This document shows, piece by piece, positions 1 to 64,000 of a stretch of 64,000 bases of DNA. This DNA is from Candidatus Fiminaster equi. Lineage in GTDB: Bacteria > Bacillota_I > Bacilli_A > RFN20 > CAG-826. The stretch spans positions 6,137 through 70,136 of the forward strand of contig JAGHUR010000011.1 in NCBI GenBank assembly GCA_018064745.1, read 5' to 3'. The notes under the pieces were generated by a model. That model ran no database searches. It was not told where the DNA came from and saw nothing but the letters and a program-made list of their open reading frames with translations. How positions within the stretch are numbered: position 1 is the stretch's first letter; every line of letters starts with the position of its first letter. The translations under genes and the position numbers were made by a program.

Positions 1-9873: not shown

Positions 9874-10831
9874 TTTCGTTTAATATTCTCTCTAATGATT
9901 CGCGTGTTGTTAATGCACTCGCGAGTTTATTTTTTGCTTTTTTCATGTCTGGATGACTGTTTAAAAATTTAGGAGCAATTCCACGTAAAACCATCATTGC
10001 GGTGTACTCACCTTTTTCCTCGATTAACATATCTGCTAAATCACGAATATATTGTATTGATTCTTCTAATGAAGAACTTTCAATTATAGAACCATCTTTA
10101 AAGTAAGAATCTATTTGCTTCACTAAGAAAGGGTTTCCAACACCTCCGCGGGCAACCATAACAGCATCAGCTTTGGTGCATTCTAAGGCCTTTATTGCGT
10201 CTTTTAGAGTGTAGATATCACCAGAGACAATTAGTGGAACTGACATTTCGTTACGGAAATCCTTTAAAAGTTCCCATCTTGGCTTTCCAGCATAACCTTG
10301 TCTTGTGGTTCTTGCATGAATTCCAATTGCTGCAACACCAGCATTTTCTAATGCCTTAACATTCTCTTTGAAATTTATTTCATCTTCGTTCCAACCGAGT
10401 CTTATTTTTGCGGTTACTGGAATTGGAGAATGTTTGCATATTTCTTTAAACATTTCTTCTAATTTCTTCGGATCTCTCAAGAGAGAAGAACCAGCACCAG
10501 TTTTGGTAACTTTTGGAGCAGGACACCCTAAATTGATATCAAAGATATCTATATTTGGATTATGTTTCAAAACAACATCCATTGCTTTGCAAATTGTTTC
10601 AGCAGAACTTCCAAATAATTGAATTGCAATAGGTCGTTCTTGCTCAGTTGATTTTAAATAATCAATTGTCTTTTGATTATCATAGATAAGACCGCAATCT
10701 GAAACCATTTCCGTTACAGTTAATGCAACGCCAAAAGGTTTCATAAAATTTCTGTAGCCTAAAGATGTGACTCCCGCCATAGGCGCCAAGACAACTTTGC
10801 CATTAATTTCAACGTTTCCAATTTTAAACAT
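9863..10831 (-). CDS. dusB: tRNA-dihydrouridine synthase
   Basis: 322 aa. TIM-barrel Dus motifs (VVLAPMAGVT, DINLGCP, conserved Cys). Lies upstream of ftsH as in the Bacillus dusB region. The 3' end overlaps the MBOAT gene by 11 nt, convergently. Confidence 0.85.
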   Translation of the reverse strand: MFKIGNVEINGKVVLAPMAGVTSLGYRNFMKPFGVALTVTEMVSDCGLIYDNQKTIDYLKSTEQERPIAIQLFGSSAETICKAMDVVLKHNPNIDIFDINLGCPAPKVTKTGAGSSLLRDPKKLEEMFKEICKHSPIPVTAKIRLGWNEDEINFKENVKALENAGVAAIGIHARTTRQGYAGKPRWELLKDFRNEMSVPLIVSGDIYTLKDAIKALECTKADAVMVARGGVGNPFLVKQIDSYFKDGSIIESSSLEESIQYIRDLADMLIEEKGEYTAMMVLRGIAPKFLNSHPDMKKAKNKLASALTTRESLERILNEIKI

Positions 10832-10864
10832 AAAAGTAAAAAGGGAGGTAAACCTCCCTATGAA

Positions 10865-12922
10865 TTATTCAGCTTTCTTTGCTGCTGGTTTTTTAGCAGG
10901 AGCCTTTTTGGCTGGGGCTTTCTTTGCTGCTGGTTTTTTCTCAACAGGTTTTGTTTCTTCAACAAGTGGTTGCTCTTCAACTTTTTTGCCAGCTAAGACA
11001 GCATCGATTTCTTCTGCAGTAATTGTTTCTTTTTCAAGAAGTGTTTCTGCAATTTTGATAACATCAGCTTTGTTAGCTTTAATAATGTCTTGAGCTTTCT
11101 TGTGAGCCTCATCGATAATCTTACGAACTTCTTGGTCAATTTCAAATGCAATTTGAGTAGAGAAATTCTTTTGTGTTGATGTGTAATCTCTTCCGAGGAA
11201 GACTGAGCCAGTATCCTTTTCATATTGAATTGGACCAAGTGAACTCATACCGTATTCAGTGACCATTGATCTTGCAATTTGTGTTGCAACTTCAATATCG
11301 TTTGAAGCGCCAGTTGTAACATCATCGAAGAAAATTTCTTCTGATGAACGTCCGCCCAAGAAACCAATAATTCTAGCTTCAAGCTCAGCTTTGCTGAGTA
11401 AGAATCTATCATCTTCTGGTGTCATTAAGACGTGACCACCAGTTCTTCCTCTAGGAATAATTGTGATTTTTTGAACTTTATCTGAATGAGGAAGTTTTAA
11501 ACCAATAATTGCATGGCCGGCTTCGTGGTAAGCAACACGTTTTCTTTCGTCTGCATTCATTCCTTTGGAATTCTTGGCTGGGCCTGCAATTCTTCTATCA
11601 ATTGCTTCGTCAACATCTTTGACTGAAATCATTTCTTCATTGTTGCGAACTGCAAGAATTGCCGCTTCATTCATGATATTTTCAATATCAGCACCTGAGA
11701 ATCCAACTGTTCTTTTTGCAAGTTGTGCAAAGTCGACTTTTGGATCAATAAGTTTATTTCTGGAGTGAACTTTAAAGATTGCTTCACGACCAGCTTTATC
11801 TGGTAAATTAACTGTGATTGTTCTATCAAAACGACCAGCTCTTAATAAGGCTGGATCAAGAACATCTTCACGGTTTGTTGCAGCAATAACAATAATGCCT
11901 GAATTATCTTCAAAACCATCCATTTCAACTAGAAGTTGATTGAGTGTTTGTTCTCGTTCATCGTTTCCGCCACCAAGACCAGCGCCTCTTTGACGTCCAA
12001 CAGCATCGATTTCATCGATAAATACTAAACATGGAGCAGATTGTTTTGCTTTTCTGAACATATCACGCACACGACCTGCACCAACGCCAACAAACATTTC
12101 GACAAAGTCGGAACCTGAAATTGAGAAGAATGGTACACCGGCTTCGCCTGCAACTGCTTTTGCAAGTAATGTCTTACCTGTACCTGGTTGACCTACGAGT
12201 AAGATACCTTTTGGAAGCTTTGCTCCAAACTTGGTATATTTTTGTGGGTTTTTAAGGTACTCAACAAGTTCGACCATTTCTGCTTTTTCTTCATCACACC
12301 CTGCAACATCGGCAAATTTGACTTTTGAACTGTCAATTTTACGTGCTCTTGAACGATTGAAATCTAAAGCTTTGTTATTAGAACCATTAACGGATCTTGA
12401 GAGCAATGAGAATAAAATAATTGCAATTAAGACGGTAACAATTATTGAAATAATTGATGGTCCCCATTGATCCCACCAAGAGACTTGGAATGCATAAACA
12501 TCTTTGATGTATGCTCTGTCTGCTTTATCTGGAAATGCAACTTTGTAATCATTAATTTCCTTTTCAAAGAGAGTTGAATATGCTGGGTGAGTTCCACCTT
12601 CTAATTCGAATTCGTGATTATATTTTTCGATATCAATAACGACATCAAATTGCTTTTCTCCATCATTTGGATTTGCAACCACATAAAATGTACCTGTGAT
12701 TTCAACTGTGGTTTCTTTGTTGTAAACTTCAGCAGTTACAACCTGGTTGTCTGCAAGAGCTTTATCTAGTGATCCTGCATCAGAATTCCACTTATAAACC
12801 TTAGCTGAGGTGGCTCTGACAATTAAAACTATAAAGGCTGCAATTGCTGCAATTATAATAAGATATGGGAGAATAACTCTTCCAAATCCTCTTCTTGGTT
12901 GTTGATTTTTATTTTCGTCCAT
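10865..12922 (-). CDS. ftsH: ATP-dependent zinc metalloprotease FtsH with Lys/Ala/Pro-rich C-terminal tail
   Basis: 685 aa. N-terminal TM. Walker [12 protein letters not shown]. Zn motif HEAGHA. Tail ...[23 protein letters not shown]. Confidence 0.92.
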
Positions 12923-13035
12923 AATTAATACCTCCGGGGTTATCTAAACAAATGTTTTCGCTAAAAATAATACCAAAACTAAATGTTTTGTAAACAATTT
13001 TGTAAATATATTTAATTTTATAATTTAAGAATGGG

Positions 13036-14250
13036 CTATTTATTCCTAATTTTAGTTAAATCGATTTTCAAAATAGATTTATGATTATCCACAAAATCTT
13101 TGCGGTATCTAGGAACATAAATTAACTCATTGTTTTTGTTATAAATTCCAGGCCACATCTTTCTAAGATGAGTTGGCATTTTCCAGTTAATAAATTGTCT
13201 TCTAACTTCAACAAAATAGTCCTTAACTTTTACTCTGTCTTTAGGGTTAACATTTCTCACAATTAGTGGAAAATCTTCATCTTTAATTCCGCGGTCTTCT
13301 GCTCCCATCGAAAAATCAATTTTTAGGAATTTATTCATTGCTTTTTTGTTAACTACAAGCTCATAAGCATAAAAATTCTCTAAATCAGTCACCTCAACAT
13401 CATCGTACATTTTGGAAAGGGTAACGTGTTCAGTAATTTTGAATGAAATATTTGCGTTTGTTGCGAAAGATTTTTGAATCTCCTCAATAAATTTTGCACT
13501 CAAGTCACGGTGTTCATTATGTTTGGTCATATAAAAATCGATGAATCTAACGATATTTTCATATGACATTTTTGCGAATTTTTTATAAGAAATTTTAGGG
13601 ACAAATTTTTGTTCAATTTTTTGCTTGTTTTTGAGTTCTAAAATAATGTTTTTTCGCTCTTCTTTTGTTAATTTTTCAACCACGCTGTGGCGAACCTTAT
13701 TTCTTGAGTAATGATCAGTAAGATTTGACTCATCAATTGAATAAGGAATTTTATTAGAAATATCGTACTCCAAAAGTTCTTGTTTTGAATAACCCAAAAG
13801 CGGTCTAATTACCTTGACACCTAAAATATTGTTTTCCTCGCGAATTCCCCAGTATTTCACTAGGTTTTTGCGATTTTTTTGCATTTTATAGGTTTCAATT
13901 ACATCGTCTTCTTGATGAGCTACAAGAACACCTATAGCATTATGTTTTTCAACTACATTTTTAAAGAATTTATAACGTGTTTCACGAGCCCATTCTTGGA
14001 AGTTTCCAGATACCTCTAAATTTGCTGTGTCCAACACCTCAATTTTGATATTATTTTCGTTACAAAACTTAGTCAAAGAAGCTTGTTCAAAATTTGAAAT
14101 ATCTCTTTTGTGATAATTGACGTGCGCAACAACAATTTTTAAGTGATTTTTTAGGGTTGCAGAAAGTAGGGCCATTGAATCTGGTCCGAAAGAGCAAGCA
14201 ACAACATATTTCTTGCTGTGGTCTAAGTCTAATTTTAGTTCCTTACTCAT
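13036..14250 (-). CDS. tilS: tRNA(Ile)-lysidine synthetase
   Basis: PP-loop ATPase motif (VVACSFGPDSMAL). Likely start is the ATG at 14248-14250 (MSKELKL), overlapping the mfd stop by 8 nt (ATGAGTAA). The ORF-track start at 14310 lies inside mfd. Confidence 0.8.
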   Translation of the reverse strand: MSKELKLDLDHSKKYVVACSFGPDSMALLSATLKNHLKIVVAHVNYHKRDISNFEQASLTKFCNENNIKIEVLDTANLEVSGNFQEWARETRYKFFKNVVEKHNAIGVLVAHQEDDVIETYKMQKNRKNLVKYWGIREENNILGVKVIRPLLGYSKQELLEYDISNKIPYSIDESNLTDHYSRNKVRHSVVEKLTKEERKNIILELKNKQKIEQKFVPKISYKKFAKMSYENIVRFIDFYMTKHNEHRDLSAKFIEEIQKSFATNANISFKITEHVTLSKMYDDVEVTDLENFYAYELVVNKKAMNKFLKIDFSMGAEDRGIKDEDFPLIVRNVNPKDRVKVKDYFVEVRRQFINWKMPTHLRKMWPGIYNKNNELIYVPRYRKDFVDNHKSILKIDLTKIRNK

Positions 14251-17200
14251 TTTTTCCCTTCTTATTATATTTTTTATAAAGTGTTGCAATACATTCAATA
14301 ATTGTTTCAAGATCTTTTATCCAATTGTCTAGCTTTTTAAGTCTGATTTTAAGAACTTTATTCAAATATGTTACTGAAATCTTTCCAAGATATGGTGTTA
14401 GTATCTCAAATAGGGCTGAACCAATACCTGAAATTGATGAAAATTTATCTGACAAAACAATCTCAATATCATTAGCATATTCATTAACATTTTCGAACTC
14501 TTCGTTGTTCATTAAAATATCGATTCTTCTCTTGTTAATTAACATCATAACTTCATGAGGAATTTTTCCATAAATATTGCGGATTTTAGCCTTTATTCCC
14601 TGCAATTCCTGGATATTTTGGGCATTTTCAAGTTCTTGATATAACTCGACTTTATCCTCTTTTACCATGTACACATCAGGTATGTAAGCATCAATTTTAA
14701 AGAGCTTAACTGGCTTAGGTGGCTCATATGCTTTTCCGGTCTTTTTCTCTTCAATAACTTCATTCAAAAGTTTGAGATACAATTCAAGACCAACTGAATC
14801 AATAAAACCAGCTTGTTCTGGTCCTAAAATATCGCCTGCACCACGAATCATAAGGTCTCTTTGTGCAATTTTATATCCAGAGCCCAATTGAGCAAAATCT
14901 TGAATGGCTTTTAGTCTCTTTTGAGCTGTTTTGTTAATATTTTTCTGCTCACTATAAAACAAATAAGCATAAGCAATACGATTTCCGCGTCCAACTCTTC
15001 CTTTAATTTGATAAAGTTGCGATAATCCAAAGCGATCAGCATTCTCAACGATGATTAAATTGGCATTTGGAATATCGATTCCGTTCTCGATAATAGATGT
15101 TGCAACCAATACATTTATTTCGCCAGAATAGAATCTCATCATAACGTCTTCTATTTCGTCTTTTGACATCTGTCCATGAACAACTCCAACGCTTGCTGAA
15201 GGTATTTGTCTTTGAATTTTGTTTGCAACTAAATGAATCGAAGAAACTACATTATGTATGTAAAAAACCTGGCCTTTTCGCGTTAATTCTCGTTCAATTA
15301 ACTCTCTGCACACACCTTCATTAAATGGTGCAACATAGGTTTGAATTGATGATCTATTTTCTGGTGGTGTGTTAATTTGAGAGACTGGTCTAACACCAAT
15401 TAAAGATAGTTGTAAAGTGCGTGGAATTGGGGTTGCAGAAAGAGATAAAACATCAATATTTGACTTCATCTCTTTAATTCTTTCTTTTTGTTCAACACCA
15501 AATCTTTGTTCTTCATCAACAATAAGTAATCCAAGGTCTTTAAATGAAAAATCTTTACTTAATAAACGGTGAGTTCCGATAACTAAGTGAATTTTTCCTT
15601 CTTTTATATCCTTAATATATTCTTTTTGTTGTTTTTCAGAGACTAGTCTCGAAATAATGGCAATATTAACTCCAAAATTTCTAAATCTTTCACATGCAAG
15701 TTCATAATGCTGTCTAGCAAGTAGTGTAGTTGGGCACAATATTGCAACTTGCTTTCCTGATGAAATAGCTTTAAAGACTGCTCTAAATGCAACTTCGGTT
15801 TTACCGAAGCCTACATCACCGCAAAGAAGTCTATCCATTACATCATCAGATTCCATATCTTTTTTAATATCAATTACAGCCTGTTGTTGATCGTAAGTTA
15901 ATTGATACGGGAATTCTTTTTCAAATGCTTCTTGAATTTCATCATCAGGCATAAAGGCAAAGCCTTTGCCGTGCGCTCTTTCGCTGTATAAAGCATACAA
16001 TCTATCTGCTAATTCATTAATTCTTGTCTTAATCTTTGATTTAGTCTTTTCCCACTCATCAGAATTTAAACTTGATAGTTTCGGTTCAGCACCTTCTCTA
16101 CCAGAGTATTTACGTAGTAATCTAAATTGAGTTAAAGGAATGTATAAAGTGCTTGTTCCAGAGTATTGAACATGAATAAAGTCTCTATGAATACCATCGA
16201 CCTCTATAGTTTGAATATCTAAGAATTTACCTATTCCATAATATTCATGTACAACAAAGTCTCCTGGTCTCAATTCTTCATAATTTCTTAAGATTGTAGC
16301 TTCCTTAAACCTATTCAAAAATCTAGAAGATCTATTTTGAAAGCCAAAAAGTTCTTTTGATGATACAAAAACTATTTTTTCATCAGGTAATTCAAATCCT
16401 TCTTCAAGAGAAAAGATCGTCACTCCAATTTTCTTATTTGGAATCTCTAATCCTTTCAATGCATCATAAGGAATCTTCTCAGATTTTAAGAATTCAACAA
16501 CTGTTTCGTATTGCTGTTTGTTAGACAATGCGAGAACTATTTTTTGAGATGTTGAAAGGTACTGATTTAAGATAATTGAAAGGTTAGAAGAATTAGCTTT
16601 TGAGAAAATAATCGGATTGGTTTTAAACTCAATTTGTTCGAGATTTTCACGGAAATTACTGGAGAAAATGAGGTATTTTTCAAATTTTAAGACATCGTTA
16701 ACATCATTATATAGTTCAAGATGTGTGATCAATTTTCCATCTTCGTTAAGTGATGAAAAGTAGTTCTTTGCTTCCTTAATTAAAAACTCAATTGTGGTAT
16801 CAAATTGATTCTTGTTAGATATAAATGTTAAGTCAGCTTTGAAGTAATCACAAATTGAATTAGTAAAGTGTTTTACATACCTTGTGTATTTGTATAAATG
16901 CGGATGATAAACACGTTCTTGGATGTGTTCAAAATCCCTATTTGCATTTTGCTCAAGATAAGCACCTAATTCTGGAATTAAATTGCGTTTATCTTTTGCG
17001 ATTTGTGCATCTAAATTCTTTTTGAATTCTTCAATTTCTAAATCTGTAAATAAAACATCGTTTGCAGGTTCAAATTTTATTGAGTCAATCTCCTTAAATG
17101 AGGTTTGCTTAGCTATGCTAAAATATGAAATTGACTCAATAGTATCGCCAAAGAATTCAATTCTGATTGGATTATCTTGTGAAACAGGATAAATGTCTAA

Positions 17201-17725
17201 AATATCACCACGAGATGCAAATTGAAGAGTTTGATCTATTTTATTAACTTGTTCATATCCTGCCTGCACTAATTTTTTCTTGGTTTCTGCTAAGTTATAT
17301 TCTTTTCCTTTTTCAAAGTAAAATGTGTTTGATAAAAAGTCGCTAACTGTTGGTAGCGGTGTAATCAACGCTGAGGCATGAGTAACAATGATTTTTGGCT
17401 TATCCTCTAATGCTTTTGTTAAGACATAAAGTCTTTGAGCTAATAATTCCTTTGATGAAGTTAAGCTTTCATTTCTTAACATGTCATCAACCGGGAATAG
17501 ATAAACATTATCTTCTCCAATGAGGGAAGCAATTACGTCAGAGACCTTTTGTGCATTGTATAAATTTGATGTTAATAATAGGTATTTCCCAGGTTTTTTG
17601 TGGAAAACTCCCGCGAAAAGTAGGGAGATTCCAATAGTATCATCAACGACAAAATTCCCACTTTTCGTTAAGAGGTGGGTAGCAGCTTCAGTGTTGGAAA
17701 TCAGTTTTAAGAGTTCATCATTCAA
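14243..17725 (-). CDS. mfd: transcription-repair coupling factor
   Basis: 1160 aa. UvrB-homology N-terminus, RNAP-interacting domain, SF2 helicase motifs (GDVGFGKTEVA, LLIVDEEQRFG), TRG motif. Confidence 0.92.
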   Translation of the reverse strand: MNDELLKLISNTEAATHLLTKSGNFVVDDTIGISLLFAGVFHKKPGKYLLLTSNLYNAQKVSDVIASLIGEDNVYLFPVDDMLRNESLTSSKELLAQRLYVLTKALEDKPKIIVTHASALITPLPTVSDFLSNTFYFEKGKEYNLAETKKKLVQAGYEQVNKIDQTLQFASRGDILDIYPVSQDNPIRIEFFGDTIESISYFSIAKQTSFKEIDSIKFEPANDVLFTDLEIEEFKKNLDAQIAKDKRNLIPELGAYLEQNANRDFEHIQERVYHPHLYKYTRYVKHFTNSICDYFKADLTFISNKNQFDTTIEFLIKEAKNYFSSLNEDGKLITHLELYNDVNDVLKFEKYLIFSSNFRENLEQIEFKTNPIIFSKANSSNLSIILNQYLSTSQKIVLALSNKQQYETVVEFLKSEKIPYDALKGLEIPNKKIGVTIFSLEEGFELPDEKIVFVSSKELFGFQNRSSRFLNRFKEATILRNYEELRPGDFVVHEYYGIGKFLDIQTIEVDGIHRDFIHVQYSGTSTLYIPLTQFRLLRKYSGREGAEPKLSSLNSDEWEKTKSKIKTRINELADRLYALYSERAHGKGFAFMPDDEIQEAFEKEFPYQLTYDQQQAVIDIKKDMESDDVMDRLLCGDVGFGKTEVAFRAVFKAISSGKQVAILCPTTLLARQHYELACERFRNFGVNIAIISRLVSEKQQKEYIKDIKEGKIHLVIGTHRLLSKDFSFKDLGLLIVDEEQRFGVEQKERIKEMKSNIDVLSLSATPIPRTLQLSLIGVRPVSQINTPPENRSSIQTYVAPFNEGVCRELIERELTRKGQVFYIHNVVSSIHLVANKIQRQIPSASVGVVHGQMSKDEIEDVMMRFYSGEINVLVATSIIENGIDIPNANLIIVENADRFGLSQLYQIKGRVGRGNRIAYAYLFYSEQKNINKTAQKRLKAIQDFAQLGSGYKIAQRDLMIRGAGDILGPEQAGFIDSVGLELYLKLLNEVIEEKKTGKAYEPPKPVKLFKIDAYIPDVYMVKEDKVELYQELENAQNIQELQGIKAKIRNIYGKIPHEVMMLINKRRIDILMNNEEFENVNEYANDIEIVLSDKFSSISGIGSALFEILTPYLGKISVTYLNKVLKIRLKKLDNWIKDLETIIECIATLYKKYNKKGKNE

Positions 17726-18288
17726 CTATTACCACCTCCATTAAATTTTGACATTGCGTTTTGAAAATCGTTTATCAAAAATTCGCGTATAGCTTTTGTT
17801 GCGCGTTCTATTGCAGAGTCTATTTTTTCTTTTTCTTCACCTCTAGGTTCACCTAAAACGTGTTTGATTGGATCATATTTTGGTTCGCCAATACCAACGC
17901 GAATGCGTTTAATGTTTTCGGTTGAAAGATATTTAATAATATTTTCCATTCCTTTTTGGCCGCCGCTTGACCCACTTGCTCTTAACCTAAGATTACCTGG
18001 TTCAATAGCCATATCGTCATAGACGATTAAGATATCTTCTCTATGAATTTTAAAAAATTTAACAATCTCGTAAACTGCTAATCCTGATCCGTTCATCATT
18101 GTTAATGGTTTAAATAAAATGATATCTTCATCTTCAAATTTGAATCTTCCATAGACACCATGAAAATCTTCTTTATCGATGTCAACTGAAGTTGCATCAG
18201 CAAAAGCATCTACAACACGAAAACCACAATTGTGACGTGTCATTGCGTATTCTTTTCCTGGATTACCTAAACCAACAATAAGTTTCAT
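17722..18288 (-). CDS. pth: peptidyl-tRNA hydrolase
   Basis: 188 aa; MKLIVGLGNPGKEY...HNCGF signature. Overlaps the mfd start by 4 nt. Confidence 0.9.
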   Translation of the reverse strand: MKLIVGLGNPGKEYAMTRHNCGFRVVDAFADATSVDIDKEDFHGVYGRFKFEDEDIILFKPLTMMNGSGLAVYEIVKFFKIHREDILIVYDDMAIEPGNLRLRASGSSGGQKGMENIIKYLSTENIKRIRVGIGEPKYDPIKHVLGEPRGEEKEKIDSAIERATKAIREFLINDFQNAMSKFNGGGNS

Positions 18289-18330
18289 AATTGCATTTGA
18301 TTATATCACAACACATTATATTATGCTAAA

Positions 18331-19248
18331 ATGTTTCACATGAAAAAGAAATTGCCTACACCAATTAAGGATGGATTAATCGGCCTAGCTTTCGGTACAG
18401 GAATGATTATTCCGGGAATTGCTGGTGGCACTGTATTACTGATCTTTAGAGCATTCAAAAAGGTAGTTGGTGCAGTCGCTAATTTATTCAGCAAAAATTT
18501 TGGCCGCAATTTTCTTATTTTGTTGCCATTTGGAGTTGGTGCAATCTTATCATTTGCTGCATTAGTCATTCCATTAAACTTAGCAATGGAATATTGCATG
18601 TTTGCAATCATTTGTTTGTTTGCTGGGTTGGTCATTGGATCACTTCCTGGAGTTACTGATAATGTTAAAGACGAACCACGCAAAAAATCTTACATTTTAT
18701 CATTTGGAATTTTCTTCTTAATAACTGCATTTGTTGGGGTTTTCTCGGTGATTTTCCCTACAATTTCCTGGATAAATGACATTTTTAGAGATGTTCCAAC
18801 ATATCTTTATTTCATTATGATTGGGGTTGGATTTTTTGCAGCTGCAGGCTTAGTTATTCCTGGATTTTCTGGTTCGCTTTTATTGGTTGCAATTTGTTTC
18901 TATCAGCCTATTCTTGAATTGTTTAAATTTAAAAATGTTGGAGCCAGTTTTGGCCTAATATTCTCATTCTTAGTTGGAGCAATTCTTGGTTTTGTTATTT
19001 TCTCAAAATTAATGAACTATTTTCTTGCTAAACATAGAGTTGGAACATACTATGCTGCAATCGGAATGATTGTTGGCTCATTAATCTCAATTTTTGTTAA
19101 CTCCAAAATGTTTGATTACTGTAAGAGTTCATCATTTGGTCTTGTGGATCAAATATTAGGACCAATCCTATTTGTTTTAGCTATAATTGGTAGTTACATG
19201 ATTGTCCGCTATCTAAGAACACATAAGGAACCTAAAGAAAATGCCTAG
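18331..19248 (+). CDS. DUF368-like polytopic membrane protein (putative polyprenyl-phosphate transporter family)
   Basis: 305 aa, about 8 TM. Internal duplication with PGIAGGT / PGFSGSL motifs reminiscent of the DUF368 repeat. Confidence 0.45.
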   Translation: MFHMKKKLPTPIKDGLIGLAFGTGMIIPGIAGGTVLLIFRAFKKVVGAVANLFSKNFGRNFLILLPFGVGAILSFAALVIPLNLAMEYCMFAIICLFAGLVIGSLPGVTDNVKDEPRKKSYILSFGIFFLITAFVGVFSVIFPTISWINDIFRDVPTYLYFIMIGVGFFAAAGLVIPGFSGSLLLVAICFYQPILELFKFKNVGASFGLIFSFLVGAILGFVIFSKLMNYFLAKHRVGTYYAAIGMIVGSLISIFVNSKMFDYCKSSSFGLVDQILGPILFVLAIIGSYMIVRYLRTHKEPKENA

Positions 19249-19807
19249 AACCAGAGAACAATTTTCTGAAATGAAAGACGAGAGATTAAACTCGATTTTA
19301 AGTGCTGCTCTCCCACTCTTTTCCTTGTATGGCAAAAAGGTTTCAATTGATGCAATTTCTAGCAAAGCAAAATGCTCTCATGGAATTGTATATCATTACT
19401 TCAAAAATTCAGATGAAATTTATCAAAAATTGCTTACAAGTTCAACTTATGTTGAATTAAACAATAGATTATTAATGATAACAGAAGGTTCGAGTTATGA
19501 AAAAATTGAAGAAATTATTTCAGTTTTGCTTGATGTTTCTGAAGCAAAATTCGAGAACGTTTGTTATTTAAATATCATCATTAAAAATAGAGATAAAAAT
19601 TCTTTGTTTTTTAAGCTTGCAAGACTCGTAAAAGAAGGACAAAATTCCGGCAAAGTTATTGCTGGTATTCCTGAAGAAGTAGTCAATACTTTATTCTTTG
19701 TCTTTAAGGGCATTTACCTTTCTTTTATACAAGAAAAGCACCCTGATATTAAGGTGCCTTCTTTAGAAAGTGTAATGCAATTGATTCGTAAACCAATTTT
19801 ATTTTAA
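19241..19807 (+). CDS. TetR/AcrR-family transcriptional regulator
   Basis: 188 aa; N-terminal HTH SIDAISSKAKCSHGIVYHYFKNSDEIY. Overlaps the upstream membrane-protein gene by 8 nt. Confidence 0.7.
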   Translation: MPRTREQFSEMKDERLNSILSAALPLFSLYGKKVSIDAISSKAKCSHGIVYHYFKNSDEIYQKLLTSSTYVELNNRLLMITEGSSYEKIEEIISVLLDVSEAKFENVCYLNIIIKNRDKNSLFFKLARLVKEGQNSGKVIAGIPEEVVNTLFFVFKGIYLSFIQEKHPDIKVPSLESVMQLIRKPILF

Positions 19808-21361
19808 ATATTTATCATCAAATTGCTTGATGTCTTTATAGACACCTTTTAAGTTTGGATACATCTTCATGTACGCATGCTCATAAAGGTATTTATATTT
19901 TTCAACATTTTCAGGATTTGGAATAAATTCCACACTTTGGTGAACCATTGCTTCAGCAGCTTCTTCTTTTGATTTAAATTCACCTGCTGCAATAAAACCA
20001 GCCATAGCACAACCTAATGTTGAACATTCAAATGATTGAATTCTTGAAACTGGTCTGTTAAATATATCTGCGGTAATTTGGCAAATAACATCACTTTGTG
20101 ATCCACCACCTGAAATTCTAATTTTTTCAACCTTGTGGTGAAGGCGTTTTGTTTCAAATAAGTCGAGGCCTTCTTTTAAGCAATAACCAATACCTTCAAT
20201 GATTGCGCGATACATGTGAATTTTTGAGTGGACATCACTAAAACCAATGATTGCGCCTTTGGCGAGTGGTCTTCTTAAGCCTGGTCCCCAGTATGGTTGA
20301 AGAACTAGTCCATCAGATCCTGGAGCAACCTTTGCCATTTCATCATTAAATTCTTGAATCATGCCTCTGTTTACAACAATTTCTTCAACTGTTGGGCCTT
20401 GGCAACCAAATTGTTTAATAAACCAATTTAACATCCAATAACCACGATAGACTTGAACGTCCATATCATAACCACTGACAATATCAGGGTATGATGGAAG
20501 GAACGGCTCAGCAGATTTATATTTCTTAATAGGAACTTCAATTGAACAAGCTGTTCCATAGGAAACTGCTGCCATTTTATCATTAACAACACCTAGTCCA
20601 AGTGTTTCTGCTGATTTATCTGAACCACCTGCAAACATTTTCATTCCTTCTGGGAGTCCAGTTGTTTCGGCAGCTTCTTTTGAAATGGTTCCCATTACAT
20701 CGCCAGCCTTAACTAATTTACATAATTTTTTACCTGGAACACCAAAAACTTGGCCTTTCAAGTGATTGTCTTTTTTATACCATTCACCTTTCTTAAAATC
20801 GATAGGTAAATGACCAGCTTGGCATGATGCGCAATCGATGTATTCTCCAAGTAATTTTGAAGTAATATATGTGGAAATCATCATGAATTTCGCTGTATTT
20901 TCCCAAATATCTGGTTGATTTTCTTTTAACCAAACTCCCATTGATCTCTTGCGGTTAAGCTCAATAGTTGGGCCCATTCCAACGAGCTTAAAAATAGCTC
21001 TTGAAAGGGCAGGGAGTTTTTCTTTTCCTTCTGCTCTTCTTTCGTCTAACCAAAGAATTGCAGGACGTAATGGTTTGAAATTTTCATCACAACAGACAAC
21101 AGAATCTCTAAAGAAACACATAGAGATACCAAGGACATCACTCAATAAATCAGAATTATTTTGAACAATTTTCTTAGTACATGTACAAAGAGAATTGAAG
21201 TAATAATCTGGGTCTTGTTCAGCATAGCCAACAACTGGTGAGTTGTATGCTGGTTCATACTTAACTCTTTCCATTGCGACTATGTCGCCTTTTTTATTTA
21301 CGAGTCCAACACGGACTGATTGCGTACCAAAATCTATGGTAAGAATGAGTGGTTCTTTCAT
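19799..21361 (-). CDS. FGGY-family carbohydrate kinase (pentulose/hexulose kinase-like)
   Basis: 520 aa. N-terminal LTIDFGTQSVRVGLV actin-fold motif. GGGSQS-type second motif (ISGGGSQSDV). Confidence 0.8.
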   Translation of the reverse strand: MKEPLILTIDFGTQSVRVGLVNKKGDIVAMERVKYEPAYNSPVVGYAEQDPDYYFNSLCTCTKKIVQNNSDLLSDVLGISMCFFRDSVVCCDENFKPLRPAILWLDERRAEGKEKLPALSRAIFKLVGMGPTIELNRKRSMGVWLKENQPDIWENTAKFMMISTYITSKLLGEYIDCASCQAGHLPIDFKKGEWYKKDNHLKGQVFGVPGKKLCKLVKAGDVMGTISKEAAETTGLPEGMKMFAGGSDKSAETLGLGVVNDKMAAVSYGTACSIEVPIKKYKSAEPFLPSYPDIVSGYDMDVQVYRGYWMLNWFIKQFGCQGPTVEEIVVNRGMIQEFNDEMAKVAPGSDGLVLQPYWGPGLRRPLAKGAIIGFSDVHSKIHMYRAIIEGIGYCLKEGLDLFETKRLHHKVEKIRISGGGSQSDVICQITADIFNRPVSRIQSFECSTLGCAMAGFIAAGEFKSKEEAAEAMVHQSVEFIPNPENVEKYKYLYEHAYMKMYPNLKGVYKDIKQFDDKYLK

Positions 21362-21513
21362 ATATCGTCTGCCTCTATTTATTTAGATTTTAAACTTTTT
21401 TGAAACCGCTTTTCAATTATTTTTTCTTTGCGAATGCACTCGTATATGTGTATACTCATATTCGTGTGCGATTTCAGCACATCGTATATTATTGTCACTT
21501 TAGGAGGAATAAT

Positions 21514-24144
21514 ATGGCAAAGAAATACATCTACAACTTTAAAGAAGCCCATGGTTTAGGCAAAGAGTTGTTAGGTGGTAAAGGTGCCGGTCTTGCGGAA
21601 ATGACCAGCATTGGAGTTCCAATTCCACAAGGATTTACCATCACAACAGAAGCATGTAATCTCTACTATGATTCAGGTAAAAAATTACCAGATGACATCA
21701 TTGAAGATATTTATGCTCACATCAAAGAAGTTGAAAAAGAAACAGGCAAAAACTTCGGTGGAGATCATAACCCACTCTTAGTTTCTGTCCGTTCAGGCGC
21801 AAGAGTTTCCATGCCAGGTATGATGGATACCATCTTAAACTTAGGTTTAAATGATACAACCGTCGCAGCCTTAGCAAGAGAAACTGGTAACGAAAGATTC
21901 GCATTTGATAGCTATCGTCGTTTCATTCTTATGTTTACAAACATCGCCAAAGGTCATCCAAGAACTGAAATGGATAAGATGCTTGATGAACTCAAGGAAA
22001 AGAATGGCTACAAACTCGATACAGAAGTTACAGCAGATCAATTAAAAGATCTCGTCAAAGCTTACAAAGCTTACTACAAGAAAACATTTGGTGAAGAATT
22101 CCCATCAGATCCAAAAGTTCAATTACTTGAAGCTGTTACAGCAGTCTTCCGTTCCTGGGATAACCCAAGAGCAAACGTTTATCGTATGATGAACTCAATC
22201 CCATATTCATGGGGAACCGCTGTTAACGTTCAATCAATGGCCTTCGGTAACAAAGGCGAAACATCTGGTACAGGTGTTGCATTCTCACGTAACCCAGGCA
22301 CAGGCGAAAAAGTTATTTCCGCAGAATATTTACCAAACGCACAAGGCGAAGACGTTGTTGCAGGTATTCGTACCCCACTTCATATTGAAGAACTCAAGGC
22401 AAGAATGCCAGATGTTTACAACCAATTCGTTGAAACCATCAAAAAGATGGAGCACCACTACAGAGATATGCAAGATATGGAATTTACCGTCGAAGATGGT
22501 AAACTCTACTTCTTACAAACACGTAATGGTAAACGTACACCAGCAGCCGCATTAAAGATTGCATGTGACTTAGTTGATGAAGGATTAATCACTGAAGACG
22601 AAGCAGTCTTAAGAATTGATCCAGTATCATTTGATAAGCTTCTCTTACCAGCATTTGATAAGGACGACTTAGCAAAACATGAACCAATTGCACAAGGCTT
22701 AGCTGCAGGTCCAGGCGCAGGCACTGGTAAAATTGCCTTCACAGCTGAAGAAGCTGAAAGACGTCACGCAAATAAGGAAAAAGTTGTCCTTGTTCGTGCA
22801 GAAACATCCCCAGAAGACATCGTTGGTATGGTCGCTGCAGAAGGTGTTCTCACAATGCGTGGTGGTATGACTTCACACGCAGCCGTTGTTGCCCGTGGTA
22901 TGGGTAAGTGCTGTGTCTGTGGCTGTAAAGAAGCTATCATTGATGAAGAAGCTCGTACAGTTACCATTAATGGTAAAGTCTACACAGACCAAGATGAATT
23001 ATCACTCGATGGTTCAACAGGTAAAGTCTACCTTGGCTCAATCGCAAAGGTTATGCCAGACCTCACAGCAGGTTACTTCGGTAGATTAATGGCTTGGGTC
23101 GACAGAGCACGTACCTTAAAAGTTCGTACAAATGCCGATACTCCAAGAGATGCAAAACAAGCAAGAGAATTTGGTGCTGAAGGTATTGGCTTATGCCGTA
23201 CTGAACACATGTTCTTCGATAAGGATAGAATCTTCTCTATGAGAAAGATGATTCTTGCGGACACTGTAGAAGAAAGACGTGCTGCATTAGCAGAACTCGA
23301 ACCAATGCAACAAGCAGACTTTGAATCACTCTATGAAGCAATGCTTCCATTCAATGTCAACGTTCGTTTACTCGATCCACCTCTACACGAATTCCTCCCA
23401 CAAGAAGAAGATAAGATTGCAGAACTTGCTAAGGCAACTGGTAGAACAGTTCAACAAGTTAAAGATCGTATCGAATACTTACACGAATTCAACCCAATGA
23501 TGGGTCACCGTGGATGTAGATTAGCTGTTTCATATCCAGAAATCTGCGAAATGCAAACAAATGCTATTATCAAAGCAGCAATTGCAGTTTCAAAGAGAAC
23601 TGGCAAAGCAATTGAACCAGAAATCATGGTTCCACTCGTACTCGAAGTTAAAGAACTTAAGTTCGTTAAGAAGATTATCTGCGAAGTTGCAGACAAGCTC
23701 ATTAAAGAAGCTGGCGTTAACATGAAATACCATGTTGGTACTATGATTGAAATCCCAAGAGCTGCATTGCTCTCAGATGAAATCGCTCAAGAAGCAGAAT
23801 TCTTCTCATTTGGTACAAATGACTTAACACAAATGACATTCGGCTTCAGCCGTGATGACGCTGCTAAGTTCTTACCGGATTACTACAGCAATAAGATCTT
23901 AGAAGAAGATCCATTCAAAACACTCGATCAAAAAGGTGTTGGTAAACTCGTTGACATGTCCGTTAAACTCGGTCGTGCAACACGTAAGGATCTCCACATT
24001 GGTGTCTGTGGTGAAACTGGTGGTGAACCAAACTCAATCGACTTCTACCACAGAGCAGGACTCGACTACGTCTCATGTTCACCATTCCGTGTTCCAGTTG
24101 CTCGCTTAGCTGCTGCTCAAGCTGCAATTAAACACAGAAAATAA
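21514..24144 (+). CDS. ppdK: pyruvate, phosphate dikinase
   Basis: 876 aa from the ATG at 21514 (SD TAGGAGGAATAAT). MAKKYIYNFKEAHGLGKELLGGKGAGLAEM ATP-grasp N-terminus. Phospho-His domain (GGMTSHAAVVARG). PEP-utilising C-terminus (CGE(T)GG). The ORF-track start at 21400 lies inside the promoter. Confidence 0.92.
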   Translation: MAKKYIYNFKEAHGLGKELLGGKGAGLAEMTSIGVPIPQGFTITTEACNLYYDSGKKLPDDIIEDIYAHIKEVEKETGKNFGGDHNPLLVSVRSGARVSMPGMMDTILNLGLNDTTVAALARETGNERFAFDSYRRFILMFTNIAKGHPRTEMDKMLDELKEKNGYKLDTEVTADQLKDLVKAYKAYYKKTFGEEFPSDPKVQLLEAVTAVFRSWDNPRANVYRMMNSIPYSWGTAVNVQSMAFGNKGETSGTGVAFSRNPGTGEKVISAEYLPNAQGEDVVAGIRTPLHIEELKARMPDVYNQFVETIKKMEHHYRDMQDMEFTVEDGKLYFLQTRNGKRTPAAALKIACDLVDEGLITEDEAVLRIDPVSFDKLLLPAFDKDDLAKHEPIAQGLAAGPGAGTGKIAFTAEEAERRHANKEKVVLVRAETSPEDIVGMVAAEGVLTMRGGMTSHAAVVARGMGKCCVCGCKEAIIDEEARTVTINGKVYTDQDELSLDGSTGKVYLGSIAKVMPDLTAGYFGRLMAWVDRARTLKVRTNADTPRDAKQAREFGAEGIGLCRTEHMFFDKDRIFSMRKMILADTVEERRAALAELEPMQQADFESLYEAMLPFNVNVRLLDPPLHEFLPQEEDKIAELAKATGRTVQQVKDRIEYLHEFNPMMGHRGCRLAVSYPEICEMQTNAIIKAAIAVSKRTGKAIEPEIMVPLVLEVKELKFVKKIICEVADKLIKEAGVNMKYHVGTMIEIPRAALLSDEIAQEAEFFSFGTNDLTQMTFGFSRDDAAKFLPDYYSNKILEEDPFKTLDQKGVGKLVDMSVKLGRATRKDLHIGVCGETGGEPNSIDFYHRAGLDYVSCSPFRVPVARLAAAQAAIKHRK

Positions 24145-24162
24145 GTTTAAAACTTATAAATT

Positions 24163-24196
24163 AAACCTCAGGTTCGCCTGGGGTTTTCTTTTATGC
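24163..24196 (+). terminator. rho-independent terminator of ppdK
   Basis: CCTCAGG-ttcg-CCTGGGG hairpin followed by TTTTCTTTT. Confidence 0.6.
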
Positions 24197-24271
24197 ACAT
24201 ATGTGTACATAAATAATTTGCAAAATTGCAAATTATTTAGTATAATATATGTAGGTAAGGAGAAAGAAATG

Positions 24272-24406
24272 TTTGATCCATTTGATTCCAAACCAAAGAG
24301 TAAAAAGCAAGTTGAAAAGGAATACAAGGAGTACCTTGATGATCCAATAACCTTCTCAATTGATGAACAACTCGGTGTGCTTGGACCACGTTACGAAAAG
24401 ATCTAA
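24272..24406 (+). CDS. small hypothetical protein (44 aa, acidic/Lys-rich)
   Basis: SD GTAAGGAGAAAGAA before ATG (MFDPFDSKPKSKKQVEKEYKEYLDDPITFSIDEQLGVLGPRYEKI). Own promoter TTGCAA-17-TATAAT at 24214-24245. T-rich hairpin downstream. Confidence 0.35.
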   Translation, partial: FDPFDSKPKSKKQVEKEYKEYLDDPITFSIDEQLGVLGPRYEKI

Positions 24407-24480
24407 TTACTTATCTTATTTATTTTAATAAATAAAAAGACGCGTTTTTTTATTCGCGCCTTTTTCTATTTAATATTATA

Positions 24481-24516
24481 TTGATAAATATAAAATAATA
24501 GACTACAATTGTAGTC
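24481..24516 (+). promoter_or_regulatory. TA-operon promoter (TTGATA-17-TACAAT) with perfect 16-bp operator palindrome GACTACAATTGTAGTC overlapping the -10
   Basis: Read directly: -35 at 24481-24486, palindrome at 24501-24516 containing TACAAT, SD AAGGAGG at 24518-24524. Confidence 0.6.
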
Positions 24517-24532
24517 GTAAGGAGGCATTAAC

Positions 24533-24754
24533 ATGAGTGTTTTGTCTGTAAGAATGAACAGCGCAGAGTATGGTGCGTTGCAAAAGTTTGCTAAAGCAAA
24601 CAATGTGTCCATGAACAAAGCTTTAAAAGATGCCTTTTTTGAGATGCTAGAAGATCAATACGACATTGAGGCTTTTGATAAAGCTTATGCTGAATATTTA
24701 AAAGAACCTGTCGCTTACACCTTAGAAGAAGTCAACAAACATCTTGGTAAATAA
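24533..24754 (+). CDS. type II antitoxin (RelB/DinJ-like, RHH/CopG-type DNA-binding)
   Basis: 73 aa. N-terminal beta-strand plus helix pattern MSVLSVRMNSAEYGALQKFAKANNVSMNKALKDAF. TAATG overlap with the downstream RelE/ParE-like toxin gene. Confidence 0.6.
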   Translation: MSVLSVRMNSAEYGALQKFAKANNVSMNKALKDAFFEMLEDQYDIEAFDKAYAEYLKEPVAYTLEEVNKHLGK

Positions 24755-25020
24755 TGTTTAAATTATTAATCGCTAAATGTGCGGAAAGAGATCTTTCCAA
24801 ACTCGATAATAATTCATACTATTTAATTACAAGTTGGCTTAAAAGGAACATTGATGGCTGTGAAGATCCTAGAATTCATCGAAAAAGACTCAAAGGTAAT
24901 CTTAAAAGTTTCTGGAGATATAGGATTGGAGATTATCGAATTCTCTGCAGCATTAATGACAAGGAATTAATTGTTCTAGCAGTACGAATTGGACACAGAA
25001 AAGATGTCTATGACATCTAA
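24754..25020 (+). CDS. type II toxin, RelE/ParE superfamily
   Basis: 88 aa; ...FWRYRIGDYRILCSINDKELIVLAVRIGHRKDVYD matches the RelE/ParE core (RIGDYRI...V..IGHRKDVY). Confidence 0.75.
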   Translation: MFKLLIAKCAERDLSKLDNNSYYLITSWLKRNIDGCEDPRIHRKRLKGNLKSFWRYRIGDYRILCSINDKELIVLAVRIGHRKDVYDI

Positions 25021-25023
25021 AAA

Positions 25024-25053
25024 AGAAAGCTTCGGACCCTTAACCGAAGCTTT
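25024..25053. terminator. bidirectional rho-independent terminator
   Basis: GAAAGCTTCGG-acccttaa-CCGAAGCTTTC 11-bp stem, T/A runs on both sides. Separates the TA operon (+) from the ispE-operon tail gene (-). Confidence 0.7.
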
Positions 25054-25055
25054 TC

Positions 25056-25316
25056 TTATTTTCCTCGCATTAATGCTTTTGAATCAAACTTTAGATCATT
25101 ATTAGGAGTTACATAACCCGCTAGTTCTTCGCGTATGTAAATATCGTAATTATCTTCTATATAACCTACATACTCACCTTGAATGTAAACATCGCCTTCA
25201 GCAGTTAATGATCCAAACTTATGCCCGTTTGCAAACATGTCTCCATCTGGCGAAATATAACCAACTAATTCGTCATCAATGTAAACATTCTTGCCATAAC
25301 ATTCGATAAATATCAT
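25056..25316 (-). CDS. small tandem-repeat protein (3 x ~20 aa D-x-Y-I-x-x-E-x-x-G-Y-I repeats), function unknown
   Basis: 86 aa; repeats NVYIDDELVGYISPDGDMF / DVYIQGEYVGYIEDNYDIY / DIYIREELAGYVTPNNDLKF. Start abuts the ispE stop (25316/25318), implying co-transcription. Confidence 0.4.
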   Translation of the reverse strand: MIFIECYGKNVYIDDELVGYISPDGDMFANGHKFGSLTAEGDVYIQGEYVGYIEDNYDIYIREELAGYVTPNNDLKFDSKALMRGK

Positions 25317-25317
25317 A

Positions 25318-26172
25318 TTAGCGAACTTTCTTTGTCTTAGTTAAATATACGTCATAGCCTTTATTATCGTATTTACGATACTTAGAATAGGCGAAACGAG
25401 AATCTGTAGTAAGTGCAAAGACACAACTTCCAGAGCCGGTCATAAGGACGCATTTAAAACCATCCTTTTTAAGCATATCCTTAATTTCTTGAATTTCAGG
25501 AACTAATGAAATTGATGTTTCTTCTAAGGAGTTAAACATGCCTTCTGCTAGCATATCTTCATCACCTAGTTCAAGAGCTTTAATAACTTTGTTAACATCA
25601 CCGTGTTTCATTTCAAAATTATCAGAAGCATCAAAAACTTTTTTAGTAGATAAACCTAGTTTAGGTTTAATAATAATTACACTAAAACGTTTAGCACATG
25701 AAATAGGAGTTACTTTTTCTCCAATACCTTCAACGTGTGCTGGAACATTTTGCATACAATAAGGAACATCTGCACCAAGTTTTAAAGTAAAATCGAGTTC
25801 CTCTTCTGGATCCATTTTTACCTTAAAAATTTTCTTAAATGCTTTCAAACATGCAGCAGCATTTGATGATCCTCCGCCAAGACCAGCACAAATAGGAATT
25901 TCCTTATGAACTGTAATATTCATATTGCTATGAACATCAAATTTCTTTCTAAATGCTTCTAATGTTTGATGGATTAAATCATACTTTGTTTCAGATTCTT
26001 CAACCCTGTCACATACTATATATGTGTCTCTTAAATATGGAAAATATTCAATCTCGATAACATCATGAAGTTCAAGTGGCAACATAACCATATCTAAATC
26101 ATGGTATCCGTTTTCTGTTTTACCCTTTACATCAAGGTAAATGTTAATTTTTGCGAATGCTTTTGCGTACAT
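25318..26172 (-). CDS. ispE: 4-diphosphocytidyl-2-C-methyl-D-erythritol kinase
   Basis: 284 aa. GHMP kinase motif PICAGLGGGSSNAAA. N-terminus MYAKAFAKINIYLDV. Confidence 0.85.
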   Translation of the reverse strand: MYAKAFAKINIYLDVKGKTENGYHDLDMVMLPLELHDVIEIEYFPYLRDTYIVCDRVEESETKYDLIHQTLEAFRKKFDVHSNMNITVHKEIPICAGLGGGSSNAAACLKAFKKIFKVKMDPEEELDFTLKLGADVPYCMQNVPAHVEGIGEKVTPISCAKRFSVIIIKPKLGLSTKKVFDASDNFEMKHGDVNKVIKALELGDEDMLAEGMFNSLEETSISLVPEIQEIKDMLKKDGFKCVLMTGSGSCVFALTTDSRFAYSKYRKYDNKGYDVYLTKTKKVR

Positions 26173-26195
26173 ACTAATATTATTTTCCTTCGAAC

Positions 26196-26990
26196 TTAAA
26201 AGTTCAATTCTTTTAATAACGACATGTAAAAATTAATATCTAATTCTTCTGGTCTCTTGTTTGTGTCTACACCAAGTTTTGCCAATATTTCTTTGGCTTT
26301 CTCTTTGTTTTTTGTAACATTTGCTAAGTTATTTAAAATATTCTTTCTTCTTAATAAGAAGAGTTGCTGCATAAGTTTTAATAATTTCTTATTCTCTTCA
26401 TTTTTAATATTCCTGTTTGGTGTAAGTGTAAAAACTACTGAATCAACATGAGGAATTGGTGCAAAATTATTTCTTCCAACTTCTTTTGCTGATGAAATAT
26501 CTGCAACATAGTTTAAAAACAATGAGAGTGGGCTCTTAAAATTGGATAAAAGTTTTGGATAAACTTCTTTTTGAGTCATCAATACTATTTTTTCGGCATT
26601 AGTAGCTGTTAACAAAATGTGTTCGATTATTGAGGAAGTAATATAGTAAGGAAGATTGCCAATAATTTTTGTAAATTTTGCTAAATCTTCTTTCAAAATA
26701 TTTTGTCTTCTAACAATAACATTTTCCATGTTCCCAAATTGTTCATTTAAGAACTGTAACATTCTCTCATCAATGTCAATTAATTGGGTTTTTGCAGGGA
26801 TTTTCGTTAAAAAATAGGACAAACTGCCTAAACCAGAGCCAATTTCAATAACCTCATCCTTATCAGAAACTTCAAGTAGATTTACGATGTTTTTTGCAAC
26901 TTCTGGGTTGATTAAAAAATTCTGGCCAAGTGACTTATTGGCAAGTAGTTTATAACTCTTCACATTTTCGAAATATTGGCTCTCGTTCAT
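26196..26990 (-). CDS. rsmA: 16S rRNA (adenine1518/1519-N6)-dimethyltransferase
   Basis: 264 aa. LGQNFLINPEVAKNIV and SAM-binding VIEIGSGLGSLS motifs (KsgA). Confidence 0.9.
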   Translation of the reverse strand: MNESQYFENVKSYKLLANKSLGQNFLINPEVAKNIVNLLEVSDKDEVIEIGSGLGSLSYFLTKIPAKTQLIDIDERMLQFLNEQFGNMENVIVRRQNILKEDLAKFTKIIGNLPYYITSSIIEHILLTATNAEKIVLMTQKEVYPKLLSNFKSPLSLFLNYVADISSAKEVGRNNFAPIPHVDSVVFTLTPNRNIKNEENKKLLKLMQQLFLLRRKNILNNLANVTKNKEKAKEILAKLGVDTNKRPEELDINFYMSLLKELNF

Positions 26991-27517
26991 AAGTTTTCCT
27001 TAATCTCACTCAATGTTATACCACAATTATTTATTCTTTTAAGAAAAGTTTTTGCATTACAAAACCCTAAATGAAACTTTTCGCATATTTTTTGTCTTTT
27101 CGACTCTGAATCTTCTGTTCCAACTAGGCCTAGAGACACTAAATCAGACATTTGAATGTTTCCAATTGGGTCTTTTGAACTAACAATATAGTTTTTAAGA
27201 GCGTTGAGAACCTCTTCTTGAGTTGATTCTGCTACACCAACCTTATTATGTTTTATTGACTTTTCTTTCGCAACAAAACAATGCTTTAAATTTGGTATCT
27301 CGCAATCCAAAACATCTCTTATTCTTTTACCTGGGCTATCAGGATCAGTTAATACAAAAATATCGCGGTTTTCACGGCAATTTTTCAAATATTCTATGGT
27401 TTTTCCAGATATTTCTGAACCATTAGTTGTTACAAATTCTGCATCAATAAACTCGGAAAGGAAGGCAACATCAGACTTGCCTTCAACAACTAAAATTCCA
27501 TTTATTTTTGTTTTCAT
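26987..27517 (-). CDS. rnmV: ribonuclease M5 (Toprim domain)
   Basis: 176 aa. Toprim N-terminus ILVVEGKSDVAFL...VLTDPDSPG. Conserved position upstream of ksgA. Confidence 0.8.
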   Translation of the reverse strand: MKTKINGILVVEGKSDVAFLSEFIDAEFVTTNGSEISGKTIEYLKNCRENRDIFVLTDPDSPGKRIRDVLDCEIPNLKHCFVAKEKSIKHNKVGVAESTQEEVLNALKNYIVSSKDPIGNIQMSDLVSLGLVGTEDSESKRQKICEKFHLGFCNAKTFLKRINNCGITLSEIKENL

Positions 27518-28278
27518 AAATCGAATACTCTTTTAAAGTTTTCAGTACTTTCTTTATCAACTTGCTCAGGAGTAATTTTTCTTAACTCTGCAATCTTGTT
27601 TCTAACTAAATAAAGATACTTTGAATGATTTGGGCGTCCTCTAAAAGGTTCTGGAGTTAAATAAGGAGCGTCAGTTTCCAAAACATAAGCGGTGGATGGT
27701 ATGCTTGCTATAACTTCTTTTGGTCTAACTGAGTTTTTAAAGGTTGTTGTTCCACCAAAACCAAGTAAGAAGCCTAATTTTATAAATTCAGGAGCCATTT
27801 CTAGGCTTCCGGCATAACAATGCATGATGCCTCCGCGGTTAACTTTATGATTTTTTAAAATTTCTAAACAGTCTTCTAGTCCCTCTCGGCAATGAATCGA
27901 GATTGGAAGGTTTAATTTGTTAGCTATTTCTATTTGTTGAATAAAGGTTTTCTTTTGATAATTTCTAACGTCAGGATCTTTGTCCCAATAATAATCTAAA
28001 CCTATCTCTCCAATGGCAATAACTTTCTTGTTTTTGGCAAGTTTTTCTATCTCTTCAAAGTCATGCTCTCCGACCTTCTTTACATCACTTGGATGAATAC
28101 CAACTGCAGCATATACATATTCGTGATTTTGAGCGATTTCCACGGCAATTCTCGAAGATTTTAGATCAAAACCAACATTTAAAAATGCGGAAACTCCAGC
28201 GCATCGAGCTTCTAAAATATACTCATCTGGATGAGCTAAATATGCTTCATCATTTATATGACAATGTGTGTCAATCAT
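27514..28278 (-). CDS. tatD: TatD-family metal-dependent DNase
   Basis: 254 aa; MIDTHCHIND, GEIGLDYY and GGIMHCY motifs. Confidence 0.85.
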   Translation of the reverse strand: MIDTHCHINDEAYLAHPDEYILEARCAGVSAFLNVGFDLKSSRIAVEIAQNHEYVYAAVGIHPSDVKKVGEHDFEEIEKLAKNKKVIAIGEIGLDYYWDKDPDVRNYQKKTFIQQIEIANKLNLPISIHCREGLEDCLEILKNHKVNRGGIMHCYAGSLEMAPEFIKLGFLLGFGGTTTFKNSVRPKEVIASIPSTAYVLETDAPYLTPEPFRGRPNHSKYLYLVRNKIAELRKITPEQVDKESTENFKRVFDL

Positions 28279-28283
28279 CTATG

Positions 28284-29597
28284 TTATTTTCCAACACAAA
28301 AACGAGAGAAAATTTCATCTGTTAAATCGTTTTTGTTATTCTCACCTAATAAATCTAAAGAAGAATTATAAGCAGCCATAATGTTAACTGAAATTAAGTC
28401 AATTGGCTGATTATCTTTAGCATCTTCAATTGCTTGTTCAAGATACATAACCATACTCTTTAAAATACCAAGTTGTCTTGTATTGTTAAATGATGGCTTA
28501 ATTGTAACTTCACCAATATTTAATTCTTCTTTAATTCTATTAACTAATTCTGAAATATCGTTTTCTTTAGCAGAAATATAAATCTTATCTTTTTCTTTAT
28601 TAGAAATTAAATCTGCTTTGCTAAATACAACTAAATGCTTTTTGTCTTTAATAAACGAATATAATTCGTTATCAAAACCAGTATCATCTACTAAGAAAAG
28701 GATTAAATCTGCTTCATCAATAACTTTCTTAGCTTTGCTAATACCAATTTGTTCAATTACATCAGTTGATTCTCTTAAACCTGCTGTGTCATAGAGATGT
28801 ACAGGAACACCTGAAAGATTAAATTCACCTTCAACAATATCTCTAGTAGTACCTGCAATATCTGTAACAATTGCTTTATCTTCCTTAAGGAAAACATTTA
28901 AAAGTGAGGATTTGCCAACATTTGGTTTTCCTACAATCGCAATTTTTACACCTTCTTTATAAATTCTGTCTTTTTCGCCTTGTTCAATTAATTTATTAAC
29001 ATCTTTAACAATTTTTGAACATTTATTAATGATTTCTTCTTTAGAAGTAACTTCAATATCTTCATACTCAGGATAATCGATATTTACTTCTATGTGAGAA
29101 AGAATTTCTCCTATCTCGTCCTTAATTGGCTTAAAGATTTTTGAAGTCTTTCCTAGTAAGGAAACCATAGACAAATCTTTAGCCTCTTCAGTTGTAGCAT
29201 TAATCATGTCATTGATGGCTTCAGCTTGAACTAGGTCAATTTTGCCATTTAAATAGGCTCTAGAGCTGAATTCACCATTAGTAGCCATCCTTGCACCTGA
29301 CTTAAGTAAAAGGCCTATTATTTGATTTACAATCAACATTGAACCATGGCTAATAATTTCTACTGAATTTTCACCAGTAAATGAATGTGGTGCAACATAG
29401 GCTAACAAAACGACTTGATCAATTTGTTTTTCGCCTTCAAGAATATAACCATAGTGAATTCCCTTTTCTTTAACATCTGTTAAGTCTTTAGAAAACACTT
29501 TTGAAACAACCTTAAAACAATCATCTCCAGATAATCTAATTAATGCTAGAGCTGACTTTGATGGTGGTGTTGCAAGTGCTACTATGGTTTCAAACAT
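28284..29597 (-). CDS. mnmE: tRNA uridine-5-carboxymethylaminomethyl modification GTPase
   Basis: 437 aa. N-terminus MFETIVALATPPSKSALALIRLSG. G-domain GKPNVGKSSLLN. C-terminal CxGK. Confidence 0.9.
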   Translation of the reverse strand: MFETIVALATPPSKSALALIRLSGDDCFKVVSKVFSKDLTDVKEKGIHYGYILEGEKQIDQVVLLAYVAPHSFTGENSVEIISHGSMLIVNQIIGLLLKSGARMATNGEFSSRAYLNGKIDLVQAEAINDMINATTEEAKDLSMVSLLGKTSKIFKPIKDEIGEILSHIEVNIDYPEYEDIEVTSKEEIINKCSKIVKDVNKLIEQGEKDRIYKEGVKIAIVGKPNVGKSSLLNVFLKEDKAIVTDIAGTTRDIVEGEFNLSGVPVHLYDTAGLRESTDVIEQIGISKAKKVIDEADLILFLVDDTGFDNELYSFIKDKKHLVVFSKADLISNKEKDKIYISAKENDISELVNRIKEELNIGEVTIKPSFNNTRQLGILKSMVMYLEQAIEDAKDNQPIDLISVNIMAAYNSSLDLLGENNKNDLTDEIFSRFCVGK

Positions 29598-29633
29598 ACT
29601 CTATATAATGAAAATAGAGATTAAAAATCTCTA

Positions 29634-30236
29634 TTATTCAACGTATTTAATTGTTACGGCTCTTCTATGTCCTTCGCCTGTAGATTCTGTCTTAATGTGA
29701 GAGAATTCTGCGACTGCGCTATGGACAACTCTACGCTCATCTGATGGCATAGGATCTAAAGTAACATCAACTTTTGTTTTTTGAACTTCTTTTGCAGTTC
29801 TACGTGCAATTGAAGCAACTCTTGAATATTTGGAATCTTTGTAATCGCCAATGTCGAGTAAGATTCTAAATCTTCTACGGAATTTTCCAGAAACTGCTAA
29901 TCTAACAATTTCATTTAATGCTTGAAGTGTAACGCCGTTCTTTCCAATTAAAATTGGGTTGTGATCTGAATCAATTTGTAGACGAATAATATCATCTTCA
30001 AGTGATGTCTTAACGCTAACTGAACCAATACCTAATGATTCAATTACATCTTTGACGTACTTTTCTGCAAAATCGATAGCATCTGTTAATTCATAAACAG
30101 TAATTGAAGCTTTCTTGCCAATCAAACCTTTCTTTTCGGAAGTGATGGTGAAGATAACATCATTTTCATCAATGCCAAGTTCCTCACTTGCCATCTTAAC
30201 TGCATCTTCAACAGTTTTTGCGGTATATTCTTTCAT
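29634..30236 (-). CDS. khpB: RNA-binding protein Jag/KhpB (KH + R3H domains)
   Basis: 200 aa. Jag_N, KH and C-terminal R3H (GEGHRRAV). Conserved yidC-jag-mnmE context. Confidence 0.8.
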   Translation of the reverse strand: MKEYTAKTVEDAVKMASEELGIDENDVIFTITSEKKGLIGKKASITVYELTDAIDFAEKYVKDVIESLGIGSVSVKTSLEDDIIRLQIDSDHNPILIGKNGVTLQALNEIVRLAVSGKFRRRFRILLDIGDYKDSKYSRVASIARRTAKEVQKTKVDVTLDPMPSDERRVVHSAVAEFSHIKTESTGEGHRRAVTIKYVE

Positions 30237-30245
30237 AAATTTCTC

Positions 30246-31715
30246 CTATTTTTTATGCTTCTTCCCAGTGAAAACATATTGGGTTAAAAGGGTTTGTGCT
30301 AATGAAACAAGAGCGCCGATGAACCAATAAACACCCATTGCTGCTGGTAGTGTGAAGCCCATGATAATAATCATGATTAACATTACCCAAGAAATAATGT
30401 TTGCTGTTCTGTTTTGTGATTTTTGTGCTGGATTCTTACCAAGACGAGCAACCTTTTTAGTTCTTGCCTTTTGAATCCATTGTGGAACTTTCATAGAAAC
30501 GAATTGAGAAACAGACATTAATATAATTAATACAAATGCTGTCCACCAACCTGCATTTCCAGAAGGACCCATTTTTAATGTAGTCCAAATAGAATCGGAT
30601 AAGTGAAGACCTAAAACTTGACCTGTTGCAAGAACAGCAGATCCGTTCATAGCGCCCCAAACACCGATAAATATTGGGAATTGTACTATAAGTACAAGTA
30701 ATGAAGACAAAGGATTAACTTTATTTTTCTTATACAAACGCATTTGCTCTTCAGCAAGTCTTTGTTTTTGAGCTTGGTTTGTATTTGAGTTTGGATATTT
30801 TTGTTGAATCTTAGCCAATTCTGGTTGTAAATTTGTCATCTTTTGTTGTGACAAAGTTGATTTAATTGTTACCAAGAAAATGAACAAACGAACGATAACA
30901 GTAACCAAAATTAAAGACATTAATTGAGGAACGCCATTTAAGAAGTTTGCTGAATCATGGCCTGCAAAAATATTTGCAAAGGTATCAACTAACCACGCAA
31001 CTGGATAAACGATCAATCCTTCAATAAGGTGTCCGCCTTTACCCCAGGCTTCGCCCCAACTTACACTTTCTAAGTGTACAGTAACGTTTTGAGAACCATA
31101 GTTACCGTATTCGCCCTCGATAGTTGTGATACAAGAACGATATGCATCAACAACCTGATTCATTGCATTAATATAAAGATTTTCAAAATCAACAGATGCA
31201 GCTTTTTCATAGCCTAATTCTGCTCTTAATTGATTATTTACGGCTCTATATGTTCCAAAAACATCTTCGGTATCACCGTTATAAAATTTGAAGTAACCAT
31301 ATGTCTTTAAGACATTTTCTACTTCACTAATAGTGATGTCTGTTTTGTTAAGATCTAAATTTCCTGCAGCTGCTGCGTTTTCTAAAACAATTTGGTCTAA
31401 TCTAATGAAATAATCAGTAGAAGGAACATAGACACCAGCTTGTTTAGCTGATTCAATAATTGTATTTAATTGAGCAGATTTTTCAAATCTGTTGTTTTCA
31501 TTAATTTTAACAATTTGATAAAGATTTGTACCTACTTTGCAAGCACCTTCTACAGGTTCTGAAGAAACCACGTATTCAGAAACACCTGGTTCCATAACGA
31601 AAGCAATTCTGCTTTTTTCTTTATTTGTACAGAAGTTTGCTGTACATGAAGAAGCAGCTATTCCTATTCCTAATAGACCTAATGCTAGTAATGCGATTTT
31701 ATTTCTTTTCTTCAC
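30246..31715 (-). CDS. yidC: membrane protein insertase YidC/Oxa1 family with ~250-aa N-terminal extracytoplasmic lipoprotein domain
   Basis: 489 aa. Lipobox (GIAASS-C). C-terminal 5-TM YidC core. Downstream of rnpA. Confidence 0.85.
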   Translation of the reverse strand: MKKRNKIALLALGLLGIGIAASSCTANFCTNKEKSRIAFVMEPGVSEYVVSSEPVEGACKVGTNLYQIVKINENNRFEKSAQLNTIIESAKQAGVYVPSTDYFIRLDQIVLENAAAAGNLDLNKTDITISEVENVLKTYGYFKFYNGDTEDVFGTYRAVNNQLRAELGYEKAASVDFENLYINAMNQVVDAYRSCITTIEGEYGNYGSQNVTVHLESVSWGEAWGKGGHLIEGLIVYPVAWLVDTFANIFAGHDSANFLNGVPQLMSLILVTVIVRLFIFLVTIKSTLSQQKMTNLQPELAKIQQKYPNSNTNQAQKQRLAEEQMRLYKKNKVNPLSSLLVLIVQFPIFIGVWGAMNGSAVLATGQVLGLHLSDSIWTTLKMGPSGNAGWWTAFVLIILMSVSQFVSMKVPQWIQKARTKKVARLGKNPAQKSQNRTANIISWVMLIMIIIMGFTLPAAMGVYWFIGALVSLAQTLLTQYVFTGKKHKK

Positions 31716-31724
31716 GAGTATATC

Positions 31725-32042
31725 CTACTTTTTAAATATTTCCTTTATATCTTGCTCAATCTCAGCAAAATTTTCAGGATTGTATGCTTTTTTAATAATC
31801 ATAACTAAATCTATTGATTTAGAATAATCAGTATTATGTGCACACATTGCGCGAATTTGGCGCTTGATCTTGTTTCTAATTACCGCGTTTCCGCTCTTTT
31901 TTGGAACAGAAATTCCAATACGAGTGTAACCTAATCTATTTTCCAATACATAAAATGTGAAGAATTTTGCTCTAACTAATTCACCCTTCGCAATTACTTC
32001 TTGAAATTCTTGGTGTTTTTTAATGCGGTTTTTAACAAGCAT
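31725..32042 (-). CDS. rnpA: ribonuclease P protein component
   Basis: 105 aa basic protein; KKHQEFQEV...RIGISVPKK...RNKIKRQIR motifs. rpmH-rnpA order. Confidence 0.85.
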   Translation of the reverse strand: MLVKNRIKKHQEFQEVIAKGELVRAKFFTFYVLENRLGYTRIGISVPKKSGNAVIRNKIKRQIRAMCAHNTDYSKSIDLVMIIKKAYNPENFAEIEQDIKEIFKK

Positions 32043-32047
32043 GGAAA

Positions 32048-32182
32048 TTAAAGAGCAATTCTTGCTCTTCCTTTTGCACGACGTGCAGCTAAAACTTTTC
32101 TGCCGCCAGCTGTTTTCATTCTTTGGCGGAAACCATGGACATTGCGTCTGTGTTTGTTACTTGGTTGAAATGTTCTTTTCAT
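32048..32182 (-). CDS. rpmH: 50S ribosomal protein L34
   Basis: Not in the ORF track because it is under 60 aa. Reverse translation gives [53 protein letters not shown]. Confidence 0.9.
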
Positions 32183-32319
32183 ATGTGTATCTCCCCTGTG
32201 CTTTTAGCACGCGTTGAGTATTATACACACGCATAACATGTTAGTCAAAGATTTTTCGCCTGTACGTGCTCAAAAGCGCACACAAACCTTATTTGATGTG
32301 TGAAACAAAATTGTAAGCG

Positions 32320-32630
32320 GTTAACTTGTCCACATTTTTTATGAATTTTTCACGTAAAAACGCCTTACTTTTCAACATTTGACGTGCTTTTTCACATAAT
32401 GTTAAAAATATGTTGACAAATCATGTGGGAATAGAAAAAAATATCGATTATTTCTACATTTATCTATTATTTTTATATGTGGATTATATTAACACTGTTG
32501 TTAATCAACAATAAAGTTTTCCACATTTGTTCACAACGGGAATAGAAACTTTTTTAAAATTTGTGGAAAACTCTAAAAATATCGATAAAATCTGACTTAA
32601 TTTTAGTTAAAAATTGTGGAAAAAATAATT
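32320..32630. other. oriC: DnaA-box cluster upstream of dnaA
   Basis: Near-consensus TTATCCACA boxes read directly: TTGTCCACA 32326-34, TTTTCACAT 32390-98, TGTGGATTA 32479-87 (rc TAATCCACA), TTTTCCACA 32517-25, TGTTCACAA 32529-37, TGTGGAAAA 32562-70 and 32615-23. AT-rich. Gene strand bias switches here. Confidence 0.85.
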
Positions 32631-32699
32631 TCCTTAAAAATGTTCTTGCTATTTATAAATAAATAATTATACTTTTGAGTTAATCGGAAGGTAGAAAAT

Positions 32700-34055
32700 A
32701 TGAACGAGAGTATTTCGGAGCTCCAAAGCATATGGAGTAAGATTGTTGAAGAACTTCACGCTAATATCGAAGACACAATGTTTTTTGATGTATTCTTAGA
32801 TGAATCATCAATCCATTCTATCGATGGCGACGTTCTCACAATTGCTGTAAATTCTAACTTAGCTGTTAAGATCTTAAGTTCAAAATATGTTGATGTTGTC
32901 GAAGCAGCAGCCAAAACAGTTTTAGGTCATCCTTGCAAAGCAAAATTCAACATAAAAGAAAACTTAAAAGATGCTCCAGTAAGCGTAGAACAAAAGCCTG
33001 TATACTTTAACAACTCCACAGTAAATCCTTCATTTGTGTTCGAATCATTCGTTACTGGACCATGCAACTTAGAAGCAAAACAAGCTGCTATTTATATTGC
33101 AAATTATCCAGGAAAGGGTTTTAACCCTTTATTTATCTATTCGAACCCAGGACTTGGCAAAACCCATTTATTACATGCTATTTATAATCACGTAAAAACA
33201 ACAATGCCAGGTAAGAAGGCTTTATATTGTGATTCAACAGATTTTATTCAAGAATTTGTTAAAGGAATGACAGGTGAAAAAAGCGTTAATGATTTAAAAG
33301 ATTATTTAACAAGCTTTGATGTTTTCTTAATTGATGATATCCAAATGATGGCTAATAAAGAGCAAACATGTGGATTCTTCTTTGAGATTTTTAACATCAT
33401 GTATTCTAAAGGAAAACAAATTGTCATCACATCTGATAGACACCCATCTGAGTTAAAATCTTTCGATGAAAGATTAAAATCTAGATTCGCCGGTGGTTTG
33501 ACAGTAAATATCAATCAACCAGATGATGTAACTTGTGTTTCCATCTTAAAATCCAAAATTGAAAACAGTCCATTGGATATTAACTCATTTGATCAAAAGG
33601 TACTTGAATTCATCGCCGCAAAATTCTCTAAGAACATTCGCGACATTGATCAGGCCTTAAACAAATTGGTTTGGTACGTTACAAACTTCAGACCAACAAA
33701 ATACATCGATATGGATGTTGCATTAGAGTCACTTCAATCTTTGATTGATGTTAAAGATTCTAAGCAAAAACTAAATGAACAAAAAATCATTTCAGTAGTT
33801 GCTGACAAATACAACTTAACACCATCTCAAATCACTGGTCCTTCAAGACAAGGTACAGTGGCGATGGCAAGACATATTGCAATGTATCTAATAAGACAAA
33901 TGCTCGATACGCCATACACAAAAATTGGCATTACGTTCGGGGGAAAGGATCACTCCACAGTTATGTCTGGGGTAGAAAAAGTGGAAAAAGAGTTGAAAAC
34001 TAACACCAATCTAGAACAGGCAATTAATGAGATTAAAAATCAATTAAAAGCTTAA
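32700..34055 (+). CDS. dnaA: chromosomal replication initiator protein DnaA
   Basis: 451 aa. AAA+ Walker A (GNPGLGKTHLL). C-terminal DnaA-box binding domain (signature region GGKDHSTVM). Confidence 0.95.
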   Translation: MNESISELQSIWSKIVEELHANIEDTMFFDVFLDESSIHSIDGDVLTIAVNSNLAVKILSSKYVDVVEAAAKTVLGHPCKAKFNIKENLKDAPVSVEQKPVYFNNSTVNPSFVFESFVTGPCNLEAKQAAIYIANYPGKGFNPLFIYSNPGLGKTHLLHAIYNHVKTTMPGKKALYCDSTDFIQEFVKGMTGEKSVNDLKDYLTSFDVFLIDDIQMMANKEQTCGFFFEIFNIMYSKGKQIVITSDRHPSELKSFDERLKSRFAGGLTVNINQPDDVTCVSILKSKIENSPLDINSFDQKVLEFIAAKFSKNIRDIDQALNKLVWYVTNFRPTKYIDMDVALESLQSLIDVKDSKQKLNEQKIISVVADKYNLTPSQITGPSRQGTVAMARHIAMYLIRQMLDTPYTKIGITFGGKDHSTVMSGVEKVEKELKTNTNLEQAINEIKNQLKA

Positions 34056-34109
34056 TCTATAATAAAATGTGCGTGTGCGCATGCGAGAACACTCAAAATC
34101 ACGTAAAAG

Positions 34110-34140
34110 TATGCGAGTTATCCACATAATCCACACACTC
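34110..34140. promoter_or_regulatory. second DnaA-box cluster (dnaA-dnaN intergenic part of bipartite oriC)
   Basis: Tandem TTATCCACA (34118-34126) and TAATCCACA (34127-34135), then an AT-rich stretch. Confidence 0.8.
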
Positions 34141-34179
34141 TATAAATATAATTAAGTACTTAAGGAGAAATAAATAATT

Positions 34180-35298
34180 ATGAGATTTACAATTGATAAA
34201 GAAGCATTCATGAAAGGATTAACCTTAGTTTCAAAGGCAATCCCTCCAAAAGCAGAACTTCCTGTATTTGCTAATTTTAAGTTAGCATTAACTGAAAAAG
34301 GATTAGAAATTACTGGATCAGATGGAAACATGACAATTTTGACTGTTGTTCCGTTTATGATCGGTGATAAAGAGATTATTAGAAATTCACAACCAGGTGA
34401 AGCGTTAGTTGCAGCTAAAATCTTGATTGAAGTTGTAAGACACCTTGAAGAAGAAACAGCATCATTTGAATTAATTGATGGTTCCATTCTTAAAATTGAA
34501 GATTCTAAATCAAACTTTAAATTAAATTCAATTCGCGCAGACGAATATCCGCAAATTGATTTAAGCGTTTCTGGGGCCACATTAGAGGTCTCAGCTAAAG
34601 ATATTCAATCATTGGTTGAATCTACCGCATTTGCAGCCTCTATTAAGGAAACACGCCCTATTTTGACAGCAGTCAGCCTCGAAACACACGACAATTTGCT
34701 CTCTGCAACAGCTACAGACACTGCAAGACTTGCTCGTAAGACAATCGAGATTGATTCAGACGTCAAATTTGTGGCAAACATTCCAGCCAAAAAACTTGTT
34801 GATATCGTAAGAAGTTTTGAAGGCGGAGAAAATGTCACTATCGCAATAAGCGATAAAAAGGCAACATTTGCATTCGGAAATTCAGTTATTTCAACACGTT
34901 TAACCAACGGCGATTACCCAAATACAAAATCAATCATTCCAACCAAATTTAATTACTTCCTCGAAGTCAATTCACAAGAGTTCCTCAAAGCCATGGAACG
35001 TGTCTCACTTTTAAGTGCTGAATACGAAGGTGTTGTTAAACTCATTATGGATGAAGATGAAGTAGAAATGATCTCTAGATCATCACTAGTTGGTTCTGCT
35101 AATGAAAAATTATCAGTTTTCCAATTCAGTGGAGAGCATTTAGAGATCTCATTCCGTGCATCATTTGTTGCAGATGCAATTCGTGCTTGTAAGAGTGAAG
35201 ATGTAACCATTGCATTTGTTGGTGAAATGAAGCCATTTGTTGTTAAAAATAACAAAGATGCTTCCATCGAAATGTTACTCACTCCATTGCGTTCATAA
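34180..35298 (+). CDS. dnaN: DNA polymerase III beta sliding clamp
   Basis: 372 aa; MRFTIDKEAF...; three-domain clamp. Position after dnaA. Confidence 0.95.
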   Translation: MRFTIDKEAFMKGLTLVSKAIPPKAELPVFANFKLALTEKGLEITGSDGNMTILTVVPFMIGDKEIIRNSQPGEALVAAKILIEVVRHLEEETASFELIDGSILKIEDSKSNFKLNSIRADEYPQIDLSVSGATLEVSAKDIQSLVESTAFAASIKETRPILTAVSLETHDNLLSATATDTARLARKTIEIDSDVKFVANIPAKKLVDIVRSFEGGENVTIAISDKKATFAFGNSVISTRLTNGDYPNTKSIIPTKFNYFLEVNSQEFLKAMERVSLLSAEYEGVVKLIMDEDEVEMISRSSLVGSANEKLSVFQFSGEHLEISFRASFVADAIRACKSEDVTIAFVGEMKPFVVKNNKDASIEMLLTPLRS

Positions 35299-35408
35299 TT
35301 GCCGAAAAATCGACATTATAAACATATTACAAAATAAGGGAATTTATTATTCCCTTTTTATTTTATATATGATAAAATGTATCGCGAGGACGAAATTTAA
35401 CCTTTTTT

Positions 35409-35630
35409 ATGATTAAAAAAACAACCCAAATTACTATCACAACTGAGTACATTACTTTAGGTCAATTCCTCAAGTTTGCTGACATCATCGAAAACGGTGG
35501 AGAAGCAAAAAGTTTCTTAGCAGAGAATGAAGTTAGAGTTGATTCCGAGCCCGAGAACAGAAGAGGAAGAAAACTTAGAGGTGGCGAAATTGTGGAAGTC
35601 TTGGGTCAAAAATTCGAGATCAAAAGATGA
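35409..35630 (+). CDS. yaaA: S4-domain RNA-binding protein YaaA
   Basis: 73 aa. ITLGQFLKFADIIENGGEAKSFL...VRVD S4 motif. dnaN-yaaA-recF context. ATGA overlap with recF. Confidence 0.8.
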   Translation: MIKKTTQITITTEYITLGQFLKFADIIENGGEAKSFLAENEVRVDSEPENRRGRKLRGGEIVEVLGQKFEIKR

Positions 35631-36706
35631 TTGTTAAAAAACTTGTCCTCAGGAATTTCCGAAACTACGATTTTGTTGATGTAGAGTTCGATCCAAAGTT
35701 GAATATCATCATCGGCGATAACGCAGCAGGCAAGACAAATATTGTTGAAGCGATTCACTTTTTGTCACTTGCCAGGTCGTTCCGAACATTAGAAAGCGCT
35801 GAATTAATAAAGAATAGGCGCCAATTTGCCACGATTGAGGCCTCAGTCGAGCAAGATACCATAAAAAAAGATATCGTTGCTCTAATGACCTCTTCTAGCA
35901 AAAAGTTCACATGCAACGACAAGCCAGTTAGGAAATTATCCGATCTTTCTAAACTTATAAATGTATTAGTCTTTCAACCAAAAGACACACTTATGTTTAG
36001 TGATTCACCTTTGGTGAGACGTAACTTTCTAGATGTTAACTTATCTAAAAAGTCACCAGTCTATTTAGAGAATTTGATGATTTTTGAGAAGTTACTTAGA
36101 GAAAGAAACGCAATTCTAAAAGAAGACAACATTGATCAGGTACAACTTAATGTTGTCACTGAACAATTAGTTGAAGTTGAGGAAACAATTTGCAAGTATA
36201 GACAAGCTTACATTAGTGAGATTAATCAGGTGCTTAGCAAAATTATTACCCAGCTTAAAGGTGAAATGGAGACCGCAAAACTTGAATACTTGCCGTTTAT
36301 TAAATTAGACGACAAGTTTAAAGTCTCCTGTGCGCGTGCGTATGAGCGCAATAAAGAAAGCGACATTAAACACAAGATGACTCAGATTGGAATTCATCGT
36401 GAGGATATGAAGATGATTCTGAATGGAAAAGATATTTCCCTTCAAGGATCTCAAGGAGAGAACAGAATCGCTGTTATTGCCCTTAAAATAGCCCCTTACT
36501 TCCTCATTGAGGACAAAGATGAGAAACCAATCATAGTGCTTGATGATGTGATGTCAGAATTAGACACAGAACACAAAGAAAGATTAATTACATTTGTAAA
36601 GGGGTTAGGACAAGTGTTCATAACCTCAACAAACACAACAGTTAAAAACGCTTCAATCTATGAAGTAAAACAGCATAACATTACAAGGAGGAATGCTAAA
36701 TGGTAG
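35627..36706 (+). CDS. recF: DNA replication and repair protein RecF
   Basis: 359 aa. Walker [13 protein letters not shown]-like signature and Walker B ([12 protein letters not shown]). Confidence 0.9.
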
Positions 36707-38703
36707 AACTAGATGAAAATGTCGAATTAAATGTAGACGCATCCACCGAAGATCGTCCAGATGCAGACTATTCTGCTAAAGATCTTCAAGTTCTCGAAGG
36801 CCTAGAGGCGGTTCGCAAACGTCCAGGTATGTACATTGGTACTACTGCAGCAGCAGGTCTTCACCACCTCGTTTGGGAAATTGTCGATAACTCTATCGAT
36901 GAGGCCCTTGCAGGATTCTGTGACAAAATTGTAGTCACAATCAACCCTGGCGACACCATCACAGTCGAAGATAATGGCCGTGGTGTTCCAGTCGACATCG
37001 TTGCAAAATCCGGATTATCCGGTGTCGAGACTGTCTTTACAATCTTACACGCCGGTGGTAAGTTCGGTGAAACTGGTGGATACAAAGTATCCGGCGGTTT
37101 ACACGGTGTTGGTGCATCAGTCGTTAACGCTTTGTCTGAATGGTTAGAATGTACTGTTCACAAAAATGGAAAAGTCCATTACATGAAATTTGGTCGTGGT
37201 GGTAAACCACTTGATCACTTAAAAGTAATTGGTGACTGCCCGGCTGAACAAACAGGTACAACTGTTACATTTAAACCAGATGACACAATCTTTACTGAAA
37301 CAACAGTTTATGATTACGATGTAATCTGTGATCACTTAAAACAAATGGCTTACCTTAACAAAGGTGTCAGAATTGTTGTAAGAGATGCACGTGTTGCCCC
37401 AGCTAAAGAAGAAACTTATTGCTACGAAGGTGGTATTAAGGAATACGTCCAATCAATTAACTTTAATAAAACCCCAATCATGCAAGAAATTATCTATTGC
37501 GAAGGTAGAGGAAAATACATGGTTGGTGATGAAGAAAAAGGTCATATCTATTGTGAGGTTGCTATGCAATATAACGAAAGCTATAACCCAACAATCTTCT
37601 CATTCTGTAACAACATTCACACACATGAAGGCGGAACCCACGAAGAAGGTTTCAGACTTGCAATGCGTCGTGTAATGAATGATTACGCAAGAAAAGCAAA
37701 ATTACTCAAGGATGATCAATCAGACCTTGAAACCTCGGATATTTTGGAAGGTTTAACCGCAATTATCTCAGTTAAACACCCAAACCCACAATATGAAGGA
37801 CAAACCAAGACAAAACTTGGTAACTCTGAAGTTCGTAAAATTGTTTCACAAATCGTTGGTGAACAACTTGAAAGATTCTTACTCGAGAATCCAAAAGTTG
37901 CCGAACAAATTGTCGCAAAACTTACAATGGCAGCAAAGGCTCGTATGGCTGCACGTGCTGCACAAGAATCTGTCCGTCGTAAAACAGGACTCGAAGTCAC
38001 AACTCTTCCAGGAAAATTAGCTGACTGCTCCAGCAAAGAACCAGAAAGATGTGAACTTTATATCGTCGAAGGTAACTCCGCTGGTGGCTCAGCCAAAAAC
38101 GGACGTGACCGTGAGACACAAGCAATTCTTCCACTTCGTGGAAAAATCTTAAATGTTGAAAAAGCAACTCAAGAAAAAGCTTTTGAAAACGCTGAAATTG
38201 GTAACATGATTGTCGCTATTGGTGCTGGCATTGACCCAGAATTCCATATCGAAAAAGCTCGTTATCACAAGATTGTTATTATGACCGATGCTGATGTTGA
38301 CGGAAGCCACATTAGAATTCTCTTATTAACATTCTTCTTCAGATTCATGAAGGAATTAATTGAAGCTGGTTATGTTTACATCGCACAACCACCTCTATAC
38401 AAAGTCGATTACCATGGTAAGTCATACTATGCTTACAACGATGATCAACTTGAAAACATCAAAAAACAACTCGCTTTAAAACCTGGATACCCATTCCAAC
38501 GTTATAAAGGTCTTGGTGAAATGGATGCAGAACAACTTTGGGAAACCACAATGGACCCAGCACACCGTAAAATGCTCCGTGTCACAATGTCTGATGCTAT
38601 CGAAGCCGACAAGGTCTTCACAGACTTAATGGGTGACGAAGTCTTACCAAGAAAAGAGTTCATTCACAAATATGCTAAGTTCGTTAAGAACTTAGATATC
38701 TAA
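36700..38703 (+). CDS. gyrB: DNA gyrase subunit B
   Basis: 667 aa. GHKL ATPase, Toprim ([10 protein letters not shown]), PLRGKILN and C-terminal GyrB motifs. Confidence 0.95.
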
Positions 38704-38721
38704 TGAAAGGAGAGTAAAATT

Positions 38722-41283
38722 ATGGCAGACGAAATTAAAGAAAATGAAGTAGTCGAAGAAGAAAAAGCTTCAGAAGCTCCTACTATCGAAGCCGGTGTCG
38801 CAGCTGGTCTTGAAGATACAGATTTAGCTCAAGAAGTTAGAAATTCCTTCCTTGATTACGCAATGTCAGTTATTGTTGCTCGTGCTATCCCAGATGTCCG
38901 TGATGGTTGTAAACCAGTTCACCGTAGAGTTATTTATGGTATGCACGTTACAGGAATGGTTCCTGGAACTCCTTATAAGAAATCAGCCCGTATCGTTGGT
39001 GATGTTATGGGTAAATATCACCCACACGGCGACTCAGCAATTTACTCAACATTAGTTAGACTTGCTCAACCATTCGCAATGCGTTATACACTTGTTGATG
39101 GACACGGTAACTTCGGCTCAGTTGATGGTGATGAACCAGCTGCTATGCGTTATACCGAAGCAAGAATGACTAAACTCGCAACCGAAATGGTTCGTGACCT
39201 CAACTGTAATACAGTTGATATGGTTGATAACTATGATGGTACAGAAGTTGAACCATCAGTCTTACCTTCAAGATTCCCTAACTTACTCGTCAATGGTAGT
39301 AACGGTATCGCTGTTGGTATGGCAACTTATATTCCAACACACAACTTAGGCGAAACAATTGACGCTGTTGTTGCTGTTGCAAGAAATCCTGAAATTACTC
39401 CACTTGAGATTATGCAAGATTACCTCTTTGGTCCTGACTTCTCAACAGGAGCTACCATTTTAGGAAGAACCGGAATCAAAGATTATTTTGAAACTGGTAC
39501 CGGATCTATCGTTATCCGTTCAAAAGCAGAAATTAAAGAGAACGAAAAAACCGGTAAAAAACAAATTATTGTTCACGAAATTCCATATCAAGTTAACAAA
39601 GCTAACATGATTGAATCTATCGCACATCTTGTAAGAGACAAGGTTGTCGACGGAATTACAGATATTCGTGATGAATCTTCAAAAGGTAATGTTCGTATCG
39701 TTATCGATGTTAGACATGACGCAATTCCAGAAGTTATTTTGAATCAACTTTACAAGATGACTCAACTTCAAACTTCAATGGGTATTATCATGCTCTGCTT
39801 AGTTGATGGTGCACCAAAAATCTTACCTATTACTGAAATCTTAAAGAAATACTTAGACTTCCAAGTCGAAGTTGTTGAAAGAAGAACAAAGTTCTTACTT
39901 GCAAAAGATGAAGCTCGTGATCACATCGTTTGTGGCTTACTTAAAGCTATTGGTGATATCGATGCAATCGTTGAAACAATTAAGAAATCAGCAACTCCAG
40001 AAGATGCTACAAGAGCGTTAATGGAAAAATTCGGTTTCTCCGAAGAACAAACGGCCGCAATTCTTGCTATGACTCTCCGTAGACTTACAGGTCTTGAAGA
40101 AGGCAAGCTCGAAGAAGAACGTGCTCAACTTGAAGCAAATATCGCAAAATACCATCATATTCTCGAATCAAGAGCAAACGTCACTGACGTTGTCGTTGAA
40201 GAATTACTCGAAATTAAAGAGAAATACAGTGATGAACGTAAGACCGATATTTCAGATGAAGCTGCAACTATCGAAGATGAAGCACTCATCCCACAAAAAC
40301 AAATTGTTGTCACATTATCCAAGAACAACTACGTTAAGAGAATGGATGCTGATACATTCCGTGCTCAAAATCGTGGTGGTCGTGGTGTCCGTGGCACAGC
40401 CTTAAATGATGAAGACGAAGTCTCTATCATGTTACACACAAGAACACACATTGACGTTATGTTCTTCTCTAATTTAGGAAGAGTCTACCGTCTCCGTGGT
40501 TACATGATTCCAGAAGGCTCAAGAATTTCTAAAGGCATTCCAATTCAAAACTTACTTAACCTTGAAAAGGGTGAAAAGATTATGTCTATCATTCCAATCG
40601 AGGATTACTCTGAAGGACATTTCTTATTCTTTGCAACAAAGGATGGTTTAGTAAAACGTACTCCAGTCAAAGAATATGAATCTGTTCGTAAGAATGGTAA
40701 GATTGCAATTTCACTTCGTGAAGGTGATGCATTACTTGATGTTAAACAAACAGATGGTAACGCAAAAATCTGTCTTGCATCCAGCAAGGGCAAACTTGTT
40801 AGATTCCAAGAAGATCAAGCACGTCCACTTGGCCGTACAGCATCAGGCGTTAAGGGTATTGAACTTGACGATGGTGCAGTTGCAGTCGGTATGACAACCT
40901 CACTTGAAGGAAATTACATCCTTGTTATTACATCTCATGGTTTCGGTAAGATGTCAGAAGTTGACGAATACCGTGAAACCAAACGTGGTGCAAAAGGCGT
41001 TACTGCTCTTAACTGCACAGTCAAGAACGGTAAACTTGTTGCCATGAGAGCTGTTGCAGGTGATGAAGACTTAATGATGGTTACCAACACTGGTGTCATC
41101 ATCAGAATTCCACTTGAACAAGTTAAGATTGCACACCGTGTTACTCAAGGTGTCAAAGTCATCAGATTAGAAGATGAAAAACAACGCGTTTCTTCCATCA
41201 CTGTTGTCCCACATGAAGACGCAGAAGAAGGTGTTGAAGAAGCCCCAGTTGAAGCCTCAGAAGCTCCAGCTGAAAATGAGTAA
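38722..41283 (+). CDS. gyrA: DNA gyrase subunit A
   Basis: 853 aa. Active-site region AMRYTEARM (catalytic Tyr). QRDR HPHGDSAIY. GyrA-box. Acidic C-terminal tail. Confidence 0.95.
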   Translation: MADEIKENEVVEEEKASEAPTIEAGVAAGLEDTDLAQEVRNSFLDYAMSVIVARAIPDVRDGCKPVHRRVIYGMHVTGMVPGTPYKKSARIVGDVMGKYHPHGDSAIYSTLVRLAQPFAMRYTLVDGHGNFGSVDGDEPAAMRYTEARMTKLATEMVRDLNCNTVDMVDNYDGTEVEPSVLPSRFPNLLVNGSNGIAVGMATYIPTHNLGETIDAVVAVARNPEITPLEIMQDYLFGPDFSTGATILGRTGIKDYFETGTGSIVIRSKAEIKENEKTGKKQIIVHEIPYQVNKANMIESIAHLVRDKVVDGITDIRDESSKGNVRIVIDVRHDAIPEVILNQLYKMTQLQTSMGIIMLCLVDGAPKILPITEILKKYLDFQVEVVERRTKFLLAKDEARDHIVCGLLKAIGDIDAIVETIKKSATPEDATRALMEKFGFSEEQTAAILAMTLRRLTGLEEGKLEEERAQLEANIAKYHHILESRANVTDVVVEELLEIKEKYSDERKTDISDEAATIEDEALIPQKQIVVTLSKNNYVKRMDADTFRAQNRGGRGVRGTALNDEDEVSIMLHTRTHIDVMFFSNLGRVYRLRGYMIPEGSRISKGIPIQNLLNLEKGEKIMSIIPIEDYSEGHFLFFATKDGLVKRTPVKEYESVRKNGKIAISLREGDALLDVKQTDGNAKICLASSKGKLVRFQEDQARPLGRTASGVKGIELDDGAVAVGMTTSLEGNYILVITSHGFGKMSEVDEYRETKRGAKGVTALNCTVKNGKLVAMRAVAGDEDLMMVTNTGVIIRIPLEQVKIAHRVTQGVKVIRLEDEKQRVSSITVVPHEDAEEGVEEAPVEASEAPAENE

Positions 41284-41374
41284 AATATCCGGGAATTCAT
41301 AAGGATTTCTCGAGAAAACAGGGGGTTTTTGAGAAAATCAAGACCCCCTCAAAATAAGAAAGAAGGATTTAATT

Positions 41375-42655
41375 ATGATCGATGTAAAATTAATTCTTGA
41401 TGATCCAAAAGGCATTGCTGCAAAGCTTGCTAAAAAAGGTTGTATCGTCGATTTTGATCCATTAATTAAATTGCAAGATAAAAGAAAAGAACTTCTTATC
41501 TCAGTCGAGCAAGCAAAAGCCGAAAGAAATAGACTTTCTGCAAGTGTTCCTCAAGTCAAAAAAGAAGGCGGCGACATCAATGCTATCTTTGCAAAAGTTA
41601 AAGAAATTTCTGCAAAGTCAGCTGCTGATGAAGTTGAACTTGGAAAAGTTGAAGAAGAAATCAAAAATTTCCTTTTGCCACTTCCAAACCTTCCAGATGA
41701 TGACCTTTTAGCTGGTGGAAAAGAAAATAATAAGGTTATTCACGAGTATGGAAAACCAATTAAATTCGATTTTGAGGCTAAAAACCATGTTGACCTTTGT
41801 GAATCTTTAGGTCTTATTGACTATGAAAGAGGCGCAAAAATGTCAGGCCATGGTTGTTGGGTCTACACTGGACTTGGTGCACAACTTGAATGGGCTCTTC
41901 TTAACTTCTTCATTAGCGAGCATCTTAAAGATGGATATACAATGATTCTTCCACCTCACATGCTCAATGAAGAATCTGGATATGTCGCAGGACAATTCCC
42001 AAAATTCAAAGAAGATGTCTTCTGGTTAAGTAATTCAGAACCAAAGAAATTCATTCTTCCAACTGCAGAAACAGCTCTTGTTAATATGCATAGAGACGAA
42101 ATTCTCTCTGAGGATGAACTTCCAAAGAAGTATTTTGCTTATACTCCATGCTATCGTAGAGAAGCAGGCACATATCGTACAGAAGAACGTGGTATGATTC
42201 GTGGATATCAATTTAATAAAATTGAAATGTTCCAGTACACCACCGAAGAAGGCGATATGCCAGCATTTGAAGAACTTGTCAAAAAAGCAATTTCTTTACT
42301 TGATAAACTCGGTCTTACATTCCGTGTATCTAAATTAGCAGCAGAAGATATTTCTGCTTCTATGGCAAGAACATATGATATTGAAATTTATATCCCATCA
42401 ATTGGTATTTATAAAGAAGTTAGCTCAGTTTCAACTGCTCATGATTACCAAGCAAGACGTGGAATGATCAGATATCGTGACAAAGCAACCGGCAAAACCA
42501 AGTATGCTCATACCTTAAATGGTTCAGGACTTGCAACATCACGTGTCTTCCCAGCTCTTGTTGAACAAATGCAACAACCAGACGGAAGTGTTAAGATTCC
42601 AGAAGTCTTAAGACCTTGGATGGGTGGACTTGAATACATCAAGCCAAAGAAATAA
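41375..42655 (+). CDS. serS: serine--tRNA ligase
   Basis: 426 aa. N-terminal coiled-coil. Class II motifs (TPCYRREAG, GSGLATSRV). Confidence 0.95.
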   Translation: MIDVKLILDDPKGIAAKLAKKGCIVDFDPLIKLQDKRKELLISVEQAKAERNRLSASVPQVKKEGGDINAIFAKVKEISAKSAADEVELGKVEEEIKNFLLPLPNLPDDDLLAGGKENNKVIHEYGKPIKFDFEAKNHVDLCESLGLIDYERGAKMSGHGCWVYTGLGAQLEWALLNFFISEHLKDGYTMILPPHMLNEESGYVAGQFPKFKEDVFWLSNSEPKKFILPTAETALVNMHRDEILSEDELPKKYFAYTPCYRREAGTYRTEERGMIRGYQFNKIEMFQYTTEEGDMPAFEELVKKAISLLDKLGLTFRVSKLAAEDISASMARTYDIEIYIPSIGIYKEVSSVSTAHDYQARRGMIRYRDKATGKTKYAHTLNGSGLATSRVFPALVEQMQQPDGSVKIPEVLRPWMGGLEYIKPKK

Positions 42656-42707
42656 CACTTAAACAAAACAAAAAGAAGCATTTGAATTTACTTCATTTGC
42701 TTCTTTT

Positions 42708-43400
42708 TTATTTCTTTGAAATAACTAATGCTGGTTTACCAAATGTTACTTTGACATTATCTGGTATAGATTCTGTTATAAATACGTTTGAACCGATTGT
42801 TACATTATCACCAACAGTAATGTCTCCCAGAATACTTGCTCCCGCGTATATAATTACATTTTCGCCAAGTGTAGGATGTCTTTTAGTTCCCTTTAAAGAC
42901 GCTCCATTTTTTAAAGATAACGCACCAAGCGTAACTCCTTGATAAATCTTTAAATTTTTCTTTGAAATAGTAGTTTCACCGATGACGATACCAGTTCCGT
43001 GGTCAATAAATAATGGAGATGCAAGATTTGCACCTGGATGAATATCAATTCCGGTTTGTGAGTGAGCGGATTCAGACATCATACGAGCTTGAAGTTTATA
43101 ATTCATTGAATAAAGAATGTGAGCAATTCTATAAGTCATAATTGCTTTGTAACCAGGGTAGGCTAAAACGATTTCTTCCTTGCTATCAACGGCTGGATCG
43201 CTCTCCATAAAGAATTCTAGATCGTGTGAAAGCATATTTTTCACAATTTTTAATGAATTTAAATACTCTTTTGCCTTTGATTTATTTTTGTCTATTACTT
43301 GAAGGAATAAATTCTCAATTACATCTAAGTTTTCTTTATTAAAAACAACATAACTTTTTGTTACTTCAAGTAGCCTTAATAATTTCTTTGAACTTACCAT
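42708..43400 (-). CDS. cysE: serine O-acetyltransferase
   Basis: 230 aa. SATase N-domain plus hexapeptide repeats (GIDIHPGANLASPLFIDHGTGIVIGETTI). Confidence 0.85.
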   Translation of the reverse strand: MVSSKKLLRLLEVTKSYVVFNKENLDVIENLFLQVIDKNKSKAKEYLNSLKIVKNMLSHDLEFFMESDPAVDSKEEIVLAYPGYKAIMTYRIAHILYSMNYKLQARMMSESAHSQTGIDIHPGANLASPLFIDHGTGIVIGETTISKKNLKIYQGVTLGALSLKNGASLKGTKRHPTLGENVIIYAGASILGDITVGDNVTIGSNVFITESIPDNVKVTFGKPALVISKK

Positions 43401-44269
43401 TTATATCTGTCTCCTTTATCAGGGAAAATTAGCACAATATTTTTACCTGAAATCTTATTTTCTTTAATATATTTTATGCATGCTTCTAGGGCTGCTCCAG
43501 AAGAGAGCCCAATATCAATTTGCTCGAGATTTCGTATGGATTTTGCGCGTATTTCCGCATTTTTTCCTTTTACATCAACAATCTCATCAACAACATTTTT
43601 ATCAAAAAGTGGTGGTAGAAAATTTGCACCTATTCCTTGTATTGAATGAGGACCAGAAATGCCCTTAGTTAGAAGCGGTGATTCTTCTGGTTCAACACCG
43701 ATAATTTTACAGTTAGATTTTTCTTTTAAATACTTACCAGTTCCAGTTATTGTTCCGCCGGTTCCGATTCCTGCAAACAAATAATCAATTTTTGGCATTT
43801 CTTCTATTATTTCTGGACCAGTAGTTTTGTAGTGACCTAAAACATTACTTTTATTGTTGAATTGGTCAAACAAAATTGAATTTTTAGTCTTTTTCACCAA
43901 TTCAATTGCGTAATCTTCACTTTCTTGCATTCCACCTTTAGTCAAAACAAGCTCAGCGCCATAATTAGAAATCATTTCTTTTCTTTCTTTGGACATGCTT
44001 TCCGGCATAACAATTACAAGTTTGTAGTCAAATTCATTTTTATAATAGCCAAGTGAAATTCCAGTATTTCCACTGGTTGCTTCAATAACGGTGGTATTTG
44101 AATTTAACCTGCCCTCTTTTTGGTAATCAATAAGCATTTGGTATACTGCTCTATCTTTGATAGAGCCTGAAGGATTTGAGTTTTCTAATTTTGCATAAAC
44201 AAAATTGTTGAGATTATATTTTTCCTCAATTCTTGTTAAACGAATCAGTTTTGTATTTCCTGGTTTCAT
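43394..44269 (-). CDS. cysK: cysteine synthase A (O-acetylserine sulfhydrylase)
   Basis: 291 aa. PLP-lysine motif NPSGSIKDRA. GTGGT. Overlaps cysE by 7 nt (operon cysK-cysE). -10 TATAAT only about 17-20 nt from the ATG, so near-leaderless. Confidence 0.9.
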   Translation of the reverse strand: MKPGNTKLIRLTRIEEKYNLNNFVYAKLENSNPSGSIKDRAVYQMLIDYQKEGRLNSNTTVIEATSGNTGISLGYYKNEFDYKLVIVMPESMSKERKEMISNYGAELVLTKGGMQESEDYAIELVKKTKNSILFDQFNNKSNVLGHYKTTGPEIIEEMPKIDYLFAGIGTGGTITGTGKYLKEKSNCKIIGVEPEESPLLTKGISGPHSIQGIGANFLPPLFDKNVVDEIVDVKGKNAEIRAKSIRNLEQIDIGLSSGAALEACIKYIKENKISGKNIVLIFPDKGDRYKW

Positions 44270-44351
44270 ATCTTAATTTAGCATTATTATACTGATTTCT
44301 TAATAAAAGAAAAAATGTAATGATAAGAATTTTTGTATTTGCTATAATGTT

Positions 44352-44436
44352 TTAGCCATCGCAATGGTCTACTACGAACCAGGTCAGGGCAGGAATGCAG
44401 CAGCCTTAAGAAGATCAGATTATGTGCGATGGTTTT
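44352..44436 (+). ncRNA. ffs: signal recognition particle RNA, small (4.5S-type) form
   Basis: Extended -10 promoter TTGCTATAAT at 44339-44348. Domain IV consensus read directly: CCAGGUCAGG-GCA-GGAA-UGC-AGCAGCC (GNRA tetraloop flanked by the conserved symmetric loop). Closing helix GCCAUCGCA (44355-63) pairs with UGCGAUGG (44425-32). Lies next to tadA, echoing the Bacillus tadA-scr arrangement. Confidence 0.75.
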
Positions 44437-44441
44437 AAAAT

Positions 44442-44897
44442 ATGAAATCCATTGATGAAAAATTCATGTTACTTGCAATTAAAGAAGCAGAGAAATCTGC
44501 GTCTTTAGACGAAGTTCCAGTGGGTGCAATTATTGTAAAGGATAACAAAGTTATCGCTCGTGGTCATAACCTTAGAGAAAAGAGTAATGATCCAACAAGT
44601 CATGCTGAAATAAATGCAATTAGAAAAGCTTGCAAAAAGCTTGGCAGTTGGAGACTAGAAGATTGCACAATGTATGTCACTATTGAACCTTGTTCAATGT
44701 GTGCCGGAACTTTACTTTGGACAAGAATTAAAAGAATTGTCTATGGTGCATGCGATTTAAAAGGCGGTGCCTTGGGAAGTTCCTTTTCATTATTTGAAGT
44801 TAAGAATATAAATCATCATCCAGAGATAGTTGGAGGCATTCTTCAAGAAGAATGTGGAAAGATGATGAGCGACTTTTTCAAAGAAAAGCGTAAATAA
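44442..44897 (+). CDS. tadA: tRNA-specific adenosine(34) deaminase
   Basis: 151 aa. CDA fold with HAEINAI and TIEPCSMCAG zinc motifs. Confidence 0.9.
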   Translation: MKSIDEKFMLLAIKEAEKSASLDEVPVGAIIVKDNKVIARGHNLREKSNDPTSHAEINAIRKACKKLGSWRLEDCTMYVTIEPCSMCAGTLLWTRIKRIVYGACDLKGGALGSSFSLFEVKNINHHPEIVGGILQEECGKMMSDFFKEKRK

Positions 44898-44963
44898 CAA
44901 TTGTACAGTGTATAATTTTTGTTATACTTATCTCACAAAGTTAAAACTTTAGAGCTGTTGTAT

Positions 44964-47438
44964 ATGTTTAAACACGTTCGCATTAAAAATAACAATATCG
45001 ATAGAGAAGACTTTCCACTTGATCTAGAAAACGGTTTAACAAGCACTCAAGTTTTAGAAAGACAACAAAATAATTTAATTAATAAAACCGGAAAACACGT
45101 TTCAAAATCTTATTTTAAGATTATTTACGAAAATGTAGTTAATTTCTGGAATCTTTTACTTTTTGCAATAGCTGCATTAATGATTATTGCCAAAATTAGC
45201 ATAACTTCATATGCATTCTTGGTAATTTTACTCGCAAATATTGCAATTGGCTTATATCAAGACATTCGTGCTAGAAAACTTCTTGATAAACTTAAAGTCG
45301 TATCTGCTCCAAAAGTTAGTGTACTAAGAGACGGAAAATTAGTATCAATTACTGCTGATCAAATCGTTTTATCAGATCTTGTTGAATTAAGACAGGGTAG
45401 CCAAATAGTATGTGATGGGTCGATTGTTAAGGGCTTTATTGAAGTAAACGAATCTTTATTAACAGGTGAGCCAGTAAATATTTTAAAGAATGTTGGTGAT
45501 TCAGTTTATTCTGGATCTTTTGCTACATCTGGTTGTGCATATTATCGTGTTGAGCAATTAGGCAAAGCTAACTATGCCGAAAAGCTTCAATCTAAAGCAA
45601 AAAAATTCAAAAAAGCTAAATCTGAAATCCTTATGTCTATCAAAGGTATATTTAAAGTTATTGGCTTCTTTGTCATTTTACTTGCTGTTGGATTAGGCCT
45701 TGTTTATGAAGGCAAATTACAATGGCCTGGATTTGAGAATATGAAAGATTCAGTTTTCCAATCCACAGTTGGTAGTATTTCGGGCTCTTTGGTCGCAATG
45801 ATCCCTATCGGTATGTATCTTCTTACCTCTATTACACTAGCAGTCGGTGCTATTCGTTTAGCAAAACAAAACACACTTACACAAGACATGTACTGTATTG
45901 AAATGCTAGCTAGAGCCGATATTTTATGCTTGGATAAAACAGGTACTTTAACTGATGGAAACTTGAACGTTCGTGAAATTATTCCTACTGGCGGAATATC
46001 GGAAAGAGACCTCGCAAAAATTGTTTATACCTTAGTCATGCAAACAGGTGATAAAAACGCAACGGCTAGGGCCATTATCGATAAATTCAGTAATTTAAAT
46101 CAATTTGATGCATACTCTGCAATACCATTTTCATCCGATAGAAAATTCTCTGCAGTTATGCTTGAGGATGGCCGTTCAATCGTAATGGGTGCACGTGAAT
46201 TCATTCCACACAACTGTCCAGAAGTGGATGAGAAGTGCAAATTATATGAAGCAGACGGATTGCGTGTTTTGTTAATAGTTCAACAAAGACACGTTGTTAA
46301 TATTAATGAACCATTAGAGGAGGGCGAGGTTTTAGGAATCCTTGTTCTTGAAGACCACATTAGAGATGATGCATATGATAATATCGAATGGTTCAAAAAC
46401 AATGATGTTGGTATCAGAATCATTACCGGAGATAACCCAGCATCAGCAGGCGAAGTTGCAAGAAGAGCTGGTATAGAGGGGTATGAAAAACAAATTTCTC
46501 TTGAAGGTATGCCACTTGAAGAAGTTAGACACATCGCAAGAGATTATGTGATTTTTGGACGTGTGTCTCCGGAACAAAAAGAAGTCATTATTGAAGCATT
46601 ACAAGATGATGGACACACAGTAGCTATGACCGGGGACGGTGTTAATGATATCCTTGCATTAAGGGTTGCAGACTGTTCTATTGCAATGGCTTCTGGTTCT
46701 GATGCTGCAAAGACTGTTTCTCACTTAGTTTCATTAGATTCAAATTTCTCATCATTGCCATCAGTTGTTAAAGAGGGTAGACGCGTTATTAATAACTTAC
46801 AACGTGCTATCTCTGTATTCTTGGTTAAGACTGTTTTCGCTATTGTATTAACTGGCGTGTTCTTAATTTGGGGTTTATCAGATAACAACATTACTTATCC
46901 ATTCGTTACAAATAACATGTACTTATGGGAAATTTTATTTATTGGTATTGGATCATTGTTCTTGTCACTGCAACCGAACGACGAAAGAATACAGTCCAAG
47001 TTCTTGCTTAACATCTTATTTAAAATTACCCCTGCATCGCTCATTCAGATATTTATTGTTCTTTTCTATTTCTTAGTAGGAAAACTCGCACTGGGTTGGG
47101 ATGTAGAGCTTGCCAAGACTCTTGCTGTCATATCATTCTCAGTATTTAGTTTTGTTATTTTAATTCGTGTTTGTATGCCATTTGATATTTACCGTATCTT
47201 TTTAACTGTGGGGCTCGGTTTCGTCGGTTTAATGGCTATACTGGCTGACTATTTCGCATTTAAAGAGAAATCAATCTTTGGTCTTTCGTATTCATTATTA
47301 AACGGAAGATATGTTGCAATATTATTTGTTGTTTTAGTTGTTTCAATTGCCGCATACGTCGGACTTGAAATTTTATTTGATCGTTTACATCAATTTATGG
47401 ATAGAAGAAAAGAGGAACAAAAATATGATCATTTCTAA
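44964..47438 (+). CDS. cation-transporting P-type ATPase (HAD-type), subfamily uncertain
   Basis: About 824 aa from the ATG at 44964; the TTG at 44919 lies within the -10 TGTATAAT. DKTGTLT, TGDN and GDGVNDILAL motifs. 8-10 TM. The TM4 motif is PIGM rather than PEGL or CPC. Confidence 0.85.
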   Translation: MFKHVRIKNNNIDREDFPLDLENGLTSTQVLERQQNNLINKTGKHVSKSYFKIIYENVVNFWNLLLFAIAALMIIAKISITSYAFLVILLANIAIGLYQDIRARKLLDKLKVVSAPKVSVLRDGKLVSITADQIVLSDLVELRQGSQIVCDGSIVKGFIEVNESLLTGEPVNILKNVGDSVYSGSFATSGCAYYRVEQLGKANYAEKLQSKAKKFKKAKSEILMSIKGIFKVIGFFVILLAVGLGLVYEGKLQWPGFENMKDSVFQSTVGSISGSLVAMIPIGMYLLTSITLAVGAIRLAKQNTLTQDMYCIEMLARADILCLDKTGTLTDGNLNVREIIPTGGISERDLAKIVYTLVMQTGDKNATARAIIDKFSNLNQFDAYSAIPFSSDRKFSAVMLEDGRSIVMGAREFIPHNCPEVDEKCKLYEADGLRVLLIVQQRHVVNINEPLEEGEVLGILVLEDHIRDDAYDNIEWFKNNDVGIRIITGDNPASAGEVARRAGIEGYEKQISLEGMPLEEVRHIARDYVIFGRVSPEQKEVIIEALQDDGHTVAMTGDGVNDILALRVADCSIAMASGSDAAKTVSHLVSLDSNFSSLPSVVKEGRRVINNLQRAISVFLVKTVFAIVLTGVFLIWGLSDNNITYPFVTNNMYLWEILFIGIGSLFLSLQPNDERIQSKFLLNILFKITPASLIQIFIVLFYFLVGKLALGWDVELAKTLAVISFSVFSFVILIRVCMPFDIYRIFLTVGLGFVGLMAILADYFAFKEKSIFGLSYSLLNGRYVAILFVVLVVSIAAYVGLEILFDRLHQFMDRRKEEQKYDHF

Positions 47439-48324
47439 GGAAGTACAAGAAGCTATTAAAAACCACAAACCTGTGGTAGCTCTAGAATCGACAATCATAT
47501 CACACGGTATGCCTTATCCTAAGAATGTTAAGACCGCATTAGAGGTTGAAGCAGTTATTAGAGAACATGGTGTTATACCTGCAACGATTGGCATCATTGA
47601 TGGTGAACCAGTCGTTGGTATGAGCCCAGAACAAATTGAAGAGTTTGGCAAAAGAGAAGGCATTACAAAAGTTTCTAGAAGAGACCTTCCGGTTGTTTTT
47701 GCAAAGAAACAATGGGGTGCCACAACAGTAGCTGCTACGATGATTATTGCAGCCCGTGCAGGTATTGAAATATTCGTAACGGGTGGGGTCGGAGGCGCTC
47801 ATAGAGGCGCTCAAGAGAACTTCGATATCTCTGCTGATCTTGAAGAATTAGGTAAAACAAATGTTACAGTTGTATCAGCTGGTGTTAAAGCAATTCTTGA
47901 TTTGCCACTTACTCTTGAAATCTTAGAAACAAAGGGCGTTCCTGTTTTAACTTATGGTACAGACGAATTCCCAGAGTTCTACACAAGAAGTTCTGGCATT
48001 AAAGTTGAGACTGTTGTCAATTCACCTCTTGAAGTTGCAAGTATCATTAAATGCAAACGTGATAACCAATTTGATGGTGGTGTGTTAGTTGCTAATCCAA
48101 TTCCAGAACAATACGCAATGGATAGAAAAGCAGTAGACTTTGCTATCAATAAAGCACTTAAGAGAGCTAAGAAAGATGGCATCACGGGTAAAAACATTAC
48201 CCCATATCTATTAAAAACAATTGTTGAGATTACAGGTGGTTTATCACTTGAAGCAAATATTCATCTTGTTAAAAATAATGCTGCGTTAGGAGCAGAGATT
48301 GCGAAAGAACTTTGTAACTTATGA
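47425..48324 (+). CDS. psuG: pseudouridine-5'-phosphate glycosidase
   Basis: About 300 aa from the ATG at 47425 (SD AAAGAGGAACAAAAAT). PsuG/IndA signature VVALESTIISHGMPYPKN. Overlaps the ATPase stop by 14 nt. Confidence 0.8.
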   Translation: MIISKEVQEAIKNHKPVVALESTIISHGMPYPKNVKTALEVEAVIREHGVIPATIGIIDGEPVVGMSPEQIEEFGKREGITKVSRRDLPVVFAKKQWGATTVAATMIIAARAGIEIFVTGGVGGAHRGAQENFDISADLEELGKTNVTVVSAGVKAILDLPLTLEILETKGVPVLTYGTDEFPEFYTRSSGIKVETVVNSPLEVASIIKCKRDNQFDGGVLVANPIPEQYAMDRKAVDFAINKALKRAKKDGITGKNITPYLLKTIVEITGGLSLEANIHLVKNNAALGAEIAKELCNL

Positions 48325-48842
48325 AAATTGAGCAAGTATTCCAAGAAGGATTAAAGACTCTACTTAAAGAAAAACCTCTTGAAGATATTAATGTTATAGC
48401 ACTTTGTGAGCTCGTTCATTCGAACCGTCAGACGTTCTATTACCACTTTAGAGATATTTCGGATGTAGTAGATGCAACCTTTCTAAAAGCCAAAGTTGGC
48501 TATGGAAAGAAGTTTTTGGATTACGAATCAATTATTAAAGAAATGATTAGTTACATCACATCCAATATTCAGTATATCAATGCAATTAATAAATCATATG
48601 CATCTGATAAACTCTATTCATTTATGTTCTCGTATTTCTATACAAAGGTAGGCACGTTATTAAAGAATCACAATGTTGCTGGAGTTGAAATTACGCGATA
48701 CATATCGGTACTAAGTGCCAATGAGATTGAATTTTGGATCTCAAATAAAAGAAAAGAAAAAGCTGCATCGCTTATTAAAAGATTAACTACTATTTGGTTC
48801 TACTTAGTTAATCAATACCAATCTGATTTAAGCAGAAGATAG
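48321..48842 (+). CDS. putative TetR-like transcriptional regulator
   Basis: 173 aa. N-terminal HTH resembling the TetR_N consensus (INVIALCELVHSNRQTFYYHFRDISDV). Overlaps the psuG end by 4 nt. Confidence 0.5.
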   Translation: MKIEQVFQEGLKTLLKEKPLEDINVIALCELVHSNRQTFYYHFRDISDVVDATFLKAKVGYGKKFLDYESIIKEMISYITSNIQYINAINKSYASDKLYSFMFSYFYTKVGTLLKNHNVAGVEITRYISVLSANEIEFWISNKRKEKAASLIKRLTTIWFYLVNQYQSDLSRR

Positions 48843-48850
48843 GAGTCGTT

Positions 48851-49987
48851 ATGAGAAAAGAAGAAGTTGCTAGTTTAATTGTTTATTTATTAATGATAGC
48901 CCTAGCCGTTATCGTTGGTTTATCAGTTGTCACAAATACAATGAGTGTTTGTAGACCAGATACAATAAATCCATTCTTATTTGTTATCATTGTTATCATT
49001 GTGGGTTTATTATTTAACATCATCATGCTTGAAGTCTTACATGCTATTGGCGGTAAACTTGGTGGATATAAGATTGCATCAATTAACATTCTTGGCTTCT
49101 GTTTTGAGAAAAGAGAAGGCAAGTGGAAATTCAAATTTAAAGACTTTGATGGACTAACGGGTGAAACTAAACTCGCTCCAAAGAAAGAAAAATTAAGTAT
49201 GAAACCATTTGTGTGGTTACCATTATTTGGTTATGCTGCAGAACTTGCTGGATGTATTGTTTTGCACTCACACATGATGAGTGATTCCGCAAGTAATGTG
49301 CGTTGGTTAGGTGTGTGCGCAATCTTATTTATTGTTTTATCATCAATGCTTGCTTTATATAATTTAGTTCCTATTAAATTAGACACAATGACTGATGGTT
49401 ATAAATTAGTTTTGATTTCTAAACCTGCAAATATTGAAGCATATAACGAAATGCTTAGAGCAGAAGATTTAGAAAGAAACGGACAACCAGTTCCAGAAAT
49501 GAAAATCTTTGAAGAGATTACAGAATTCACAGCAAGTATTAACTTATTTAGCGTATATCGACATTTAGAAAATAATGAATTAGATGAAGCAAAAAAAATC
49601 CTTGATATAACGCTCAAAGACCCTAAAAAACTCGAACCGTCTACATACTACCGTCTAATTTCTCAAAAACTTTACATCGTTATTTTGACCAAAGATAATG
49701 AAGATGCTAAAAAGGTATACGACGAGATTGCGGATGATAAAATTAGAAGATTTATTGCTAATGATGCATCTATGGAATCGATACGTGCATATCTATTAAT
49801 CTCGGGCATTCTAGAAAAGTCTCAAGCCGAAGTAAAATATGCAATAAATCGTAAAGGGAAGGCACTAAAACGCACAAACAAGCAAAAAGCAATGATTGAA
49901 GAGAAGCTTTATGATATTGCTCTTAATAAAGTGTATGAAGCCCATCCTAAATGGAAAGAAGAGGAAAAAGAAAACATCGCCGCATAA
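48851..49987 (+). CDS. hypothetical membrane protein (4-5 TM) with helical cytoplasmic C-terminal domain
   Basis: 378 aa. N-terminal hydrophobic segments. HAIGG where zincin-like membrane peptidases carry HExxH. NLVPIKLD..DG reminiscent of the S2P LDG motif. TPR-like helical tail. Confidence 0.45.
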   Translation: MRKEEVASLIVYLLMIALAVIVGLSVVTNTMSVCRPDTINPFLFVIIVIIVGLLFNIIMLEVLHAIGGKLGGYKIASINILGFCFEKREGKWKFKFKDFDGLTGETKLAPKKEKLSMKPFVWLPLFGYAAELAGCIVLHSHMMSDSASNVRWLGVCAILFIVLSSMLALYNLVPIKLDTMTDGYKLVLISKPANIEAYNEMLRAEDLERNGQPVPEMKIFEEITEFTASINLFSVYRHLENNELDEAKKILDITLKDPKKLEPSTYYRLISQKLYIVILTKDNEDAKKVYDEIADDKIRRFIANDASMESIRAYLLISGILEKSQAEVKYAINRKGKALKRTNKQKAMIEEKLYDIALNKVYEAHPKWKEEEKENIAA

Positions 49988-50014
49988 CGACGATGTTTTT
50001 TTGTTAAATAATAT

Positions 50015-50344
50015 TTAGTCTTTTTCTTCGTAACGAGAATTGTCTTCTCTTGGAAAATCCTCAAGAACTTCTGATTCAACTGCTTTGTTCTTTTTATGAA
50101 CTGCGCATAAATGTTCTCCCTCTTTCATATTTTCTTTAGAAAGAGATGAACTTTTCGACATAAAATCGTTAGCGTCTAGTTCCAATTCGCAACAAAGGAA
50201 GAATAAGTGTTTTGATTCAGGTTCAATAGAACCATCTTTCCATTTTTTGAATAATCCGTATTTTATACGGAAGCGCGAACAAAAAGCACGATCGTTGAGA
50301 TTGTATGATTTTTGAAGAAATAATACTTTCTCAATTGGTTTCAT
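50015..50344 (-). CDS. small XRE-like HTH protein with acidic tail, translationally coupled to mscL
   Basis: 109 aa. N-terminus fits the XRE HTH pattern (KSYNLNDRAFCSRFRIKYGLFKKWKDGSIEP). TAATG overlap with the mscL stop. Confidence 0.4.
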   Translation of the reverse strand: MKPIEKVLFLQKSYNLNDRAFCSRFRIKYGLFKKWKDGSIEPESKHLFFLCCELELDANDFMSKSSSLSKENMKEGEHLCAVHKKNKAVESEVLEDFPREDNSRYEEKD

Positions 50345-50958
50345 TATTTAGCTTTCTTTTCTTTTAAAAGATCACGAATTTCAGTAAGAAGTTCTGCTTC
50401 AGTTGGTGCTGGTGCAGCTGGTGCTTCGACTACTGGTCTATCTTCTGGGTGTTTCTTGTAGTGTTCTTCAAGTGCTCTAGCTTTTGCTACTTCTCTTGCA
50501 TTCTTTAATGTTGCAACAGTTTTAATAATAACGAAGAGAACAAGTGCAATGATAATGAAGGAAATTACTGCATTGATAATTGAACCCCAGTCAATAATTG
50601 CGCATCCTTTGTAGTAGTAGCTACCACCATGTTGGACATACATACCGGCTTGGGTTGGTGTCCAGCCTTCACTTGCTTCCAAGAATTCTGCAACTTTATA
50701 GGAAACTTTATATCCCTCAGGTGGGATTTGCCCTTCGGACACTGCTGGAAGAACTGTAACTAATCCAGCTAAGCCTCCTGGTACTGGCCACATACAGATG
50801 CTTAATAAGACATTGACGACTGCTGTAACAATAGCACCGAAAGCGCCACCAACGACAACGCCGACTGCCATATCAAGGACATTACCACGTGAAATAAATG
50901 CTTTGAATTCAGCCCAAACGCCTTTGCCTTTGGCTCTTAATTTCTTTTCTTTTGCCAT
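50344..50958 (-). CDS. mscL: large-conductance mechanosensitive channel MscL with ~50-aa insertion in the extracytoplasmic loop
   Basis: 204 aa. N-terminus FKAFISRGNVLDMAVGVVVGGAFGAIV. C-terminus PAAPAPTEAELLTEIRDLLKEKK closely parallels E. coli MscL. The loop between TM1 and TM2 is about 75 aa instead of about 25. Confidence 0.75.
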   Translation of the reverse strand: MAKEKKLRAKGKGVWAEFKAFISRGNVLDMAVGVVVGGAFGAIVTAVVNVLLSICMWPVPGGLAGLVTVLPAVSEGQIPPEGYKVSYKVAEFLEASEGWTPTQAGMYVQHGGSYYYKGCAIIDWGSIINAVISFIIIALVLFVIIKTVATLKNAREVAKARALEEHYKKHPEDRPVVEAPAAPAPTEAELLTEIRDLLKEKKAK

Positions 50959-51044
50959 TTAAATAGCCTCCAATTAAAATTGATTATAAATCAGTTTTAT
51001 TTCCTTTTCTACTAATTTTGATATAATAGAGCACAGGTTTATTT

Positions 51045-51896
51045 ATGAATAAAGTACAAATTATATGTGATTCTACAATAGATATCACGCAAGAATTATG
51101 CCAAAAATATGGCATTGATGTAATTCCATTACACGTCAGCTTTGGTGATGAAGACTATTTAGATGGTCAAAACATTACACTTGAGCAATTATACGCAAAA
51201 GTTAAAGAATATGGAGAACTTCCACATACTGCTGCGGTTTCTTCTGCAATCTTCGAAGAAGAATTCAAGAAATTTATCGACAAAGGTATGGATGTCGTTT
51301 ATGTTGGCATTGGAAGTACACTTTCAAGTGCATTCCAAAGTGCATATATTGCAAAGCAATCATTTCCAGATGATAGAGTAGCGTTGATTGACTCTAAAAA
51401 CCTTTCAACAGCATCTGCAATTTTAGCAATTAAAGCTGCTAAATTACGCGATGAAGGTAAATCAGCAGTAGAAATAGCTGAAGAAGTTCAAAAACTTGTT
51501 CCAAATGTTGTTGGTCAATTTTCAATTGAACAATTTGAATATTTACATAAAGGCGGAAGATGTTCCGGTGCTGCAAAAGTTGTTGGCACATTATTACATA
51601 TTCGTCCTTTCTTAAGAGTTATTGATGGAAAACTTCTTGTTTACAAGAAACCGCGTGGTCCAATGAAAGTTGCAATTAATGAACAAATTAATGGAATGAA
51701 AGAAGATGCTCCAAACATTGATGAAACAGTGGTATTCATTACACATACAGGTATGGCACCTGGAATGGTTGAATGGGTTCAAGAAGAAGTTGGTAAAATT
51801 GTTGATCCTAAATCAATTGTTGTAACAACAGCCGGGGCTGTTATTGGTTCACATTGTGGCCCAGGAACATTAGGAATCATTTATTTAAAAAAATAA
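51045..51896 (+). CDS. DegV-family fatty-acid-binding protein (FakB-like)
   Basis: 283 aa; MNKVQIICDSTIDITQE...PHTAAVS DegV signature. Confidence 0.85.
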   Translation: MNKVQIICDSTIDITQELCQKYGIDVIPLHVSFGDEDYLDGQNITLEQLYAKVKEYGELPHTAAVSSAIFEEEFKKFIDKGMDVVYVGIGSTLSSAFQSAYIAKQSFPDDRVALIDSKNLSTASAILAIKAAKLRDEGKSAVEIAEEVQKLVPNVVGQFSIEQFEYLHKGGRCSGAAKVVGTLLHIRPFLRVIDGKLLVYKKPRGPMKVAINEQINGMKEDAPNIDETVVFITHTGMAPGMVEWVQEEVGKIVDPKSIVVTTAGAVIGSHCGPGTLGIIYLKK

Positions 51897-51903
51897 AAAT
51901 AAA

Positions 51904-51934
51904 AAACATCAGGTTTGAAATCTGATGTTTTTAT
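51904..51934. terminator. bidirectional rho-independent terminator
   Basis: AACATCAGG-tttgaaat-CTGATGTT hairpin with A-run upstream and T-run downstream. Confidence 0.6.
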
Positions 51935-51948
51935 TAATAAATTAATAA

Positions 51949-53124
51949 TTAAGCGCGTTTTTCCTTTTTGTAATTCTTTTTCACACGGTGTGCAAGTATC
52001 GTGTACACGATTGTAAATGGAATTAATGCTAAGTAAAGAATTGATGGAATGAATGAAGAAGTTGTAACATTCAATGTCAAACTACTTAGGACAGATTTGA
52101 ATTCTTCCATAGGAAGGACTCCTGCAATTTGTGGAAGGAATTTACTTGTTGCAATTGTTAATGTAATTCCTAATAAAAGTTGTATTGAAGCAAAAACGAA
52201 TACATACCAGGATTTGACCCAACATTTTTTACGTCTAATTATTCTAATGATAGAAACAATTGCAAGTACAGCCCATGGTGCAACAAATGCCATTAATGCG
52301 ATGAAATAATACAAGCTGTATTCTGAGAAGGAAGATGCAAACCCATCAAGAGTCTCATTTAATTTTCCTTGAAGTGTATCTCTTATCTTTTGTTTAAGGT
52401 TAACAATTTTACCGTCAGCATCACAGAATTCATTTTCAATGAATTTGTTTTTCATTTCAATTCTAACACTTTCGGTCATTTCATTGCCAATTTTTGTTGT
52501 ATCAGCGAACTCTTCAACGTGAGCTTGGTTTGCTAATCTACTTGCAACATCTTTCATTCTGTCTGTAACAACTTCATCCATAACCTTGTCGATAGTAGGA
52601 TCTTCTTCTGTAGCTTTTTTATAAACATCTTCTGCAAATGTACTGAAATATTCTTCGTTAAGTCCGGCATCGCTCATAGCTTTATCGCGATCTGTTGTAG
52701 GGCTTAATTCAACAATTTTATTTTCGACAGACTCTCTAATAATTTTCTTAGCAACATTAGTTGCTGTTTTGTGAACAACATCTTCTAAGATTGGTGTTAT
52801 GTCATTCATTACATTTGTTTTTGCCTCTTCGAGAGGTTCTGTAATGCTGTTTTTTAAACCCTCTTTATCTGTGAATTTTAAAACATATTTAGCTTCGACT
52901 GTTGCTTTAACCTTAATATCAACGGTTTTGTCTTTGACAATTTCATCAACTTCATCACCAGTAATATCTTTTCCGGCAGCATCTTTAACCATTGATGATA
53001 ATTGATCTGATTGGATTTTATATCCTCCATCAATATCGATATATGGTTTTGTAAAGAAGCAAGTAATTGCTACCGCTGCAATTACTAAATAGACGAGATT
53101 TAAAATCTTAATCACAACTTTCAT
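51949..53124 (-). CDS. hypothetical membrane protein (N-terminal anchor, ~250-aa charged extracellular domain, C-terminal 3-4 TM bundle)
   Basis: 391 aa; no recognisable motifs. Confidence 0.5.
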   Translation of the reverse strand: MKVVIKILNLVYLVIAAVAITCFFTKPYIDIDGGYKIQSDQLSSMVKDAAGKDITGDEVDEIVKDKTVDIKVKATVEAKYVLKFTDKEGLKNSITEPLEEAKTNVMNDITPILEDVVHKTATNVAKKIIRESVENKIVELSPTTDRDKAMSDAGLNEEYFSTFAEDVYKKATEEDPTIDKVMDEVVTDRMKDVASRLANQAHVEEFADTTKIGNEMTESVRIEMKNKFIENEFCDADGKIVNLKQKIRDTLQGKLNETLDGFASSFSEYSLYYFIALMAFVAPWAVLAIVSIIRIIRRKKCWVKSWYVFVFASIQLLLGITLTIATSKFLPQIAGVLPMEEFKSVLSSLTLNVTTSSFIPSILYLALIPFTIVYTILAHRVKKNYKKEKRA

Positions 53125-53174
53125 ATTTAAAACTCCTTATGCAAAATTTTATATTCTAAATTAAATTTTGTCTA

Positions 53175-54506
53175 TTATTTTCCGCTGATAGACATCTTAC
53201 TTATATAAATATATGGACATTCAGTGGTGGTTCTGATGACTAATTCAGTTTCCTTTGATAACCCTTTAATGTTGGAGAACATATTTACTAAATTATCAGC
53301 AACAGTGATAAGGGCAACTGGCTCTGCAATTTTGCCATCTCTAATCATAAATCCACCGCACGGAAGAGAGAAGTTTCCTGATTGAGAATTCATTCCTGAA
53401 TGTAAGCCTTGGAGTTCAGTAATAAGCACGCCTTCTTTTATTTCAGAAAAGAGCTCATTTTTTGATTTTCGTCCAGGTTTTACCGCTAAAAATGCAGTAT
53501 CTGCTGATGCTTTTGATCCAGCACGGTAACCATTTCCTGTTGGTTCAACACCAGCGATTTGAGCTGTTTGAAGAGTGTATAAGTAGGTTTTTAAAACACC
53601 ATTTTTGATGATTGCTTTTTTGTTAGTAGCAACACCTTCATCATCAAAATATCTAAAGAACAAATTCTTTCTTAATGGATCTTCAATAACTGTTAATTTT
53701 TTGCTTGCAATTTGTTGATTTAGTTTTCCTTCGAATAAAGAAGTGTGTTTTTGAACCTCTTCTGCATCAACAGAGCTCAATAAATGACGTAAAAGAGTTG
53801 ATGCACACTCTGGAGTGAGTACAACAGGGTACTTTTTCGATGGACATTGTATTGAACCAAGTTTGTCTAAGGCATCTTTTGCACATTCTTCAACAAATTT
53901 GTCAACATTGAACTCATTTGGATCAATGGAAGCAAAAATTTTGAAACCCGTTCTTACCTCATCGCCTTGCTTTGCTGTGATCTCTGCGAAGTATGAGTAA
54001 TCTGCAATTTTACTATTTAACTTTAAACCATATGAATTTGATAATTTTTCTTCGCTTAAACTTTCTTCATAACCAACTGTTACAACTTCATTAATACGTT
54101 TATCATAATTCTTTAATTTTCTTTCAATTTCAAGCAAAATACCCACTTTTTCCTGGATATTTCCGCTTAAAACGTTTTTGTTGAAGACAGATTTTTTATG
54201 ATATTTTTCGCTACCTTTAAAGATGATACTTGGGTCATCATTTTCGATTACTCCAGCGGTTCTTTTTATGCTATTAATTAAGAAGTTTGGAGCGTCTTTA
54301 TCAATAGCTTCTGTAGTGGCTGAACCAAACTTTCCATTGATAATTCCGCGGGCAGTAATTGTATGGGTATCATGTTCAGTCATTGAATCAACTTCGCCAT
54401 GGAAAATTGAGGTAGAAAGTGAGTAATTTCTCTTCAAATAAAGATCAGCTGATTCAAATTTATTTTCTTTTGCTAATTCAAAGAATTTTTGTTCATTTAA
54501 TTTCAT
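53175..54506 (-). CDS. pmbA: TldE/PmbA (peptidase U62 partner of TldD)
   Basis: 443 aa. U62-family fold without HExxxH. Overlaps tldD by 4 nt. Confidence 0.8.
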   Translation of the reverse strand: MKLNEQKFFELAKENKFESADLYLKRNYSLSTSIFHGEVDSMTEHDTHTITARGIINGKFGSATTEAIDKDAPNFLINSIKRTAGVIENDDPSIIFKGSEKYHKKSVFNKNVLSGNIQEKVGILLEIERKLKNYDKRINEVVTVGYEESLSEEKLSNSYGLKLNSKIADYSYFAEITAKQGDEVRTGFKIFASIDPNEFNVDKFVEECAKDALDKLGSIQCPSKKYPVVLTPECASTLLRHLLSSVDAEEVQKHTSLFEGKLNQQIASKKLTVIEDPLRKNLFFRYFDDEGVATNKKAIIKNGVLKTYLYTLQTAQIAGVEPTGNGYRAGSKASADTAFLAVKPGRKSKNELFSEIKEGVLITELQGLHSGMNSQSGNFSLPCGGFMIRDGKIAEPVALITVADNLVNMFSNIKGLSKETELVIRTTTECPYIYISKMSISGK

Positions 54507-55900
54507 TTGATTTCTCCTCCATTTCCGCCAACTGTCATTTCACTGACTCTAATTGTTGGTTGGCCAACATCAACTGGACAATAGCCAGATGCAGCACCGC
54601 ACATTCCTTGTGCTCTTGCTAAGTCGTTTCCAACCATATCAATTTTCATTAAGACGTCTTGACCTGTTCCAATAATGGATGCACCTCTAACTGGTTCGCA
54701 AATTTTGCCATCTCTTACTATGTAAGCAACTGAACATCCAAAGTTAAATTCGCCAGTAACAGGATTAACAGATCCACCAGCTAATGATTGTGCGTATAAA
54801 CCGAATTTTGTAGCTTTAATAATTTCTTCAGGAGTGGACTTTCCATTACAAATAAATGTATTGGACATTCTAGAAGTAGGTTCAAAACGGTAAGATTGTC
54901 TTCGACAAGCTCCATTTCCTGTTAATCCCATTCTTCTTCCATTGAAATCATCAATCAAATAGTTTTTTAAAATACCATTTTCAATCAATAAAGTTTTTTG
55001 GGTTGGATTTCCTTCATCATCAACATTGTTTGAACCCCAACCATTTGGGATTGTTCCATCGTCGATGGCTGAAACGACAGGAGAAGCAATTTGTTGACCA
55101 ATCTTGTTTGCAAAAACTGATAAACCCTTACTAACTGCACTTGCTTCAAGTGGGTGCCCACAAGCTTCATGGAACAAAGTTCCACCAAAGCCATTTCCAA
55201 TAATAACTGGCATTTTTCCACTTGGGCATTCTTTTGCTTCAAGCATCATGATTGCGTTGTGTGCAACTCTATTTGCAACTTCTTTAATATCTACATTTTT
55301 TAAGAAAAATTCAAAACCAGCAGAAGCGCCCGGTCCTTCAAAACCAGTTTCAATTTTTCCGCCCTCTGCTGCAACGCATGAGAGCGCGCATCTTCCGCGT
55401 TCTTTTTCATCTAAAATAATAAACCCTTTTGAGTTGATAATTTGAATGTTTGAATGTTGGTGAGAAAGTGATGCATTTGTTCTGACAATTCTTTTGTCAA
55501 ATCTGCTTAAAATTTCTTCACCAGATTTTAAATAATTTATGACTTCTTGGTCGCTAACTGTATCGAAAGGAATTTCTGATTTTGATAGGGTTTTTGCGGT
55601 CTTTTTTGTCAAATTATCCAAGAAAACGCATTGTTTTTCATGGAACGACTTGGACAATGATTCAATTAATTTTGTGATGGATTTTTCGTTAACTTCATTA
55701 GTGAATCCATAAACACTTTGATAGCCTTTTAAAAGTCTAACTCCAGCACCAAAAGTACGGTTGATTGAAGAGGTCTCAACTTTGCCATTTTCGATGACAA
55801 TATTTTGGGATGTTTTGTCTTCAATAAAAATCTCTGCATAATCAGCACCAGTGAGTAAGCCTTTTTGAAGTATTCTTAAACCTTGAGCTTTGTTTAACAT
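54503..55900 (-). CDS. tldD: metalloprotease TldD
   Basis: 465 aa. HEACGH zinc motif. Conserved GxC and C-terminal U62 domain. Confidence 0.85.
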   Translation of the reverse strand: MLNKAQGLRILQKGLLTGADYAEIFIEDKTSQNIVIENGKVETSSINRTFGAGVRLLKGYQSVYGFTNEVNEKSITKLIESLSKSFHEKQCVFLDNLTKKTAKTLSKSEIPFDTVSDQEVINYLKSGEEILSRFDKRIVRTNASLSHQHSNIQIINSKGFIILDEKERGRCALSCVAAEGGKIETGFEGPGASAGFEFFLKNVDIKEVANRVAHNAIMMLEAKECPSGKMPVIIGNGFGGTLFHEACGHPLEASAVSKGLSVFANKIGQQIASPVVSAIDDGTIPNGWGSNNVDDEGNPTQKTLLIENGILKNYLIDDFNGRRMGLTGNGACRRQSYRFEPTSRMSNTFICNGKSTPEEIIKATKFGLYAQSLAGGSVNPVTGEFNFGCSVAYIVRDGKICEPVRGASIIGTGQDVLMKIDMVGNDLARAQGMCGAASGYCPVDVGQPTIRVSEMTVGGNGGEIK

Positions 55901-56052
55901 ATGAAACTCCTTTTTGTGATTAGTATTATATAGATTTTTTGTGAAGATATAAATAAATTATATTTTTTCTTGCTTTTGCTTTTTAACATGTTAACATTAT
56001 AAGGCACTTTCTTTAGGAGCCACAGAGCCCTAAGGCGGAAGGAGTTAGATTT

Positions 56053-56256
56053 ATGAAAAAGGATATTCACCCAGAAGTTTACGAAGTAGAGGTTACTTGT
56101 GTCTCATGCGGAAGCAAGTTCAAAACACATTCCACACGCAAGGAAATTCACGTTGATACTTGCGCAAATTGCCACCCATTCTATACTGGCAAACAAAGAT
56201 TCGTTTCTACAGATGGCCGTGTTGATCGTTTCAACAAGAAATACGGTTTAAAATAA
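56053..56256 (+). CDS. rpmE: 50S ribosomal protein L31 (zinc-ribbon type A)
   Basis: 67 aa. [12 protein letters not shown].. with CxxC...CxxC. SD GGAAGGAG. Terminator CTCGCG-gcatgtt-CGCGAG-T8 at 56282-56306. Confidence 0.9.
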
Positions 56257-56386
56257 GAAACATTGGTAAAAATATAAAACTCGCGGCATGTTCGCGAGTT
56301 TTTTTTAAAATTTCTATATATTAATTATGTTTCGCTTTATTTTATAAAATAAGGGTTCTATAATATTTACATAGGAAGTGATAAAT

Positions 56387-57385
56387 ATGAGATTATTTAG
56401 AACAGTCAGTGTTATATCAACGGCAATTGTTTCATTTTGCTGTACGGCGTGTGGAGTTGATGAAAGTACATTGTATAAAATTGCAGTTACAAAAGCTCCA
56501 GATAAGATTAGTTATGTTGCCGGTGAAAAATTTGATCCTAAGGGAATGGAAGTAACTGGTTATTATGCTGAAGATAAAACAAAAGAGATTGAAGATTATA
56601 CATACACTCCAACAAAGGCTTTATCTACTTCTAACAAAACAGTGACAATTACTTACAAAGGTTTTAAATGTACAACTAAAATTAGTGTAAGCATTGCACC
56701 AAAACCAGACCCAGAAGGATATTACAAAGAATGTGAAGGTCTTCAAGGATCCCAATTAGAAGACAAACTTAAAGAGATTAATACACCACGTTCTCCAAGC
56801 TATGATTGGAAGAGATATGAAGCTGCAGATGAATCTGCAACTGATCCAAGTTGCATATTATCTTTGTATACAAGACACGACATTCCTAAAAATAATCACT
56901 GCGGTAACTATGCCTGGAATTATTGGAATAGAGAACACATATGGACACAAACCGCTTATCCAAATTCAAAACAAGATAATCACAATATCTTTGCTTGTGA
57001 AGGCCAAATAAATGCATATAGAGGTGATTTACCATTTGGTGAAGTATCTCATACCTCTGGAAATACAAAGAAAATTTTTGGTCACGATGTAGATTGTTAT
57101 TGGACAAGTAGTCGTTTTGAACCATGCGATGACGCCAAAGGCGAAGTTGCTAGAGCAGTTATGTATGGAACAGTTCAATATTCATATGACATTACTGATA
57201 TGATTTCAATCGACCTTGCTCTTAAATGGCACCTTGAACATCCTATCACTACTAGAGATCAAAATAGAAATAGTGTTGTTTATACACTTCAAGGAAACAG
57301 AAACCCATTTGTTGATCACCCTGAATATGCTTGTAAGATTTGGGGAACAACAAACTCTGCCACAAAGAAAATTTGTGGAATGTAA
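56387..57385 (+). CDS. secreted/lipoprotein nuclease of the Endonuclease-I (EndA/Vvn) family with N-terminal Ig-like domain
   Basis: SD TAGGAAG before the ATG at 56387. Signal peptide with Cys cluster (VSFCCTAC). C-terminal motifs REHIWTQ, NAYRGDLPFGEV and GNRNPFVDHPEYA match the Endonuclease I family. Confidence 0.7.
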   Translation: MRLFRTVSVISTAIVSFCCTACGVDESTLYKIAVTKAPDKISYVAGEKFDPKGMEVTGYYAEDKTKEIEDYTYTPTKALSTSNKTVTITYKGFKCTTKISVSIAPKPDPEGYYKECEGLQGSQLEDKLKEINTPRSPSYDWKRYEAADESATDPSCILSLYTRHDIPKNNHCGNYAWNYWNREHIWTQTAYPNSKQDNHNIFACEGQINAYRGDLPFGEVSHTSGNTKKIFGHDVDCYWTSSRFEPCDDAKGEVARAVMYGTVQYSYDITDMISIDLALKWHLEHPITTRDQNRNSVVYTLQGNRNPFVDHPEYACKIWGTTNSATKKICGM

Positions 57386-57413
57386 TTTTTAATAAGAACA
57401 AGGAGTACCTCAT

Positions 57414-58991
57414 ATGAAAAACAAGTTCTACATTACTACGCCAATTTATTACCCAAGCGCGGAAGCGCACATAGGACACGCTTATTGCACAACCATGTGT
57501 GATATTTTAGCGCGTTCAAAACGAATGCGTGGTTTTGAAACTTATTTTTTAACTGGTACTGATGAACATGGCGAAAAGATCCAAAAGAAAGCTGCTGAAA
57601 AAGGCGTTACTCCTCAACAATATGTTGATGAAATTGCAGCTAAGTTCCAAGATTTATGGAAAGCCATGAGAATTTCAAATGATGATTTTATTAGAACGAC
57701 TCAAGAAAGACACACTAAAGTAGTTCAAAACATCTTTTCTACATTGTATAAAAACGAAGATATTTACCTTGGTAAATACGAAGGTTGGTATTGCACCCCT
57801 TGTGAATCTTTTTGGACTGATACTCAAGTTGGTGAAGAACGCCTTTGTCCAGATTGCCATAGAGAAGTTCATAAAGCTTCTGAAGAATGTTATTTCTTCA
57901 AGACAAATAAATATCTTGATGAACTATTAAAATATTATGATGAAAACCCAAAATTCATTACACCAATCAATCGTAAGAATGAAATGATGAATACATTCAT
58001 TAAGAACGGCCTTGATGATTTATGTGTTTCTAGAACAACTTTTGATTGGGGTGTTCCAGTTTTAGAAAACCCAAAACACGTTATGTATGTTTGGTTAGAC
58101 GCACTTTGTAATTATATTACAGCTTTAGGATATGGCTCTGAAAATACAGATAAGTTTGAAAAATTCTGGAATGATCCAAATACCGAAATTGTGCACGTTG
58201 TAGGCGCAGACATTACACGTTTCCACGTTATCTATTGGCCAATGTTTTTAAAAGGACTTAATCTTAGATTACCAGACAGAGTTTTCGTCCATGGTCTTTT
58301 AGATCTAAACGGCGAGAAGATGTCAAAGAGTCGCGGAAACGTTGTTTCGCCTCTTCCACTAATTGAAAGATATGGCGTTGATACAGTTCGTTGGTTCTTG
58401 GCAAAAGAATTCTCATTTGGTAGTGACGGAAGATTTACTCCAGAGTTATTTGCCGACCGCGTAAATGTAGATCTCGCTAACAATTTTGGCAACCTCGTTA
58501 ACCGTACCACTTCAATGATTTCAAAATACTTCGATGGTATTGTGCCAGAACTTAAAAATCCTGGAGAAAATGAGCGAAATATTGAGGTTTTGACGGAGAA
58601 AACAGTTAAAGCTTATGAGAATTTGATGGATGATTTGAAGGTTACTGAAGCCCTTCATGAAGTCATCAATTTGCTCAATGTTGCAAACAAATATATTGAA
58701 GAATCTCAACCTTGGGTTTTATCAAAAGAAGGCAAGATTGAAGAACTCGGAAATGTTATGGCAGTTTTAACAAATTGTATTATTGTTGGAACTAAACTTT
58801 TGTCCCCAGTATTAGTTGAATCTGCTCCAAAAGTTTTCGCATTATTTAATTTAACTGAAAAACAACAATCTTATGAATCAGTTCATGACTTTTGCTGCTT
58901 TGCAGGAAATCATGTTGATAAAGGAACACCATTGTTCCCACGTTTAGATGTTGCAGTGGAGACCGAATTTATTAATTCGTTGACAAAATAA
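57414..58991 (+). CDS. metG: methionine--tRNA ligase (short form, no C-terminal tRNA-binding domain)
   Basis: 525 aa. HIGH (AHIGHAY). Zn knuckle CPDCHREV. KMSKS. Confidence 0.9.
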   Translation: MKNKFYITTPIYYPSAEAHIGHAYCTTMCDILARSKRMRGFETYFLTGTDEHGEKIQKKAAEKGVTPQQYVDEIAAKFQDLWKAMRISNDDFIRTTQERHTKVVQNIFSTLYKNEDIYLGKYEGWYCTPCESFWTDTQVGEERLCPDCHREVHKASEECYFFKTNKYLDELLKYYDENPKFITPINRKNEMMNTFIKNGLDDLCVSRTTFDWGVPVLENPKHVMYVWLDALCNYITALGYGSENTDKFEKFWNDPNTEIVHVVGADITRFHVIYWPMFLKGLNLRLPDRVFVHGLLDLNGEKMSKSRGNVVSPLPLIERYGVDTVRWFLAKEFSFGSDGRFTPELFADRVNVDLANNFGNLVNRTTSMISKYFDGIVPELKNPGENERNIEVLTEKTVKAYENLMDDLKVTEALHEVINLLNVANKYIEESQPWVLSKEGKIEELGNVMAVLTNCIIVGTKLLSPVLVESAPKVFALFNLTEKQQSYESVHDFCCFAGNHVDKGTPLFPRLDVAVETEFINSLTK

Positions 58992-58992
58992 T

Positions 58993-61620
58993 ATGGGCAA
59001 GTACGATCAAAACAAAACACCATATTTAGATGCTCTTAAAAAGTATCTTTCTGATGACGTTCTTCAATTAGATGTTCCAGGACACGAAAGAGGAACATTA
59101 CCAAGTAAGTTTAGAAACTTTATTGGAGACTCTGTCTATAACGCTGACGTAAACGCGCCTATTGGAATGGACAATTTAGCCAATCCACAAGGAGTTCTTT
59201 TAGAAGCAGAAAAATATTTTGCTGATTTTGCTAATGCAGACAAGTCATTTTTCCTAGTTAACGGAACCTCTAGTGGCATTCTCGCTATGATTATGGTCGC
59301 GTGCAGTGCTAACGAGAAAATTATTCTCCCACGCAACGTGCACAAATCAATTATTTCTGCTCTTATTCTTTCTGGTGCTTCACCAATTTTTATTGCACCA
59401 AAAATTGATGCAGATTTAGAAATTGCTAATCAACCAACAGTTGATGATTATATTAATGCTATGCATAAATATCCTTCAGTGAAAGCAATTTTTGTTATTA
59501 ACCCAACTTATTTTGGCGCAGTTAATGACTTAAAACATTTAGTTGAAGAAGCTCACGCTAGAGGAATTGCGGTTTTGGTCGATGAAGCACACGGTGCTCA
59601 TTACTATTTTGATAAACAAGGACCAATTTCAGCCATGGATGCTGGAGCTGATATGTCTTCAGTTTCTTTCCACAAGACTGGTGGAAGTTTAACTCAATCA
59701 TCTGTTTTACTCCTCAAATCTAAACTTATTGATAGAGCTAGAGTTCAAAAAACTCTTAACATTTTAAACACAACTTCCCCATCCACAATTCTTATGGCAT
59801 CAATTGATTCCGCAAGATCATTTGCAGCCACAAAAGGCCAAGAATATATGGAAAAACTCCATGAAGTTTCTAAATATGGTCGTGAACAGATTGCAAAAAT
59901 TAATGGATTTGTTCCTTGTGGAAAAGAACATTTTAAAACTCGTGGTTGCTATGATTATGATGAAACAAAACTTGTTATCAAGCTTGAACATTTAGACATT
60001 AATGGTTTTGATGTTTATCAACTGCTCAAGAAAAAATACAACATTCAAATTGAGTTAGCAGAAACATATGTCATTATGGGCGTTTTATCAATGGCATTTA
60101 CAAAACAAAAAATGAATCGTTTAATTGCTGCACTCAAAGACATTTCAAAAAATCATTACAATAAAAAATACAATTATGAACGTCACGCCTTTGGCGTTGA
60201 TTTCCCATTCCAAGTCGTTAGACCAAGAAGTGCTTTCCATGCACCAGGAAATAAAGTTTTACTTAAAGATGCAGTTAACTGCATCTCTAGAGAATCAATT
60301 ATGATTTATCCTCCAGGAATTCCTTTAATTGTTCCGGGAGAAGTTTTCACAAAAGATTTAGTCGATAGAATTTATGCCTATAAGAAAACGGGCTGCACAA
60401 TCCTTTCAGATTACCATGGAGATTACGTTAACGTAATCGATACGACAAAGTGGAGAGCTTATAGAGCTCATAAAAATAAACTTAATGACTATTTGGTCAA
60501 GAGAATTTCTACACCTCGTGCAGATGAGTTTTCTATGCCTTTTGAAGGCAATAAACACAGTGGAACTATTGTTCTTTTACCATTTAGAAAAGATACTTGG
60601 AGAAAAAATGCTGAACCAGCACTTGAAAACTACAAACAAGTTATTACCAGTATTGCAAAATATGAACCTGTTTATGTTGGAATATCTCCAAAATTATGGA
60701 ATCGCGTAATCAAAGATTACGAAGGACTTAAAAATATTTATCCAATCAAGATTGCTTATAACGATGCTTGGGCACGTGACAATTCTCCAATTTTTGTTAC
60801 AAATGGTGACAGAATGAGAATCGTTGACTTTAGATTTAATGCTTGGGGCGGTGAAGTTGATGGATTGTACTCAAACTACAAACAAGATGATGCCTTAACT
60901 AAGAATTTAGCAAAGAAATTTGGTGTCGAATGTTATAGATTAGAAGACTTCATTCTTGAAGGTGGATCAATTCATGTTGATGGGGAGGGAACTTGTCTTG
61001 TAACAAAAGCTTGCCTTCTTTCAGAAGGAAGAAATCCACACCTTAATCAATTAGAAATTGAAGAAACACTCAAGATTTATCTTGGTGTATCTAAAATTAT
61101 TTGGTTAGAACACGGAATTTATGAAGATGAGACTAATGAGCACGTCGATAATGTCGCTTGTTTCATCAAACCTGGTGTTGTTGCACTCGCGTGGACAAAT
61201 GATAAAAATGATCCTCAATATAAATTCTCAAACGATGCTTATAAAGTCCTCAAAAATTCAACTGATGCAAAAGGCAGAAAGTTAGAAATTGTTAAAATTA
61301 AGGTTCCATCACCTATTTATATGTCAAAGAAAGAATCAAAAGGTATTTCTATAGGAAAATATAATGCAAAATCACGTGTTGAAGGAAATAGACTTGCTGC
61401 AAGTTATATTAACTTCTATCAAGGAGAAAAATTTGTCATTCTTCCTGCATTTGGAGTTCCTGAAGATAAGCTTGCTAAGAAAACATTACAAGCTCTTTAT
61501 CCAGAAAAAGAAATTATTCAATTTAACACAAAAGAAATCTTGTTAGGTGGTGGAAACGTTCACTGTATAACAATGCAAATCCCATACAATAAGGAGTTTA
61601 AAAAACGAAATGAAAATTAA
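58993..61620 (+). CDS. bifunctional fusion: Orn/Lys/Arg decarboxylase (SpeA-like, fold III PLP) + agmatine deiminase (AguA)
   Basis: 875 aa, continuous frame. N-terminal ~500 aa OKR_DC with PLP-Lys motif SFHKTGGS. C-terminal ~370 aa has AguA motifs (FSMPFEGNKHSGTIVLLPFRKDTW N-terminus, GGGNVHCITMQIP with catalytic Cys at the C-terminus). Confidence 0.8.
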   Translation: MGKYDQNKTPYLDALKKYLSDDVLQLDVPGHERGTLPSKFRNFIGDSVYNADVNAPIGMDNLANPQGVLLEAEKYFADFANADKSFFLVNGTSSGILAMIMVACSANEKIILPRNVHKSIISALILSGASPIFIAPKIDADLEIANQPTVDDYINAMHKYPSVKAIFVINPTYFGAVNDLKHLVEEAHARGIAVLVDEAHGAHYYFDKQGPISAMDAGADMSSVSFHKTGGSLTQSSVLLLKSKLIDRARVQKTLNILNTTSPSTILMASIDSARSFAATKGQEYMEKLHEVSKYGREQIAKINGFVPCGKEHFKTRGCYDYDETKLVIKLEHLDINGFDVYQLLKKKYNIQIELAETYVIMGVLSMAFTKQKMNRLIAALKDISKNHYNKKYNYERHAFGVDFPFQVVRPRSAFHAPGNKVLLKDAVNCISRESIMIYPPGIPLIVPGEVFTKDLVDRIYAYKKTGCTILSDYHGDYVNVIDTTKWRAYRAHKNKLNDYLVKRISTPRADEFSMPFEGNKHSGTIVLLPFRKDTWRKNAEPALENYKQVITSIAKYEPVYVGISPKLWNRVIKDYEGLKNIYPIKIAYNDAWARDNSPIFVTNGDRMRIVDFRFNAWGGEVDGLYSNYKQDDALTKNLAKKFGVECYRLEDFILEGGSIHVDGEGTCLVTKACLLSEGRNPHLNQLEIEETLKIYLGVSKIIWLEHGIYEDETNEHVDNVACFIKPGVVALAWTNDKNDPQYKFSNDAYKVLKNSTDAKGRKLEIVKIKVPSPIYMSKKESKGISIGKYNAKSRVEGNRLAASYINFYQGEKFVILPAFGVPEDKLAKKTLQALYPEKEIIQFNTKEILLGGGNVHCITMQIPYNKEFKKRNEN

Positions 61621-64000: not shown

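Follow-up and report, generated by a model that had tools for sequence, protein, structure and literature searches.

The thrU-tyrU-glyT-thrT-tufB operon of E. coli is an example of a mixed operon of stable-RNA and protein genes, and in mitochondria the 5' end of an mRNA may arise by excision of a neighbouring stable RNA, which is called 'tRNA punctuation'. In B. subtilis, the SRP RNA gene scr lies in the order yaaJ(tadA)-scr-dnaX-yaaK-recR, and the genes that follow yaaJ are served by promoters of their own (PMC10454642). The scRNA, which belongs to the 271-nt Alu-containing type, is transcribed from a promoter of its own, has its own terminator, and is produced from a 354-nt precursor via RNase III, RNase J1, and RNase PH; RNase J1 releases it from the downstream RNA, and RNase PH trims it (PMC1935012). 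The 4.5S RNA of E. coli (ffs) starts as a precursor, which RNase P cuts and RNase T/PH trims (PMC1935012).

We compared with these systems a locus in a 64-kb stretch of DNA (hereafter the window). As in B. subtilis, SRP RNA and tadA genes are immediate same-strand neighbours in an oriC-proximal position, but they stand in the opposite order, with ffs 5' of tadA in the window and scr 3' of yaaJ in B. subtilis. No published description of an ffs-tadA unit in this order was found in the literature searched, which is not proof of absence. The features of the locus are as follows (window positions; SD, Shine-Dalgarno).

43394..44269, - strand: cysK, the divergent neighbour (best NCBIfam matches to the cysKM/cysK models, 311.9 and 300.5 bits, E 4.5e-93)
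44286..44291, - strand: TATAAT, -10 hexamer for cysK, ending 16 nt before the cysK ATG (predicted SD-less leader of ~10 nt)
44320..44325, + strand: ATGATA, weak -35-like hexamer with a 17-nt spacer (promoter scan; not conserved)
44340..44348, + strand: TGCTATAAT, extended -10 box of the predicted ffs promoter (promoter scan; predicted start 44354-44356)
44355..44436, + strand: ffs, small (4.5S-type) SRP RNA (RF00169, fold, and covariation; predicted mature RNA ~80-85 nt)
44355..44363, + strand: GCCAUCGCA, 5' arm of the closing helix, pairing with 44425-44433
44382..44405, + strand: GGUCAGGGCAGGAAUGCAGCAGCC, domain IV core GGUCAGG-GCA-GGAA-UGC-AGCAGCC (Ffh-binding loops and GNRA tetraloop)
44425..44433, + strand: UGCGAUGGU, 3' arm of the closing helix, with the conserved UGUGC of the distal site just before it
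44433..44436, + strand: UUUU, U-run, candidate weak termination or 3'-end signal (GGUUU conserved directly after the helix)
44437..44441, + strand: AAAAU, remainder of the 9-nt A/U-rich spacer, without an SD
44442..44897, + strand: tadA, tRNA adenosine(34) deaminase, 151 aa (NCBIfam NF008113, 165.8 bits against a cut-off of 150)

Identity and fold of the SRP RNA gene

The initial annotation had proposed a small-type SRP RNA gene in front of tadA, and all sequence features that it described are present at the positions it gave. We scanned the window with all 4227 Rfam models at the gathering threshold. The results showed that the sole match was RF00169 (Bacteria_small_SRP) at 44348-44444 on the + strand, with 66.8 bits against a gathering score of 40 and an E value of 1.3e-12, so the covariance model check for a small SRP RNA was clearly positive. 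The match is full-length, covering model positions 1-97 of 97. In the Rfam scans, the large-SRP model RF01854 had no match in the window, though it matched the Clostridia loci. The remark that the small type would help to place the organism fits these data, since the large Alu-containing RNA (RF01854) was found in Clostridia loci and the small type in the clade with ffs in front of tadA and in lactobacilli.

The domain IV core at 44382-44405, with its GGAA tetraloop at 44392-44395, agrees with the upper-case consensus of RF00169, and the 9-bp closing helix is formed by 44355-44363 and 44425-44433, both as had been proposed. The predicted fold is one long hairpin (minimum free energy -29.7 kcal/mol, z = -3.3) whose stability no shuffled sequence out of 200 matched. 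In an alignment of 18 ffs homologues, compensatory double changes were found in 12 of the 27 consensus pairs, while domain IV and the basal helix were nearly invariant. The domain IV motif varied only at the three covarying pairs of the tetraloop stem (CG or UA in nine sequences each, and AU, GC, or CG), and the ninth pair of the closing helix is A-U, G-U, or G-C among the homologues (one-sided changes). RF00169 scores at the related loci ranged from 54 to 70 bits. The window element is an ordinary small SRP RNA gene, a regular member of the 4.5S-type family. Stable accumulation of the RNA, binding of Ffh, and activation of the Ffh-FtsY GTPases are further properties of that family.

Compared with E. 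coli 4.5S RNA, the window RNA is likewise a single extended hairpin without an Alu domain, with a GGAA tetraloop, the distal UGUGC, and both loop motifs, the symmetric and the asymmetric one (GGUCAGG ... AGCAGCC). The E. coli RNA is 114 nt long, whereas that of the window is predicted to be about 80-85 nt; its transcript is predicted to span ~80-87 nt, with a start near 44354-44356 and a 3' end near 44434-44441. Two further differences are that the window gene has no separate terminator hairpin and that a protein gene follows within 9 nt.

Promoter, junction, and start codon

The promoter scan reported TGCTATAAT at 44340-44348 as the best promoter-like site of the region (10 of 12 matches plus the TG), a predicted sigma-70 promoter, which agrees with the earlier proposal that ffs has an extended -10 promoter of its own. 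This -10 box lies 6 nt ahead of the closing helix. In all 20 related loci, 6 nt (7 nt in L021) separate the -10 hexamer from the G of GCCATCGC, and the TG extension is present in 18 of them. The flanks upstream of the -10 hexamer are unrelated between loci; its distance from the helix is nonetheless fixed. From this constant spacing, transcription is predicted to start on the first helix base or beside it, so that no 5' processing would be needed, and the 5' end of the RNA is probably unprocessed. The predicted start would thus coincide with the mature 5' end, in contrast to E. coli 4.5S RNA with its RNase P-cut precursor.

At the junction, the U-run ends at 44436 and AAAAU follows, which is the 5-nt gap before the tadA ATG that had been described; counted from the last paired base of the ffs helix, the ATG at 44442 lies 8 nt beyond. 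The absence of an SD in front of tadA also held: the best upstream duplex with the anti-SD of the 16S 3' end has only -3.3 kcal/mol, compared to -8 to -16 kcal/mol for the SD-bearing genes of the window. Among the relatives, GGUUU after the helix is invariant (18 of 18 aligned homologues). Counted from the last G of the helix, the ATG is 8-14 nt away in 16 of the 20 junctions, nine of which have exactly 9 nt, and in 16 of the 20 the spacer is A/U-rich and itself lacks an SD element. Twelve of these 16 short-spacer junctions have an anti-SD energy of -3.3 to -3.8 kcal/mol; L004, L012, L015, and L021 reach -8.7 kcal/mol through GGUGGU in the 3' arm of the closing helix. We rejected this arm as an SD, since the other short-spacer loci, including the window, read GAUGGU there (-3.3 to -3.8 kcal/mol), and in the four loci with GGUGGU the arm is locked in the closing helix.

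The exceptional junctions are of three kinds. In L016, L017, and L045, a run of six to seven U is followed by a clear SD (GGCGGUGA, GGUGGUGA, AAGGUGG; GGnGGUGA or AAGGUGG) and a longer spacer; the U-run length tracks the SD, with U3-4 in the SD-less loci and U6-7 in these three. L082 has a 26-nt SD-less spacer that contains TATAAT ~14 nt before the tadA ATG. In L003 (JAKSVH010000002), a 1,380-bp element of the IS200/IS605 family (2616-3995) lies between ffs and tadA at a junction equivalent to window 44437/44438. It encodes only TnpB (382 aa, ORF 2729-3877; NF040570, 281.7 bits), is oriented as both genes are, and splits GGUUUUA of the SRP RNA exactly from AAAU-ATG of tadA; its right end puts GUGGGGGUAG ~10 nt before the tadA ATG. 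The TnpB insertion in L003 and the spacer TATAAT of L082 indicate that direct abutment of ffs and tadA is not obligatory. We also observed that the identity between the window and L003 is 96.6% to the left of the insertion and 82.7% to the right of it.

The terminator scan called no canonical intrinsic terminator on the + strand at the SRP helix. Such a terminator has a G+C-rich stem with a short loop followed by at least 5-6 U, whereas the stem here is the base of an 80-nt hairpin and only UUUU follows. The helix and UUUU are at best a weak, non-canonical terminator. In the fused ffs-tadA RNA, the predicted accessibility of the start region is middling, with a mean unpaired probability of 0.4-0.65.

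The tadA translation contains the zinc-binding motifs H-A-E and P-C-x-x-C (SHAEINAI and EPCSMCAG), and the NF008113 profile alignment begins at residue 4. An in-frame TAA at 44436-44438 lies upstream of the ATG and excludes a tadA start upstream of 44442; judged from the reading frame, the start is the ATG at 44442. Compared with L002 (JAZLKX010000040), codons 3-8 of tadA show six synonymous changes and no non-synonymous one, and over the full length of the gene 46 codon differences are synonymous and 8 are non-synonymous; by this measure, purifying selection is acting on tadA. Translational coupling by mini-ORFs was rejected, as was an alternative hairpin at the junction. The mini-ORFs from ATG 44364 to TAA 44436-44438 (in the tadA frame) and from ATG 44422 to TGA 44443-44445 (overlapping the tadA ATG) are not conserved, have no SD, and start inside the helix. 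An alternative hairpin of CGAUGG in the SRP 3' arm with CCAUUG in tadA codons 3-4 is not conserved either, as L002 reads UCAAUAG.

Gene order and genomic context

A TadA-seeded scan of 185,579 species genomes gave 80 loci, 71 of which (L002-L072) were taken into the Rfam scan, while L073-L081 were left out; about 8 kb was covered for each relative and 64 kb for this genome. SRP RNAs were located by the Rfam scans instead of a regular expression for domain IV, which missed known SRP RNAs (L027, L030, and L034). The results showed that 19 of the 71 loci (L002-L018, L021, and L045) have ffs immediately in front of tadA on the same strand. The same arrangement is present in L001, a 4-kb assembly with an identical TadA, and in L082, the single match of an ffs-seeded scan of metagenome contigs. 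Apart from a few evident mislabels, the records with ffs first are labelled uncultured Bacilli, Erysipelotrichales, or Erysipelotrichaceae. The genomes are uncultured gut MAGs with horse faeces and sheep rumen as named sources, and the isolate names of several records point to rumen or gut samples. The promoter, the helix, the absence of an SD, and the abutment are conserved in about 20 related genomes.

Elsewhere in Firmicutes the order is reversed, with tadA followed, often after a tRNA-Ser gene, by SRP RNA. Among the tadA-first loci with both genes on the same strand, eleven have a large Alu-containing SRP RNA and seven, including those of lactobacilli, have the small type. From these gene orders, the linkage of tadA and SRP RNA is widely shared, and the ffs-first order appears to be clade-specific.

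Another arrangement with a stable-RNA gene in front of tadA is that of Clostridia and Tissierellales loci, in which tRNA-Arg abuts tadA by 8-25 nt; in L028, L029, L036, L047, L054, and L066 the 3' end of the tRNA is 8-18 nt from the tadA start region. Both there and in the window, a stable-RNA gene of the strong-promoter kind stands directly 5' of a protein gene that lacks room for a promoter. Several of the tRNA-Arg junctions (e.g., L054, L066, L028, and L077) have an SD (GGAG, AAGGUGA), whereas the window junction is SD-less, and the tRNA is released by RNase P/Z, whereas the upstream RNA of the window is SRP RNA.

Several side observations were made in the relatives. Across Clostridia, Tissierellales, Elusimicrobia, Acidobacteria, and others (L019-L081, around 3800-4900 of each locus), tadA is found amid stable-RNA genes. 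The tRNA-Arg gene directly upstream on the same strand is usually of the CCU type, and is of the ACG type, the TadA substrate, in L019, L037, L056, L057, and L067; directly downstream there is tRNA-Ser (CGA or GGA) and then SRP RNA. In L062, tmRNA follows tadA, and in L060 (Clostridium sp. Marseille-P2415) two large SRP RNA copies with identical scores lie downstream of tadA, 3.3 kb apart (4554-4815 and 7882-8143). T-box leaders that score in Rfam were found in L012 (2379-2571), L015 (2380-2574), L016 (670-868), and L017 (2331-2528), ~1.3-1.6 kb upstream of ffs, which is the position expected for a serS leader. The Rfam scan gave no T-box match in the window, in which the gyrA-serS gap is only 91 nt (41284-41374).

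The window is the oriC region: dnaA and gyrB were confirmed by NCBIfam, serS follows, and dnaN, recF, and gyrA are also present. For the neighbours, NCBIfam gave cysK, cysE, serS, and a P-type ATPase as best matches; cysK and cysE scored less than the curated cut-offs, which for the cysKM/cysK models are 344 and 351. The initial annotation had described cysK as divergent and back-to-back with ffs. This is so in the window, but the gene is strain-specific and lies outside the conserved unit. DNA upstream of ffs is mostly the terminator of serS or of another gene, and a divergent cysK occurs only in the window and L003; it is absent from this position in L001, L002, and most relatives, serS being found there in L001 and L002. 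The identity between the window and L001 (99.86%) starts exactly at 44339, with the -35-like ATGATA outside the homologous part.

We noted further that the whole cysE-cysK pair between serS and ffs (42708-44338) is strain-specific. In L001 (compared over 1-260) and L002, serS and a terminator stand directly upstream of the ffs -10 box, and one breakpoint of the cysE-cysK segment is the 5' edge of this box.

A clear SD was found in only about half of the 46 long ORFs of the window; in a published survey, the share of genes with an SD was 74% in Bacilli and Erysipelotrichia and 41% in Mollicutes (PMC10783764). With so few clear SDs around it, an SD-less tadA is less odd here than it would be in typical Bacilli. 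A -10-like hexamer lies 5-22 nt before the start in 11 of the 46 ORFs, cysK among them, compared to 8.5% at internal ATGs. We observed TATAAT-like or TGnTATAAT sequences 7-17 nt before the SD-less starts at 2783(-), 7056(+), 18288(-), 18331(+), 44269(-), 51045(+), and 56378(+), and these starts are predicted to be leaderless or to have leaders of 0-10 nt. Judged from such hexamers, short SD-less leaders look common in the window.

Proposed routes to tadA expression

The initial annotation had offered two readings of the junction, either read-through from ffs or an unusual tadA start. The start is an SD-less ATG at 44442, and read-through is the favoured route to it, although this part is deduced from the arrangement. 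The promoter scan of the + strand found no promoter-like site at 44349-44441, and the spacer is too short and has no conserved -10 for a separate tadA promoter, which favours co-transcription by read-through. We infer co-transcription, the transcription start, the RNA 3' end, and the mode of separation of the two RNAs from the sequence.

We therefore propose the following model, which as a whole we consider likely. The extended -10 promoter would start transcription at or beside the first base of the closing helix, and the SRP RNA would require no 5' trimming. With neither a promoter nor an SD of its own, tadA would be expressed from the ffs promoter: polymerase passing the basal helix and U3-4, which may act as a weak terminator-like element, would run on into tadA. 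Translation would begin at the AUG, 8 nt past the last paired base, on the A/U-rich SD-less spacer, by the same SD-independent kind of initiation that seems to serve the many very short leaders of the organism. Partial read-through from one growth-linked promoter would be expected to give much SRP RNA and little TadA. Several points speak against the model. With a stable helix only 8 nt ahead of the AUG, binding of the 30S subunit to an unprocessed transcript might be impeded. The hairpin at which termination would occur is long, has internal loops, is followed by only 3-4 U, and was not called by the terminator scan. The L003 and L082 junctions also count against it, and with ~8 kb covered per relative, a second copy of ffs or tadA may lie elsewhere in these genomes.

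The main alternative, plausible but somewhat less than an even chance in our estimate, is that an endonuclease of the RNase J or RNase Y type cuts the co-transcript just after the SRP helix. The cut would release the SRP RNA and leave a tadA mRNA with a leader of 0-8 nt, translated like a leaderless mRNA. The leftover spacer (5-13 nt, A/U-rich, and SD-less) resembles the predicted short leaders of the organism, the TATAAT of L082 would likewise give an SD-less leader of ~5 nt, and in B. subtilis the scRNA 3' end is released by RNase J1 before trimming by RNase PH (PMC1935012). However, the 5'-monophosphate end produced in this way would expose the tadA mRNA to the 5'-exonuclease of RNase J, and the invariant GGUUU fits termination equally well.

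A promoter for tadA hidden in the 3' half of ffs, such as GATTAT at 44418-44423, would yield an independent short-leader mRNA. The hexamer has A2 and T6 and would leave a leader of ~12 nt, and L082 demonstrates that a promoter can evolve beside the junction; but GATTAT was not reported by the promoter scan, has neither a TG extension nor a -35, and is replaced in relatives by GGTCAT, GGTTAT, AACTAT, ATTCAT, and others, because pairing in the SRP helix sets the sequence at this position. With a negative scan and a candidate that is not conserved, we rejected an internal ffs promoter as improbable.

A link through TadA itself was suggested by CUACGAA (44372-44378), which equals the anticodon loop of tRNA-Arg(ACG), so that TadA might bind the SRP RNA or the leader of its own mRNA, or edit one of them, and autoregulate. 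The same heptamer forms the anticodon loop of five of the six tRNA-Arg(ACG) genes in the fetched loci, UACG in a loop is the recognition motif of TadA (PMC5630033), and tadA and ffs are neighbours across many lineages. The heptamer, however, lies in a strand of an internal loop instead of a hairpin loop of 7 nt, and the sequences on either side of it are unable to pair as an anticodon-like stem. In addition, 8 of 18 clade members have U, G, or C in place of the target A, and the string YUAYGAAYC also occurs in SRP RNAs located downstream of tadA (L064 and L027). On these grounds we rejected a selected TadA-substrate mimic, which seems very improbable, and judged CUACGAA to be a consequence of the Firmicute SRP consensus YUAYGAAYC. 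Least credible of all is that the functional ffs lies elsewhere and that the element is a cis-acting leader resembling SRP RNA or a surplus copy in decay. The analysis covered only 64 kb of this genome and ~8 kb per relative, but the match is full-length and high-scoring with all conserved domain IV residues, the compensatory changes indicate selection on the whole hairpin, the predicted promoter is strong and conserved, and there is exactly one copy per locus.

Beyond the read-through model, a stronger claim for the clade can be made only tentatively and is rather unlikely to hold in full: ffs may be the obligatory front end of the tadA unit and its promoter the sole one for tadA, and 3'-end formation at GGUUU, through cleavage or leaky termination, may create or gate a near-leaderless, SD-less tadA mRNA. 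The resemblance to leaderless mRNAs and to mitochondrial punctuation lies in an SD-less AUG that stands a few nucleotides past a structured RNA. If true, a stable RNA would serve as 'punctuation' in bacteria much as tRNAs do in mitochondria, and the level of a tRNA-editing enzyme would be tied to SRP RNA synthesis.

For annotation, an ffs gene missed by protein-based gene callers is now placed, and the start codon of tadA is fixed. The ffs-first arrangement is lineage-specific but unsurprising, the RNA belongs to a known family, and knowledge of SRP RNA itself is unchanged. The locus provides a naturally replicated, compact case, with about 20 species plus informative junction variants (an IS insertion exactly at the junction, a long U-run with an SD, and a promoter of its own), in which the gene of a conserved translation-related enzyme appears to depend on a stable-RNA promoter and, itself SD-less, has a very stable helix only a few nucleotides in front of it. 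If confirmed, it would offer a system for the coupling of stable-RNA 3'-end formation with mRNA 5'-end formation and for SD-independent initiation in low-G+C Bacilli related to Erysipelotrichales and Mollicutes.
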